A stretch of DNA of 64,000 nt, taken from an uncultured delta proteobacterium. Its GTDB lineage: Bacteria; Myxococcota; Myxococcia; Myxococcales; Myxococcaceae. The notes beneath the pieces are model-generated. The model saw nothing but the letters and a program-made list of their open reading frames with translations, did no database searches and was not told where the DNA came from. Position numbers and translations under genes: made by a program. Shown here piece by piece: positions 1-64,000 of this stretch. Location: the NCBI GenBank assembly GCA_963771175.1, contig CAVYSY010000003.1, forward strand, positions 32,001-96,000. The letters are read 5' to 3'. Position 1 is the first letter of the stretch. Each line of letters begins with the position of its first letter.

Positions 1-143
1 GTCCGCGGCGTCGAACGTGGCCGCCCCTGGCACGGGGATTCGGCTGAGGAATGCGATGCCGGCGAACAGGCGCCTCATGGGGGAGGCGCCTCATGCCACG
101 TTTTCGCCCGGATGGCATCAGCACTCGACGCTGGGACAGGGCG

Positions 144-914
144 TTAGCGCTTCCCGCCCACCTGCGCCGACATCCTCGACCAGGCCTGCGCCAGGGCCGC
201 GTCGAGCCTGTCCCAGGGCACCCACCGCCCCGCGAACAGTCCCAGGAGGACCCCCAACACCAGGAGGCGGCCTCCCCTCCCACGTCCACGCGCCCGAGCC
301 GCCGGGCCCCTCGGCGCCGAGGCCTGGGCCTGCTCGGGCCCGGCCAACTGCTCGTCCAGCACGAGCACCCGCACCTTGATGCCGCCCGAGATGAGGGCAT
401 TCACCAGGTCCTCCAGGAAGCGCGCGTAGTGCTCCGGGGAGAGGTCCAGCTCCGTGCCATGGTGGGACTCGAACCGCCGGGCCGCCGACTCGTAGCTGCG
501 AAGCTGCGCCTCCCCCTTCGCGGTGTCCACCCAGCCGCAGATGACCGAGGGCGCCGAGCCCTCCCGCGCCACGAGCGAGATGGTCTGCCGGGCCAGGCGC
601 CCTCCCGCCGTGCTGGGGCCCTCGGGCTCGTCGACGCGCAGCACCCGGTACGGCGCCCGGCCGAAGAAGCGCCGCGAGAACTTGTCCCGCAAGAGGTCGG
701 CAATCAGGAACGCCCGGGACGAGAACGCCGTGAGCAGCGGCTCCGGCTCCTCCGTCCGGGGCCTCCCCAGCTTGCCCGTCGGGTCATCATCGAGGGGCGC
801 CAGCCGCGTCTGCTCCGTCGCTGGCGCGGCCCAGGACGACTCCGACTCGTCCTCTTCCAGGGAGGAGAAATCGAGCTTCCTCGCGCGCCCGAGGTTCTTC
901 TTCCTGTCAGCCAT
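144..914 (-). CDS. hypothetical protein with C-terminal transmembrane segment
   Basis: 256-aa ORF with coding-like codon use; hydrophobic LLVLGVLLGLF near the C-terminus; no family recognised. Confidence 0.7.
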   Translation of the reverse strand: MADRKKNLGRARKLDFSSLEEDESESSWAAPATEQTRLAPLDDDPTGKLGRPRTEEPEPLLTAFSSRAFLIADLLRDKFSRRFFGRAPYRVLRVDEPEGPSTAGGRLARQTISLVAREGSAPSVICGWVDTAKGEAQLRSYESAARRFESHHGTELDLSPEHYARFLEDLVNALISGGIKVRVLVLDEQLAGPEQAQASAPRGPAARARGRGRGGRLLVLGVLLGLFAGRWVPWDRLDAALAQAWSRMSAQVGGKR

Positions 915-1030
915 GCACAGCTCCCTTCCACGGTTCCGAGCGCGGCAGGATAGGGGCCCCGAGCCATTCCTCGCGACAGGCCTTCAATCCAAGCATTGCC
1001 TGATACACATGTGAACGGGTGTCTCCAGCC

Positions 1031-1082
1031 CATCCGCTATAGCAGATGAAGTTCTTGACAAGAAGAGGCGCTCGCGCACTGT
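1031..1082 (+). promoter_or_regulatory. palindromic operator plus sigma70-type promoter of the porin gene
   Basis: CATCCGCTATAGCAGATG (1031-1048, near-perfect palindrome), then 6 bp, then TTGACA (1055-1060); weak -10 candidate CACTGT (1077-1082). Confidence 0.6.
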
Positions 1083-1168
1083 CGGCTTGAAGGCTGACAC
1101 AGTGTTTCTCAGTAGGTTCTCGAATCCCCGGACGTCTCGCGGGCCCTTCCCCGTTACGAGGTGTCATC

Positions 1169-2446
1169 TTGGAAAACCCTATCTGGATGCTGGCCGCCGG
1201 CTGGCTCGCCCTCCCCGGCCCCGTGTGGGCGCAGCAGGCCACGGGAGACGAGAAGGAGGCGGCCGTCGTCAGCGCCGGGCCGGAGGGCTTCACCCTGTCG
1301 TCCCCCGACAAGCAGTTCCAGCTCAAGCTGCGCGGCTACGTCCAGGCGGACGGCCGGCTCTTCACGAGTGGCAAGGACCGGCCCGGGGGCAACACCTTCC
1401 TCATCCGGCGTGCCCGCCCCATCCTCGAGGGCACCCTCTTCGGATGGCTCGACTTCCGCCTGATGCCGGACTTTGGGAGTGGCACGACGGTCCTCCAGGA
1501 CGCGTACATGGACCTCCGCCCCCTGCCCGAGCTGCGGCTGCGCGTAGGCAAGTACAAGCCACCGGCGGGGCTCGAGCAGCTCCAGTCCGACACCCACATC
1601 GTCTTCGTCGAGCGCAACCTGCCCACCAACCTCGTCTCCAACCGGGATGAAGGCATCCAGGTCCACGGGGAGATTCTCGGGGGCGTGCTGACGTACGTGC
1701 TCGGAGCCTTCAACGGCACGCCCGACGATGCCAGCGTGGACTTCAACTTCGACGACAACGTGGACCTGGCGGGGCGCCTCTTCGCGCACCCGTTCCGCAA
1801 GAGCGCACTGCGGCCGCTCCAGGGACTCGGGTTCGGACTCGCGGCGAGCCGGGGCAGCCAGCACGGCTCGGCCACGAGTAGCGGCCTCGCGCCCTTCCGC
1901 ACCGTGGGACAGCAGGTCTTCTTCAGCTACCTCGTGAGCGCCACCACTCCGGCGGACACCGTCGTCGCCGATGGCGAGCACGTCCGGCTGATGCCCCAGG
2001 GCTACTATTACTGGGGACCGTTCGGCCTGCTCGCCGAGTACGTCTCCTCCGCGCAGGAGGTTCGGCGGGGCACCGAGCGCGCCCGGCTGAGGAACGAGGC
2101 GTGGCAGGTCCAGGCCTCCTACGTGCTCTTCGGCGGCAACGCCTCCTTCGAGGGAGTCCGGCCGACGCGCGCCGTGAAGCCCTCGGAGGGCAGCTGGGGC
2201 GCCGTCGAGCTCGCCGCTCGCTACGCCGAGCTGCACATCGACTCCGACGCCTTCCCCCTCTTCGCGGACCCCAGCCGCTCGGCCCGCGTGGCGAAGGACC
2301 TGGGCGCCGCCCTCAACTGGTACCTGGGCGGCAACTCCCGCATCGCCCTCAGCCTGGAGCGGACCACCTTCGAGGGCGGCGCCGCGGACGGGGGCGACCG
2401 GCCCACGGAGGTCGTCCTGTTCAACCGCTTCCAGGCGAGCTGGTGA
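1169..2446 (+). CDS. OprO/OprP-family anion-selective porin
   Basis: signal peptide; F-x-IRRAR motif, LQDAYMD, GKYKPP, WGAVELAARY; ends in aromatic residue (FQASW) as beta-barrels do; TTG start. Confidence 0.85.
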   Translation: MENPIWMLAAGWLALPGPVWAQQATGDEKEAAVVSAGPEGFTLSSPDKQFQLKLRGYVQADGRLFTSGKDRPGGNTFLIRRARPILEGTLFGWLDFRLMPDFGSGTTVLQDAYMDLRPLPELRLRVGKYKPPAGLEQLQSDTHIVFVERNLPTNLVSNRDEGIQVHGEILGGVLTYVLGAFNGTPDDASVDFNFDDNVDLAGRLFAHPFRKSALRPLQGLGFGLAASRGSQHGSATSSGLAPFRTVGQQVFFSYLVSATTPADTVVADGEHVRLMPQGYYYWGPFGLLAEYVSSAQEVRRGTERARLRNEAWQVQASYVLFGGNASFEGVRPTRAVKPSEGSWGAVELAARYAELHIDSDAFPLFADPSRSARVAKDLGAALNWYLGGNSRIALSLERTTFEGGAADGGDRPTEVVLFNRFQASW

Positions 2447-2451
2447 ACCGC

Positions 2452-2520
2452 CCTCCGCCATAGCGGACGTCCGTCATAACGGATGTTCCGCTTGACAAGC
2501 GGATGAGCCCCGGGCACCTT
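2452..2520 (+). promoter_or_regulatory. tandem palindromic operators plus sigma70-type promoter of the sulfate ABC operon
   Basis: CCTCCGCCATAGCGGACG (2452-2469) and CGTCCGTCATAACGGATG (2468-2485), then 6 bp, TTGACA (2492-2497), 17 bp, CACCTT (2515-2520). Confidence 0.65.
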
Positions 2521-2531
2521 GTGTCTCGTTC

Positions 2532-2612
2532 ATGCCCATCCCCCGCCACATGCACAGGCTGGTTTGTCGCTGTTGGCACCACGGGGTGGGCGCTCGCCCG
2601 CCGGAAGCCTGA
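2532..2612 (+). CDS. putative Cys-containing leader (attenuator) peptide MPIPRHMHRLVCRCWHHGVGARPPEA
   Basis: ATG 2532 to TGA 2612, read by hand; two TGT Cys codons (2565, 2571); lies between the promoter and a hairpin upstream of sbp. Confidence 0.55.
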   Translation: MPIPRHMHRLVCRCWHHGVGARPPEA

Positions 2613-2635
2613 GAGCTGACGGCCGCGTGTTCTGA

Positions 2636-2669
2636 AGAGCCCACCACCCGCGAGGGGCGGTGGGCTTTC
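2636..2669 (+). terminator. attenuator/terminator-like hairpin in the sbp leader
   Basis: AGAGCCCACC pairs with GGTGGGCTTT; inner CCC-GCGA-GGG stem with a GNRA tetraloop; only a short U tract. Confidence 0.55.
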
Positions 2670-2729
2670 GAGCTTCATGGGCCTGAAGCACCCCGGTACC
2701 TCGCGGTCACCTCATGCCCGAGGTACCGA

Positions 2730-3786
2730 ATGAAGTCGCTGAACCGTCGCACCACCGCCGCGCTGCTATCCGTGTTGCTGTCCGTCGTGCCCGCGCTGGG
2801 CGGCTGCTCGAAGCCGGCCAGCGCCCAGGGGGAGCCCGTCACCCTGCTCAACGTCTCGTACGACCCCACGCGCGAGCTCTACCAGGACTTCAACGCCGCC
2901 TTCGCGAAGCACTGGAAGGCGAAGACCGGGACGAAGCGTCACCATCAAGCAGTCGCACGGCGGCTCCGGCAAGCAGGCGCGCGCCGTCATCGACGGGCTG
3001 GAGGCCGACGTCGTGACGCTGGCGCTCGCCTACGACATCGACGCGCTCGCCGACAAGGCGCCAGCTCCTGCCCGAGGACTGGCAGACGCGCCTGCCGAAC
3101 AACAGCGCGCCGTACACCTCCACCATCGTCTTCGTGGTGCGCAAGGGCAACCCGAAGGGCATCCAGGACTGGGACGACCTCGCGCGGCCCGGCGTCGCGG
3201 TCATCACGCCGAACCCGAAGACCTCCGGCGGCGCGCGCTGGAACTACCTGGCCGCCTGGGGCTACGCGCTGCGCGAAGGCCGGCGGCGACGAGGCGAAGG
3301 CGCGGGAGTTCGTCGCCAGCCTCTTCAAGAACGTGCCGGTGCTCGACTCCGGGGCGCGCGGCTCCACCACCACCTTCGCCGAGCGCGGCATCGGCGACGT
3401 GCTCATCGCCTGGGAGAACGAGGCGCTCCTCGCTCACGAAGGAGGTGGGCAAGGACCAGTTCGAGATCGTCGTCCCCTCGGTGAGCATCCTCGCCGAGCC
3501 GCCGGTGGCCGTCGTGGACAAGGTACGTCGACAAGCACGGCACGCGCGCCGTGGCGGAGGCCTACCTCGCAGTTCCTCTACTCCGACGGAGGGCCAGGAG
3601 ATCGCGGCGAAGCACTACTTCCGCCCGCGCTCGCCAGACGGTCGCCGCGAGGCACGCCAGCCAGTTTCCCCAGCGTGCAGCCTCTTCACCATCGACGAGG
3701 TGTTCGGCGGCTGGGCGCAAGGCGCAGAAGGCGCACTTCGACGACGGCGGCATCTTCGACCAGCTCTATCAGCCGAGGCGCGGTAG
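2730..3786 (+). CDS. sbp: sulfate ABC transporter substrate-binding protein (several frameshifts)
   Basis: [42 protein letters not shown] and [10 protein letters not shown] spread over three frames. Confidence 0.92.
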
Positions 3787-3801
3787 CCCGGGAGCCACGT
3801 C

Positions 3802-4647
3802 ATGCAGGCGAGCGCGCACTGCGTCCTGCCGGGCTTCGGCCTGACGCTCGGCGTCACGCTGGCTCTACCTCGGGCCTCGTCGTCCTGCTGCCGCTGGCCG
3901 GACTCTTCCTCAAGACCGTCACGCTCACGCTGGGCGCAGTTCTGGGCGACCGTGACCTCGCCGCGAGCGCTCGCCGCGTACCGGCTCAGCTTCGGCGCGG
4001 CGCTTCGTCGCGGCGCTCGTCAACGCCGTCTTCGGGCTGCTCGTCGCCTGGGTGCTCGTGCGCTACCGCTTCCCGGGCCGCGGCGCTCGTCGACGCGCTG
4101 GTCGATCTGCCCTTCGCCCTGCCCACGGCGGTCGCCGGCATCACGCTCACGGCCCTCTACTCCCAGAACGGGTGGATCGGGCAGTACCTCGAGCCGCTCG
4201 GGCTCAAGGTCGCCTTCACGCCGCTCGGCGTCGTGGTGGCGCTCACCTTCGTCGGCCTGCCCTTCGTGGTGCGCACCGTCCAGCCCGTGCTGGAGGAGCT
4301 CGACGCGGACGTCGAGGAGGCCGCCGCCACGCTCGGGGCCACGCCGCTGGCAGACCTTCACGCCGCGTCCTCTTCCCCAGCGTGCTGCCCGCGCTGCTCA
4401 CCGGCTTCACGCTGGCCTTCGCCCGAGCCATCGGCGAGTACGGCTCCGTCATCTTCATCTCCGGCAACATGCCCATGCAGGACGGAGATCGCCCCGCTGC
4501 TCATCGTCACCAGGCTCGAGCAGTACGACTACGCCGGCGCGACGGCCATCGCCGGTGGTGATGCTCGCGGTCTCGTTCGCGCTGCTGCTCGCCGTCAACG
4601 TCCTCCAGCGCTGGAGCCACCGCCGCTTCGAGGCCCGGCCCGGATAG
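3802..4647 (+). CDS. cysT: sulfate ABC transporter permease CysT (frameshifted)
   Basis: [59 protein letters not shown]. Confidence 0.9.
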
Positions 4648-4654
4648 GAGTCCC

Positions 4655-5508
4655 ATGCACCCGACCTCGCTCACGCCGCGCCGAGACAGGCGCACCGTCT
4701 CCGGGTCAGCGCCCGTGCGCTGGCTGCTCATCGGCGTGGCGCTCCTCTTCCTCGGGGTCTTCCTCGTCGTCCCGCTGGTGGCCGTCTTCGCGCTACGCCC
4801 TGCAGAAGGGCGTGGGCGCGTACCTCGCGGCCATCCAGGAGCCCGAGTCCCTCGTCGGCCATCCGCCTCACGCTGCTGACCGCCGCCGATCGCCGTGCCG
4901 CTCAACCTGGTCTTCGGGCTCGCCGCCGCGTGGCTCATCGCCAAGTTCCACTTCCCCGGCCAGAGACGTGCTCCTCACGCTCATCGACCTGCCCTTCAGC
5001 GTCTCGCCCGTCATCGCGGGGCTCGTCTTCGTCCTGCTCTTCGGCCGGCAGGGGTGGCTCGGACCGTGGCTCGCCGACAGGGACATCCACATCATCTTCG
5101 CCGTGCCCGGCATCGTGCTGGCCACGGTGTTCGTCACGTTCCCCTTCGTCGCGCGCGAGGTGCTGCCCGTCATGCAGGCGCAGGGCAACGACGAGGAGGA
5201 GGCCGCCCTGTCACTCGGCGCGAGCGGCTGGCAGCACCTTCCTGCGCGTGACGCTGCCGAAGGTGAAGTGGGGCGTGCTCTACGGTGTGCTGCTGTGCAA
5301 CGCGCGCGCGATGGGCGAGTTCGGCGCCGTCTCGGTCGTCTCCGGGCACGTGCGCGGAGTGACGAACACGCTGCCGCTGCACGTCGAGATTCTCTACAAC
5401 GAGTACAACTTCGCCGGTGCCTTCGCCGTGGCCTCGCTGCTCACGTTGCTCGCACTGGTGACCCTGGCCGCGAAGAAGTACGTCGAGTGGAGGGCCGAGG
5501 CCCCATGA
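4655..5508 (+). CDS. cysW: sulfate ABC transporter permease CysW (frameshifted)
   Basis: [43 protein letters not shown]. Confidence 0.9.
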
Positions 5509-6566
5509 GCGTCATCGTCGAGCAGCTCACCAAGCGCTTCACCACCGGGGGCACGCCCGCCGTCTCGGATGTGTCGTTCCACGCCCCGTCCGGAGCCATC
5601 ACCACCCTGCTCGGGCCCTCGGGGGCGGGCAAGTCCACCCTCCTGCGCCTCATCGCCGGGCTCGAGCATCCGGACTCCGGTTCCGTCCACATCGAGGGCG
5701 TGGACTGTACGTATCTGCCCGTGCAGAAGCGCGGCATCGGCGTCGTCTTCCAGAGCTACGCGCTCTTCAAGCACATGACGGTGCGGCAGAACGTCGCCTT
5801 CGGGCTGGAGACGCGCCGGCTGCCCCGCGCCGAGATGGAGGCGCGCGTGGACGAGATGCTGCGCCTGGTGCAGCTCGAGGAGCTGGGAAAGCGCTACCCC
5901 GGGCAGCTCTCCGGCGGACAGCGGCAGCGCGTGGCCTTCGCCCGGGCGCTCGCCATCCGTCCCAAGCTGCTGCTGCTCGACGAGCCCTTCGGGGCGCTCG
6001 ACAGCCGCGTGCGCGTCGAGCTGCGCGAGTGGCTCCAGTCCCTCCACGAGCAGACGGGCGTCACCACGCTGCTCGTCACCCATGACCAGGAGGAGGCGCT
6101 CGAGATCTCCCAGCACGTGGTGGTGATGTCCGAGGGGCGCGTGGCCCAGGCCGGGCCGCCCGAGGACATCTATGACAGGCCGGCCACGCCGTTCGTCGCC
6201 TCCTTCGTGGGCGGCACCAGCGTCCTGCGCGGACGCGTCCAGTCGGGCCGGGCCCAGATGGGAACACTCGTCGTGGCGGCGCCCGACAGTGCCCGTGAGG
6301 GCGAGGCGGTCCACGCGTTCGTCCGTCCGCACGACATCAAGCTCGCCAGGCCCGCCAACGGCTCCACCGCGCTCACCACGGGCCGTGTCGAGCGGCTGAA
6401 GTCCGTGGGTGGCTACGTGAAGGTGTTGCTCAAGCTCCCCTCCGGAGAGACGGTCACCGTCGAGGTGCCCCGCGCCGAGTTCGACGACCTGGGCGTCGTC
6501 GAGGGCGACCACGTCCACGCGGACGTGCGCATGGCCAAGGTGTTCCTGGGCGACTTCGCCATCTGA
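5505..6566 (+). CDS. cysA: sulfate ABC transporter ATP-binding protein CysA
   Basis: Walker [31 protein letters not shown]-terminal TOBE region; ATGA overlap with cysW. Confidence 0.93.
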
Positions 6567-6586
6567 GCCCGAATGGATTGCTCGGC

Positions 6587-7654
6587 TCAGCGCATGGGCG
6601 ATGGCCTGTCCGTCACGCCCGCCTCGGTGAACGTGGCCATGTCGTGCAACACCGCCAGCGCCGCATCCACCAGGAAGAAGGCCAGCGCCGCGCCACTGCC
6701 CTCGCCCAGGCGCAGCCCCAGGTCCAGCAACGGCCGCTGTCCCAGCTCCTCCAGCACCCGCATGTGCCCCACCTCCACCGAGAGGTGGCTCGCCAGCAGG
6801 TACGGCTTCACCCCCGGGCACAGCCGCACCGCCACCAGCCCCGCCACCGAGGCGATGAACCCGTCCAGCATCACCGGCACCCGCCTCGATGCCGCGCCCA
6901 GCGCCACGCCCGCGAGGCCGGCGATCTCGAAGCCGCCCACCTTCGCCAGCGCGTCCAGCGGCTCGCCCGCCTCGGGCCGGTTCACCTCCAGCCCCCGCCG
7001 CACCGCCGCCACCTTCCGCGCGAGCCCCGCGTCGTCCACCCCCGTCCCCCGCCCCACCACCTCCTCGGGCGACAGCCCCGTGAAGACGCACGTCAGCGCG
7101 CTCGAGGCCGTCGTGTTGCCAATCCCCATATCCCCCAGCCCCACCAACCCCACGCCCTCCTCCACCAATCCCCACGCCACCTCCACCCCCACGTCCAGCG
7201 CCGCCTCCGCCGCCTCGCGCGTCATCGCCGGCCCCCGCGTGAAGTTCGCCGTCCCCGGCCCCATCCGCCGCACCTTCACTCCCCCCAGCCCCTCCACCGG
7301 GTGACGCACGCCCATGTCCACCACCTCCACCCGCGCCCCCACCTGCCGCGCCAGCACGTTGATGGCCGCCCCTCCCCGCGCGAAGTTCGCCACCATCTGC
7401 CCCGTCACCTCCGCCGGGTACGCGCTCACTCCCTCCTCCACCACCCCGTGGTCCGCCGCCATGACCACCACCGCCTTGGCCGGCATGGCCGGCGAGGGCT
7501 TGCCCGTCATGGCGGCGAGCCGGCAGGCCAGCTCCTCCAGCCTCCCGAGGCTCCCTCGTGGCTTCGTCTTCGCGTCCAGCAGCGCCTGACAGCGAGCGGC
7601 CACTCCAGCGTCCGGCTCGGGGAGGGAGGACAGGAGGGAACGGTACGAGGGCAT
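6587..7654 (-). CDS. cobT: nicotinate-nucleotide--dimethylbenzimidazole phosphoribosyltransferase
   Basis: KTKPRGSLGRLEE, AADHGV, GDMGIGNTT, KVGGFEIA, LRLGEGSGA, MATFTEAGV. Confidence 0.95.
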   Translation of the reverse strand: MPSYRSLLSSLPEPDAGVAARCQALLDAKTKPRGSLGRLEELACRLAAMTGKPSPAMPAKAVVVMAADHGVVEEGVSAYPAEVTGQMVANFARGGAAINVLARQVGARVEVVDMGVRHPVEGLGGVKVRRMGPGTANFTRGPAMTREAAEAALDVGVEVAWGLVEEGVGLVGLGDMGIGNTTASSALTCVFTGLSPEEVVGRGTGVDDAGLARKVAAVRRGLEVNRPEAGEPLDALAKVGGFEIAGLAGVALGAASRRVPVMLDGFIASVAGLVAVRLCPGVKPYLLASHLSVEVGHMRVLEELGQRPLLDLGLRLGEGSGAALAFFLVDAALAVLHDMATFTEAGVTDRPSPMR

Positions 7655-7801
7655 GTGAACTCCCGGGGAAACAGACCGAGCGCCCTAGCCGGACCTGGTT
7701 CACCAGACAATGGGTTTTCCACCCGGGTGGGACCCAAACATACTATGTGTCCAAATTTAGGATGGGCGACAGAGAGGTAGAAGTTGGAGGACACTGTAGA
7801 A

Positions 7802-8398
7802 ATGAAGCCAATCGATGAGGCCGGCGAGCCGACCTCTCCGGAAAAAGGCAAGGGTCCCGCCCTCGGCGAAGTGCTGGAGTTCATGCGCCTGCTGTGGGCA
7901 GTGGATCATGGCCTGCAATCCACCTCGAAACGCATGGAGTCCTCGCTCGGGCTGACCGGTCCGCAGCGACTGGTGCTGCGCCTCGTGGGCCGCTTCCCCG
8001 GCATCACCGCGGGCCGGCTCGCGCAGATCATGCACGTGCACCCGAGCACCCTCACCGGAGTGCTCAAGCGGATGGAGAAGCGCGGCCTGCTGGAGCGCAA
8101 GTCGGATCCGCTCGACGGGCGCAAGGCCCTCTTCCTCCTCACCGATGCGGGACGCGCGCTGGACGTGCCCTCCCCCGGCACCGTGGAGGCCGCCGTGCAG
8201 CGGGCCATCTCCCGCATGTCGCGCGCGCGCATCGTCGGCGCCCAGGACGTGCTCACCGCGCTCGCCGAGGAGTTGGGTGCCGGAGAGCCGAACAACCACC
8301 CCAACGGCACCGGGCCCGGGGAAGGCGAGGCGGAGCACGTGGTGCTGACGGCGGATGACGACCAGACAGACGCCTCGCGAAAGACCGCCAGCCGCTGA
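7802..8398 (+). CDS. MarR-family transcriptional regulator
   Basis: GLTGPQRLVL...STLTGVLKRMEKRGLLER..DPLDGR...LTDAG winged helix-turn-helix. Confidence 0.9.
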   Translation: MKPIDEAGEPTSPEKGKGPALGEVLEFMRLLWAVDHGLQSTSKRMESSLGLTGPQRLVLRLVGRFPGITAGRLAQIMHVHPSTLTGVLKRMEKRGLLERKSDPLDGRKALFLLTDAGRALDVPSPGTVEAAVQRAISRMSRARIVGAQDVLTALAEELGAGEPNNHPNGTGPGEGEAEHVVLTADDDQTDASRKTASR

Positions 8399-8564
8399 AC
8401 CCCTCCGCCTCCCGGAGACCGTCCAAGCTTCCACCGGCGGACACCCGGGAGCGGAAGGCGCCCGCCCGGACAGCGGCGGGACGCGCCGCGCGCTCGGGCC
8501 TGCTACAGATTTGGAATAGGTGACCCGGTCGTGGGTTGCCACACGACCGAGCGGACGTGACAGC

Positions 8565-11500
8565 GTGAATCTCGAATCCCCGCAGACGACCCCAGGACCG
8601 GAGCTCCCGCCCCCGTCTCCTCCCCAGCCGCCCGCCCCGCCGCGGGGGCCCCGGGAGGAGCCGCGCTCACGAGGCGTGGAGAGACTGCTCGCCGCGGTGC
8701 GCGCCCGCCAGCGCCGCCTGCTGTGGCTGCAGGGCGTGTTGCTGGGGACCGCCGCCCTCCTCGTGCTTTGGGTGGCCGGTGGCTTCCTCGCGCTCGCCGC
8801 TCCGGGGCTCGGCCGCTGGGTGATGTTCCTGTCCCCGGTGGTGGGCGCGCTCGTGGCGTGTGCCTTCGGCGTGGGGCTCGCCCTGCGCACCGTGGGCGAC
8901 GACGTCCGCACCGCGCGCCTCATCGGCGAGCACCGGCCCGAGCTGTCCCTGGACGTGCTCGCCGCGGTGGAGCTGTCGCGCACGCGCGGCGGCCCCGAGG
9001 CCCCTCACTCGGCGGACCTCGCGGACGCCTTCCTGCGGCAGATGGACCTGCGCGCCGGGCAGGTGGACGCGGGCACGGTGGTGGACGGCACGCGCCTCAA
9101 GCACGCGGGCCTCGTGCTGGGCGGCGTGGTGCTGGTGCTCGCGGTGGTGCTGGGCCTCGCGGGCGCGCAGTGGCGCGCGGGGCTGACCAAGGCGCTCGAG
9201 TCCGCGAGCCGCATCGGCCAGCCCGAGCAGCGCGAGCCCATCACCGGCGACATCGAGCTGACGTACCGCTACCCGGCCTACACGGGGCTCGCCCCGCGCA
9301 CCGTGCCCGGCACCAATGGCGAGGTGAGCGCCCCGGCCGGCACCGAGGTGCAGCTCAAGACGCGCTCCGATCGCGAGGTGGAGCGCGCGGAGCTGCGTCG
9401 TCAATGGCGAGACGCTCCCCCTCACCGTCACCGGCAAGCGCGAGCTGACGGGCACCTTCGTGGCGAAGAAGACGGGCAACTACCACTTCGTCTTCTACGG
9501 CACGGGCCGCGAGGCCATCGCCACCGGGCCGGACATCCCGCTCAACGTGGAGGCGGACGCCCCTCCCCAGGTGAGCCTGCTCACCCCCGCGGCGGAGCTG
9601 GAGATCGACCCGGGCCAGAAGGTGACGCTCAAGTACGAGGCCACCGACGACTACGGCCTCGGCGGGCCTCGCGCTCGTCTTCCGCACGCCCGGCGCGAAG
9701 GAGGAGACGCGCGTCTCCCTGCCTCGCGAGGACAGCCGGCGCAGCCGCGGCACCCATGACTGGGACCTGGGCACCCTGAAGCTGCAGCCGGGAGACCGCG
9801 TCACCTACTACGTCGAGGCGAAGGACAACGACGCGGTGGAGGGCCCCAAGCGGGGCGTCAGCCGCACCCAGGTGCTGCGCGTCTACAGCGCCGCCGAGCA
9901 CCGGCGCCTCGCCCTGGAGAAGGCCGAGGCGCTCTGGGACCGCATGGTGGACCACCTCGCGGACCGGCTGGAGGGCCCCGAGCGGGAGAAGGTGAGGACG
10001 CCGGAGAAGGTGGCCTCGGCGCAGTCGGTGGACACCAACGGCCTGACACTGGTGGGGGACATGCGCGCGCTCGCCCAGGAGCTGCGCCGCGAGCGCGACG
10101 CGCCCGCCGAGCTCGTCACCGCGCTCGCCAACATCTCCGCCACGCTGGGCGTGCGGGTGCGCGCCACCTCGGACTTCCGGCGCGTCTACCTGCGCACCCA
10201 GCAGCGCCGGCAGGGCGATGACTTCGGCACCGGGGCCCGCCTGGGCGCGCTGGTGGAGGAGGAAATCACCGAGCTGGAGAAGGACGTCCTCTACCTGGAG
10301 TCCCTGCTGGACCGGCAGAAGCTGGAGGAGCTGCAGGAGCTGGCCAAGCAGCTCGCCAACGAGCGCCGCGAGCTCGCGCGCCTCATCGAGGAGTACAAGC
10401 AGAACCCCGACGAGCAGACGCGCGAGCAGGTGATGCAGCAGATTCAGGAGATGCGCTCGCGCATCAACGAGCTGATGCAGCGCATGGCCGAGCTGCGCCA
10501 GGGCATCCGCGACGAGCACCTCAATGCCGAGGCCCTTCAGGAGATGATGAAGGACCAGGACATGCAGAGCGCGCTCGACGAGGTCGAGAAGCTGATGCGC
10601 GAGGGCAAGACGGACGAGGCGCTCGCCAAGCTGCAGGAGCTGTCCATGCAGATGGACGAGATGCTCAACGGCCTCGACGAGGCGCAGGACGAGTTCGGCG
10701 ACCGAGCAGTACCCCGAGCTGGCGCAGAAGTTCGGCCAGTTCATGGACGAGCTGCAGAAGACGGCGCAGGAGCAGCAGCGCGTGGCCGACGCCACCAAGG
10801 CGCTGCGCGACCAGGCGCGGCAGCAGAACAAGGAGCGGCTGTCCGAGCGCGGCAAGGGGATGAAGGACGAGCTGCAGCGTCAAATCGAACAGGTCCAGAA
10901 GGACTACAAGCAGCTCCGGCCGGACGAGCTCAACAGCCGGGCCTCCCGGCCCCTGGAGGAGGCGCAGGCCGAGCTGGAGAACGCGAGGAACGCGCTGAAG
11001 GTGGACGACTTCGACCTCGCGGCCGAGTCGACGCAGCGGGCCTCGGAGGCCTCGCAGCAGCTCGCCATGTACGGGCGAGCAGCAGCGCGCGCTGGACGAG
11101 ATGTCCGGCAACCCCGACGGAGGTGCGGAAGCAGTCCACGCAGCTCGCCGAGCAGCTGCGAGAAGGACGCGAAGTCGGTGGAGGACGTGAACCGCAAGCT
11201 GCAGTCGCTCTTCCCGCCGCCGGGCTCGCAGATGAGCCAGCAGGAGAAGCAGCAGCTGCAGCAGCTCGCCCAGGAGCAGCAGGCAGCTGGAGCAGAAGGC
11301 CAAGGGCCTGCGCCAGCAGATGGAGGAGATGGAGCAGATGGCGCCGCTCTTCGGCCAGGAGGCCGGGGAGCAGATGGACGAGATTGGCCGAGCGCATGGG
11401 TGAGGCGGCGCAGCGGATGCAGGGCAAGGACGCCAACCGGGGCTACGGCGAGCAGCAGGCGGCGCTGGAGGGCCTGCAAGCAGTTCCAGCAGCAGATGAA

Positions 11501-11734
11501 GGAGAGCCAGCGCGGCCAGGGCAAGGGGCGCGGGCTGCCGCTGCCCATGGGCATCGGCGGCCGGCAGGAGGGCAACGGGAGCGCGATCCGCGCGACAAGG
11601 TGGAGATTCCGGACGAGGACGCCTACCAGGCGCCGAAGGAGTTCCGCAAGGACCTGCTGGACGCGATGAAGCAGGGCGCGCCCGAGAAGTACCGGGACCA
11701 GGTGAAGCGCTACTACGAGGAGCTGGTGAAGTGA
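8565..11734 (+). CDS. DUF4175-like large membrane-anchored coiled-coil protein (frameshifted)
   Basis: N-terminal TM helices, YPAYTG Ig-like region, DDYGL, EAKDNDAVEGP, long Gln/Glu coiled coil, C-terminal PEKYRDQVKRYYEELVK. Confidence 0.75.
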
Positions 11735-11747
11735 GCGCGGGACTCAC

Positions 11748-13532
11748 GTGAGGCAGCGGGCTCGCGTGAGCCTCCTCGCCGCGCTGCTCGGCCTGTGCCT
11801 GCTCCTCGCCACGGGCGCTCAGGCCGCAGGAGCCGCTCAAGGGCGAGGCCAAGGCGCGACTGGGCAAGGTCGAGCAGCGCCTGGACGACTGGGACGTGCC
11901 GGCGCGCGCGGCGGGAGCTGGCGGCGCTGGAGCGGCTCGTCCCCGCGGACATCGAGCCGCTCAAGTACTTCCAGGGCCGGGTGGCCTTCGAGGAGGGCCA
12001 CTACGCCGAGGCGGTGCGAGCTGCTCGCAGGGCGCCGACATCGAGGACAAGCCGGGCAGCTACCTGCGGCTGGCCAAGGACACCGCGCGACATCGTGAAG
12101 GACCACGCGCGCGCCGAGAGCGAGCACTTCATCTTCTTCTACCCCAAGGGGAAGGACGAGGTGCTGGTGCCCTACGCGCTGGAGACGCTGGAGGCCATCC
12201 ACGCGCGCGCTCGACGAGGACCTCGGGCTACGCGCCGCCGGGCGGAAGATGCGCGTGGAGGTGGTGAACAACGCGCGCGAGCTGGCCAAGGTGTCGCACG
12301 CTCACCTACGAGCAGATTCAGCACCACCGGCACCATCGCCATCTGCAAGTTCAACAAGCTGATGGTGACCAGCCCCAAGGCGGTGGCGCGCGGCTACGAC
12401 TGGCAGGACACGCTGGCGCACGAGTACGTGCACCTGGTGGTCGAGCCAGATGAGCCACAACACCGTGCCCATCTGGCTGCACGAGGGCCTGGCCAAGTAC
12501 CTGGAGTCGCGCTGGCGCGGCAAGCCGGGGCTGGCGATGACGCCCTCGACGCTGGCGCTGCTGGGCAGGCGGGTGAAGAAGGACAAGCTCATCCCCTTCG
12601 AGAAGATGCACCCGTCGATCGCGCTGCTGCCCACGGCCGAGGACGCCGCCACCGCCTTCGCCGAGGTCTTCTTCGCCATCGACTACGTGCACTCGACGCA
12701 GGGCAACGCGGGCCTGCGCGAGCATCATCCTCGGCCTGCGCGACGGCGGGCAGCGGACCACAAGGCGGTGGAGGCGGCCACGGGCATGCCCTTCGCCGAC
12801 CTTCGAGAAGGCCTGGCTCGCGCACATCAAGAAGCAGCCCTTCCCCAAGGAGCTGCTCCCCGCGCACGAGGAGGTGGTGCTCAAGGAGGACGCCAAGGAC
12901 GAGGACGAAGAAGAAGAAGGGCCGGGAGATCTCCTTCGGCGACTTCGCGGAGGTGACGGAGGTGCCGGCGCGCAAGTTCGCGCACCTGGGCGAGCTGATG
13001 CGCGAGCGCAACCGCATCAAGGCCGCCGCCGAGGAGTACGCGCAAGGCGCACAAGCTGGTGGGCGACAAGTACGAGTCGCGTGTCCAACAAGTACGCGCT
13101 GACGCTGCTCGAGCTGCGGCGGCTGGACGAGGCCGAGCAGGTGCTGCGCGGCTCGCCTGCGCGTGCACCCCGGCTCGCCGAGCACCAACGTGCACCTGGG
13201 GCGCATCCTCCTGTTCCGCAAGGACTACGGCGAAGGCCAGGCAGGCCTACCTGGAGGCGCTCGCGGCGGACCCGTTCGACCCGGAGATCCACCTGGCGCT
13301 CATGCGCATCCACGGGGCGCTCGGCGAGACGGCGCTCGTCACGCGCACGCGGGCGGCGAGCGTGGTGCTCACCGGCCTCGAGGCCGAGGAGGTGGACCGG
13401 GTCTCCCAGGAGCTCATGCGCGAGGACTCGGAGCTGGTCGAGACCGAGGACTTCGGGAAGGGCGACTCGGGCAAGGACGGTGCGCCCGCGAAGGCTCCGG
13501 CCGCGGCCCCCGCGAAGGACGGCGGCAAGTAG
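11748..13532 (+). CDS. secreted TPR-containing peptidase MA-like zinc metallopeptidase (frameshifted)
   Basis: signal peptide; TLAHEYVHL followed by WLHEGLAKY (HExxH plus downstream E); TPR-like segments at both ends. Confidence 0.75.
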
Positions 13533-13607
13533 TCACTCGGAGTCACACCGCCCGATGAAGGCGGTTCGTGGTAATCCGCGCGCTGGGAGGAGAGGCTCCC
13601 AGCGTCG

Positions 13608-15008
13608 ATGAACCCTTCAGTCCCCCTCAGACCCGCGTGGGAGCGGAGACTGGCCGTGGCGGGGGCCGTCCTCGCCATCGTGGTGGTGGCGCTCAAGCGC
13701 GGCCGGCAGCACCCGGACGAGGTCTTCCAGTTCCTGGAGCCCGCTCATGGGCTCGCCTTCGGGTACTGGCTCGTCGCCTGGGAGTGGGTGGCGGGCCTGC
13801 GCAACTGGGCCGTCCCCGGGGTCCTCGGAGGCATTCTCGCGCTGTGCGGGCGGTTGGGGCTCACCCAGGCGTGGGCCCTGGCCTCGGTGGTGTGGGCCTG
13901 CTGTGCCACGGTGCAGGCGTGGGGCGCCGTGGCGCTGTTCCGGCTCGTCGAGGAACGAGACGGTCGCGAGGCCGCGCTCCTGGCCACGGCCATCCACGTC
14001 ACCTGGGGCGGGTGGCTCCTCTATGCCGCGAGACCGCTCGCGGACTCGCTGAGCGTGGCCCCGCTGCTGGGCGCGCTCCTGTGGGCCTGGCGTGCTCGCG
14101 CGCGAGACGGCCTGCGCGAGGGCTTCTGGAGTGGCCTCCTGCTGGGCGTGGCGTTCGTGGTGCGTTACCCCTCGGCGGTGTTCGGCGTGCCCATCGCCGT
14201 GAGCCTGCTGGCCGCGCGGCACTGGCGCTCGCTGGCGGGCGGCGCGCTGGGGGTGGGCGTGGTGCTGCTGGGGCTCGGCCTGCTCGACTGGCTTACCTGG
14301 GGCATGCCCTGGCACTCCGTCTGGAAGTACGTCGAGTTCAACATCCTCGCCGGTGGCTCGGAGAAGTTCGGCATCAAGCCCTGGTGGTGGTACCTCCCCA
14401 CCCTCGCGGGCATGGTGCCGCTGCTGCTCGCCTGGCACTTCGGGCGCGGGCTGGCCCGGAGAGACCTGCTCGTCGGCGCCTTCGCCGTCTACCTCGGGGT
14501 CGTGATGGCGCTGGCGCACAAGGAGGTGCGCTTCCTCGCGCCGCTGCTGCCGCTCTTCGTGGCCCTCGCGGCCGGGCCGGCGTGGCGCACCCTCTCGCAA
14601 CGGGTGCGCTCCCGCCGGGCGGTGGGCGGGCTCGTGGGCGTGTACGCGCTCTCCTCGCTGGCGGCGGCCACCGTGCAGATGCCGGGCGGACTGTGCACGG
14701 AGCAGATCGACGCCCTCGTCTTCGCCGGGCAGGACCCCGCGCTCACGGGCATCCTCGTCGCCGGCCAGAAGGAGTGGAATGTCAGCGGCCGGTTCTACCT
14801 GCGCCGCGACGTGCCGATACTCGTGCGCCCCGAGCACCAGGTGCGAGAACTGTACGGCCCGCTCCAGGAGCCACAGTTCTCCCATGTGCTCGTCCACAAG
14901 GCGGCGATCGGGGAGCACGAGCTGGAGACGGCCGGGTTCTGCGTCCAGCGGGAGTGGGGCCCGACGGCGCTCTGGAAGCGCTGCCCGCCTCAACTCTCTC
15001 GCGAGTAG
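13608..15008 (+). CDS. GT-C fold glycosyltransferase (Alg9/PIG-B-like mannosyltransferase family)
   Basis: HPDEVFQFLEPAH, WEW..GLR, PWWWY and HKEVRF motifs; many TM helices. Confidence 0.8.
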   Translation: MNPSVPLRPAWERRLAVAGAVLAIVVVALKRGRQHPDEVFQFLEPAHGLAFGYWLVAWEWVAGLRNWAVPGVLGGILALCGRLGLTQAWALASVVWACCATVQAWGAVALFRLVEERDGREAALLATAIHVTWGGWLLYAARPLADSLSVAPLLGALLWAWRARARDGLREGFWSGLLLGVAFVVRYPSAVFGVPIAVSLLAARHWRSLAGGALGVGVVLLGLGLLDWLTWGMPWHSVWKYVEFNILAGGSEKFGIKPWWWYLPTLAGMVPLLLAWHFGRGLARRDLLVGAFAVYLGVVMALAHKEVRFLAPLLPLFVALAAGPAWRTLSQRVRSRRAVGGLVGVYALSSLAAATVQMPGGLCTEQIDALVFAGQDPALTGILVAGQKEWNVSGRFYLRRDVPILVRPEHQVRELYGPLQEPQFSHVLVHKAAIGEHELETAGFCVQREWGPTALWKRCPPQLSRE

Positions 15009-15047
15009 CCCGCCGCCGAGGTGGCCCCCTCACGAGCTTCCCTCGCA

Positions 15048-15782
15048 TCATGCGTGGTGCATGGGCCGCGGCTCGACGACCAGCTTGAGCAACCCTCGTT
15101 CCTCCAGCAGCTTCTGGACGCGCCACGCGAGGGCCACGTGTTCGGGGTTGCTCGGGCTGAGGCGCTCGGGAGTCAGGATGACGAGCGTGCCCTTGTCGCC
15201 TACTGGCTCCACCCGGACGGGCGCGGGCAGGGCAGGCACCTCACCACGCTCTCGCGAGAAATACGTCATCCACCCCAGGAAGCAGCCGAGCCGACTGCCG
15301 CCGGAGAGCTGGTTCCAGAGTCCGTCCGCCGTCGCGAGCGCCCACTCCGGTTCCCAGGCCAACGCAACGGCACGCATGACGTCGGCGACAACGGGCGCGC
15401 TGAGCATCCGCTCGTGACCCAGGGCCTCCTCGGGGTAGAAGAGCCACAGGAAGTTCGGCGCGACCTCCGCCTTCGACCCACACCTGAGCATGACCATACC
15501 GCCTTGGTCCTGCTTCACGTGCCCCGTCCACGCACCAAATGAAAAGCCGTCCGAGCCGCTCTGATACTTCTTCTTTCCGAAGAAGCTCAGGAAGCTCTCA
15601 TGCGTGGGCTCGAATCCGAGCTGAAGCGACGTCCGGGTGGAATTGTTCTGCTCGTACCAGCGCGCGTAGCTCGGATGGCACTTCGCGAGGAGCCGGAAGA
15701 ATGTCTCCGCACGCCGAGCACATTCCTCAGCCGACTCTGGCCGCCCTCCCCAATAGGCTTTAATTCCGTAAGACTCGCTCAT
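15048..15782 (-). CDS. Imm52-family immunity protein
   Basis: AYWGGRPESAEECARRAETFFRLL, AWEPEW, GWMTY, VRVEPVGDKGTLVILTPERL, typical of myxobacterial Imm52. Confidence 0.8.
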   Translation of the reverse strand: MSESYGIKAYWGGRPESAEECARRAETFFRLLAKCHPSYARWYEQNNSTRTSLQLGFEPTHESFLSFFGKKKYQSGSDGFSFGAWTGHVKQDQGGMVMLRCGSKAEVAPNFLWLFYPEEALGHERMLSAPVVADVMRAVALAWEPEWALATADGLWNQLSGGSRLGCFLGWMTYFSRERGEVPALPAPVRVEPVGDKGTLVILTPERLSPSNPEHVALAWRVQKLLEERGLLKLVVEPRPMHHA

Positions 15783-15794
15783 GCGTGACGGCCC

Positions 15795-15970
15795 TCATTG
15801 CACTGGCTGCGTGTACACGACCTCAATCGCGTTGAGGCCGCGAGCGTCGAAATGCTTCCGAAGAACCGCGACCATCCGCTCCTCCGCGACGTGCCACCGC
15901 AGGCGCATTCCTCTCGCGACCCGGAACTGCCGCTCCGCCTGCTCAAGCATGCCTTTGAGCCCCTGGTTGA
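15795..15970 (-). pseudogene. C-terminal remnant of a Tox-REase-5-type toxin
   Basis: MLEQAERQ...RLRWHVAEE...IEVVYTQP resembles the Tox-REase-5 tail; the upstream D..EAK catalytic part is absent; lies directly upstream of Imm52. Confidence 0.65.
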
Positions 15971-16031
15971 GCCTGCCCCGATTTCGTGGAGAGTTCCATT
16001 GTCTCATCCCATCAGCAGGATATTGATGACA

Positions 16032-16617
16032 TCAGGGCAGGTTGGCCAGATCGTTGCTGAGGAGAGCATCAAGCAACGAGGGTTCTCCTCCATTGAGGTA
16101 GTAGATGCAGCGGCCCGGAATGGGGCACGTTTGCCAGCTCGAGTGGGAACGGCCGGTAGTTAAGTTCCCGCGCGAGGTGCTGCGCGAGCCGCTTCGCGTG
16201 CGGCCTGATTTCGTCCGGTGGCTGCAAGAAGAACTGCGGCCGGGCGCATGAGCCATCGGCTCGGATGTGCTGCACCGTGGCGTAAACGAGATACAGCGGG
16301 GCAAGCACGCTCACGGCGCCAGCCATGCGGGTCAGAACCCGCCCCCCCTCCGGTAGAGGGCTCTCCAGGTACACGCAACACCGGAGACAGGCGGACAGAC
16401 CGGGCTGCGTCACGTTCCCGACGGGACGACCGGGAAATGCAGCCCTGAGTCCACCGAGAAGAGAGGCCCAGCGCTCCCAGGCCAGAGCCCTATCCCAGGC
16501 CTCGGACCAGCGCTGGAATTCGGGACTGGACCTGTCGATGTCGATGAAGACAGTGCTTCCAAGAGGGTAGTGGTGGTGCGCGATGCGGATGAGCTCTGCT
16601 TTCGTAAAGGCCCTCAT
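16032..16617 (-). CDS. hypothetical protein, possible immunity protein (one frameshift near 16125)
   Basis: MRAFTKAELIRIAHHHYP...SACLRCCVYL...SVLAPLYLVY, continuing in another frame to ...SLLDALLSNDLANLP; ATGA-coupled to the upstream gene. Confidence 0.65.
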
Positions 16618-17126
16618 GGCTTGGAAGACTTCGGGATGTCGAAGGGGATAGTTTCGATGCCTTTGGAGACACAAGCTCCCACCTGGGCACCCGGATGCTT
16701 CTCCTTGAGCATCAGGTCATAGAGAGTTTTGAACTCATTGCACAACACGGCGATCATCTGACCACGCTTGGCCTTGGAGAGGACCCTGTACGCAGCACGA
16801 TTGGCCATTTCCGCCGCGTCCTGCTGGGCGATCGCCAAACGGATTTCCCTCTGGCCATTCCGCAACGGGAGACCAACCTCGAACTTGCATACGGAAGTCG
16901 CTCCCGAGTCGCCCTCCGTGAGACGGGCGTGGATGCAGACCGCTCGCCATCCGCCCGGTTGCGCCTCGGATTCCTCGACGGTCGTTGTGAACCAGAAGTG
17001 CTCAGGAGAGATGCGTCCGACGACGGTGTTGCGGTAAGCACATCCTGCTTGAGCGCTGACCCCCAATAGCAGGAGGCAAGCGAGCAACCTTGAGCGTGGA
17101 GACCAGCAACTCCGTGGGGACGCCAT
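16614..17126 (-). CDS. hypothetical Cys-containing lipoprotein-like protein
   Basis: hydrophobic signal LLACLLLLGVSAQAGC; four further Cys; visibly lower GC than the flanks. Confidence 0.65.
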   Translation of the reverse strand: MASPRSCWSPRSRLLACLLLLGVSAQAGCAYRNTVVGRISPEHFWFTTTVEESEAQPGGWRAVCIHARLTEGDSGATSVCKFEVGLPLRNGQREIRLAIAQQDAAEMANRAAYRVLSKAKRGQMIAVLCNEFKTLYDLMLKEKHPGAQVGACVSKGIETIPFDIPKSSKP

Positions 17127-17140
17127 GCCTCTTTCCCCTT

Positions 17141-19818
17141 TCAGGCCTTGCCCACCACCTTCTTCAGGAAGCCCCAGAAGCGGCCGGAGCGCTCCTTGAG
17201 GTCCTGGCCTCGGCGCTCCTCGGCCGCCTTCGCCACGTCCGAGGCCACGCCCAACCGCTGCCGCAGCTCGTCCGGCGTGTAGCGCGTCGCCAGCGTCGCC
17301 TTCACTTCCTTGCGCGTCGAGTACTCCTGCGCGTTCACGTGCAGCACGCACTCCGCGTCCAGCCGCAGCGTCACCGCCACCCGCACCGAGCCCTTCGGCC
17401 CCTTCGGTAGCCCCTCCAGCCGTACCGTCCCCAGATACTCGTTCGCCGCGATGTGCGTGTCCTCTCCCTGGAAGACGGACAGCTCCATCACCTCTTCGTT
17501 GTCCCGCGTCGTCGAGATGGCGAACGAGCGCTGCGCCGGCAGCGGCGTGTTGCGCTCGATGACTCGCGTGAAGGCGCCTCCCGGCATCGCCACGCCAATC
17601 GTCATCGGCAGCACGTCGATGAGCACCACGCTCGTCACCTTGTCCACGGCGCTCGAGTACAGCGCCGCGCCCAGGGCCACCGCCTCGTCCGTGTTCACGC
17701 CCGCGAGCGGAGGCTTGCCGAACACCTCCTTGAGCTTCTCGCGCACCAGCGGCATGCGGCTCTGGCCACCCACCAGCAGGATGTCGTCGACCTCTCCCGG
17801 CCGCAGCTTCGCGTCCAGCAGCACGTCACGCACCACGTCCAGCGTGCGCATCACCAGCGGCAGGCACACCCGCTCCATCTCCGCGCGCGTGAGCGTGACG
17901 TGCAGGTCTCGTGGCTGCCCCGTCTCGTCCATCATCAGCATCGGGATGTGGACCTCGTAGGAGTTGCTCTCCGAGAGCGCCACCTTCGCGCGCTCGGCGG
18001 CGTCCGTCACCCGCGACAGCGCGATGCGGTCTCCCTGGAAGTTCACCTTCTCCGTCTGCTGGAAACGCTCCAGCAGCAGGTCCACCAGGAGGTTGTCGAA
18101 GTCCATGCCTCCCAGGAAGATGTCGCCACCCGTGGACAACACCTCGAACACGTTCTTGTCGATGCGCAGGATGGTCGCGTCGAAGGTGCCGCCGCCCAGG
18201 TCATAGACGAGCACCTTCTTGGCCAGGTCCCGGTTGAGCCCGTAGGCCAGCGCCGCCGAGGTGGGCTCATTGAGGATGCGCTCCACCTTCAGCCCCGCCA
18301 TCCACCCCGCCCGGCGCACCGCCTCGCGCTGTGGCTCCGAGTAGTACGCCGGCACCGTCACCACCGCGCGCTCCACCTTCTGCCCCAGGTGCTGCTCCGC
18401 CAGCTCCTTGCACTCGCGGAGGACGATGCCCTGCACCTCCTCCAGCGACAGCACGTTCTCGCCCATCCGCACCGCCGCCCGGCCACGCGTGTCGGGGACG
18501 ATCTGATAGTGGAAGCGCTCGCGCACCTGGTTCACCACCGCGCTGTCGAAGGGGCGGCCCACCAGGCGCTTCGCGCCGTAGATGGTCTGCTCGGGGCGCA
18601 GCAGCACCTGGCTCTTCGCGCGGTGGCTCACCAGCAGCTTGCCCTGCGTGGACAGCGACACCACCGAGGGGATGGTGTTGTAGCCCTCGCGCGAGCGCAG
18701 CACCGTGGGCTTGTTGTTCGTCACCACCGCCACGCACGAGTTGGTGGTACCCAGGTCGATGCCAATGACCGGGCCCTTGCCCTCGAGGATCGCGGGCGGC
18801 GTCAGGAAGATGGTGCGCACCTGGCCCGGCGAGCTCTTGGGCTCGGGGGGCAGCGGTGCGGCCGGCTTCGCGGCCGGCGCGAGCACGGGTGCCGCGGACT
18901 GCGCGACCGCCTGGGGCTGTGCCGGAGCGGCTGGCGCGGCCGGAGCTGGAGCCACGGGACGCACGCTGGAGGGCTCGGGCCTCCTCGGCGGAGGCCTGCG
19001 CTGAGGCTGCCCCGCCACGGGCCGGGCGAACTCGAGCGGCTCGTCATCGTCGGAGGACTCCAGCTCCAGCTCCACCGCGCTGCTGGCCTGCGCGGTGCGC
19101 ACGGGCTGCGGCGCGGGCACGGGCGCGGACGTGGCCGCCCCCGAGAGGTCCAGATCGAACTCCTGCCCACCTCCGGGCTGCCTCGGGGGCGGCGTCGCGA
19201 TGGTCGGCATCTCGCGCGTCGGCCTCTCGAACACATCCAGCGAGGTGTTCGGCTCGGGCGTGCTGGCGATGAGCTCGTCGAGCGGAATGTCGACGGCGGT
19301 GAGGGGGGAGAAGGCGGCGGCACGATGGGCCGTGCCACGGGCGCTGCCGGGGCCGCCGATGCCACGGCGGGAATCCTCGACGTCAGAGGTGGAAGCACCG
19401 GGGCAACGGACGGAGTCACGGGCACGCTCGGCGGAGCGGCCACCGGCGGCGGGGCGGTCGGCCGTGGAGCCTCCACGGACGCCTCACCCTTGCGCTGCAG
19501 CATCCGATCGACGAGCGCCTGCGAGGCCGGCTCCAGCTCCGTGAACTGGATGCCCATGCCCGGGGGGCCGGACAGATCCTCGGGGGGCCGGACCCAGCGC
19601 ACCACCGCCGAGCCTCGCAGCACCCGGACTCCGTCGGCGATCCGCACCTCGAACTTCACCGGAGTGCCCACCGGCTGTGGCTCGCGCGAGCGGATGAACA
19701 TGCCCCCGGGGCTGATGTTGACGGCGAACTCCTCGACGAAGCTGCCGATGTCCGTGTGCTTGAGCTTCACGAGCAGACCCACGGACTTTCGATCCGTGGC
19801 GCGCCGACCCTGATCCAT
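17141..19818 (-). CDS. PilZ-like domain / Pro-rich linker / Hsp70 (DnaK-like) fusion (frameshift near 19300)
   Basis: RRATDRK and NISPGGMFI...GMGIQF (PilZ-like); GIDLGTTNS, TVPAYY, NEPTSAA, DLGGGTFD, VGGQSRMP (Hsp70). Confidence 0.9.
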
Positions 19819-20020
19819 AGGCTCCGACTGTCGCGGGTCCGACAGGCTCGCTCAAGTCTTAATGTTCTCTCTCGCCCTCCTGCCGGCCGATCATCCGGCC
19901 CAGGTGGGCTCATGGGCGACTCCCGCCCACGCTTCTCCCCCGCGCGACGTGCCTGGAAGGCCGCTTGCCTGGAGACCTGACAGGTCGTTCTCGCATCCCG
20001 GAAAAGTACGGACGGAGCAC

Positions 20021-21360
20021 TCAGGGGCCGAGCAGCCGCAGGAAGGCCTCCTGGTCCCACGCGTCGCCCGCGCCCGCGCCCCGTGCCGCTGGTTGCCGAG
20101 GAGCGTGAGGCCCCGACCCGGGACGAAGCCCAACGCGGTGCTCGTCACCGGGCAGCCGCCCTCGGGGCACGCGCCGGGAGACAGCGTGCGCTGGTCGCGC
20201 GGCGTTCCCTCCGGCGCGTACGCGCTCAGCACGCCGCCACAGGCCGCCACCACCCGCGCCCGGTCATCCACCGACACCACCGGGGGAGCCGGCCGGGCGC
20301 CGCATGGCGAGCGAATGGAGCCAGCGCTCGGCACCCTCCGGCCCCGCGGCGAGCGCGAAGGCCCCGGAGCCGGTGAGCGTGCGTCCCGCCCCACGACAGG
20401 GAGCCGCGGAACTCACCCACCAGCGCCACGCCTCCGTCCGGGCCCGGCTTCAGCCCGGTGACGTGGCCATCCACTCCTCGCACCTCCTTGCCCCACGCGA
20501 GGCGCCCATCCGACTCGAAGGCGAGCAGCAGCAGTCCCCGTCCGCTCGCGGTCCCGAAGGTGCGGCCGTCCACCGTGAGCGTGCCGACGAGGCGGCCGGC
20601 GAGCAGCGCCTGGCCGGAGGGCATGAACGCCACCGCGTGCAGCTCGCGTCCCCTCGGCCACCGCATCGAGCTGCCGCGTCCAGCGATGGACTCCCTCGGC
20701 ATCGTGGTGAGCGAGCACCGGGAGATGGCCCTCCGGCGTCCACTCCTCGGCCGCGACGAGCACGCCGCCCTCCCCGTCCGCCGCCAGCCCGTACACCTTC
20801 TGTCCCACGCGCCGCTGCCAGAGGGGCTGGCCGTCGCCGGAGAACTTCACGAGGAAGCCGTCGTTGGCCGCGCCCAGGCCGAAGTCCAACGGGTACAGGA
20901 AGGCATTGCCCGTGAGGAAGACGCTCCCCGAGGGCGAGGCCGCCACGCGCGGCGAGGCCACGCGCATGCCGGAGAACTCGCGCGTCCACCGCACCCGGCC
21001 GTCCGGTGCGTACCGGGCCAGGGTGAGGGCACGCCGCTCGCCGGGGACGGGCTCGCGGTCCTCGTCCATGCGCGGCGAGGAGAGCCACACCACGCGGAAA
21101 TGTCCCCCGTGCCGTCCACCGCGAGCCCCGTGCCGGTGTCGTCCTGCGGCCCCCCGAGGCGGTGGAACCAGGGCGTCGGACCCTGGGGCTCGGGCACACC
21201 GGGGCGGGCGAGCCGAGTGCGCGGCGGCTGGAGACTCGGGCGTCGGTCCGTCGGCTCCGAGGCTCCCGAGCCCCCGCATCCCACGGCCAGCGCCAGCAGC
21301 GTCGGCGGGCAGGACCCGGTTCCAGGGACGGGCGGCGTGTACTCGTGACTCTCGGTGCAT
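20021..21360 (-). CDS. putative beta-propeller lipoprotein (multiple frameshifts)
   Basis: LLALAVGC lipobox; repeated LARYAPDGRVRW / LVKFSGDGQPLW / LLAFESDGRLAW blade-like motifs; 3' end reconstructed. Confidence 0.6.
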
Positions 21361-21629
21361 GACTCTCCCACCAGTCCTCCCGGCCCGAGGGGCCCGGAGA
21401 CTCGAACCGGGGGAAGGTCAATGGGGTCATTCCCCAGCGGCATCCCCCCTCGTCCCGGGCGACCGAGCCCCCTGGAGGGTAGGGAGACAGCCACGGCGGT
21501 CGGGGGGCGGACGAACGTCCGATGGCAGGAATACAGGGTGCCGGAACGGTTGGCAGCCCACGTTCGAGCCTCGCCCCTGTCGCGAACCCCTTGGTCCGCG
21601 CGCCGCCCGCGATTAAGAGAACGCTTCTC

Positions 21630-22670
<1,041 letters not shown>

Positions 22671-22680
22671 CGCCACGCGC

Positions 22681-23556
<876 letters not shown>

Positions 23557-23560
<4 letters not shown>

Positions 23561-25678
23561 CCTTCGCGCACCCGTGGATGCTGCTGGGCGCGCTGGCGGC
23601 GCTCATCCCGCTGCTCGTGCACCTCTTCGACCGCCGTCGGCCCCGGCCCCACCCCTTCGGGCCGCTCGCCTTCGTGCTGCGCAGCCAGAAGCGCACCGCG
23701 AGCCGCCTCAAGCTCAAGCGGCTGCTGCTCTACACGCTGCGCACGCTGATCCTCCTGGCGCTCCCGCTCGCGCTGGCGCGGCCGGAGTTGCGGCGGGACG
23801 CCGGCGCGGCGGCGGTGCGCGAAGGGCCCGGCGGCCACCGCCATCGTGCTCGACACCTCGCTGTCCATGCGCTGGTCGGACGGCGACCTCGCTCTTCGAG
23901 CGCGCCCGCGACGAGGCGCGCGACGCGCTCGCGGACCTGCGCCCCGAGGAGCCGGCCACGGTGCTGGTGTGCACGGGCTCGCCCGCGCCGCCGCGCGGCG
24001 CCGGGCTTCGACCGCGCGCAAGCTGCGGCAGGTGATCGACGAGGCGCAGCCCACGCTACGCGGCCGCGGACCTGTCCCGCTGCCTGGAGCTGGCGGCGCG
24101 CGCGCTGGAGGAGAGCCCCATGGCGGGCAAGCGGCTGGTGGTGGTCTCCGACCTCACGGCCAGGCTCGCTTGCGCCTGGAGGCACCGCCGCCCACGGTGA
24201 AGGGCCCCACGGGCGAGGCGGTGCGCCCCGAGGTGGTGCTGCGCGACGCGGCCAGCGGCAAGGACGCGCTGCCCAACCACGCGCTGGTGGACCTGAAGGT
24301 GGAGCCGGCGCTGCAGGCGGGCCCGCGCGCCTTCCAGTTCACCTTCACGGTGAAGAACTTCGGCGAGGCGCCGCTGAAGGACCTGGAGGCCGCTGGTGCG
24401 AGGTGGGCGACGCCACGCTGGCCAAGGGCTTCGTGGACGTGCCGGCCGACGGCACGGCGCAGAAGACGCTGACGGAGCGCTTCCAGCAGGGCGGCGCGGT
24501 GGCGGGCGAGGTGTCGCTCGCGCCGGACGCGCTGGCCGAGGACGACCGGCGCGGCCTTCGTGCTGGCGGTGCCGCGCGCTGCTGAAGGCGCTGGTGGTGA
24601 ACGGCGCGCCGCACGCCACGCGCTACCGGGACGAGGCCTTCTTCGTGGAGGCGGCGCTGTCGGCGCCGGGCTCGCCGGTGCAGGCTGGCGGTGCGCGACG
24701 CGGAGGCCGGCCTGCGCGAGGACCTCGCCGACTACGACGTGGTGCTGCTGCTCAACGTGGCCGCGCCGGACGCGAGGCGGAGCGGCGAAGCTGCGCGCCT
24801 TCGTGGAGAACGGCGGCGGCCTCTTCGTCTGCGTGGGCGACCAGGTGGACCCGGAGGCCTACAACACGCGGCTCGGCGCGCTGCTGCCGCGGCCGCTGCG
24901 GCTGGTGCGCACCAGCGCGGAGCGCGAGGACCCGGACGCCGAGAGCAAGGCGGCGAAGCTGGCGCGAGGTCAAGGTGGAGCACCCGCTCTTCGCGCCCTT
25001 CACGGGCCGGGCCGAGGAGGGCCTCGTGGGCGCGCGCTTCTACCGCTACATGCTGCTGGAGGCGGACGGGAGCGGCGCGGCACAGGGCGCGAGCCAGGTG
25101 CTGGCCACGTACGAGGACGGCGCGCCGGCGGTGGCGGTGGCGCGGCGGGGCAAGGGCCGGGTGGCGCTCTTCACCTCCACGGTGGACCGCGACTGGAGCG
25201 ACTTCGCCATCCGCACCAGCTTCCTGCCGCTGATGCAGCGCTTCGCGGCCTACCTCGCGGGCTCGCTGGAGGAGCGCGAGGAGCAGAAGGTGCGCGTGGG
25301 CGAGACGCTCGCGCTGCGGCCCGAGGGCGGGCAGGCGGTGTCGGCGGTGAAGGCGCCGGACGGACCACGGAGCGTGCCGCTACAAGGCGCAGCCGGACGG
25401 CACGGTGCTGGTGGGTCCGGTGGAGCAGCCGGGGACGTTCTCGGTGCTGGGCGGCGGACGGCAAGCCGGTGCCCGCGCTGGCCTTCGCGGCGACGCTGGA
25501 CCCGGCCGAGAGCGACCTGACCCGGCTGCCGCAGGACGCGCTCGCGGCGTACTTCGGCGAGGAGACGGTGAAGGCGTCGAGCGCGGACGCGGAGCGCCCG
25601 CCGGTGCCGCTGTGGACGTGGCTCATCGTGGCCGCGGCCATGGCCTTCTTCTTCGAGGGCACGCTGCTGCGCAAGTGA
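23557..25678 (+). CDS. BatA / vWA domain membrane protein (frameshifted)
   Basis: TFAHPWMLLGALAALIPLLVHL (BatA N-terminus), LDTSLSM MIDAS motif, GGGL glutamine-amidotransferase-like region, C-terminal PLWTWL TM helix. Confidence 0.85.
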
Positions 25679-25745
25679 GCCCATTGAACGCCCGGCCCCC
25701 TGGCACCTCCCTGTGGGCCGGGCGGCGTGGCAAGGTGACCCCTCT

Positions 25746-26848
25746 ATGAGCAACGCCCTCTACCGCGACTGTGCCCGGCTCTTCATGGTGGGCTTCCCCG
25801 GCCCGCGCATCGACGACGACTTCGCCTCGCTGATGGACGACGGCATCTTCGGCGCCATCCTCTTCAAGCGGAACGTGGGGACCGCCCAGGAGACGGCCGC
25901 CCTGTGCCGCGAGCATCAAGTCGCGCGCGCGCCGGCCCTTCATCCTCTCGGTGGACCAGGAGGGTGGACGGGTGGCCCGACTGCGCGGCGAGCCCTACAC
26001 CACCCTGCCCCCCATGCGTGAGCTCGGCCAGCGCGGGGACCTCGGGCTCATCGAGCGCGTGGGCCGGCTGCTCGCGCACGAGCTGCGCGCGGTGGGCTTC
26101 GACTGGGACTTCGCCCCCGTGCTCGACGTGGACACCAACCCCACCAACCCCGTCATCGGCGACCGCAGCTTCAGCCGCGACCCGGACGAGGTGGGCCGCA
26201 TGGGCGTGGCGCTGGGCGCGGGGCCTCGAGGCCGGTGGCGTGGCCTCGTGCGGCAAGCACTTCCCCGGACACGGCGACACCACCTCGGACAGCCACCTGA
26301 CGCTGCCGCGGCTGCCCCACGACATGGAGCGCCTGCGCCGCGTGGAGCTGGTGCCCTTCCGCGCCTTCGCCCAGGCGGGGCTCGCCTCGCTGATGACGGC
26401 GCACGTGCTCTTCGACGCGCTCGACCCGAAGGTGCCCGCCACCATGAGCCAGCGCGTGCTCCACGGCGTGCTGCGCGAGGAGATGGGCTTCGACGGCGTG
26501 CTGGTGAGCGACGACCTGGAGATGAAGGCCATCGCGGACCACTACTCGGTCGAGGAGGCCGCGGTGCTCGGCACCCTCGCCGGCGTGGACCTGTTCCTCG
26601 TCTGCCACAAGGCGGACGTGCAGCGGCGGGCCATCGAGGCGCTGGTGCGCGCGGTGGAGTCCGGCCGCGTGCCGCGCGCCCGCATCGACGAGGCCCACCG
26701 CCGTCTGGCCCGGCTCGAGGCCCGCTTCGCTCACGGCCCCGAGGAGCGTCTGGCCACGCTCGGCAACGCCGAGCACCGCGCGCTCGCCGAGGGACTCGCC
26801 AGCACCTTCAGCGGGAGGGATCCCACCGAGGTGCTGGCGTCCCGCTAG
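25746..26848 (+). CDS. nagZ: beta-N-acetylhexosaminidase (GH3; frameshifted)
   Basis: VDQEGGRVARL, APVLDV, IGDRSF, KHFPGHGDTTSDSH, SDDLEM. Confidence 0.92.
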
Positions 26849-26868
26849 TCTCGACCGGGCGGCCTCGC

Positions 26869-27195
26869 CTACTGCTGGAAGTCACCGCTCTCGCCCGTGT
26901 CGGACTCGAACTCCTCGAAGCCGGCACCTCCCGTGCCCGCGTCCATTGGGGCCGTGCCCGCGTCCTGGGTCATGGTGCCGCCACCCGTGGTGCCCCTGGT
27001 CCCGCCCTTCTGCGTGCCACCGGCACCACCGACTCCCTGGTCCTCCATGCCGACATCGCCCGCGCCGCCCGTGCCGGGCTGCTCCTGCATCCCGCCCTGC
27101 TCACCGCCCCGGTTGGTGTCCTGGCAACCCGGGAACAGCAGCGCAGCCGAGGCCAGCGCCCCCACCACCATCCACTTGCGAATGTTTCCGCGCAT
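26869..27195 (-). CDS. small Gly-rich disordered lipoprotein
   Basis: MRGNIRKWMVVGALASAALLFPGC signal; GGAGGAG ribosome-binding site upstream; GTGGAG repeats. Confidence 0.7.
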   Translation of the reverse strand: MRGNIRKWMVVGALASAALLFPGCQDTNRGGEQGGMQEQPGTGGAGDVGMEDQGVGGAGGTQKGGTRGTTGGGTMTQDAGTAPMDAGTGGAGFEEFESDTGESGDFQQ

Positions 27196-27413
27196 ATCCG
27201 CTCCTCCGTCCGGGCAGCCGTCATCAGCGGCCCGGGTCCATGACGGCTCGTGGGAGCCGTCTCCCGTCCCGCCCCCCCCAAGATGGGAGGAGCGGTCGTC
27301 CTCTTGAATCCGTACAGGTTCCGGTCGCTCCTCTCCCGAGACAGCGGGGCCGACCGGCATCGTCGCGCTCCGCTGTTCCCCGGGGAGACGCCTCCCGCCT
27401 CGCGTGGCTCCGA

Positions 27414-27845
27414 CTACTTCTCGTCCTTCTCGGGGCGCATGGGCTTCGGGGTCGCGGCGGGGCTGTCGCTCTTCCCCGGTAGGGTCTGCGCAGCGGGCTC
27501 CTGGCGCGTCGGAGTGTAGAGGCTGCCCCCAGCGCCCTGTTCGAGGCCACCCGCGCCCTGGCCACTGCCGCCCTGACCCTGCTGCTCGAGCAGGGCTCTC
27601 TGCCCGGGGTCCATCGCCAGAGAGCGGCCCTGAGTGCCGGCCGTCTGGGGCGTCCGGGGATCGATGCTGGTGGGGTTGTCCGTGATGGTGCCGTTGTAAC
27701 CGGACTGCTCCGGGCTCCGGGTCAGGCCAGGCCTGTAGGTCGCGTTGCCGGGGTAATCTGGAAGGGCTCCGCAGGCCGCCACCAGCCACGAGGCCGAGGC
27801 CAGCGCCCCCAACATCACCCACCGTCTGAAACCGTTGTCGTGCAT
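27414..27845 (-). CDS. small Gly/Pro/Gln-rich lipoprotein
   Basis: MHDNGFRRWVMLGALASASWLVAAC lipobox; GGAG ribosome-binding site. Confidence 0.7.
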   Translation of the reverse strand: MHDNGFRRWVMLGALASASWLVAACGALPDYPGNATYRPGLTRSPEQSGYNGTITDNPTSIDPRTPQTAGTQGRSLAMDPGQRALLEQQGQGGSGQGAGGLEQGAGGSLYTPTRQEPAAQTLPGKSDSPAATPKPMRPEKDEK

Positions 27846-28046
27846 GTCCGTCTCCAGGAAGGAGTCCCGCTCTCTTGCCGTCGGCGCATGGGGCACTGCC
27901 ATCCCCTGCCCCCCCTCGCGCGGTGCGAGTAGAGGAGCACGCCGCGCCATCAGGGATGGGCACCCGGAGGCTTCCGGACTACCGAGCGGGTGTCCGTCGA
28001 GGGCCCGGTCGCCCGGTCGGCCCGCGGCGAAGGCACCGGGCCCGCC

Positions 28047-28631
28047 CTACGGCCGGATGTACCCGTTCTCGCCTCGGACCCCCGTAGGTCCCGGCGGGGC
28101 CGTTTCGCTGCCTTCCGTGGGCACCTGCGGCTGGAACGACCCGCTGCTCGGAGCCATCGACGTCGCGAGACCGGAGCCCAGCTCGACGCCATAGGTGCCC
28201 TGAATCCACGCGCCCTTGGGGCCTTTCTTCAGCGGTCTGCCCGTCCCGAGCGCGCGAGCGGCCAGGGCATCGAACCGGGCCGGTGGGAACGGGACGCGCT
28301 CGTCCTGCCGCTGCCAGAGGTTCGCCTGCGCGGGCTCACGGCCCGGGCCTCCTGGGACGATGTTGCCCTGTCCGCCGCCGGGGGACTCACCGGCACCACC
28401 CGTACCCCGCTCCTGCTCGTTGGTCTCGAACAGCTCGGAGCTGGTGCCGATGTTGGAGTACTCCCGGGCAGCCTCGTCCTTGGCCTGGGCCTGCTCGGAG
28501 TAATAGTCCTCCTGGGCCGTCAAGGACCACGAACGCCCGCCGTAATAGCGATGATTGACCTCGCCGCACCCGGCGAGCAGCGCCACCCCGGCGAGCGCGC
28601 CGAGCAACCCCTTCACACCCCTGTTCCGCAT
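28047..28631 (-). CDS. Gly-rich lipoprotein
   Basis: MRNRGVKGLLGALAGVALLAGC lipobox; GGAGG ribosome-binding site; GTGGAG motif. Confidence 0.75.
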   Translation of the reverse strand: MRNRGVKGLLGALAGVALLAGCGEVNHRYYGGRSWSLTAQEDYYSEQAQAKDEAAREYSNIGTSSELFETNEQERGTGGAGESPGGGQGNIVPGGPGREPAQANLWQRQDERVPFPPARFDALAARALGTGRPLKKGPKGAWIQGTYGVELGSGLATSMAPSSGSFQPQVPTEGSETAPPGPTGVRGENGYIRP

Positions 28632-28749
28632 GACCGCCTCCTGTCCTCATCTGCTCTCCATGGACAGGGGTGGCCATGCGCGCGGGGAGCGGGTAGCGGC
28701 AAGCGAGCGGGCGAGAGCTACTTGCCCGCCCGTAGGGCGGCGGGGAGAA

Positions 28750-29376
28750 CTAGCCGCGGCGCGCGGTGGCCTTCTTCGCGGCGCCCTTCTTCATCACGGT
28801 CTTGCCCGCCGGAGCCGCCTTCTTCGCCACGGTCTTCTTCGCGGGCTCCCGCTTCGCTGGAGCCGCCTTCTTCACCGGGGCCTTCCCCGAGGCGGGAGCC
28901 TCCGCGGGTACACCGCCCTTCAGGAGCTGGAGGAGCTCCTGCACGTGGCCCTGCACCTTCACCTTGGGCCATGCACGAGACACCTTGCCCTCGGGGTCGA
29001 TGAGGAAGGTGGCGCGCGTCACGCCCATGAACTTCCGGCCATAGAGCGACTTCTCGCCCCACACGCCGTAGGACTCGCACACCTGGCGCCCGGTGTCCGC
29101 GAGCAGCGGGAAGGGCAGCGAGAACTTCGTGGCGAACTTCTGGTGGCTCTTGATGTCGTCCGGCGAGACGCCCAGCACCACCGCGCCAGCATCCCGTAGC
29201 GCCGAGTGCTCGTCGCGGAAGTCACACGCCTCCTGCGTGCAGCCCGGGGTGTCATCCTTCGGGTAGAAGTAGAGGACGACGTTCTTCCCCCGGAACTGGG
29301 AGAGCTTCACGTCGTTGCCGTTCTGGTCCTGGAGCTGGAAATCGGGGGCCTGGTCGCCTGTCTGGGGAATGGGCAT
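28750..29376 (-). CDS. bcp: peroxiredoxin Bcp/PrxQ with a Lys/Ala-rich tail
   Basis: VVLYFYPKDDTPGCTQEACDFRD, LPFPLLAD, RATFLID. Confidence 0.92.
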   Translation of the reverse strand: MPIPQTGDQAPDFQLQDQNGNDVKLSQFRGKNVVLYFYPKDDTPGCTQEACDFRDEHSALRDAGAVVLGVSPDDIKSHQKFATKFSLPFPLLADTGRQVCESYGVWGEKSLYGRKFMGVTRATFLIDPEGKVSRAWPKVKVQGHVQELLQLLKGGVPAEAPASGKAPVKKAAPAKREPAKKTVAKKAAPAGKTVMKKGAAKKATARRG

Positions 29377-29417
29377 GGACGAGCATCCAGATAGCACACC
29401 TGACTTTCGAGGTCAGG

Positions 29418-29795
29418 TCACATTCCGCCGTCGACGCCGTCGTGCGAGTGCGGCGGGTGGCCGTGCTCGTCCAGGGAGGGCGACCCCCCGTCCGGCTCGC
29501 CGGGTCTCCGCAGCGGCCGGCGTGGCAGGGGCTCGCGGAGCCGCCGCAGGGTGGAGATCCGCCGCTCGGCCTCGGGCCGCGCCTTCGAGTCCCGAGGCAC
29601 GGAGTCGAACTCGGCGATGACGGCCTCCCAGGCCGGGTCGCGTGGGGGAACGCCGCGCTCGACGAGCTCCGCGTACTTCGCCTCGGCGCGGGCGAGCCGC
29701 TCGGGCCCCTCGTCCTTCCGGCAGGCCCCCAGGAGCAGGGCCCCCAGCAAGAGCAGCAGCACCGTCGTCGGACGGCTTCGGTAGATGGGAGACAC
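29418..29795 (-). CDS. small lipoprotein with a His-rich C-terminus
   Basis: LLLGAC lipobox; tail EHGHPPHSHD; GTG start inferred. Confidence 0.65.
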   Translation of the reverse strand: MSPIYRSRPTTVLLLLLGALLLGACRKDEGPERLARAEAKYAELVERGVPPRDPAWEAVIAEFDSVPRDSKARPEAERRISTLRRLREPLPRRPLRRPGEPDGGSPSLDEHGHPPHSHDGVDGGM

Positions 29796-29847
29796 GTGCA
29801 ACCCTCCTGCTGGCCTCGGACACGAAGGGGGGATAGGGTGCTCCACC

Positions 29848-30489
29848 GTGTCGCCCCTCTTCATCGCATTCCTCTTCGGTCTCGGCCAGGGCCTGCTCCA
29901 CGCGGTGGGGCCGGACCACTGCGCCGCCATGGCCACGCTCGGTACGCTGGGACCGGCCCGGCGCCGGATCACGCTGCTCGTCGCGCTGCGCTTCGCCGTC
30001 GGGCATGCGACGGTGCTCGGCGGGGTGGCCACCTTCTGCCTCCTGGCGGGCGTGGGCCTCTCCGAGACCTTCGAGCGCTGGGCCGAGGTGTTCGGCGGCA
30101 TGGTGCTGGTGGCGCTGGCCGTCACCGCCTTCCTCTTCCCCAACGTGCTGCGCCATGGCCACCCGCACCTGCCCGGCCACACGCACGAGCCCCACTCCCA
30201 CATGCACGACCGGGTGAGCACCGCCGCCGGGGCCCTCATGGCCGTCAGCGGGGTGCGCTCGCTGCTGCTGGCCCTGCCCCCGCTGCTGGTGGGTGGCAGC
30301 CTTCAGTCCTCCGGGTGGACGTACCTCCCCGGCTTCGCGCTCGGCATCCTCGTGGGCATGGGCGCGGTGGGCCTGCTCTTCGCCGAGGGCCTGGCCCGCA
30401 TGGGCTCGGGTCTCGCCGAGCGCCTCCAGCGCGTGGTGGCCGCCGGCTCCGGCGCGCTCGGCCTCTTCTGGATCGCCTCCCGCCTCTGA
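29848..30489 (+). CDS. Ni/Co transporter-like (UreH/NiCoT-related) membrane protein
   Basis: GLLHAVGPDH motif, GHA in TM2, His-rich loop HGHPHLPGHTHEPHSHMH, about 6 TM helices. Confidence 0.7.
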   Translation: MSPLFIAFLFGLGQGLLHAVGPDHCAAMATLGTLGPARRRITLLVALRFAVGHATVLGGVATFCLLAGVGLSETFERWAEVFGGMVLVALAVTAFLFPNVLRHGHPHLPGHTHEPHSHMHDRVSTAAGALMAVSGVRSLLLALPPLLVGGSLQSSGWTYLPGFALGILVGMGAVGLLFAEGLARMGSGLAERLQRVVAAGSGALGLFWIASRL

Positions 30490-30529
30490 GTCCCCTGGCG
30501 AGGCGCCGTCCCCGCCAGGGCGGCGCTTC

Positions 30530-31863
30530 CTACGCGGTGCGCTGCTCGAGGATGCCCAGCGACACCATCGCCACCAGGAAGCCGTGGACCTGCGTGCTCG
30601 GGGCGGTTGGCGAACGCGAGCAGCTCGGCCACCGTGCGGGTGCCGTCGATCTTCGGCAGCAGCTCCGCCTCCCAGCGCTCCAGCTCCACCTCGTGCAGCT
30701 GGTAGGCCGGGGCCACGGCGGGGATCAGCCGGTCCTCGGGCTGGAGCATGCGGCGCAGGCGCTCGGGCTTGTAGAGCTTCTTGATGCCGCGGATGATGAG
30801 GTTGGCCGGGTGCACGTCCAGCTTGATGGACTCGGTGGTGGCCTTCTCCTGAAGGCACATGACGTAGGTGCCGTCCTCCCACGCGAAGAGCGAGTAGATG
30901 ATGGCCTTCACCTGCTGGCCCACGTAGTACAGGCGCTCGGTGTCCTTGAGCAGGCCGCGCTCCACCAGCACGTCGCCGGTGCGGCGGTTGCTGGCCGTGG
31001 CCACCGCCGCGGCGTCCTGGAGCTGCTCGGGCTTGATCTTCCCCACGCGCACCAGGAACTGGCCGAAGCGGTCCGCCAGCAGGTTGGAGAGCGCGAACAC
31101 CGGCATGCCGCGCTCGAAGTAGACGACCTTCTTCACCTTGCCGCGCTGGACGCCCAGCTCGCCGGTCTCGCGCGACAGGTAGAAGGCGGTGATGAGCGAG
31201 GGCAGGTTGTCCTGGAGGTCGCCGCGGCGGCTGCCCGGCGGAGCCCGCGCCCACCGGGCAGCGGCTCGCGCCGGCCGGCCCGGCACGGGCGGGCGCACCA
31301 GGGTGGCGGGCACCTTGTGCAGGGGCGAGGCGGTGAGGTTGGCGCCGCGGATCTCGGCGGTGAGGTTGTCGCCGCCCGTCACCTTGATGCGGCCCGTCAG
31401 CTCCATCGAGTCCTGGGGACTGTCCTCCTCGACGTCGATGTCCAGCTCGACGTCGAAGGCGTCCTGGAGGCGAGGAGGCGGCGGGGGCCTGCTTCTGGGC
31501 GGGCACCAGCATCTGCACGGTCTCCAGCAGCTTGGAGGCCTCGAAGGGCTTCTCGAAGTAGCCGGCGGCCGCGTACTTCTGCCGGGCCTCGATGGCGTGC
31601 TTGCCGCCCTTGAAGACGCCGGTGATGAAGAGGAGCGGGAGCTGGGGCTGATCCTTCCGGAGCGCGTCCGCCAGGTGGTAGCCCATCATGTCGGGCAGGA
31701 GGATATCGAGCACGGCCACGGCGGGCGGTCGGGCACGCGAGACCTCGACCGCCTGCTTGCCCTTGGTCGCGCCCACGACCTCGTAGCCTGCATCTTCGAA
31801 GAGCTGGGTGAGGAGCGTGAGCAGCTCCTGGTTGTCATCGACGACGAGGATTCTGGGAGCCAT
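30530..31863 (-). CDS. response regulator with a DUF4388-like output domain (frameshifted)
   Basis: RILVVDDN...VLDILLPD...ITG...EKP receiver domain; then ETGELGV..KVVYFERG..DRFGQFLV..IDGTRTVAEL. Confidence 0.85.
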
Positions 31864-31956
31864 CGCGAGCCACCCTACCAAAAGCCTGACCATCCGTAAG
31901 TGGCTGTGTTCCCAAGGGATGCATCCCGCTTGTCGGGCGGATAGGTTGAGGGCTCC

Positions 31957-32340
31957 ATGAAGGATTCCCCCCCGACCCGGTGCACGTTGTCGCGCCTCGC
32001 CCTCGCCCTGACCCTGTTCCTTCCCCTGGCCGCACGGGCCCAGGACGGGGGCCTCCAGGACGGGGGCAGCGTGTATGACCTCCCGGACGCCTCGGTGGGC
32101 TCAGGGGGGGCGGACCGCGACAACCCGGAGGGTGACGACGCCACGGGCCGACCTGGTGGGTCCTGCCAGAGCGGGGCCGACTGCGCGACGCGCTTCAGTT
32201 GCTCGCAGGGCCGGTGCCGTTACACGGGCATCCGCCAGGCCGAGCGCGTGGGGTGCCTGCTGGGCCCGGAGGACACCCTGGCGGTGGTGGGACTGGGACT
32301 GGTGGTGGCGGCGCGAAGGCGCGGCCGGGAGGGGCGATGA
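31957..32340 (+). CDS. small secreted Cys-rich protein with a MYXO-CTERM-like tail
   Basis: signal ..ARA-Q; CQSGADCATRFSCSQGRC; GC followed by a hydrophobic helix and RRR. Confidence 0.7.
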   Translation: MKDSPPTRCTLSRLALALTLFLPLAARAQDGGLQDGGSVYDLPDASVGSGGADRDNPEGDDATGRPGGSCQSGADCATRFSCSQGRCRYTGIRQAERVGCLLGPEDTLAVVGLGLVVAARRRGREGR

Positions 32341-33377
32341 GGCTCGGGCTCAAGGCGGACAACCTCCTGGAGCGGCTGGCGGACTGGTTGAACCTGGCCC
32401 CGCAACCGCTGGCGCACGCCTTCTTCGGGATGATGGCGGCGCGCACGCTCATGGCCGGGGAGCGGCTGGGGTTGTACACGGCGCTCGCCGACGGCTCGGC
32501 CACGGTGGAGGAATTGGCGGCGCGGCTGAAGCTGTCCCCGGAGGGCACGCGGGCGCTGCTGGAGGCACTCGAGGCCTGCGAGGCGGTGGAGCGCAAGAAG
32601 GGCCGCTACCGGATGGCGGACCGGGCCCGGCGCTGGTTGGACCCGCGCTCACCGCAGTACGTGGGCGGCTTCCTGGACTTCAACTACACCCAATGGGACT
32701 GGTGGAGCCACCTGGAGGAGGCCGTGCGCACGGGGGAGGCGGTGGACATCCATCGCTTCTCCCCGGATGACCCGCGCTGGCGCTCCTATATCCACGCCAT
32801 GCACCAGATGGCGCGACTGTCGGCGCCCGAGGTGGTGCGGCACATCCCCCTGCCCCGGGGAGCGCGACAGGTGTTGGACCTCGGGGGCGCGCACGGCTGG
32901 TTCGCCGCGGAGCTGTGCCGCCGGCATCGGGGATTGAAGGCCACGGTGCTGGACCTGGAGGGCAGCGTGCGGGTGGGGCGGGAAATCATCTTCCGGGCTG
33001 GCCTGTCTCACCTGGTGACACACCGCGAGGGGGACCTGCTCACCTCGGAGCTGGGAGGGCCGTACGACGCGGTGCTGCTCTTCCAGGTGGTGCACCACCT
33101 GACGCCCGCGCAGAACGTGGCGCTGCTGCGCCGGGTGCGCACCGCGCTGACGCACAAGGGGACGCTGGCGGTGCTGGAGTACCTGCGCGAGGACGAGGAG
33201 AAGCCCGCGAGCGCCGCTCCGCTCATCGGCCTGCACTACTTCCTCACCTCGAAGGCGGCGGCGTACACGCCAGCGGAGATAGAAGGCTTCCTGGACGACG
33301 CGGGCTTCCGCATCGAGAGCGCCAGGCCGGTGCGCCACCTGCCGCTGCAGACGCTCATCATCGCCCGCCCCGAGTAA
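32337..33377 (+). CDS. SAM-dependent O-methyltransferase (dimerisation plus Methyltransf_2 type)
   Basis: N-terminal LGLYTALADG.ATVEELA winged helix; VLDLGGAHG, EGDLL, YDAVLLFQVVH. Confidence 0.88.
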   Translation: MRLGLKADNLLERLADWLNLAPQPLAHAFFGMMAARTLMAGERLGLYTALADGSATVEELAARLKLSPEGTRALLEALEACEAVERKKGRYRMADRARRWLDPRSPQYVGGFLDFNYTQWDWWSHLEEAVRTGEAVDIHRFSPDDPRWRSYIHAMHQMARLSAPEVVRHIPLPRGARQVLDLGGAHGWFAAELCRRHRGLKATVLDLEGSVRVGREIIFRAGLSHLVTHREGDLLTSELGGPYDAVLLFQVVHHLTPAQNVALLRRVRTALTHKGTLAVLEYLREDEEKPASAAPLIGLHYFLTSKAAAYTPAEIEGFLDDAGFRIESARPVRHLPLQTLIIARPE

Positions 33378-33505
33378 CTGCACGCCGTAGGCCCTCCAGG
33401 CAGGCGACAGGGCGGCCGCCAATGCATGGCTCCTGTCCGACCGTCAACGGGCCTCTTACAATAAGGATGCGGTGTGCATCCGCTGCGCTACCCTGCGAGG
33501 CACCG

Positions 33506-34849
33506 ATGATGGTGCCTAATTCGACCACCGCGACCGAGATGCAGGACCCGCCGCCGCTCGTCGTCGAGCTGGATGGCGTGCTCGCACACACGGACACCCT
33601 GCACGAGGGGCTGCTGCGACTGCACAAGCGCCAGCCCCACCTGATTCCGGCGGTGCTGGCCTGGAGCCTCAAGGGCCGGGCCTTCCTGCGGGCCGAGGTC
33701 GCGCGGCGGGTGGAACTGGACGTTACGCGGCTACCCTATGACGAAGCGCTGGTGACCCGGCTCTCCGAGGAGAAGGCCCGCGGGCGCCGGCTGGTGCTCG
33801 CCACGACCGCGGACCAGCGGGTAGCGGAGGCGGTGGCGGCACACCTGGGCCTCTTCGACGCGGTCCACGCGGGTGATGGCACCCAGGAGCTGTCCGGCGC
33901 GCACCGCGAGGCCCGGCTGCGGGAGTTGCTCGGCGAGCGCTACGAGGAGGCCCGCCGCTCCCCTCCCTCCCGCTCGTTCCCCCGCGCGCTGCTCAAGGCG
34001 CTGCGGGTGCACCAGTGGGCCAAGAACGTGCTCGTCTTCGTGCCGCTGCTCGCCGCGCACAAGGCCCAGCACCTGCCGATGCTCCTCCAGGCGCTGCTGG
34101 GCTTCGCCTCCTTCAGCCTGTGCGCCTCCAGCGTGTACGTGCTGAACGACCTGTTGGACCTGGACTCGGACCGCAAGCACCCCACCAAGCGCCGGCGACC
34201 CTTCGCGTCGGGAGACCTGTCGGTCCGCACCGGCCTCTGGATGGCCCCGGTGCTGCTGGCGGCCGGAGCGGCGGTGGCGCTGCTGCTGCCGATCGAGTTC
34301 CTGGCGCTGCTGGCCACCTACTACGCCATCACCCTGGCGTACTCGCTCTACCTCAAGCAGGTGATGATGATGGACGTGCTGGTGCTCGCCGGGCTGTACA
34401 CGGTGCGCATCTTCGGCGGCTCCCTGGCGGTGGGCGTGCCCACCTCGAGCTGGCTCCTCACCTTCTCCATGTTCCTCTTCCTCTCGCTCGCGCTGGTGAA
34501 ACGGCTCAGCGAGGTGCGCCGGCTGCGGCTGGCCAACGAGGCGACGGCGCCAGGGCGCGGGTACGTGGCCGGAGACTACGAGCAGCTCGCGAGTCTCGGC
34601 GTGTCGAGCGGCTTCCTGTCCGTGCTGGTGCTCGCGCTCTACATCACCAGCAAGGAAGTGACGGCGATCTACCTCCACCCAGAGCGCCTGTGGCTGCTGT
34701 GTCCGGTGATGATGTACTGGGTGGGGCGGGTGTGGATGCTCGCGCACCGCGGCGAGGTGAACGAGGATCCGCTCGTCTTCGCGCTGAAGGACAAAGTGAG
34801 CTACGCGGTGGGGCTCCTCGCCGCGGGCGTGTTGCTGGTGGCGACCTGA
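33506..34849 (+). CDS. HAD-like plus UbiA-family protein (polyprenyl-phosphate phosphoribosyltransferase-like)
   Basis: LVVELDGVL (degenerate HAD motif); RVHQWAKN, YVLNDLLDLDSDRKHPTKRRRPFASG, AYSLYLK, EDPLVFALKD. Confidence 0.88.
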   Translation: MMVPNSTTATEMQDPPPLVVELDGVLAHTDTLHEGLLRLHKRQPHLIPAVLAWSLKGRAFLRAEVARRVELDVTRLPYDEALVTRLSEEKARGRRLVLATTADQRVAEAVAAHLGLFDAVHAGDGTQELSGAHREARLRELLGERYEEARRSPPSRSFPRALLKALRVHQWAKNVLVFVPLLAAHKAQHLPMLLQALLGFASFSLCASSVYVLNDLLDLDSDRKHPTKRRRPFASGDLSVRTGLWMAPVLLAAGAAVALLLPIEFLALLATYYAITLAYSLYLKQVMMMDVLVLAGLYTVRIFGGSLAVGVPTSSWLLTFSMFLFLSLALVKRLSEVRRLRLANEATAPGRGYVAGDYEQLASLGVSSGFLSVLVLALYITSKEVTAIYLHPERLWLLCPVMMYWVGRVWMLAHRGEVNEDPLVFALKDKVSYAVGLLAAGVLLVAT

Positions 34850-34852
34850 GGT

Positions 34853-36199
34853 GTGACGGACATGGGCTCTGAGTTGCAATCCTGGGGACGGTACCCGCAT
34901 GTGGCGGAGCAGCGGATGCTGCCCGTCACGTGGGCCTCGGACACCCTGCCGGTGCCGGCGGATGGAGGCAAGCTGCTGCCGTACGGGCAGGGCCGGAGCT
35001 ATGGCGACTCGTGCCTCAACGCGGGCGGCGCGCTGCTGACGACGGCGCGGATGGACCGCTTCCTCGACTTCGACCCGGCCACGGGCGTGCTGCGCTGCGA
35101 GTCGGGCGTCACGCTGGACGCCATCCTCCGGCTGGTGTCGTGGCAGGGCTGGTTCCTCCCGGTGACGCCGGGCACGAAGTTCGTGAGCGTGGGCGGGGCC
35201 ATCGCCAACGACGTCCACGGGAAGAACCACCACCGGGCGGGCACCTTCGGACGGCACGTGCGGCGCTTCGAGCTGGTGCGCTCGGACGGCTCGCGGCGGG
35301 TGTGCTCGCCCCAGGAGAACAAGGACTATTACGAGGCCACCATCGGCGGCCTCGGGCTGACGGGCCTCATCACCTGGGCGGAGATCCAGCTCCGGCGGAT
35401 GAGCAACCCGTACATCCTCCAGGAGACCATCCCCTTCGCCAACCTGGACGGCTTCCTCTCGCTGGCGCACGAGTCCGAGAAGGACTTCGAGTTCACCGTG
35501 GCGTGGATCGACAGCCTGGGCAAGGGGCAGAGCCTGGGCAAGGGCCTGTTCTACCGGGGCAACCACGCGCCGCCGCAGTTCGACGCGGTGCCGCTGTCCC
35601 AGAGCCACCTGTCGCGCCAGGGCGGCGGGCTGGCGGTGCCCTTCGACCTGCCGGGCTTCGCGCTCAACCGGCTGTCGGTGTCGGCCTTCAACTGGCTCTA
35701 CTACAACCGGCAGCGCGGCAAGGCGTCCGAGGGACTCGTCCACTACGACCCGTTCTTCTACCCGCTGGACAGCGTCCACCGGTGGAACCGCATCTACGGG
35801 CACCGGGGCTTCATGCAGTTCCAGTGCTTCGTGCCGGTGAGCGACACGGGCGTGGCGGCGCTGAGGGAGATCCTCGACCGCGCCCGCAGCGGCCTGCCGA
35901 GCTTCCTCACGGTGCTGAAGATGTTCGGCGACGTGGCCTCGCCGGGGTGGATGAGCTTCCCGCGGCGCGGGGTGACACTGGCGCTCGACTTCGCCAACCG
36001 GGGCGAGAAGACGTACCGGCTGCTGGAGGAATTGGACCGGGTGACGCGCCAGTCGGGCGGGCGGGTGTACCCGGCCAAGGACGCGCGGATGAGCCCGGAG
36101 AGCTTCGCGGCGTACTACCCGGAGCGCGAGCGCTTCGCGCGGTACGTGGACCCGGCGTTCTCATCATCGTTCTGGCGCCGTGTGAACGGGGCGGGGTAG
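34853..36199 (+). CDS. FAD-binding oxidoreductase, DprE1-like
   Basis: GQGRSYGDSCLN, PVTPGTKFVSVGGAIANDVHGKNHH, WNRIYG, TLALDF, YPAKDA. Confidence 0.9.
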   Translation: MTDMGSELQSWGRYPHVAEQRMLPVTWASDTLPVPADGGKLLPYGQGRSYGDSCLNAGGALLTTARMDRFLDFDPATGVLRCESGVTLDAILRLVSWQGWFLPVTPGTKFVSVGGAIANDVHGKNHHRAGTFGRHVRRFELVRSDGSRRVCSPQENKDYYEATIGGLGLTGLITWAEIQLRRMSNPYILQETIPFANLDGFLSLAHESEKDFEFTVAWIDSLGKGQSLGKGLFYRGNHAPPQFDAVPLSQSHLSRQGGGLAVPFDLPGFALNRLSVSAFNWLYYNRQRGKASEGLVHYDPFFYPLDSVHRWNRIYGHRGFMQFQCFVPVSDTGVAALREILDRARSGLPSFLTVLKMFGDVASPGWMSFPRRGVTLALDFANRGEKTYRLLEELDRVTRQSGGRVYPAKDARMSPESFAAYYPERERFARYVDPAFSSSFWRRVNGAG

Positions 36200-36208
36200 A
36201 TGGGCCCC

Positions 36209-36949
36209 ATGATGAAGAAGGTCCTCGTTCTCGGCGCCACGAGCGCCATGGCCCAGGCGACGGTGCGGCTGCTCGCCGCGCGCGGCGCGTCCATGTACCT
36301 CGTGGGCCGCAACGCCGAGCGGCTGGAAGCGGTGGCGCAGGATGCCCGGACGCGGGGCGCCGCGAAGGTGGCCACCGAGGCGCTCGACCTGGACGATGTC
36401 ACCCAGCACGAGGCCCTGGTGGAGCGAGCCACCACCGCCCTCGGCGGCCTGGATGGGGCGCTGCTCGCTCACGGGATTCTGGGCGACCAGGAAGCCTCCC
36501 AGCGCGCGTACGCCGAGGCCGAGAAGGTCTTCCGCACCAACTTCCTGAGCGCGGTGTCCTTGCTGACGCCGCTGGCCAACCGCTTCGAGGCCCAGAAGGC
36601 CGGCACGCTGGTGGTCATCTCCTCGGTGGCGGGAGACCGCGGCCGGCAGAGCAACTACATCTACGGCGCCTCCAAGGGTGCGCTGAGCGTGTTCCTCCAG
36701 GGCCTGCGCAACCGGCTGGCGCGCTCGGGGGTGGCGGTGGTGACGGTGAAGCCGGGCTTCGTGGACACGCCGATGACGGCCGGCATGAAGAAGAACGCGC
36801 TCTTCGCCTCGCCCGAGAAGGTGGCCCGCGGCATCCTCCGGGCGGCGGACAAGCGCCGCAACGAGGTGTACCTGCCCGGCTTCTGGCGCCTCATCATGTT
36901 CATCATCCGCTCCATCCCCGAGGGCATCTTCAAGCGACTGAAGCTGTAG
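36209..36949 (+). CDS. short-chain dehydrogenase, DprE2-like
   Basis: VLGATSAMA, ISSVAGDRGRQSNYIYGASK, VKPGFVDT. Confidence 0.9.
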   Translation: MMKKVLVLGATSAMAQATVRLLAARGASMYLVGRNAERLEAVAQDARTRGAAKVATEALDLDDVTQHEALVERATTALGGLDGALLAHGILGDQEASQRAYAEAEKVFRTNFLSAVSLLTPLANRFEAQKAGTLVVISSVAGDRGRQSNYIYGASKGALSVFLQGLRNRLARSGVAVVTVKPGFVDTPMTAGMKKNALFASPEKVARGILRAADKRRNEVYLPGFWRLIMFIIRSIPEGIFKRLKL

Positions 36950-37160
36950 GTGCCGGTGGCACCGCTCTCGACAGGACGAGGAGCAGGCAAGCACCCTGCC
37001 CTCCCCGGGTCAGGTGGGAGTATCCACCCCTGAAACCCCACCCGGCGCCGTGCCGCCCAAGCAGAGGGAAAGGTGATAGCGTCCACCGAGTGGACGTGGC
37101 CGTGCCCCCCGACCGCCACGTATACCGCCCGCGTCACCGCTCCGCCCTGGGCCTTCAATC

Positions 37161-38960
37161 ATGGCGTTCTTGAAATCATCGAGCAGCAGCAACCGCTCCC
37201 TACCCAGCCGCATTGATGCGCTCATGCGCGCGTGCGCGATGCCCCTGGCGCCCTTCGTCGCCTACCTGCTGGGGATGCTGCTGGGGCTCCAGGGAGACCA
37301 GGTTCCGAGCGCCGTCATCTGGCTGCTGCCGCCGACGATCGGCGTCTGGGGAGTGCTCTTCCCGCTGATCATCATCCACTACTTCCACCGGACCGCGCTC
37401 CGCTCGAATCCGAACGATCCCCCCGGCCTGCGCCTGGCCCGCATCCTCAAGATGCCCTGGCGCATCGCCTTCTACAACATGGTGGGCTCCTACGGCTTTG
37501 GCGCGTCCTTCTTCTGCACGGGCGTCTGCCTGTGGTTCGACAAGAGCCTGTGGCTGGTGCTCTGGGGCACCCTCATCGGCGTGGCGGTGGGACTGCTGCT
37601 GGCCTTCCCCGCCGGCATCACCATGGAGCGCTGGGTGCAGCCGCTGGCCCTCGAGGAGCAGGGGCGCCATCCCCACCTGCGCGTGATGAGCAGCGGCTTC
37701 TTCTGGCCGCGGCAGTCCTGGTTCCTGCCCTACGCCTTCGCCGTCTGCGTGCTCTCGCTCATCCTCCTGGGCGGCGTCACGGTGGGCGTGCAGACCACCA
37801 ACGTCCAGCGCCGCTACATCGAAGACCTCCAGGCCACCGGCCAGCACCAGGCGGCCGCGATGCTGGAGGGGCTGAGCTTCTCGCTCCTGTCCGAGCTGAG
37901 CATCCCCGTGGCCGTGCTGGCCCTCGTGCTGCTCGCCCTCGCCATCCTCTCCGCGTGGATGCTGGCGCGCCGCCAGGAGAGCGGCTCGCTGGCGGTGCTG
38001 CGCGCCATCGAGGGCCTCTCCGTGGGCAAGGTGCGCCCGCCCCAGTGGGTGTCCACCGATGAGATCGGCGACCTGGCCTTCGGCCTCAACGCCATCACCC
38101 TGCAGCTCAGCGCCCTGCCCCGCACGCTGCAGCAATCCGCCACCCAGCTCGTCGAGGCCGGTGCCACCCTGCGCCAGGCCAACGACGCCCAGCGCCGCGC
38201 CCTCACCACCCAGGCCACCGCCATCCAGGAGACCAACGTCACCGCGCAGGAAATCAAGCAGACCTCCAACCTCACCGCCCAGCGGGCCGAGGAGGTGCTG
38301 CACGTGGTGCGTCACGCCGAGGAGCTCAGCCGCTTGGGCACCAGCGCCCTGGAGCAGACCAGCGCCGGCTTCAGCGCCATCCGCGACTCGGTGTTCGCCA
38401 TCCGCGGCAGGATGGAGCGCCTGCAGGCCAGCGCCCTGCAGATTGGCGAAATCACCCAGACGGTGAAGGACCTGGCCGACCAGTCCAACATGCTCGCGCT
38501 CAACGCCGCCATCGAGGCGGTGCGCTCGGGCGAGCACGGCAAGGGCTTCGGCGTGGTGGCCCGCGAAATCCGCCTCCTGGCCGATCAGTCCATCCGCGCC
38601 ACCGCCCGCATCCGCACCATCCTCGACGAGGTGGGCAACGCCATCGACGACGCCGTCTCCATGACGGACGTGGGCTCCGCCCAGGTGGAGGGCGGCCTGG
38701 ACAAGGTGCGCACCTCCGAGGAGAGCCTCCACCAGCTCTCACAGATGGTGAAGGAGAGCTCCACGGCCGTGACTCAAATCACCGTCGCCGTGAGCCAGCA
38801 GAACGCCGGCTTCACTCAAATCTTCAACGCCGTCGCCGACCTGTCCCACAGCATGGACGCCGCCATGGAGCGCCTGGAATCCACCCAGGAGGCGGCGCAG
38901 ACCCTCCAGAACGTCTCCGCCCAGGTCACCCGCGTGGCCGGCCAGTACCATTTGGAATAG
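37161..38960 (+). CDS. methyl-accepting chemotaxis protein with a multi-TM sensor region
   Basis: DEIGDL HAMP domain; LADQSNMLALNAAIEAVRSGEHGKGFGVVAREIR signalling hairpin. Confidence 0.92.
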   Translation: MAFLKSSSSSNRSLPSRIDALMRACAMPLAPFVAYLLGMLLGLQGDQVPSAVIWLLPPTIGVWGVLFPLIIIHYFHRTALRSNPNDPPGLRLARILKMPWRIAFYNMVGSYGFGASFFCTGVCLWFDKSLWLVLWGTLIGVAVGLLLAFPAGITMERWVQPLALEEQGRHPHLRVMSSGFFWPRQSWFLPYAFAVCVLSLILLGGVTVGVQTTNVQRRYIEDLQATGQHQAAAMLEGLSFSLLSELSIPVAVLALVLLALAILSAWMLARRQESGSLAVLRAIEGLSVGKVRPPQWVSTDEIGDLAFGLNAITLQLSALPRTLQQSATQLVEAGATLRQANDAQRRALTTQATAIQETNVTAQEIKQTSNLTAQRAEEVLHVVRHAEELSRLGTSALEQTSAGFSAIRDSVFAIRGRMERLQASALQIGEITQTVKDLADQSNMLALNAAIEAVRSGEHGKGFGVVAREIRLLADQSIRATARIRTILDEVGNAIDDAVSMTDVGSAQVEGGLDKVRTSEESLHQLSQMVKESSTAVTQITVAVSQQNAGFTQIFNAVADLSHSMDAAMERLESTQEAAQTLQNVSAQVTRVAGQYHLE

Positions 38961-39034
38961 CCCGGCGTGCGACAGCCGTGTATTGTAACGCGTCGTGTCA
39001 TTCTTAAGTTCCATTATTGCACGAAAATTCCAGG

Positions 39035-39064
39035 TTGACCGGACGTGGCTCAGGTCTGTAGTAT
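39035..39064 (+). promoter_or_regulatory. sigma70-like promoter of the ACP-PKS-FAAL operon
   Basis: TTGACC, 18 bp, TAGTAT, preceded by an AT-rich tract. Confidence 0.5.
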
Positions 39065-39129
39065 CCCTTCTTGGTTGGAGAGGGGGGCATCACTCGAAGG
39101 CTCGCTCGTCCCCACGGCGGGAGGTCCAC

Positions 39130-39469
39130 ATGCATCGGCAGGAGATCCTCGACAACGTCCGCAACATCATCCTGGCCACCAACAGTGGCCTGTTCCCGGA
39201 TGATGTGAGCGAGTTCGCCTCCATGACGTATGATCTGGGCATGGACTCCTTCCATCTGGAGTCGATGATTTCCCGGCTGAAGGACGAAGTGGCGGACATC
39301 GAGTTCACCCCCTGGTACATCAAGGCCTCGCGTCGCGGTCACGACACGGTGGGCAGCCTCGTGGACTTCATCGACGAGCGCCTGTGCGCAGATCGCCCCC
39401 GCGCGGAGCGCCATGGCCTCGGACTCCCACGCCAGCGTCCAGAACACGCTTGACGTGGAGGCGGCATGA
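39130..39469 (+). CDS. acyl carrier protein (probable +1 error near 39385)
   Basis: DLGMDSF pantetheine-attachment motif, TVGSLVDFI; the corrected frame ends in an ATGA overlap with the PKS start. Confidence 0.8.
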
Positions 39470-40527
39470 CCCAGGCAGTACCCGCGCGTAGACCCACCCT
39501 GCTCTCCATCGCCTCGGCGGTCCCTCCGCTCTCGCTCACCCAGGACGAGATGTACGAGGGGCTGCTGAAGCATTGGTACAAGAACATCCCCAACGCCGAG
39601 CGCATCATCAAGAACACCGGGGTGCGCCAGCGGCACTTCGCGTGGGACCCGCGCGTGGAGCTCAAGGAGGGCAACCGCGGGGTGGGTGACCGCGTGCGCG
39701 TCTACGAGCGCGTGGGCCTCGAGGTGACCGGCGAGTCCGTGGAGAAGGCGCTCGGGAACCTGGACCGCTCCAAGGTGGGCGCCTTCACGATGACCACCAA
39801 CTCGGGCTACTCGGGCCCGGGGTTGGACCTGTTCATCTCCAAGAAGCTCGGGCTGCGCTCCAGCATCCGCCGTACCTTCGTGGGGCACATGGGCTGCTTC
39901 GCGGCCTTCCCCGTCATGCGGGTGGCCCTGGACAGCATCGCCGCGCGCCCCGACGAGTACGTCATCGCCAACGCCTCGGAGTTCAGCTCGCTGCAGTTCC
40001 GCAATGACCCGAACCCGGAGCAGGCCGTCATCATGGGCCTGTTCGGCGACGCCACCTGCACGATGGTGCTCGGCAGCGCCCCGGACGGCGAGGGCATCCA
40101 GTTCATCCGCTCGCACACCGAGCAGCTCTACGACACCTACGAGCTGATGGGCTGGAACATGCAGAACGACGGGTTCCAGATGACCCTGTCGCCCTACGTG
40201 CCCTTCGTGCTCGCCGAGCACATCGACGCCTTCCTGGAGAAGCTGCTCGGCCCGGAGAAGCTGGGCGTCGGGGACATCAAGCACTGGCTCATCCACCCGG
40301 GCGGCCCGAAGATCCTCGAGGCCCTCGCCAAACAGCTCAAGCTGGACAAGTCGCGGATGCGCGCGAGCTGGCACGTACTGAGCGAGTACGGCAACTGCGG
40401 CTGCACCACCGCGCTGCTCGTGCTGGAAGAGGCGCTGAAGACGGACAAGCCCCAGCGCGGCGAGTACGGCGTGATGATGGGGTTCGGCCCCGGCCTCACC
40501 GTCGAGGCCATGCTGGTCCGTTTCTGA
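39466..40527 (+). CDS. type III polyketide synthase (cluster A)
   Basis: catalytic triad motifs GHMGCFAA, IHPGGPKI, YGN; LFGD; FGPGLTVE. Confidence 0.92.
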   Translation: MTQAVPARRPTLLSIASAVPPLSLTQDEMYEGLLKHWYKNIPNAERIIKNTGVRQRHFAWDPRVELKEGNRGVGDRVRVYERVGLEVTGESVEKALGNLDRSKVGAFTMTTNSGYSGPGLDLFISKKLGLRSSIRRTFVGHMGCFAAFPVMRVALDSIAARPDEYVIANASEFSSLQFRNDPNPEQAVIMGLFGDATCTMVLGSAPDGEGIQFIRSHTEQLYDTYELMGWNMQNDGFQMTLSPYVPFVLAEHIDAFLEKLLGPEKLGVGDIKHWLIHPGGPKILEALAKQLKLDKSRMRASWHVLSEYGNCGCTTALLVLEEALKTDKPQRGEYGVMMGFGPGLTVEAMLVRF

Positions 40528-40555
40528 GTCGGTTCTCCACCAAGGACAGACATCG

Positions 40556-42396
40556 ATGAGCCAGGAACCGCTGCGTCGTCAGACGGGAACCGTCCGCCTG
40601 GGCCCCGGGGTGGGCTACCACCCCAGCCGCGAGATTGCCCAGCGCTCGCCCACCCGCGCCACCGTGGCCCCGGTCCAGACGCTGGCCGAGGCCCTGGTGC
40701 ACTGGGCGCACACCCGCCCCTCCCAGCCCCTCTTCTACTTCGTGGACCTGGAGGAGAAGCTCACCCTCCTCACCGCGGCGGACCTGCACCACAACGCCCT
40801 GCGGCTCGGCGCCAACCTGCGCGCCCGCGGCGTGCGCCAGGGGGACCGGGTGGTGCTCTCCTTCGACACCGGCCCCGACTTCCTCGAGTGCTTCTTCGCC
40901 TGTGGCCTCGTCGGCGCCATCCCCTGCCTCATCGAGCTGCCCTCCTCGAAGGTCTCCGTGCAGTCCTGGGGCGAGCGGCTGGGCGTGAAGCTGCGGCTGC
41001 TGGGAGCCCGGGCCATGCTCATCGACCCGGACTTCCTGGACCTGGCGCAGGAGGCCTTCCGGGACTACCCGCCCGAGGAGGGCCAGCCGGCGCCCTTCGT
41101 GGCCACCCCGGCGGAGCTGGTGGCCGACGCCGAGCCCCTCGAGCCGCCCACCAGCGGCGCGGACGACGTGGCCTTCATCCAGTTCACCTCGGGCACCACG
41201 GACGCCCCCAAGGGGGTTCAAATCTCCCACCGGGCGCTGTTCGCCAACTGCGCGGCCATGGGGGAGATCAGCCAGTGGGACTCGGATGACCTGATGGCGT
41301 GCTGGCTGCCGCTCTACCACGACATGGGACTGGTGGCCTCGACGCTGGCCTCCTTCGTCCACGGGATTCCGACGGCGCTGATTCCTCCCTTCGGCTTCCT
41401 GCTCAAGCCCGCGCGCTGGCTGTGGACCCTCCAGTACTTCCGCGCCACCTCGGCCTTCGCGCCCAACTTCGCCTACCAGCTCTGCTTCAAGCGCATCAAG
41501 GACGCCGAGGTGGAGGGCCTGGAGCTGGGTGCGTGGAAGCGGGCCTACAACGCCGCCGAGTACATCCACGCCGACACCGTGCGCCACTTCACCGAGCGCT
41601 TCCAGCCCTACGGCTTCGAGCCGGATGCCTGGCGGCCCTCGTATGGCATGGCGGAGATGGTGGTGGGCGTGTCCATCCGCGATCGCGCCGATGCCCTGCG
41701 CACGGAGCTCATTCGCGCTCGGCGCTGGCCTCGCGCCGCGAGGCCGTGCCGCTCGCCGAGAGTGGCCCGGACGCCCTCCCGGTGCTCAGCGTGGGTCGCG
41801 TGCTGCGCGGCATCGACCTCCGCATCATCGACGAGGAGGGCAAGCCGGTGGGCGAGCGCCGCGAGGGAGAAATCCTCCTGCGCGGCACCTCCCTCTTCGG
41901 CGGCTACTACAAGAACCCGGAGGCCACCGACAGCGTGCTGCACGACGGGTGGCTGCACACCGGGGACCTGGGCTACCTCGCCGACGGCCAGCTCTTCATC
42001 TGCGGGCGCAGCAAGGACCTCATCATCAAGGCGGGCGACAACTATCACCCGTACACCATGGAGAACGCCGCCGCCCAGGTGGCCGGCGTGCGCGCCGGGT
42101 GCGTGGCCGCGGTGGGCGTCAACAACGCCCAGACGGGCACCGAGGACATCGTCATCGTCTGCGAGACGACCGAGACGAAGCCCGACCTGCTCCGACAGCT
42201 CTGCAAGCACGTGGAGGAGATGGTCTACCAGGGCTCCGGCGTGCGCCCCAACCGCGTCATCCCCGTCGCCTCCCACACCGTTCCCAAGACGACCAGCGGC
42301 AAAATCAAGCGCGCCTACATCCGTCAGAACATCGAGGCCTTCGAGAACCTCTCGCTGCTGGTGACGCCTCCCGCCCAGCAGGCCATCGTCCACTGA
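40556..42396 (+). CDS. fatty acyl-AMP ligase (frameshift near 41715)
   Basis: IQFTSGTTDAPKGV, WLPLYHDMGL, APNFAY, YGMAE, LHTGDLG, PKTTSGKIKR. Confidence 0.9.
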
Positions 42397-42429
42397 CGGT
42401 CTGAGCCACACTCCCAGTCCTTCATCGAG

Positions 42430-42469
42430 GAGCCCGGGTACACACCGTGTATCAGGGCTCTCCGTTTTT
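42430..42469 (+). terminator. probable intrinsic terminator after the FAAL gene
   Basis: GAGCCC..GTACAC/GTGTAT..GGGCTC hairpin followed by CGTTTTT. Confidence 0.55.
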
Positions 42470-42615
42470 ACGCCCTTCTCCTACCTCGCGGATGTTTCCA
42501 CACAACCGCACCATTGAATTTTTCCAGAATAGTCGCTTGCTCCCTTGCTTGTCGCGCATTCTTGGGATACAAGACTGAACAGCTTTCCCGAGGAATCTTT
42601 CCCGAGGAGTTGGAA

Positions 42616-43494
42616 ATGTCCCGTAGCTTTGTGTCCAAGTTCGCGGTGGTCGTTGGTTCGGTGATGGCCCTCGCTGGTTGCAGCTCGGAGCAGAAGCCCG
42701 CCGAGGAGCAGCAGCCGACGCAGCAGGCCGCCGACCTCCACGGCTGTGCGACGCAGGACCTGCCCGAGGCGGAGAAGCTGGCCGTGGAGCAGACCATCTC
42801 CGGCCGCAAGAGCGCCCAGGCCCGCGCTGCCGGCTCGGTGAACGTGAACGTCTACTGGCACGTCATCAACAACGGCACGGGCATCGCCAACGGTGACATC
42901 CCCCAGACGCAGATCGACTCCTCGATCGCCGTGCTGAACAACGCGTACAAGAACACCCCGTTCAAGTTCACCCTGGCGGGCGTGGACCGCACCACCAACT
43001 CCACCTGGTACGCCTGCGCGGGCGGCGGCTGCGAGACGAAGATGAAGACCGCGCTGCGCCAGGGCGGCGCGGGCGACCTGAACGTCTACTCCAACAACAT
43101 GGGCCGCGGCCTGCTCGGTTGGGCGACCTTCCCCTCCAGCTACGCCAGCGCCCCGAAGATGGACGGCGTGGTCATCCTCTACTCCTCCGTGCCCGGCGGC
43201 ACCGCCGCTCCGTACAACCAGGGCGACACCCTCACCCACGAGGCCGGCCACTGGTTCGGCGCGTACCACACCTTCCAGGGCGGCTGCACCGGCTCGGGTG
43301 ACTACGTGGCTGACACCGCGGCCGAGGCCTCCCCCGCCTACGGCTGCCCGAGCGGCCGCGACTCCTGCGCGGGTGGCGGTCTGGACCCCATCACCAACTT
43401 CATGGACTACACCGACGACGCCTGCATGAACACGTTCTCGGCGGGCCAGGCCGACCGCATGGATGCGCTGACCATCCAGTACCGCGGGATTTGA
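42616..43494 (+). CDS. pappalysin/ulilysin-family (M43) zinc metalloprotease lipoprotein, copy 1
   Basis: LAGC lipobox, [24 protein letters not shown] Met-turn. Confidence 0.92.
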   Translation: MSRSFVSKFAVVVGSVMALAGCSSEQKPAEEQQPTQQAADLHGCATQDLPEAEKLAVEQTISGRKSAQARAAGSVNVNVYWHVINNGTGIANGDIPQTQIDSSIAVLNNAYKNTPFKFTLAGVDRTTNSTWYACAGGGCETKMKTALRQGGAGDLNVYSNNMGRGLLGWATFPSSYASAPKMDGVVILYSSVPGGTAAPYNQGDTLTHEAGHWFGAYHTFQGGCTGSGDYVADTAAEASPAYGCPSGRDSCAGGGLDPITNFMDYTDDACMNTFSAGQADRMDALTIQYRGI

Positions 43495-43528
43495 TTCACG
43501 CCTGAAATCCTGAAGCCCTGAAGTCCTG

Positions 43529-43566
43529 ACGCCGGAGCGCCCCTCGCGCTCCGGCGTTTTGCTTTT
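43529..43566 (+). terminator. intrinsic terminator
   Basis: ACGCCGGAGCGC...GCGCTCCGGCGT stem followed by TTTGCTTTT. Confidence 0.85.
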
Positions 43567-43742
43567 CGCGCGGCACGCTCCACGCAGCCGCTCCGCTCTT
43601 CCCTCTTTCACCCGCACTGCCCCGCTCGCGGAGAATTCTCAATATCTACGCGGGTGGAATTTTGCGATACTGTTGTTTTTCCCCTTGATGGAGGCTTGTT
43701 CCTCGTCTAGAAGGAGTAACAACTTTTTCCGGGGAGTCGGAA

Positions 43743-44634
43743 ATGTCGCGTAGCTTCGTGTCCAAGTTCGCGGTTGTTGTTGGCTCGATGATGGCCCTCA
43801 CGGGTTGCAGCAGCTCGGAGCAGAAGCCGGCCGAGGAGCCCACGCAGCAGGCCGCGCCCCTCCACGGCTGCGCCACGCCGACTCCGACCGAGGCCGAGGC
43901 CGAGGCCGTTCAGCAGGTCATCAGCCAGCACCGCAGTGCGCTCGCCGCCGTTGGCTCCATCAACATCCCGGTCTACGCCCACGTCATCAACAAGGGCACG
44001 GGCATCGCCAACGGCGACATCTCCGACGCGATGATCGCCGACCAGATCGCCGTGCTGAACGCGGCCTACGCGAGCACCCCGTTGCACGCTTCACCCTGGT
44101 GGCCACGGACCGCACCACCAACGCCACCTGGTACACCGCGGGCTACGGCACCACGGCCGAGACGCAGATGAAGACGGCGCTGCGCCAGGGCACCGCGGAC
44201 GACCTGAACATGTACTTCAGCAACCCCGGCGGCGGCCTGCTCGGCTGGGCGACCTTCCCCTCCAGCTACACCAGCAGCCCCAAGCATGGACGGCGTGGTG
44301 CATGCTCTACTCGTCGCTGCCCGGCGGCTCCGCGGCGCCCTACAACCTGGGCGACACGGCCACCCACGAGGTCGGCCACTGGATGGGCCTGTACCACACC
44401 TTCCAGGGCGGCTGCGCCAGCAAGCCACGGCCGGCGACGTCGTGAGCGACACCCCGGCGGAGAAGTCGGCCGGCCTACGGCTGCCCGACCGGCCGCGACA
44501 CCTGCTCCACCACCGGCCTCGACCCGATCACCAACTTCATGGACTACACCGACGACTCCTGCATGGACCGGTTCTCCGCCGGCCAGGACACGCGCATGGA
44601 CTCGATGTGGACGACCTACCGCCTCGGCAAGTAG
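43743..44634 (+). CDS. M43 zinc metalloprotease lipoprotein, copy 2 (frameshifted)
   Basis: LTGC lipobox, [24 protein letters not shown]. Confidence 0.9.
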
Positions 44635-44660
44635 TCCGCGCTTGAGGTCCTGAAGTCCCG

Positions 44661-44698
44661 ACGCCGGAGCGCCCCACGCGCTCCGGCGTTTTGCTTTT
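44661..44698 (+). terminator. intrinsic terminator, near-identical to 43529-43566
   Basis: ACGCCGGAGCGC...GCGCTCCGGCGT stem followed by TTTGCTTTT. Confidence 0.85.
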
Positions 44699-44823
44699 CG
44701 CGACGCTCGCCGAGGAGGCTCAATACACCTACAGACAGAAGCTCGCGGGAATGTCGATGTACCCCTTGAGGGTGGCCTGCTCACCACACACCGTGAGCGC
44801 CCTCCATCCCCGAGGTGTTGAAA

Positions 44824-45710
44824 ATGTCCCGTCGCTTCGTCTCCAGGTTCGCGGTCGTTGTTGGTTCTGTGATGGCCCTCACGGGTTGCAGCAGCTCGGA
44901 GCAGCAGCCGGCCGAGGAGCAGCAGCCGACGCAGCAGGCCGAGGCCGTCCACGGCTGCGCGACTCCGACTCCGACCGAGGTCGAGGCCGAGTCCGTTGAG
45001 CAGGCCATCAGCCAGCACCGCGGTGCGCTCGCGGCCACCGGGTCCATCACCATCTCGGTCCATGCCCATGTCATCAACAAGGGCACGGGCAGCTCCAACG
45101 GCGACATCTCCGACACGATGATCGCCAATCAGCTCGCCGTGCTGAACGCGGCCTACGCGAACACCCCGTTCCGCTTCACCCTGGTGTCCACGGACCGCAC
45201 CACCAACAGCAGCTGGTACACCGCCGGGCCACGACACCACAGCCGAGACGCAGATGAAGACCGCGCTGCGCCAGGGCACCGCGGACGACCTGAACATGTA
45301 CTTCAGCAGCCCCGGTGGCGGCCTGCTCGGCTGGGCGACCTTCCCCAACTGGCTACGCCTCCAACCCCAAGGACGACGGCGTGGTCATCCTCAACACCTC
45401 GCTGCCCGGCGGCTCCGCGGCCCCCTACAACGAGGGCGACACGGCCACCCACGAGGTCGGCCACTGGCTCGGCCTGTACCACACGTTCCAGGGCGGCTGC
45501 GCCAAGAAGAACGACTACGTGAACGACACCCCGGCCGAGCAGTCCGCCGCCTTCGGCTGCCCCACGGGCCGCGACACCTGCCGCACCACGGGCGCGGACC
45601 CCATCACCAACTTCATGGACTACACGGACGACGCCTGCATGGACCGGTTCACCGCCGGCCAGGTCTCTCGCATGGACTCGATGTGGACGTCCTACCGCGC
45701 CGGCAAGTAG
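44824..45710 (+). CDS. M43 zinc metalloprotease lipoprotein, copy 3 (frameshifted)
   Basis: LTGC lipobox, [16 protein letters not shown]. Confidence 0.9.
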
Positions 45711-45726
45711 GCCGCGCCTGTGCGGC

Positions 45727-46953
45727 TCACTCGAAGAGGGACAGCTCGCGCAGCGAGGGGTTGAGCGGCGGCGCCGGCTGCCCCTCGTACCCGGTGGTGC
45801 GCAGGCGCACCTGCCGCACGGGGACGGGTGACGGGGTGAGCGCCACGTCCAGGTAGAGCTCCGCGTCCAGGCTCAGGTCTCCCAGCTCCACCTCCTCCCT
45901 CTGGGGCAGCCGGTCGCTGAAGTCCGCGAGCAGGTGCCACGTCTCACCGTCCGCGCTTCCCTCCAGCACGGCGGTCCGGGCCGACAGCATCTCCCTCGGA
46001 TTCATGCCCCGGAGGAGCGCGCGCCGCGGCACGCGCGGCTCGGAGAGGAAGACGGTGGGCCCCACCTCCTGCTCCCGAATGAGCGAGGAGACGCGGTCGA
46101 AGCGGCCATCCGTCAGTGGACAGGGCGCGAGGAGCTCCCCCGGCTGAGGCAGGCCGCTATCGGGGCCCGGGCCCTCCACCCTCACCATGGAGCGCAGGTT
46201 GCACGGCGCGCCACGGCTCACCGGGAGACGCACGGGGACGGGCGGGAGCTCAATCGAGGGGCTCTCATGCACCAGCGAGTAGGCCAGATAGCCGCCGGCG
46301 CCCGAGAGGGGGAACCAGGTCCGCGTGCCCTCGGCGTGCGCCTCCACCGAGAACACGAGCGGGGACAGGTCCTCGCCCACGTCCGTGGGGAACGAGCCAC
46401 CCGTCTCACCGAGCTGTTCCTGCCACACCACCTTTCCTCCGACGCGGAGCACCGCGCGGTACAGCGGGGGCGGTACATCCTCGAGCGGAGGCACCGGCGC
46501 CCAGGAGAGCTCCGCGCGCGAGCCCTCCAACGTGTGGCGCAGGCCGCTGCGCCAGGGCCGAAGCGTCGGGAACTCCGCGTCGGACCTGCCCATGGAGAAG
46601 TGCAGCCAGGTGCGCCCACCGTCGGCGTCGGGCGGCAGCCGGATGCGACAGGCACGTCTGTCACCGGGTCCGGGTCGCGTGGGGTCCGGGAGTTGCTGGG
46701 TATCGAAGACCCGAAGCTCGTGCACGAAGCGCCCGTCCTCCCCGGCCGTCACCGTCACCCAGGGCTCGAAGACGGGCTCGGTGCCGTACGCGTCCACCCC
46801 GTCGGGGGTGCGTTCGAGCTCCAGCTCGGCGCCGGCCCAGGGGCTGCCGTCCTCACGCAGCACCCGGCCCACATAGAAGAGCGGGTCGTCCGGTGCGAGC
46901 TCGCAGGCGGTCCCCAACACCAGCAGGGGGAGGAAACGAGACAGGCGGCTCAT
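45727..46953 (-). CDS. lipoprotein with beta-sandwich domains (C-terminal discoidin-like region)
   Basis: LGTAC lipobox; CPLTDGRFD...VLEGSADGETW...VRQVRL; start overlaps the receptor stop codon. Confidence 0.7.
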   Translation of the reverse strand: MSRLSRFLPLLVLGTACELAPDDPLFYVGRVLREDGSPWAGAELELERTPDGVDAYGTEPVFEPWVTVTAGEDGRFVHELRVFDTQQLPDPTRPGPGDRRACRIRLPPDADGGRTWLHFSMGRSDAEFPTLRPWRSGLRHTLEGSRAELSWAPVPPLEDVPPPLYRAVLRVGGKVVWQEQLGETGGSFPTDVGEDLSPLVFSVEAHAEGTRTWFPLSGAGGYLAYSLVHESPSIELPPVPVRLPVSRGAPCNLRSMVRVEGPGPDSGLPQPGELLAPCPLTDGRFDRVSSLIREQEVGPTVFLSEPRVPRRALLRGMNPREMLSARTAVLEGSADGETWHLLADFSDRLPQREEVELGDLSLDAELYLDVALTPSPVPVRQVRLRTTGYEGQPAPPLNPSLRELSLFE

Positions 46954-49671
46954 CAGTACGTCCCCTTCACGCCCAGGATGGGCAGCAGCAGCGGAATGGC
47001 CACGGGCTGCCTGGCGACGAGGTTCCCCTCCTCCCCCAGCTCGGGAAAGGGGCGGCGATCCATGTACTCGTAGCCCAGCACCTCGGAACGCGCGGTGATG
47101 TTGAGCACGTCGAGGTAGGCCTCCAGGTTGAAGTCGTCGAAGGCCCAGGCCTTGGACACGCGCACGTCGAGTCGGGGGAAGGACGGCAGCCGGGCCACGC
47201 GGTCCCGGTCCTCGGACATCCAGTACGCCTGGCCTCCCGGCAGCACCACCTCGCGCTGGGTGCGCGAGGAGAGCTGGCCGGACTCGGGGCGCCCGGTGTT
47301 GTAGTGCAGCACCGCGCCCACGGTGAAGTTGCCGTCGAACTTGTAGCTGAGCGCCGCGTTGAGGACGTGGGCCTGCTCGAAGGCGAAGGGCAGGTAGCCC
47401 TCGGCGCTACCCACCTCCCTGCCGGTGTCGTCCAGTCGGGAGAAGGAGAGGTAACGCTTGCTCTGCCCGAAGCTGTAGGAGGCCCAGCCGAACCACCGGC
47501 GTCCGAGTGGCTGGCGCACCATCAACTCCAGGCCATACGCGTAGCCGTGGCTGGAGGGGTCCTCCTCGGGCAGCCCCAGGCGTCGGCGACTCTCCAGCAC
47601 CTTGGCGATGTCGAACTCGAGCGTGCGCAGCAGCGGGTTGTAGTACGCGTCGGCGGACACCTCGAGGCCATTGGCGAAGCGGTACTCCGCGCCCACGTCG
47701 AGCTGCACCGCCTCCTGCAGGCCGTGGCGCAGACCGGCGAGCTCGGCGAGCGGCACGGGGACAATCACGGTGGGCGGCTGATGGTAGAGGCCCGCGCCTC
47801 CCTTGAGGGTGAGCTGCTCGGAGAGGGCGTAGCGCCCGGTGAGGCGGGGCTCGAGGGCCCAGTGCTGGAGGCCGGGGACGAGGTGGTAGCCGTCCACGCG
47901 CACACCGGGCACGAGCGTCAGGGCCGCGAATGGGCTTCCAGGTGGCCTGCGCGGAGAGGCCCACGAAGGTGCCAATGGAGACGGGCTCGCGGAAGGCCGC
48001 CGCCGCGTCCTCGCCCCCAGGGCTCGCGTCCTTGAGCAGGCCCGAGATGACGACGCCGCCGCGCCGGTGCTCCACGTCCGCCATCACCTCCAGCGCGAGC
48101 GCGTCCGAGAAGGTGCGGCTGTAGCCGGCGCGCGCGGAGACAAGGCGCTGCGAGAGGCTGTACTCGCCCTCCAGCTCCGGCACCCGCTCGATGTCCAGGC
48201 CCATCCGATCCGTGCCCACGGTGGTGCCAAGCTCCAGCTCACCCCCGGCCAGCGGGAAGCGGCCTCGCAGGTCCACCCGGTGGAACGTGGAGCCGAGCCC
48301 GGCGGACAGGTCTCCCTGCTGCTTCGCCTCCAGCCCCACGCGGTCCGAGCTGCCGAAGACGAGCAGGCGCAGCCGCCCGCTCCCGAGCTTCTGCTCCACC
48401 CGGGCCTGGTAGTCCCAGAAGTTGGCGAAGAACTGGTTGGCCTCCATGCCCTCGGGAGCCTCGCCCTGCATGGCGAGATTGGCGCCCAGGGTGATGAGCA
48501 GCGCCGAGTAGGACAGGCGCCCGGCCAGGGTGATGCTCGTGCCCGTCTCCTGGATGGGAACTTCCAGGAAGCCCCCTGAGTTGAGCAGGTCCGCGTAGAC
48601 ACTGGCGTGCAGCCGGTCCTCGCGCGGCCGGCTCACGTGCCCGTCCACCACGCCCCCGATGAGCCGCCCGTAGCGGGCCGGCGCCACGCCCGGGTGGAAG
48701 TCGATGGTATCGACGAAGTCCGGGTGCACCACCGCGGGCCCGAGCAGCAGGTGGTAGAGCATCGGCACGCGCACGCCGTCGATGAAGTAGCCCGTCGCCG
48801 CGGGCTGGCTGCCGCGCACCACCGGATAGGAGATGCCGCTGGCGATGCTCGCCACGCCCGGCATCAGCATCACCACCCGGAAGGGGTCTCCCATGGTGCC
48901 GGGCACCTCGCGCAGCTCCTGCTCGCGCAGGGTGACGCGGGAGACCTCCGTGCGCTCGCGGTCTCCACGCACCACCGTCTCGTACGGATTCACCACGAGC
49001 GGCTCGAGCGCGTACACCACCTCCAGGCGCTGGCCCTCCTGGAGCTCCTCCTTGAAGGCCGCCGGCTTGAAACCGGGAGCGGTGACGCGCACCCAGCGCG
49101 AGCCCGGCGCCACCGGCAGGGAGAAGGTGCCCTCCGCGTCGGCGCTCACCGTGACGCCGTCACACGTGAGGCTCGCCTCGGACACGGGCCGCCGGGTGCC
49201 CTTGCCGCGCACCCGCCCGGTGAGAACCGTGGCCGGACTCGGCGCGGCGGCCGGAGGCTCGAAGCGGTAGACGAAGAAGAGACGCACGGAGACGGGCTCG
49301 TCCCCCAGGCGCGCGGGGTGGAAGCGCAGGCCCGCCGCCGCGTGCAGCGCCGCCTCGTCGAAGGCCGTGCCGGCGCTCCGGGTGACACGGGCCTCGGCCA
49401 CCCCACCCCGCTCGTCCACGAGCAGCTCCAGCTCCACCTCGTGCGCTCCGGGAGGTGCCTCCAGCGGATACACGGCCGGAGAGTCCGCGAGCAGCGAGGG
49501 TGGCACCAGCACCGCCGTCCCCGCGTCCCCAGCCTCCACCTGGAGACCCGCCTCCGTGGACAGCACCTCCCGCTCCACCGGGAGGCCCGTGCCCCCATCG
49601 TCCTGGCCCCTCGCGAGGCTGGACAGCAGCAGCGAGAACACCGCGGCGAGACACCTCGAACTGTTCGACAC
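46953..49671 (-). CDS. TonB-dependent receptor with an N-terminal TonB-C-like and a carboxypeptidase-regulatory-like domain (frameshift near 47925)
   Basis: FDEAALHAAAGLRFHPA; plug VPGTMGDPFRVV..MPGV..VRG..FIDG; EPRL; RLDVRV; ends LGVKGTY. Confidence 0.88.
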
Positions 49672-49821
49672 GACCCCCCCACTCCCTTCGGAGGACCGGC
49701 CGGCCTCCGAGTCATGACGCGCCAGCGCTCCGGGCCGACGGGGCCAGGAGAATGCCACGACGGTACGGCGAGCGGCGGAGCTCATTGCCTCTCGAAATGG
49801 CCCGTGGCCGAGACGCACCCG

Positions 49822-49864
49822 CAAAAGCAAACAGCGGGCCCCCACGCTCGTGGGAGGCCCGCTG
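49822..49864 (-). terminator. intrinsic terminator of protease copy 4
   Basis: minus strand CAGCGGGCCTCCCACG...CGTGGGGGCCCGCTG stem followed by TTTGCTTTT. Confidence 0.8.
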
Positions 49865-49900
49865 CTCATGTCCGAGACGAGAGGTGTCTCGGGCCGGGGC

Positions 49901-50791
49901 TTACTTGCCCGCGCGGTACGAGGTCCACATGCTGTTCATGCGCGTGCGCTGGCCCGCGGAGAACGTGTTCATGCAGGAGTCGTAGCTGTAGTCCATGAAG
50001 TTGGTGATGGGATCCAGGCCAGCGTAGGTGGTGCAGCTGTCGCGGCCGGTGGGGCAACCGGAGGCGCCCGAGGCCTCGGCAGGCGTGTCGCTCACGCTGT
50101 CGTTGGTGCTGGTGCAGCCGCCCTGGAAGGTGTGGTACAGGCCCGCCCAGTGGCCGACCTCGTGGGTGCCGGTGTCGCCCTGGTTGTAGTTGGTGGCCGA
50201 GCCGCCGGGCAGCGAGCTCTGGAGCACCACCACGCCGTCCTTCTTCGGGGCGCTGGCGTAGCTCCAGGGGAAGGTGGCCCAGCCCAGCAGGCCGCCGCCC
50301 ATGTTGTTGGTGTAGAAGTTGAGGGCGGTCGCGGTGCCCTTGCGCAGGGCGTTCTTCATGTTCGTCTCACACGTGCCACCGGTGCAGGTGTAGTACGAGT
50401 CGTTGTTCGTGTAGTCCGTGCCCGCCAGATAGAAGCTGAAGCCCGCCGCCGAGTAGGCGTTGTTGAGGACGGTGATCTGGTTGTTGATCTGCGTGGTGGT
50501 CACGCCGCCGGCGCCGGAGCTGCTACGGATGACGTGGAAGTAGACCGGGATGGAGACGGCCATGGCGTGCACCTGACCGCCCATCGCCTGCTTCGCCTGG
50601 AGCACCTCGAACTGGGACTCGATCTGAGCCACCTGCTCCTCGGTGAACTCCTCGGCGCCGCAGTTGCGGGGGTCCGCCACCTGGGCCTCGACACCCTCAG
50701 CGGCCACCTGCTCGGCCTCGTCCACGGGACCGCAGCCAACCATCGCCGCAACCGCACCGACAGCCACAACCGTCTTTCCGAAGATACGCAT
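49901..50791 (-). CDS. M43 zinc metalloprotease lipoprotein, copy 4
   Basis: MVGC lipobox, [24 protein letters not shown]. Confidence 0.92.
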
Positions 50792-51086
50792 GTGCCTCCA
50801 CCTTTCCCAATTGGGGGGGTGCCAACTGAAGGGGACCTGATTCCTAAATCAGTCTGGAAAAATGTTCAAACCCCTTATTCTTTTTTAAGCCGGATTTTCT
50901 TGACTCCCCGCGCAAATCACTTTGGGCACAAACATTTGAGACGAAATCTTTCGAGCCACACCGCGTCGCGCGGAATGGAATCTTCACAGATGCAGCATCC
51001 CCCACGCGCCTGTGCGCGGAGGACTCTGGCGTAGCATCCGGGGGACATCGTGAGCCCCGCGGCTCGCGTCCGTGAGAGGAGAAGAA

Positions 51087-52218
51087 GTGAAGGCGCGATT
51101 CACATTGATGGTGGTGGCCGTGCTGCTGCTGCTGCCCCTGGGGGCCCAGGCCGAACCCCGGCGACTGGTGCTGCTCTTCACCGGAGACAACCGGGGGGAG
51201 ATCGCGCCGTGTGGCTGCAAGCAGGAGCCGCAGGGAGGGCTGGCCCGGAGGAAGACGGCCCTGGAGGCGGAGCGGGCCCGGGGCCTGCCGCTGGTGTTGA
51301 TGGACGCGGGCAACGCGCTGTTCCGCGAGCCCACGCGCCAGGAGGAGCCCCTGGTGCAACAGCGGGCGGAGCTGGTGCTCGAGCAGATGGAGGCGCAGGG
51401 CACGGTGGCCATGGCGGTGGGCGAGCGCGACCTGTCGCAGGGCCTGTCCTGGCTCCAGAAGGCCACGCGGGCGCGCGGCAAGAAGATGAAGCTGCTGTCC
51501 GCCAACCTGGTGGACAAGGCCGGCAAGGCGCCCTTCGCGGCCTCCCTGGTGGTGGAGGCCGGCGGACTGAAGGTGGGCGTGGTGGGCGTGTCCCCCGAGG
51601 GCACACCGGCCGGGGAGCCCGGGTTGAAGGGCCGCCCGCCGAAGGAAGCCGCGCTGGCCGAGGCCCGCAAGCTGCGCCAGAGCCGCAAGGTGGACGTGGT
51701 GGTGGTGCTGGCGGCGGTGCCCTACCAGGAGGCCGTGAAGCTGGCCCTGCTGGCCGAGGACGCGGTGGACTTCGTGGTGCAGTCCAACGACACCAAGGGC
51801 ATCGGCATCGGCGAGCTGGTGGGCAGTCACGCCGCCGTCTTCCCCGCGGGGGAGCTCGGCAAGCAGGTGACCCGGCTGGAGCTGAGCGTGGACGGACCGG
51901 GGCCCTCGGTGGACCTGGGCTCGGGCTCACGAGCCCGCAAGCAGCTGCAGCGTGGTGGAGGACAACCTCCTGAAGGCGCACGAGCGGCTGGCCAGCGCGA
52001 AGGACGAGCAGACGCGGGGCGACCTCACCCGTACCATCGTCGAGCTGGAGGGCCGCCTGCGGCAGCTCGAGTCGGAGCTGGACGTAAAGGCGCCCAAGGG
52101 CGGGCGCGCACACCAGCTCTCCTACGTCACCCTGGGACTGGCGGTGGCGGATGATCCGATCCTCAAGCAGCGGGTGGAGCAACTCCAGCCGAGCGGCTCG
52201 GCCAACGCCGCCCCCTGA
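51087..52218 (+). CDS. secreted 5'-nucleotidase/UshA-like metallophosphoesterase-fold protein (frameshift near 51950)
   Basis: signal peptide; LLFTGDNRGEIAPCGC...GGLARR, MDAGN, VGERD, LLSANL. Confidence 0.75.
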
Positions 52219-52221
52219 GCC

Positions 52222-53977
52222 TCACACCTCGCGTCCCGCTCGGACGAAGGCCAGCGCGCTCTTCGCCATCTCCATCGCCAGCCCCACCATCCCCACCTTC
52301 CTCGGGGCCGTCAGCTCGCCCGCGAGGTAGCGCCGCAGCGCCTCGCTCCGGCGCAGCTTCCCGCTCGAGGTGCGCGGCAGCGTCCCCGGCTCCAGCACCT
52401 TCACCGTGTGCGCTCGCACGCCCGTGCCCGCCACCACCGCCTCGCGCACCCGCTCCTCCAGGCCGGCCACCTCCACGCCCGGCGCGTGCTCGACGAGCAG
52501 CAGCAGCGCCTCGTCGTGCTCCCCTTCCGGCGTGAAGCCCAGCGCCACCGCGCAGCCCGTGCGCAGGCCCTCCACTCCCTCCAGGCACTCCTCGAACTCC
52601 TGGGGCGCGTGGTTGGCGCCGCGGATGATGACCAGGTCCTTCGCGCGGCCCGTGAGGAACAGCTCGCCGCCCGCCTCGAAGCCCAGGTCCCCCGTGTCCA
52701 GCCAGCCCTCGGCGTCCAGCGCGCGCTCCGTCGCCTCCAGGTGGCCGAAGTAGCCCGCCATCACCGAGGGCCCTCGCGCGAACACCCGCCCCACCCGCCG
52801 CTCCGGCAACACGTGGCCCAACTCGTCGCGCACCTCCACCTCGCAACCGGGCACCGGGCGCCCCACGGACACCACCTCGCGCGAGCCGTCCACCACCCGC
52901 CGCTCCGTGGCCAGCACCCGCGCGTCCACGCCCAGCGCGCGCGGCCCCCGGCCCGCCGGAGGAAAGGTGACGGCCAGCGAGGCCTCGGACAGCCCATACA
53001 CCGGCCGCAGCGCACCCGCCTGGAAGCCCCAGCGGGAGAAGCGCTCGGAGAAGCGACGCAGCGTCTCCACCGCCACCGGCTCCGCGCCGTTGAGCGCGTG
53101 CTTCCAGCAAGAGAGGTCCACGCCCTCCAGCTCCGCGTCCTTCACCCGCTTGAGGCACAGCCCGTAGGCGAAGTTGGGCGCGGGCGAGACGAAGCCCCGG
53201 TGCCGCGACAGCGCGCGCAGCCACAGCGCCGGGCGCGCGAGGAACACCTCGGGGGGAATCAGCACCATGCGGCCCGGGTAGTACACCGCCGACAGCAGGC
53301 AGCCGATGAGCCCCATGTCGTGGTACAGCGGCAGCCAGCACACGCCCACCGGCACCGGGTCCGTCGGCGGTGGCAGCTCCGCCTCCAGCGCCGCCAGTTG
53401 CGCCATCAGGTGCTCATGGCGCAGCGCCACCGGCTTCGGCTCCACCGTCGAGCCCGAGGAGAACTGGATGAGGGCGAGCGCCTCGGGCCGCACGGGCACC
53501 TCCACGTCCCCCTCCCCGCGAGACACCTCCTCCACCGTGTGGCAGCCGAGCCTCGGGCGCGCCGCCGCCACGGACTCGCCCAGCAGCAGGCGCACCTTGC
53601 CATCGGTGAGCACCACCGCCGCGCCCGACACCTCCAACATGCGGGCCGTGGCGCGGTGGTACTCCTCCAGCCGCCCCAGTCGCACCGGCGGGTAGAGCGG
53701 CACCGGCACCGCGCCCGCCAGCAGCGCGCCGAAGAAGGCATCCATGAAGTCCGGCGAGGTGGGCAGCAGCACCGCCACGCGCTCCCCGGGCCCCACCCCC
53801 AGGCGCGCGCAGGCCGGCGGCGGTGCGGCGGGCGCGGGCGTACACCTCGGCCCACGACAGGGACGTCTCCCGCTCGGCCGCGTCCACGAAGACGAGCCCC
53901 AGCGGCGTGCGCGCCGCGGCGGCGAGCGCCTCGGGGACGGTGGCGTGCTTCACCGCGGGCAGCACCGGCCCCTTCAT
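52222..53977 (-). CDS. fatty acyl-AMP ligase, FtpD-like (frameshift near 53800)
   Basis: IQFSSGST, WLPLYHDMGLIG, APNFAY, YGLSE, LDTGDLG, PRTSSGKLRR. Confidence 0.92.
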
Positions 53978-54255
53978 GACGCGCCTCCGGAGCAGGAAGC
54001 GTGAGGCTCCTGGAGGGTCCGCGCCGCCACCAGGCGCATCAGGTCCCCCACGGTGCTCACCCCCACCGAGTCCTCCACCGACAGGCAGATGTGGAAGCGG
54101 TTCTCCAGCTCCACCGCCAGCACCGTCAGCCCCAGGCTGTCGAGCTGCAGCTCCCTCATCAGGTGCTGTGCGGGCTCCACCGGCCCCTTCCAGTCCAGCT
54201 CCTGGGAGAGGATGCGACGTATCTCGGAGAGGACGACCAGCTCGTTGTCAGCCAC
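53974..54255 (-). CDS. acyl carrier protein, FtpC-like
   Basis: ELQLDSL pantetheine motif, VELENRF, TVGDL. Confidence 0.88.
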   Translation of the reverse strand: MADNELVVLSEIRRILSQELDWKGPVEPAQHLMRELQLDSLGLTVLAVELENRFHICLSVEDSVGVSTVGDLMRLVAARTLQEPHASCSGGAS

Positions 54256-54295
54256 GGAGCACCTCCTGAAAGTCGTGGGGCGGGCGACTCACCAT
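54248..54295 (-). pseudogene. 15-codon mini-ORF MVSRPPHDFQEVLRG, probable deletion scar of a methyltransferase gene
   Basis: ATG overlaps the PKS stop (ATGGTGA); TGA overlaps the ACP start (GTGGCTGA). Confidence 0.45.
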
Positions 54296-55375
54296 CGCAG
54301 CAGCACCAGCTCGGCGCAGAAGCCCGGTCCCAGGGCCATCATCACGCCCCAGTCCCCGGGCTCGGCCTTGCCGGACTCCAACATGTCCCCCAGCACGAAG
54401 AGCACCGAGGCCGAGGACAGGTTGCCCACCTCGCGCAACGAGGCCCACGAGTGCTCCAGCATGTCCGGCGCCAGCTCCAGCGCCTCCTCGAAGGCCTGCA
54501 ACACCTTGGGGCCGCCGGTGTGCGCCACCCAGTGCTTCACGTCCTCGCGCGTGAGGCCGTGCTCGGCGAGGAAGCCGTCCACGTCCCGGCGGATGAACTC
54601 GCGCACGAGCTGCGGCACCTTCGCGGACAGCACCACCTTGAAGCCCGAGTCCACCACGTCCCAGCCCATGACGCGCTCGGTGTCCGGGTAGAGCACCGAG
54701 CGCGTGGCGACAATCCGCGGGCCGGACGAGGCCCCCGCCCGCTCGGCGCCCTGGAGCACCACGCACGCCGCGCCGTCCCCGAAGAGGCCCGAGGCGATGA
54801 TGTTGGGGATGGAGAGGTCCTCGCGCTGCAGCGTCAGCGAGCACAGCTCCACGGCGACGAGCAGCGCCGTCTGGTCCTTCCAGTACCGCAGGTAGTCCGA
54901 GGCCCGCGCCGTGCCCGCCGCGCCCGCCACGCACCCCAGCCCGAAGATGGGCGTGCGCTTCATGTCCGGCCGCATGCCCAGCCGGTTCATCAGCCGCGCG
55001 TCGATGCTCGGCGTGGCGATGCCCGTCACCGTGACGAAGTAGACATGGTCCACGTCCCGCGGGGACGAGCCCCGTCTTGTCCAGCGCCCGCCGCACCACC
55101 TGCGCGCCCAGCTCCAACGCCACTTGAATCCAGGCGTCATTGCGTTGCTGGAACGTGACGAGCGAGAGGTAGTGCTCGATGGGCAGCGCGAGGAAGCGCC
55201 CCTCCACCTTGACCGAGCGGTGCAGTTCCTCCAGCCGCTCGATGTTGAAGTGCCGGGTGGCCCACAGGTCTCGGAGGGCTCCGATGATCTGCTCCTGCGG
55301 GACGTAATGCGGAGGGAGCAGACGCTCCACCGCGCGGATGACGGGGGAAGAGTCCTGGTGGGCTGCGGAATTCAT
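54289..55375 (-). CDS. type III polyketide synthase (cluster B, FtpA/SrsA-like; frameshift near 55065)
   Basis: TVTGIATPSID, FGLGCVAG, VELCSL, LFGDGA, HTGGPKV, GNLSS, GPGFCAE. Confidence 0.93.
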
Positions 55376-55786
55376 CGGCGCCGTCCCTGATGGATGGTGG
55401 GAACGACGGTTAATCACCCGCCCGCGGCCGTGCGACCCGTGGGGAAGAGATTGACCGCGCCACGTCACTCCCCCATCGCCCACCTGATGGCTGGCCGACA
55501 TCTCGCGGCGAGTGCCACGCGGCCAGTGCCGGCTCGACAACAGGGCCGCACGCGCGGCCGAGGGCGGAGCGCGGACGCGGGCTCCCGGGTGGGCATCAAG
55601 CTGCCCCCGATGCCGGCGCTGGCGCTCACCGACGACGTGGCCGCGCGGGTGTATGGGAAGACGGAGGTGGGCGGACTTGGGCAGACATTTTCCACATGCG
55701 GGATAGATGAGAGGAACGCATCCGTCACCGGGTGGACTCCCGGGCCATGAACGTGGAGGGCACGCGGGTTGCTGAAGGGGCTCGGC

Positions 55787-56431
55787 ATGAAACGCGCCTT
55801 GCTGCTGTGTGCCCTCGTCGGTGGCCTCCTCCTCGGCTCGGAGGCCGAGGCCGCGCGCCGCGCCTCACCGGGGCGAAGCGCTCGGGCCTCCCTGTCACTC
55901 GCGAACCGGGCCGCGGCCCGCGCCTCCCTCTGGGTGGGGCTCCCCTCGCTGAAGCGAGTGAGTCGCTCGGTGAACGACGACTGCTCGGGGCTGGCCAACC
56001 TCGCCTATCGCAAGCCGGGCCTCAACCTGCTGCCCGAGCGCCCCCTCCCGGGAGAGGGCGGAGTCACCGCCATCCACCGCAAGGCGAGGAGCCTCGGCGC
56101 GCTGCGCAGCCGGCCACGCCCGGGAGACCTGGTCTTCTTCCGGGAGACGTATGACCGCAATCGCGATGGGCGGCGCAACGACGGGCTCACGCACATCGGC
56201 GTGGTGGAGCGCGTGGAGTCGGACGGCACGGTGACGTTCGTGCACCGCGCGGGTGGAGGCGTGAAGCGCTCGAAGCTGAACCTGCACCAGCCGAGCCTCC
56301 GCCGGGACGCGGAGGGCCGGGTGCTCAACGACTACCTGCGCCGCCCCGAGAAGGTGGCGCGGCCCCGGCTGGCCGGGGAGCTGCTCGTGGGTTTCGCCGC
56401 CGTGGACACGCGCTGGTTCACAGCGCTTTGA
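55787..56431 (+). CDS. NlpC/P60 (CHAP-like) secreted peptidase
   Basis: signal peptide; DCSGL, PGDLVFF, THIGVV, FVH. Confidence 0.85.
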   Translation: MKRALLLCALVGGLLLGSEAEAARRASPGRSARASLSLANRAAARASLWVGLPSLKRVSRSVNDDCSGLANLAYRKPGLNLLPERPLPGEGGVTAIHRKARSLGALRSRPRPGDLVFFRETYDRNRDGRRNDGLTHIGVVERVESDGTVTFVHRAGGGVKRSKLNLHQPSLRRDAEGRVLNDYLRRPEKVARPRLAGELLVGFAAVDTRWFTAL

Positions 56432-56503
56432 CAGGCGCCTCGTCGGACAGCTGGCCTCGGGAGTCGTGGACGCGTGGGCCCGACTGCGCTTCACTTCGCG
56501 GCG

Positions 56504-56881
56504 ATGACACCCCACGAAGCAGAGAAGGCCCTGGCGGAAACGGAAGTGGTGCCGTGCGTGGAGATGCCTCTCGCGGACGCCCGGAAGCTGGTGGAGGCGT
56601 GCCTCGCCGAAGGCGTGCCCGCGCTCGTCCACCGCGAGGCGTGCAGCAAGCCCTCGTGCTCCCCGAAGTTCCAGGTGCTCGTGCGTCCCGAGGACACCTC
56701 CCGGGTCGCGGGCCTTCTCCACCAGGGCTGGATGGACAGCCTCCACCGCGAGGGACTCGTCCCGGCTCAGCAGGCTCCGCAGGCGATGTCCGAGGACGGC
56801 GAGCCCCCGTGCCCCGCGTGCGGCACCGCCGCGCCCCTCGTCCAGGGAGCGTGCAGCGACTGCGGCCTGCAACTGGAGTGA
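56504..56881 (+). CDS. small protein with a C-terminal zinc ribbon
   Basis: CPACG...CSDCG. Confidence 0.75.
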   Translation: MTPHEAEKALAETEVVPCVEMPLADARKLVEACLAEGVPALVHREACSKPSCSPKFQVLVRPEDTSRVAGLLHQGWMDSLHREGLVPAQQAPQAMSEDGEPPCPACGTAAPLVQGACSDCGLQLE

Positions 56882-56903
56882 GCCGGCCGCTCGCGGGCCG
56901 TGG

Positions 56904-57806
56904 CTACTGGCTGCTGGAGGAGGGCGGCGTCACCGGCGGCGGGCGCTGCACCACCTTGGCGGAGGGCGCCGTCACGGGCTCGAGCAGGGAGAGGTCGGCC
57001 ACCACCGGGTAGTGGTCGGACGCGCGCACGCGCAGCACCCGGCTGCTCTTCGGCATGAATTGGTCACTCGCCATCACATAGTCGATGCGCAGGTTGGGGA
57101 TGATGGGCAGCGGATAGGTGTCCGAGGCCCCCTGGCCGCGCAGGGCGAACACGTCCATCAGCTCGCGCCGGAAGAGCCGCACGGAGCGCGAGTCGGGCGT
57201 GTCATTCATGTCGCCCATCAGCAGCTTGGGCCGCGGGTCCTTCTCCATCAGCGCCATGATGGCCGCGCTCTGGCGTACGCGGACCGCGCTGTTGAAGGGG
57301 CGCCGGGTGAGGTGGGTGACGTAGACGCTCACCTCCTGCCCGTTCACCTTCATGAGGACGCGGGCCACGGTGCGCGGCTCGGCACCCGCCTCCACGGGCA
57401 GCGGGTGCTGCTCCACGGACACCAGCGGGAAGCGCGAGATGAGCCCCACACCGTAGTCACCGCCGTGCATGCCGGTGGTTCGGAAGTGGGCGTGATAGGG
57501 CAGCCCCGTGCGCTGGGCCAGCACCGCGGGCTGATCCAACCCATCGGCGCGCCGCGTGCGGACGTCGACCTCCTGGAGGGCGACGATGTCGGGCGCAACC
57601 GAGCGAATGGTCTCGGCCACCTTGTCCAACCCGTGGCGGCCGGACTGGATGTTGAAGGTCATCACCCGGAGGTCTCCCTCGACACGCGAGGCCGAGGGCT
57701 CCGAAGCCGCGTTGGCCCGGAGGGAGGGAGTTGATGCACACGCGACGGAGGTCGCGAGGAACAGGCCGGCGAGGAGTCGGACGAGGTGCATGAAGAGGAG
57801 ATCCAT
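56904..57806 (-). CDS. endonuclease/exonuclease/phosphatase-family lipoprotein
   Basis: VMTFNI, DIVALQEVD, THL, GDMN, RIDY, SDHYP; N-terminal ..SVAC lipobox-like. Confidence 0.9.
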   Translation of the reverse strand: MDLLFMHLVRLLAGLFLATSVACASTPSLRANAASEPSASRVEGDLRVMTFNIQSGRHGLDKVAETIRSVAPDIVALQEVDVRTRRADGLDQPAVLAQRTGLPYHAHFRTTGMHGGDYGVGLISRFPLVSVEQHPLPVEAGAEPRTVARVLMKVNGQEVSVYVTHLTRRPFNSAVRVRQSAAIMALMEKDPRPKLLMGDMNDTPDSRSVRLFRRELMDVFALRGQGASDTYPLPIIPNLRIDYVMASDQFMPKSSRVLRVRASDHYPVVADLSLLEPVTAPSAKVVQRPPPVTPPSSSSQ

Positions 57807-57886
57807 GATGGCACCACTCAGCACGACCGTCCCACCACCCCTCCCGAGCCAGCCCGGAGAGCAACCGGGCAGCCGACGTGGAGAGG

Positions 57887-59227
57887 TCAGCAGCGGTGCC
57901 GCTCGGCCTCGCGGTAGAGCTGAGTGAGGGAGTAGTCCAGGAGCGACTGGCGGGAGCGCATGTAATGTTGGGCCCGAGCAAAGGGTAGCCAGACGCGAGT
58001 GCCCACGAGCACCTGCGCTTCCTCGAGCTTCTGGCGCGGAATCCACTGTCCACCCAGGTTGCGCACCAGCACCTCGCCCAGGTACGCGCCCACCGCGGGC
58101 ACCGCGTGCGCGTCGATGGCTTCTCGCAGGCGGCTCTTCGGGAACTCCTCGCGCCAGAAGTAGAAGTCGGCGTCCGTGAGCGACTCGGGGGTCTCCTTGA
58201 AGACCGAGGGCACCTCGGTGTGCAGCAGCGCCACGAGGCGCTCGGAGAGGTAGCCGTAATGCTCGAGCGCGCGCGCCGGGTCCTCCACGTCGGAAGGCAG
58301 CGCGGCGTCGGCGGGGAGCCACTCCTCGGGCTCGGGCGGCCGCCACGCGTTGAACTCGGCGATCTTCCGCTGGCGCTCGCTGATGGCGACCCGGTCCACC
58401 ACGCGCGAGAGGAGCGGCGCCAGCTCCGGGGGAAAGCGGGGCTCCACGGGGGCGAGCGCGGCACTGCGCTCGCGCAGGGTGCGCAGCACGGTGTCGAAGT
58501 CGAGGTCCGGCCGGAGGTGGGCGTGCGCGCGGGCCTGGGCCACTCGCGCCTCGTCGCTGGCGAAGTCCGCCGCCGTGGGCCACGTCACCAGGAGGACGGA
58601 GCCGGTGGGTAATTCCTCCACCCGCCAGGCCGGCGTGGACAGCATGCGCTCGCGGCCGACGAGCTCCACCAGCTTCGGACCGAAGACGTTGAGCCAGGAC
58701 AGCTCGTAGATTTTGTCGAAACCGTTTCGAATCGCGGTCTGCATATCGCGGCCGAACCAGGGAGCGCCCGACAACTGGTCCTCAGCCAGGCTGTTGGCCT
58801 CAGCGTGGGTGACCGGATAGTGGGAGGCCCAGGCGCGCACCATGTCCACGAATTCGCGGCAGCGCTCCGCACTCGAAAAGCAGGAGAGCGGCTGGACAGA
58901 GAGCCCCATGCGCAATTTGGGAGGGAGCGGCGGGAAATAGAGACTGAGCGACATGTCCAACGCGGGCCACTTCGTGCGGTAGAGCCCGAGGCCCGTGCTG
59001 TTCTCATCTCGCCGCTCCGCCAGCCCCTTCCAGAAGGAAGGGCGGGAGTATTTGCGTTGGCGCTTGCCCTGGATGACATCCGGCATCCACTCGCCCGAGA
59101 ACTCCTCGAGTGCCTGCAGGAAGGGCTCCAGCTCGCGTTCCAGCGGGGCTCGTTGGTCGAAGGTCCCTTTGAAGGAGAAGGTGAGACTGTCCTCCGGCTT
59201 CAAGTCATGAAATTCCAGCACCTTCAT
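57887..59227 (-). CDS. hypothetical protein, probable cognate immunity protein
   Basis: 446 aa; ATGA-coupled to the upstream toxin-like gene; WLNVFGP..VGRERMLSTPA..VEELP motif resembles myxobacterial immunity families. Confidence 0.7.
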   Translation of the reverse strand: MKVLEFHDLKPEDSLTFSFKGTFDQRAPLERELEPFLQALEEFSGEWMPDVIQGKRQRKYSRPSFWKGLAERRDENSTGLGLYRTKWPALDMSLSLYFPPLPPKLRMGLSVQPLSCFSSAERCREFVDMVRAWASHYPVTHAEANSLAEDQLSGAPWFGRDMQTAIRNGFDKIYELSWLNVFGPKLVELVGRERMLSTPAWRVEELPTGSVLLVTWPTAADFASDEARVAQARAHAHLRPDLDFDTVLRTLRERSAALAPVEPRFPPELAPLLSRVVDRVAISERQRKIAEFNAWRPPEPEEWLPADAALPSDVEDPARALEHYGYLSERLVALLHTEVPSVFKETPESLTDADFYFWREEFPKSRLREAIDAHAVPAVGAYLGEVLVRNLGGQWIPRQKLEEAQVLVGTRVWLPFARAQHYMRSRQSLLDYSLTQLYREAERHRC

Positions 59228-61461
59228 TGGAACAGCACCTCCACCCCCTGGACCTTGTTCTGAGCTTCTTCCAATGCCGCAGCCAACGTGGCTGGCTTTC
59301 TGGGCTTGAGTTCACCGCCTTCGTAGATGAGGCGGACCCTGTGAACCAGCACCTGCTTGTCGAGAAGTTCCAGAGTGGGCCGACGGATGTTCAGCGTCTC
59401 GCCGTAATACCGCAGAGCCTCGCGCGCGTCCGCCTTCACCTGTGCCTTCAAGGGACCTTCCTTCAGCAACGAGAGGTCTCGGCTCTTGAAGCTGAACGTC
59501 TCCACGCGAGGGAGCGGGCCGGAGAGCGAGCCCTCCTCGATGATGAGCACATCCGCGAAGCGCAGGCCGGTGCCAGGTTTCTTCACGCCCACATACGTCT
59601 CGATGCGCGGGTTGTCGAAGTCTCCCAAGAAGCGGCGCTGCGCCTTGGGAAGGGCCGCATCCGCGCGCAGCAGCTCCACCATGGCGCGCTCGAAGGCCAG
59701 CCCTCGGGCGAATTGCCCGCGCATTGGTTCGTAGCCCGCCCATGATAGGGGCGGCTTCACCACCTTGCCTTGCTTCAGCTCGGCGAGTCGGCTCTCCCAA
59801 TAGGCAACGTACTCACGCCAGAGCGGGTGACCCTGAGCACCCAGCGGAGGGACGTCGAGGGAAGGGCGTTGTTTCTCCAGCACCGCCACGTTCCCGGACA
59901 GGCGCGGGCCCCCGGAGTCGAGCTCCACCTGCAACAGCTTGGCCTCCACCACCTCCGGGGTCAGGCCCGCCGGCTCGTCCACCAGGGTGGACACGGCACC
60001 GGGGTGCTTCCCGGCACCACGCAGCTTCGCGGTGGGCCCCGCCTGCTGGGGCCTTGCTCGTGACAGCCACACCTGCGCCTTCGCCACATCGCCCCGGGCT
60101 TCGTAGAGGGCCACGGCGGCATCCGGTCCCCCCACGGACACGAGGCGGCCCGCCTCCCGGTTGGCCTGGATGTACCGGGCCAGCTCGTCCAGGGCCTCCC
60201 CACCCAGCCGCGCTTCCAAGTGCGTCACCACCTCCGTCAGCTTCGAGCGCAGCTCCGGTAGTTGGAGTCGCCGCACGCCGCCCGTCCCGGCGCCCGGGGC
60301 CACCCACGTGCCGCCCGCGTACAGGGCCACCAGCAGCGCCGCGGGCGTCAGCTCGCGGGCCGCCTGCTCGTACTGGCCTCGGGACAGGGAGTGCACCCCC
60401 CGGCCCGTCCCGACCGCCAGATGGTAGAAGCCCAGCGGTACGCCGAACGTCAGCGTGTCGAAACTCCCCAGCGCCACGTTGCCCGGCGAGAAGGACCGCA
60501 AGCGCTCCACCCGCTCCACCTCGTCGAGGGCCTGCTGGTAGGGAGGCGGCAGGTGCCCTCGCTGCGCGGAGAACTTCGTGGCCCGGGCATTCCTGGCCTC
60601 ATGGGGAGTGAAGGCTTCGCCCAGGGCCGTCACCACTCCGCGGGCCCCGTCCTCGAGCGGGCGCTCGGGGCGGTCCTCATACGCCTCGAGGTTCAGCCCC
60701 CGCCGCGCCAACGCCTCGCGGGCGGCGCCCATCTTCCCCAACGTCTCCCCCAGCCGCCTGTCCCCGGCCAGCAACCGCAGCACCGCTCCCAGCTCGTCGC
60801 CAAAGGCCGAGTGGATGAGGAAGAGGGCGAACACCTCGCCCTCGGCGGGGCCACGCTCGCGGGTGACCTGGACGAGGAAGGAGGCCCGCTTGCGATTGAG
60901 GACTTCGGCGGCGTCTTCACGCACGGGCCCCAGTGCGCCGAGCCGGACGGCGGACCAGTCGTCCAACGCTTCCACCAGCCGGGGCATGTCCACCCCTTGC
61001 TGCACCTCGACGAACTCCGAGGGTGAGCACGCCAGCACTGGGGCGAGCAGCTCCTCATCGCTGGAGGACAGGTCGGGCCAGCCTGGGGGCACGGCCACGC
61101 CTCCGCAGGAGAGAGGAGCCACCGGTGAGCCCTCTCCCCTGCCCTCCCAGGGCGCCTCCGCCAGTTCCTCGTTCTCGACGACGACGAGGAGCGGAGCTGT
61201 CTCGAGCGGCGTCCCGCCCAAGCGAGCGGTGTCCGCATCCTGCCCGGGGAAGCCGCCCGCCCCTCCCGCCGTCTCCGCCCAAGCGGCGTCCGGCTGTCGA
61301 GAGCCGGAGCGGAACGAGTCGGGCCGGGAGTGGAGGCCAAAGCCGCTCGTCAGACTCCCGCGTGGGGAGCCTGTCGCGCAGCCTCCGAGGAGCATCAGCG
61401 CGGCCAGGGCCAGCGGAAACGAGCCGAGCCGCCACCCGGTCCCACGGACAGGGATTTTCAC
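59224..61461 (-). CDS. lipoprotein with a C-terminal PD-(D/E)XK-like nuclease domain (putative polymorphic toxin)
   Basis: LLGGCATG lipobox; C-terminal GLAFE...RFADVLII...ETFSFKSR; GTG start inferred. Confidence 0.7.
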   Translation of the reverse strand: MKIPVRGTGWRLGSFPLALAALMLLGGCATGSPRGSLTSGFGLHSRPDSFRSGSRQPDAAWAETAGGAGGFPGQDADTARLGGTPLETAPLLVVVENEELAEAPWEGRGEGSPVAPLSCGGVAVPPGWPDLSSSDEELLAPVLACSPSEFVEVQQGVDMPRLVEALDDWSAVRLGALGPVREDAAEVLNRKRASFLVQVTRERGPAEGEVFALFLIHSAFGDELGAVLRLLAGDRRLGETLGKMGAAREALARRGLNLEAYEDRPERPLEDGARGVVTALGEAFTPHEARNARATKFSAQRGHLPPPYQQALDEVERVERLRSFSPGNVALGSFDTLTFGVPLGFYHLAVGTGRGVHSLSRGQYEQAARELTPAALLVALYAGGTWVAPGAGTGGVRRLQLPELRSKLTEVVTHLEARLGGEALDELARYIQANREAGRLVSVGGPDAAVALYEARGDVAKAQVWLSRARPQQAGPTAKLRGAGKHPGAVSTLVDEPAGLTPEVVEAKLLQVELDSGGPRLSGNVAVLEKQRPSLDVPPLGAQGHPLWREYVAYWESRLAELKQGKVVKPPLSWAGYEPMRGQFARGLAFERAMVELLRADAALPKAQRRFLGDFDNPRIETYVGVKKPGTGLRFADVLIIEEGSLSGPLPRVETFSFKSRDLSLLKEGPLKAQVKADAREALRYYGETLNIRRPTLELLDKQVLVHRVRLIYEGGELKPRKPATLAAALEEAQNKVQGVEVLFQ

Positions 61462-61590
61462 GCCGGGCCCGCGCGCCGCAGCAGCAGGCACGCCTCGTCG
61501 CGCAGTTGGGCGAGCGCGTGCCGCACCGTGGCCCAGACGAGGTTGGTCAGGCGCCGGGGCTCGAAGCCGGGAGCGCGCGGCGCCGAGCGC

Positions 61591-62265
61591 CTAGAGCCAC
61601 GCGAAGGCATCGCGCATCGCCTCCCGGCCCCCGCGCTCCACCACCTGGCCATGACACGGCACCACCCGCTCGAAGTCCCACTGGAGGACGCGGTCCCTCC
61701 AGGCGCGCAGCGCGGCCCGGTCCTTCACCATGGACTTCACCAGCTTCGTGGCCCCGAGCCGTCCATACACCCCGCTCCACTTCAGGTACGTGCGCGTCAG
61801 CCACGAGGGCGAGTCGTGGATGTTGAAGGCCAGGTCCGTGAGCAGCAGCGTGCGGCTGGGGCGGTGCAGGAAGACGAACTCCTCCAGCTTGGGAATGCCG
61901 TGCGCCAGGAGCTGCTCGAGGGTGGGCGACTGGCCCACGTCCATCACGTCCGACAGCTCCACGTCGATGCGCAGGTCCGGCCGCTTCTCGCGCAGCCCCG
62001 CGGGCGCGAGCACCTTCGCCGACGGGTACGCGGCGGCCCAGTCCCCGAGCGACAGGTGGTGCATGGTGTTGGGCGCCACCAGGAAGCGCACCGGCCCCAC
62101 CGCGTCCACCGCGCTCCTCACGGCCGCGTCCAGCTTCACCGGCGAGTGCAGCCACAGGCCCCCCTCCGGCAGGCGCACCACCGTCATCCTCCCGCCCAGG
62201 TCCATGCCGGCGAGGCGGAAGGGGACATCCAGGACGAAGAGGTCATCCGTCAGGGGACGCAACAT
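61591..62265 (-). CDS. DUF4336-family protein (metallo-beta-lactamase-like fold)
   Basis: RMTVVRL..GGLWLHSP, LVAPNTMHH, EFVFLH..SRTLLLTD, WDFERVVPCHG. Confidence 0.85.
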   Translation of the reverse strand: MLRPLTDDLFVLDVPFRLAGMDLGGRMTVVRLPEGGLWLHSPVKLDAAVRSAVDAVGPVRFLVAPNTMHHLSLGDWAAAYPSAKVLAPAGLREKRPDLRIDVELSDVMDVGQSPTLEQLLAHGIPKLEEFVFLHRPSRTLLLTDLAFNIHDSPSWLTRTYLKWSGVYGRLGATKLVKSMVKDRAALRAWRDRVLQWDFERVVPCHGQVVERGGREAMRDAFAWL

Positions 62266-62446
62266 GGCGGGGTTCCTCCGTTTTCAACCCACACACAAAA
62301 AACCAACCCTTGGTCAGAAATCTTGCCAGCACTCTTCCTCGGAGGGTGGTTCTCCTTGCTCCCAGATAGGCTTGGATTCCATAGTTGACAGGGTTGCTAC
62401 CGCAACCGCCGCGCAGCACCGCCCCGAGTGGCTCAGGAGAATCGCC

Positions 62447-62659
62447 ATGAAGAAGGATACGAAGCAGGGCAAGAAGCCGTTCTTCGCGCGCTTGCTGGAG
62501 ACGCAGGAGCTGGAGCACGTGGTGGGCGGTAGGCCGATGAGCGCCGACGCCACCAACAAGTACCCCTCGGACTCGGATGAGGTCGCCATGCCGGTGGTGG
62601 GCCCGAACGGCGCCGACACCACCCACAAGTTCCCCTCGGATAGCGACGAGGCTCTGTAG
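62447..62659 (+). CDS. microviridin-type graspetide precursor with two cores
   Basis: AGGAG ribosome-binding site; leader KPFFARLLE...VVGG; cores TNKYPSDSDE and THKFPSDSDE. Confidence 0.92.
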   Translation: MKKDTKQGKKPFFARLLETQELEHVVGGRPMSADATNKYPSDSDEVAMPVVGPNGADTTHKFPSDSDEAL

Positions 62660-62679
62660 TACCCCGGGCCCCCGGTTCC

Positions 62680-63676
62680 ATGCCCTCCGCCCGCGACACC
62701 GTCCTGCTCCTCACCCACAGCGGCGACCACTACACGGTCGACCGGGTGGCGGAGGAGCTGTCGCGGCGGGGGGCCCGTCCGCTGCGCGTCAACACGGATG
62801 AGTTCCCGTCGACGCTGGAGCTGACGTCGGCGCTGGGCTCCGAGGGCAGTGAGGTGGTGCTGCGCACGGCGGCCGGAGCGCTGCACGCGGAGGAGGTCCA
62901 GTCCGTGTGGCTGCGCCGGTTGGTGCCGCCCCGCCTGGATGAGGAGCTGGAGCCCTCCTACCGCGATGGCTGCCTGCGCGAGTCGCAGGCGGCGCTCGAA
63001 GGCTTTCTCGATGGGCTGACGGAGGCGGGCTGCCGCTTCGTCAACCCGCTCGAGGCGGATCGCGACGGCGAACAACAAGCTGCGCCAGCTCCGGTTGGCC
63101 CGCGCCATGGGTCTGGAGGTGCCGCGCACCCTCGTCACCAATGACGAGGCGCGGGTGCGGTCCTTCTTCGAGCAGGTGCGGGGCCGCATGGTGGCCAAGA
63201 TGCAAACCCCGCTGACTCAGTCCATGCAGGGGGGGAACCCCTTCGTCTACACGACGGCGATCGGCCCCGAGCACCTCGAGGAGCTCGACGGGCTGCGCTA
63301 CAGCCCCATGGTGTTCCAGGAGCGCCTCGACAAGGCGCGCGAGCTGCGGGTGGCCGTGGTGGCCGGGCGCTGCCTGGTGGGGGCCATCGACGCCTCGCGC
63401 TCGGTGGCGGGACAGGTGGACTGGCGGCGGTCCCGGCCGGACGAGGTCCGCTGGGAGCCCGGCGAGCTGCCGGCGGACGTGGCCGAGCGCCTGGGACGCC
63501 TGATGGAGTCGCTGGACCTGGTGTACGGCGCCGTGGACTTCATCGTCACACCCGAGGGCCGACACGTCTTCCTGGAGGTGAACCCCGGGGGCGAGTGGGG
63601 AATGCTCGAGCGAGAGCTCGGTCTGCCCATCGCCGCGGCCCTGGCCGAGGCGCTCGTGGCCGGCGGCTCCCTCTGA
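62680..63676 (+). CDS. mvdC: MvdC/MdnB-like ATP-grasp peptide maturase (frameshift near 63065)
   Basis: VLLLTHSGDHYTVDRVAEEL, VWLRR, PMVFQE..ELRV, DWRR, FLEVNPGGEWGMLE. Confidence 0.88.
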
Positions 63677-63696
63677 CGGCATTCGCGGGAAAGTCC

Positions 63697-64000
63697 ATGG
63701 CCATCCTCCTCGTCACGCACTCCAAGGACAACCAGGCGCCCCTCTCCGTGGCACGCGCCCTCGAGGCTCGCGGCGAGCGGGTGTACCGGTTCGACACGGA
63801 CCTGTTCCCCACCCGGCTCCAGCTCGCGCTCGACGAGGGCGGCGGCGGGCGGCTCTCCGGGCCGGCGGGCGTGCTCGAGCTGTCGGACGTCACCGCCGTC
63901 TGGTACCGCCGCAACTCGACGGGGGCGGGCATCCCCCAGGACCTGGAGCCGCAGCTCCGTCAGCCCTCGGTGGAGGAGAGCCGGCGTCTGGTGTTCGGGA
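63697..64000 (+). CDS. mvdD: MvdD/MdnC-like ATP-grasp peptide maturase (runs off the window edge)
   Basis: MAILLVTHSKDN...RFDTDLFPT...TAVWYRR. Confidence 0.85.
   Translation, partial: MAILLVTHSKDNQAPLSVARALEARGERVYRFDTDLFPTRLQLALDEGGGGRLSGPAGVLELSDVTAVWYRRNSTGAGIPQDLEPQLRQPSVEESRRLVFG

Follow-up and report, generated by a model that had tools for sequence, protein, structure and literature searches.

Cysteine-codon leaders are known from actinobacteria, as the first-pass annotation of this DNA had noted, and one has also been predicted, with a terminator beyond it, before cysS in Rhodobacterales (PMC8632094, in its accessible part). According to the accessible text of bioRxiv 10.1101/834739, the polycysteine leaderless short ORFs of mycobacteria act on translation; they had been predicted earlier in PMC1262725, whose accessible portion presents the actinobacterial Cys leaders without terminators and has no Met leaders among them. 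For methionine, the proteobacterial controls covered in the accessible part of PMC4239095 are MetJ, MetR, SahR, SamR, SAM/SAH riboswitches and a metXZ element. Myxococcales go unmentioned in the accessible parts of PMC4239095, PMC2965389 and PMC4833913. The literature that we searched, with subscription papers mostly outside its scope, yielded no myxobacterial or Met-codon attenuator. A genome-wide attenuator survey was reportedly published by Lopatovskaya, Seliverstov and Lyubetsky in 2010 and could include such leaders.

Here, we describe a leader in a myxobacterial window, by which we mean the whole stretch of 64,000 nucleotides that was analysed. The element is real and conserved and, in our best reading, built like a classical attenuator with a candidate terminator. 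This attenuator reading is based on sequence, conservation, a match between codons and downstream pathway, and computed folds. We put the probability of ribosome-mediated attenuation that senses Cys-tRNA supply at roughly 85% for the ribosome sensor alone; that termination forms at least part of its output appears moderately probable from the same sequence and folding data. The new aspects would probably be the lineage, the target genes, a probable double output and a pair of Cys and Met paralogs.

The leader upstream of sbp

The first-pass annotation had described a near-leaderless ORF of 26 codons, Cys-Arg-Cys encoded by TGT twice although TGC is the commoner codon, and a GNRA-capped hairpin ending in TTT whose 5' arm is complementary to an upstream GGTGGGC. 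All of these are present in the window, in the following arrangement.

2492..2520, plus strand: predicted sigma-70-type promoter (TTGACA 2492-2497, 17-nt spacer, CACCTT 2515-2520)
2532..2612, plus strand: leader ORF of 26 codons, no SD (ORF list, family comparison)
2533..2543, plus strand: segment 1, in 1:2 pairing without a ribosome, -30.9 kcal/mol (folding)
2565..2573, plus strand: sensing codons TGT-CGC-TGT, Cys-Arg-Cys (sequence, family conservation)
2585..2591, plus strand: segment 2, the antiterminator arm GGTGGGC (folding, conservation)
2594..2630, plus strand: middle hairpin inside the 2:3 helix, holding the leader stop codon (folding)
2634..2645, plus strand: segment 3, the shared arm, with GCCCACC at 2639-2645 (folding, covariation)
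2648..2655, plus strand: top of the 3:4 hairpin, CCGCGAGG, with a GCGA loop; complementary to segment 5
2659..2669, plus strand: segment 4, then a short U tract; candidate terminator in the form of the 3:4 hairpin
2695..2706, plus strand: segment 5, the anti-SD arm (folding)
2719..2727, plus strand: segment 6 with the sbp SD (GAGGT 2720-2724); 5:6 hairpin of -24.7 kcal/mol (folding)
2730..6566, plus strand: the controlled operon sbp-cysT-cysW-cysA, frameshifted in the present assembly

The leader ATG lies 11 nt past the predicted -10, and the ORF would have a 5' leader of about 4-5 nt. Across the 79 intact leaders of the family, the distance from the -35 to the ATG is 39-40 nt in 60, and a gap of 8-12 nt between the -10 and the ATG, likewise in 60, implies a 5' leader of about 1-6 nt from the predicted start. 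An SD-like 4-mer precedes the leader ATG in just four of the 79, and efficient SD-less initiation at this ATG is assumed. The accessible start-site file of a Cappable-seq study of M. xanthus (PMC8844925) is limited to fruA, mrpC and c-di-GMP genes and holds nothing on the sbp or met leader loci, and one start in it, at -1, means that leaderless mRNAs occur in M. xanthus. A consensus scan of the window called neither the leader promoter nor the leader terminator, the plasmid collection gave no match, and a search of sequencing runs listed no RNA data set.

Genome-wide, TGT accounts for 14.5% of Cys codons, and 11 nt separate the last Cys codon of the leader from the start of GGTGGGC at 2585. 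Among 20,000 resampled sequences, 163 contained an ORF of 15-35 aa with CC or CxC and 35 a heptamer triad for segments 2, 3 and 4, with none containing both. The window assembly is prone to indels, but the length of the leader ORF and its CxC are backed by a 93% identical relative (L010), in which the ORF is equally long and the CxC identical. The Sbp of an intact relative clears the TIGR00971 and NF008022 cut-offs, the window ATPase (cysA) scores slightly under that of TIGR00968, and cysT and cysW were identified by eye. Many frameshifts are seen across sbp, cysT and cysW (window 2730-5500) and are probably assembly errors. The ORF that faces cysA on the minus strand (6587-7654) we take to resemble CobT, nicotinate-nucleotide dimethylbenzimidazole phosphoribosyltransferase.

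With respect to RNA structure, the region 2520-2735 folds with z = -3.48, none of 200 shuffles being as good. GGTGGGC recurs at 2659-2665, and the 3:4 hairpin (-27.6 kcal/mol) is followed by TTT at 2666-2668. The helices 1:2, 2:3 and 3:4, computed for the family leaders, are mutually exclusive, and segment 2 is computed to pair upstream (1:2) in 78 of the 79 naked leaders. The proposal that this geometry is that of a Cys attenuator gains support from simulated stalling, in which the RNA of 18 leaders was cut away as far as 9 or 12 nt beyond the Cys codons (assumed footprints). With removal to 9 nt past the last Cys, P(2:3) is at least 0.79 in 18/18 leaders once segment 3 is out; 2:3 then prevails until segment 4 is complete, when 3:4 replaces it, and several leaders pass through one intermediate length at which 2:3 dips below 0.4. 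In the full-length equilibrium fold, 3:4 wins despite the stall in 17/18 leaders, indicating that the choice of antitermination must be kinetic and made during transcription.

Covarying stems were seen in part. In the 3:4 helix, pairing amounts to 97.6% and 4 of the 11 pairs have changed on both sides, whereas the 2:3 core, which leader extraction required, is conserved and barely covaries, with double-sided change in a single cell. We rejected a kink-turn in the middle hairpin, as a symmetric register is equally good and the motif is missing from the Pyxidicoccus and Met leaders. A loose genome-wide regular expression for the hairpin was uninformative.

Under the mechanism that we propose, transcription would start about 4-5 nt before the ATG at 2532 and the ribosome would load without an SD. 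When Cys is scarce, it would stall at the TGT codons and mask segment 1, leaving segment 2 free, and 2:3 would pair before segment 4 exists, letting RNA polymerase continue into sbp-cysTWA; the freed hairpin top would then pair with segment 5 and loosen the hairpin over the sbp SD. With ample Cys, or no translation, segment 2 would lie under the ribosome or stay paired in 1:2 and 3:4 would form, upon which part of the transcripts would end near 2668-2672 and the read-through molecules would keep their SD blocked. What the first-pass annotation gave of this design is supported; it had omitted the 1:2 helix, the hairpin over the sbp SD, the Met paralogs and the operator-like palindrome.

Putative sensing codons, downstream genes and the upstream porin

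The 79 distinct intact leaders were picked by promoter spacing, helices and ORF length, codon content not being used, and they are kin rather than independent trials. Thirty-two stand before met genes, namely metY in 24 cases and a metX-like gene in eight. The other 47 precede sbp (27), porin-like genes assigned by motif (12), a second porin (4), a 31-aa ORF (3) or an uncalled gene (1), with Pfam checked for three of the porin-like genes. That the ORF and its Cys codons should be conserved had been set beforehand as a test of the attenuator, and this is borne out: all 47 non-met leaders carry 2-5 Cys, with 11-15 nt between the end of the last one and segment 2 (GTGGG), and the rare TGT is present in each. 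Apart from Cys, any given residue is present twice in the sensing zone of at most 12 of these 47. Four His are found in just one, which rules out His sensing and removes an earlier caveat about the four His codons of the window leader.

By comparison, every metY/metX leader has 2-4 internal Met, while two internal Met occur in just one of the 47 others. Five of the 32 Met leaders are without Cys and 11 have two or more; because Cys also lies within the sensing zone in 27, these leaders may sense both amino acids. When leaders were extracted structure-first, 84/84 had at least two Cys or Met in the ATG frame without a stop, compared with 40/84 and 0/84 fitting in the other two frames, where stops occurred in 26 and 5. 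A later extraction, covering 28 loci of which three were read by eye, gave 15 new sequences (two of them in the training set of model R2, described below), and all 15 obey the codon rule. The exceptions are a distant copy (L293) that precedes metY with five Cys and a single Met, and three Cys leaders (L158-L160; L159:1671-1766) that precede a 31-aa hydrophobic ORF without a Pfam match, after which comes a separately promoted ABC transporter binding protein.

It is conceivable that the switch is thrown not by codons but by a ligand (a riboswitch), an RNA-binding protein or nascent-peptide arrest, with the Cys and Met codons kept for RNA pairing. Segments 2-4 hardly vary, CGA-ATG is found in 24/32 Met leaders and is base-paired in 23 of these 24, and 77/79 internal ATG of the Met leaders are followed by T or C (40% genome-wide), suggesting a constraint at the RNA level. 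However, the sensing codons stay in the ATG frame across 14 distinct lengths from ATG to segment 2, and the number of Cys varies from 2 to 5 with exchange of TGT and TGC. The peptides are otherwise unconserved (43 distinct among the 47 Cys leaders, and the reading frame beyond the Cys is variable), which is what one would expect if nothing but the pause and the stop position mattered. Rfam provided no convincing match either, with three unrelated matches far below gathering scores in the window and none at E up to 1 in nine relative loci. We therefore judge a trigger other than the codons unlikely and favor sensing by the translating ribosome.

Upstream of the leader, we observe the following features.

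1033..1168, plus strand: deleted sister leader before the porin, with operator, promoter and SD hairpin kept and the ORF and segments 1-4 gone
1169..2446, plus strand: OprO/P-family anion porin (PF07396, E 1.6e-24)
2454..2483, no strand: two tandem TCCG-N6-CGGA palindromes (2454-2467 and 2470-2483), a candidate transcription-factor operator

The leader of the porin is intact, with three Cys, in relatives L012 and L038. A porin on the same strand just upstream of the leader, together with operator-like palindromes, would also suit a hairpin that is a plain terminator or stabiliser of the porin transcript, with the ORF incidental or making a free peptide and the operator alone in control. We regard this as very improbable, as the hairpin lies downstream of a conserved promoter, the upstream gene at L016 is divergent and the leader still intact, the operator is missing at 42/79 leaders, and the match between codons and pathway would be left unexplained.

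The tandem palindromes are instead a candidate second layer of control above the ribosome sensor. The TCCG-N6-CGGA motif is found at the remaining 37/79 leaders. In the genome of the window, it occurs at the promoters of sbp, the porin, metY (C32:554719) and cysH (C4:14873), and also precedes a gene for an XRE-HTH and cupin protein (G000:C58:7416-8366). These sites may represent a sulfur regulon with the XRE-HTH-cupin protein as candidate regulator, a protein that may resemble E. coli SutR/YdcN. An extremely Met-rich ORF of 144 aa lies near this gene (G000:C58:6886-7320). SahR and SamR were rejected as the factor for the operator, since their 20- and 24-bp palindromes, as given in the accessible part of PMC4239095, differ from TCCG-N6-CGGA.

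Proposed termination and SD control

The short U tract, named as a caveat at the outset, remains one: the window has TTT followed by CGAG, and family members usually have 3-5 T in 8 nt, compared with 5-7 T in 8 nt in the best gene-end hairpins of the genome (52 of 1274). With respect to the second possible output, the segment 5 arm of the window matches the 3:4 hairpin top as an exact complement, and we evaluated this relay in the 62 leaders that lie 30-110 nt from their gene, leaving out 17, including several before metY at 156-169 nt. Opening the ribosome binding site is more than 1.4 kcal/mol cheaper in the 2:3 state in 50/62 leaders and costlier in none, the cost falling from 20.7 to 9.5 kcal/mol in the window. 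The relay beats at least 19 of 20 shuffles in 20/62 leaders, and with 2:3 enforced in the window, another fold has a lower energy. The loop and the SD share CGAGG, so their complementarity is partly built in.

These observations bear on a reading in which the same ribosome sensor has a translational output only, 3:4 withholding the SD-freeing strand without termination, as in the mycobacterial polycysteine leaders. A weak U tract and a strong SD hairpin (-24.7 kcal/mol) would both fit, and the hairpin top matches segment 5 over at least eight bases in 36/62 leaders. Two deletion variants (L024, L025), which lack the antiterminator and segment 5, retain 3:4 and an intact sbp. On the other hand, the dominance of 3:4 on full-length RNA suits a one-time co-transcriptional decision, several metY leaders are too distant for the relay range given above, and the shared CGAGG lowers the weight of the complementarity. 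In addition, hairpins of like kind stand at ordinary gene ends, and the tract of L293 is a run of 7 U. We thus consider an exclusively translational output rather unlikely, though better placed than the other alternatives. Taking the weak U tract and the SD hairpin relay together, leaky termination combined with SD control is the most likely output.

Family distribution, Met-codon paralogs and known systems

By BLAST, the region is present in 17/17 genomes of the same genus, which contain 14 intact sbp leaders besides that of the window, and two porin leaders. Named loci that share this leader type point to Archangium as the probable genus. The named Pyxidicoccus loci have the same layout and four Cys. 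Model R1 (15 sequences) matches in 48/150 genomes of the family, representing 9/51 genera, and model R2 (43 sequences) gives matches with E below 1e-9 in 56/150 genomes of the class, many of them in or near its training set. Outside a few genera, most searched genomes have no R1 or R2 match, and no scaffold was found before sbp at the Hyalangium locus L042. Copies in other families precede sbp (L237, L238), a DUF2325 gene (L223), a Sulf_transp protein (L284) and metY (L293), and one further copy in the same family precedes DUF4395 (L193). Five weak R1 matches (L202, L239, L241-L243) were rejected, being hairpins that lack a leader ORF and mostly stand at gene ends, and of eight weak R2 loci screened, only L293 has a leader ORF. 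Deletion variants (L024, L025, L026, L187 and the window porin leader) were excluded from the leader counts; in L187, a natural deletion puts the leader ATG in frame with the porin. Separately, polycysteine short ORFs lie 180-270 nt upstream of an sbp match in two Terriglobia genomes (L073, L111).

In the genome of the window, R1 matches in two places, the sbp leader and a leader before a metY-type sulfhydrylase that is followed by a metX-like gene. This Met paralog (L002, G000:C32:554719-556274) reads Cys, then Met-Trp-Met. Alignment of the Cys with the Met class opens a one-base gap where the sensing codons lie. Because a pyrimidine follows 77/79 internal ATG, all 32 Met leaders read C-x-C in the frame of most Cys leaders. 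An origin of the Met leaders by frameshift fits these data, yet the base pairing of the CGA-ATG stretch explains them as well. The Met leaders do not keep the +1 frame open, as stops occur there. That one scaffold was duplicated and retuned from Cys to Met by a one-base shift of frame, with both copies acting by termination and the SD relay, is a tentative idea, less probable than the sensor or its terminating output. The cysH leader of the same genome (L217, G000:C4:14841, minus strand) has another scaffold, with a Cys/Met-rich ORF, a U-rich terminator and a CGA-ATG pair, and matches neither R1 nor R2.

We propose that myxobacteria tune sulfate uptake and methionine synthesis without Rfam riboswitch families. 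The Cys/Met pair on one scaffold would offer a built-in control of specificity, as exchange of a few codons should change which amino acid is sensed, and the family predicts sulfur-related roles for OprO/P-like porins, DUF2325, DUF4395 and the Sulf_transp-family protein. If true, the retuning from Cys to Met would represent a Met-codon attenuator and a traceable path for changing the amino acid of an attenuator.

Among known systems, the proteobacterial methionine controls share the targets metY and metX with the Met-codon paralogs. In the accessible text of PMC4239095 they involve no leader peptide, and the terms "Myxococc", "attenuat" and "peptide" are absent from it. The predicted Rhodobacterales leader uORFC-8-2 resembles the window leader in having two tandem Cys codons (14-15) and then a terminator, and differs in phylum, in its cysS target, in its dominant UGC where TGT is enriched here, and in its consistent U run (PMC8632094, accessible part). 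The mycobacterial "Cys ribulon" leaders of the Ms5788A type, as far as the accessible descriptions go, likewise carry Cys codons in an ORF close to the start and upstream of sulfur genes, together with a sequestered downstream SD. Their regulation does without a terminator, the Cys tract base-pairing directly with the SD region (bioRxiv 10.1101/834739, accessible part). No such pairing was found in the window fold; there, segment 5, about 130 nt further along than the Cys codons, sequesters the SD. Compared by description, the myxobacterial leader would pass its signal through 2:3 and 3:4, with Cys in mid-ORF and an ATG probably 4-5 nt from the start. With the classical attenuators (trpL, hisL, pheL, thrL and leuL, textbook examples that the accessible introduction of bioRxiv 10.1101/834739 also treats), it shares a short ORF of cognate codons, the 1:2, 2:3 and 3:4 helices, a proposed stall site 11-15 nt before the antiterminator and a stop codon ahead of segment 3. 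Unlike them, it would read Cys or Met, lacks an SD, has a predicted very short leader and a short U tract, and adds a hairpin over the downstream SD, importer and porin targets, and one scaffold for two amino acids.
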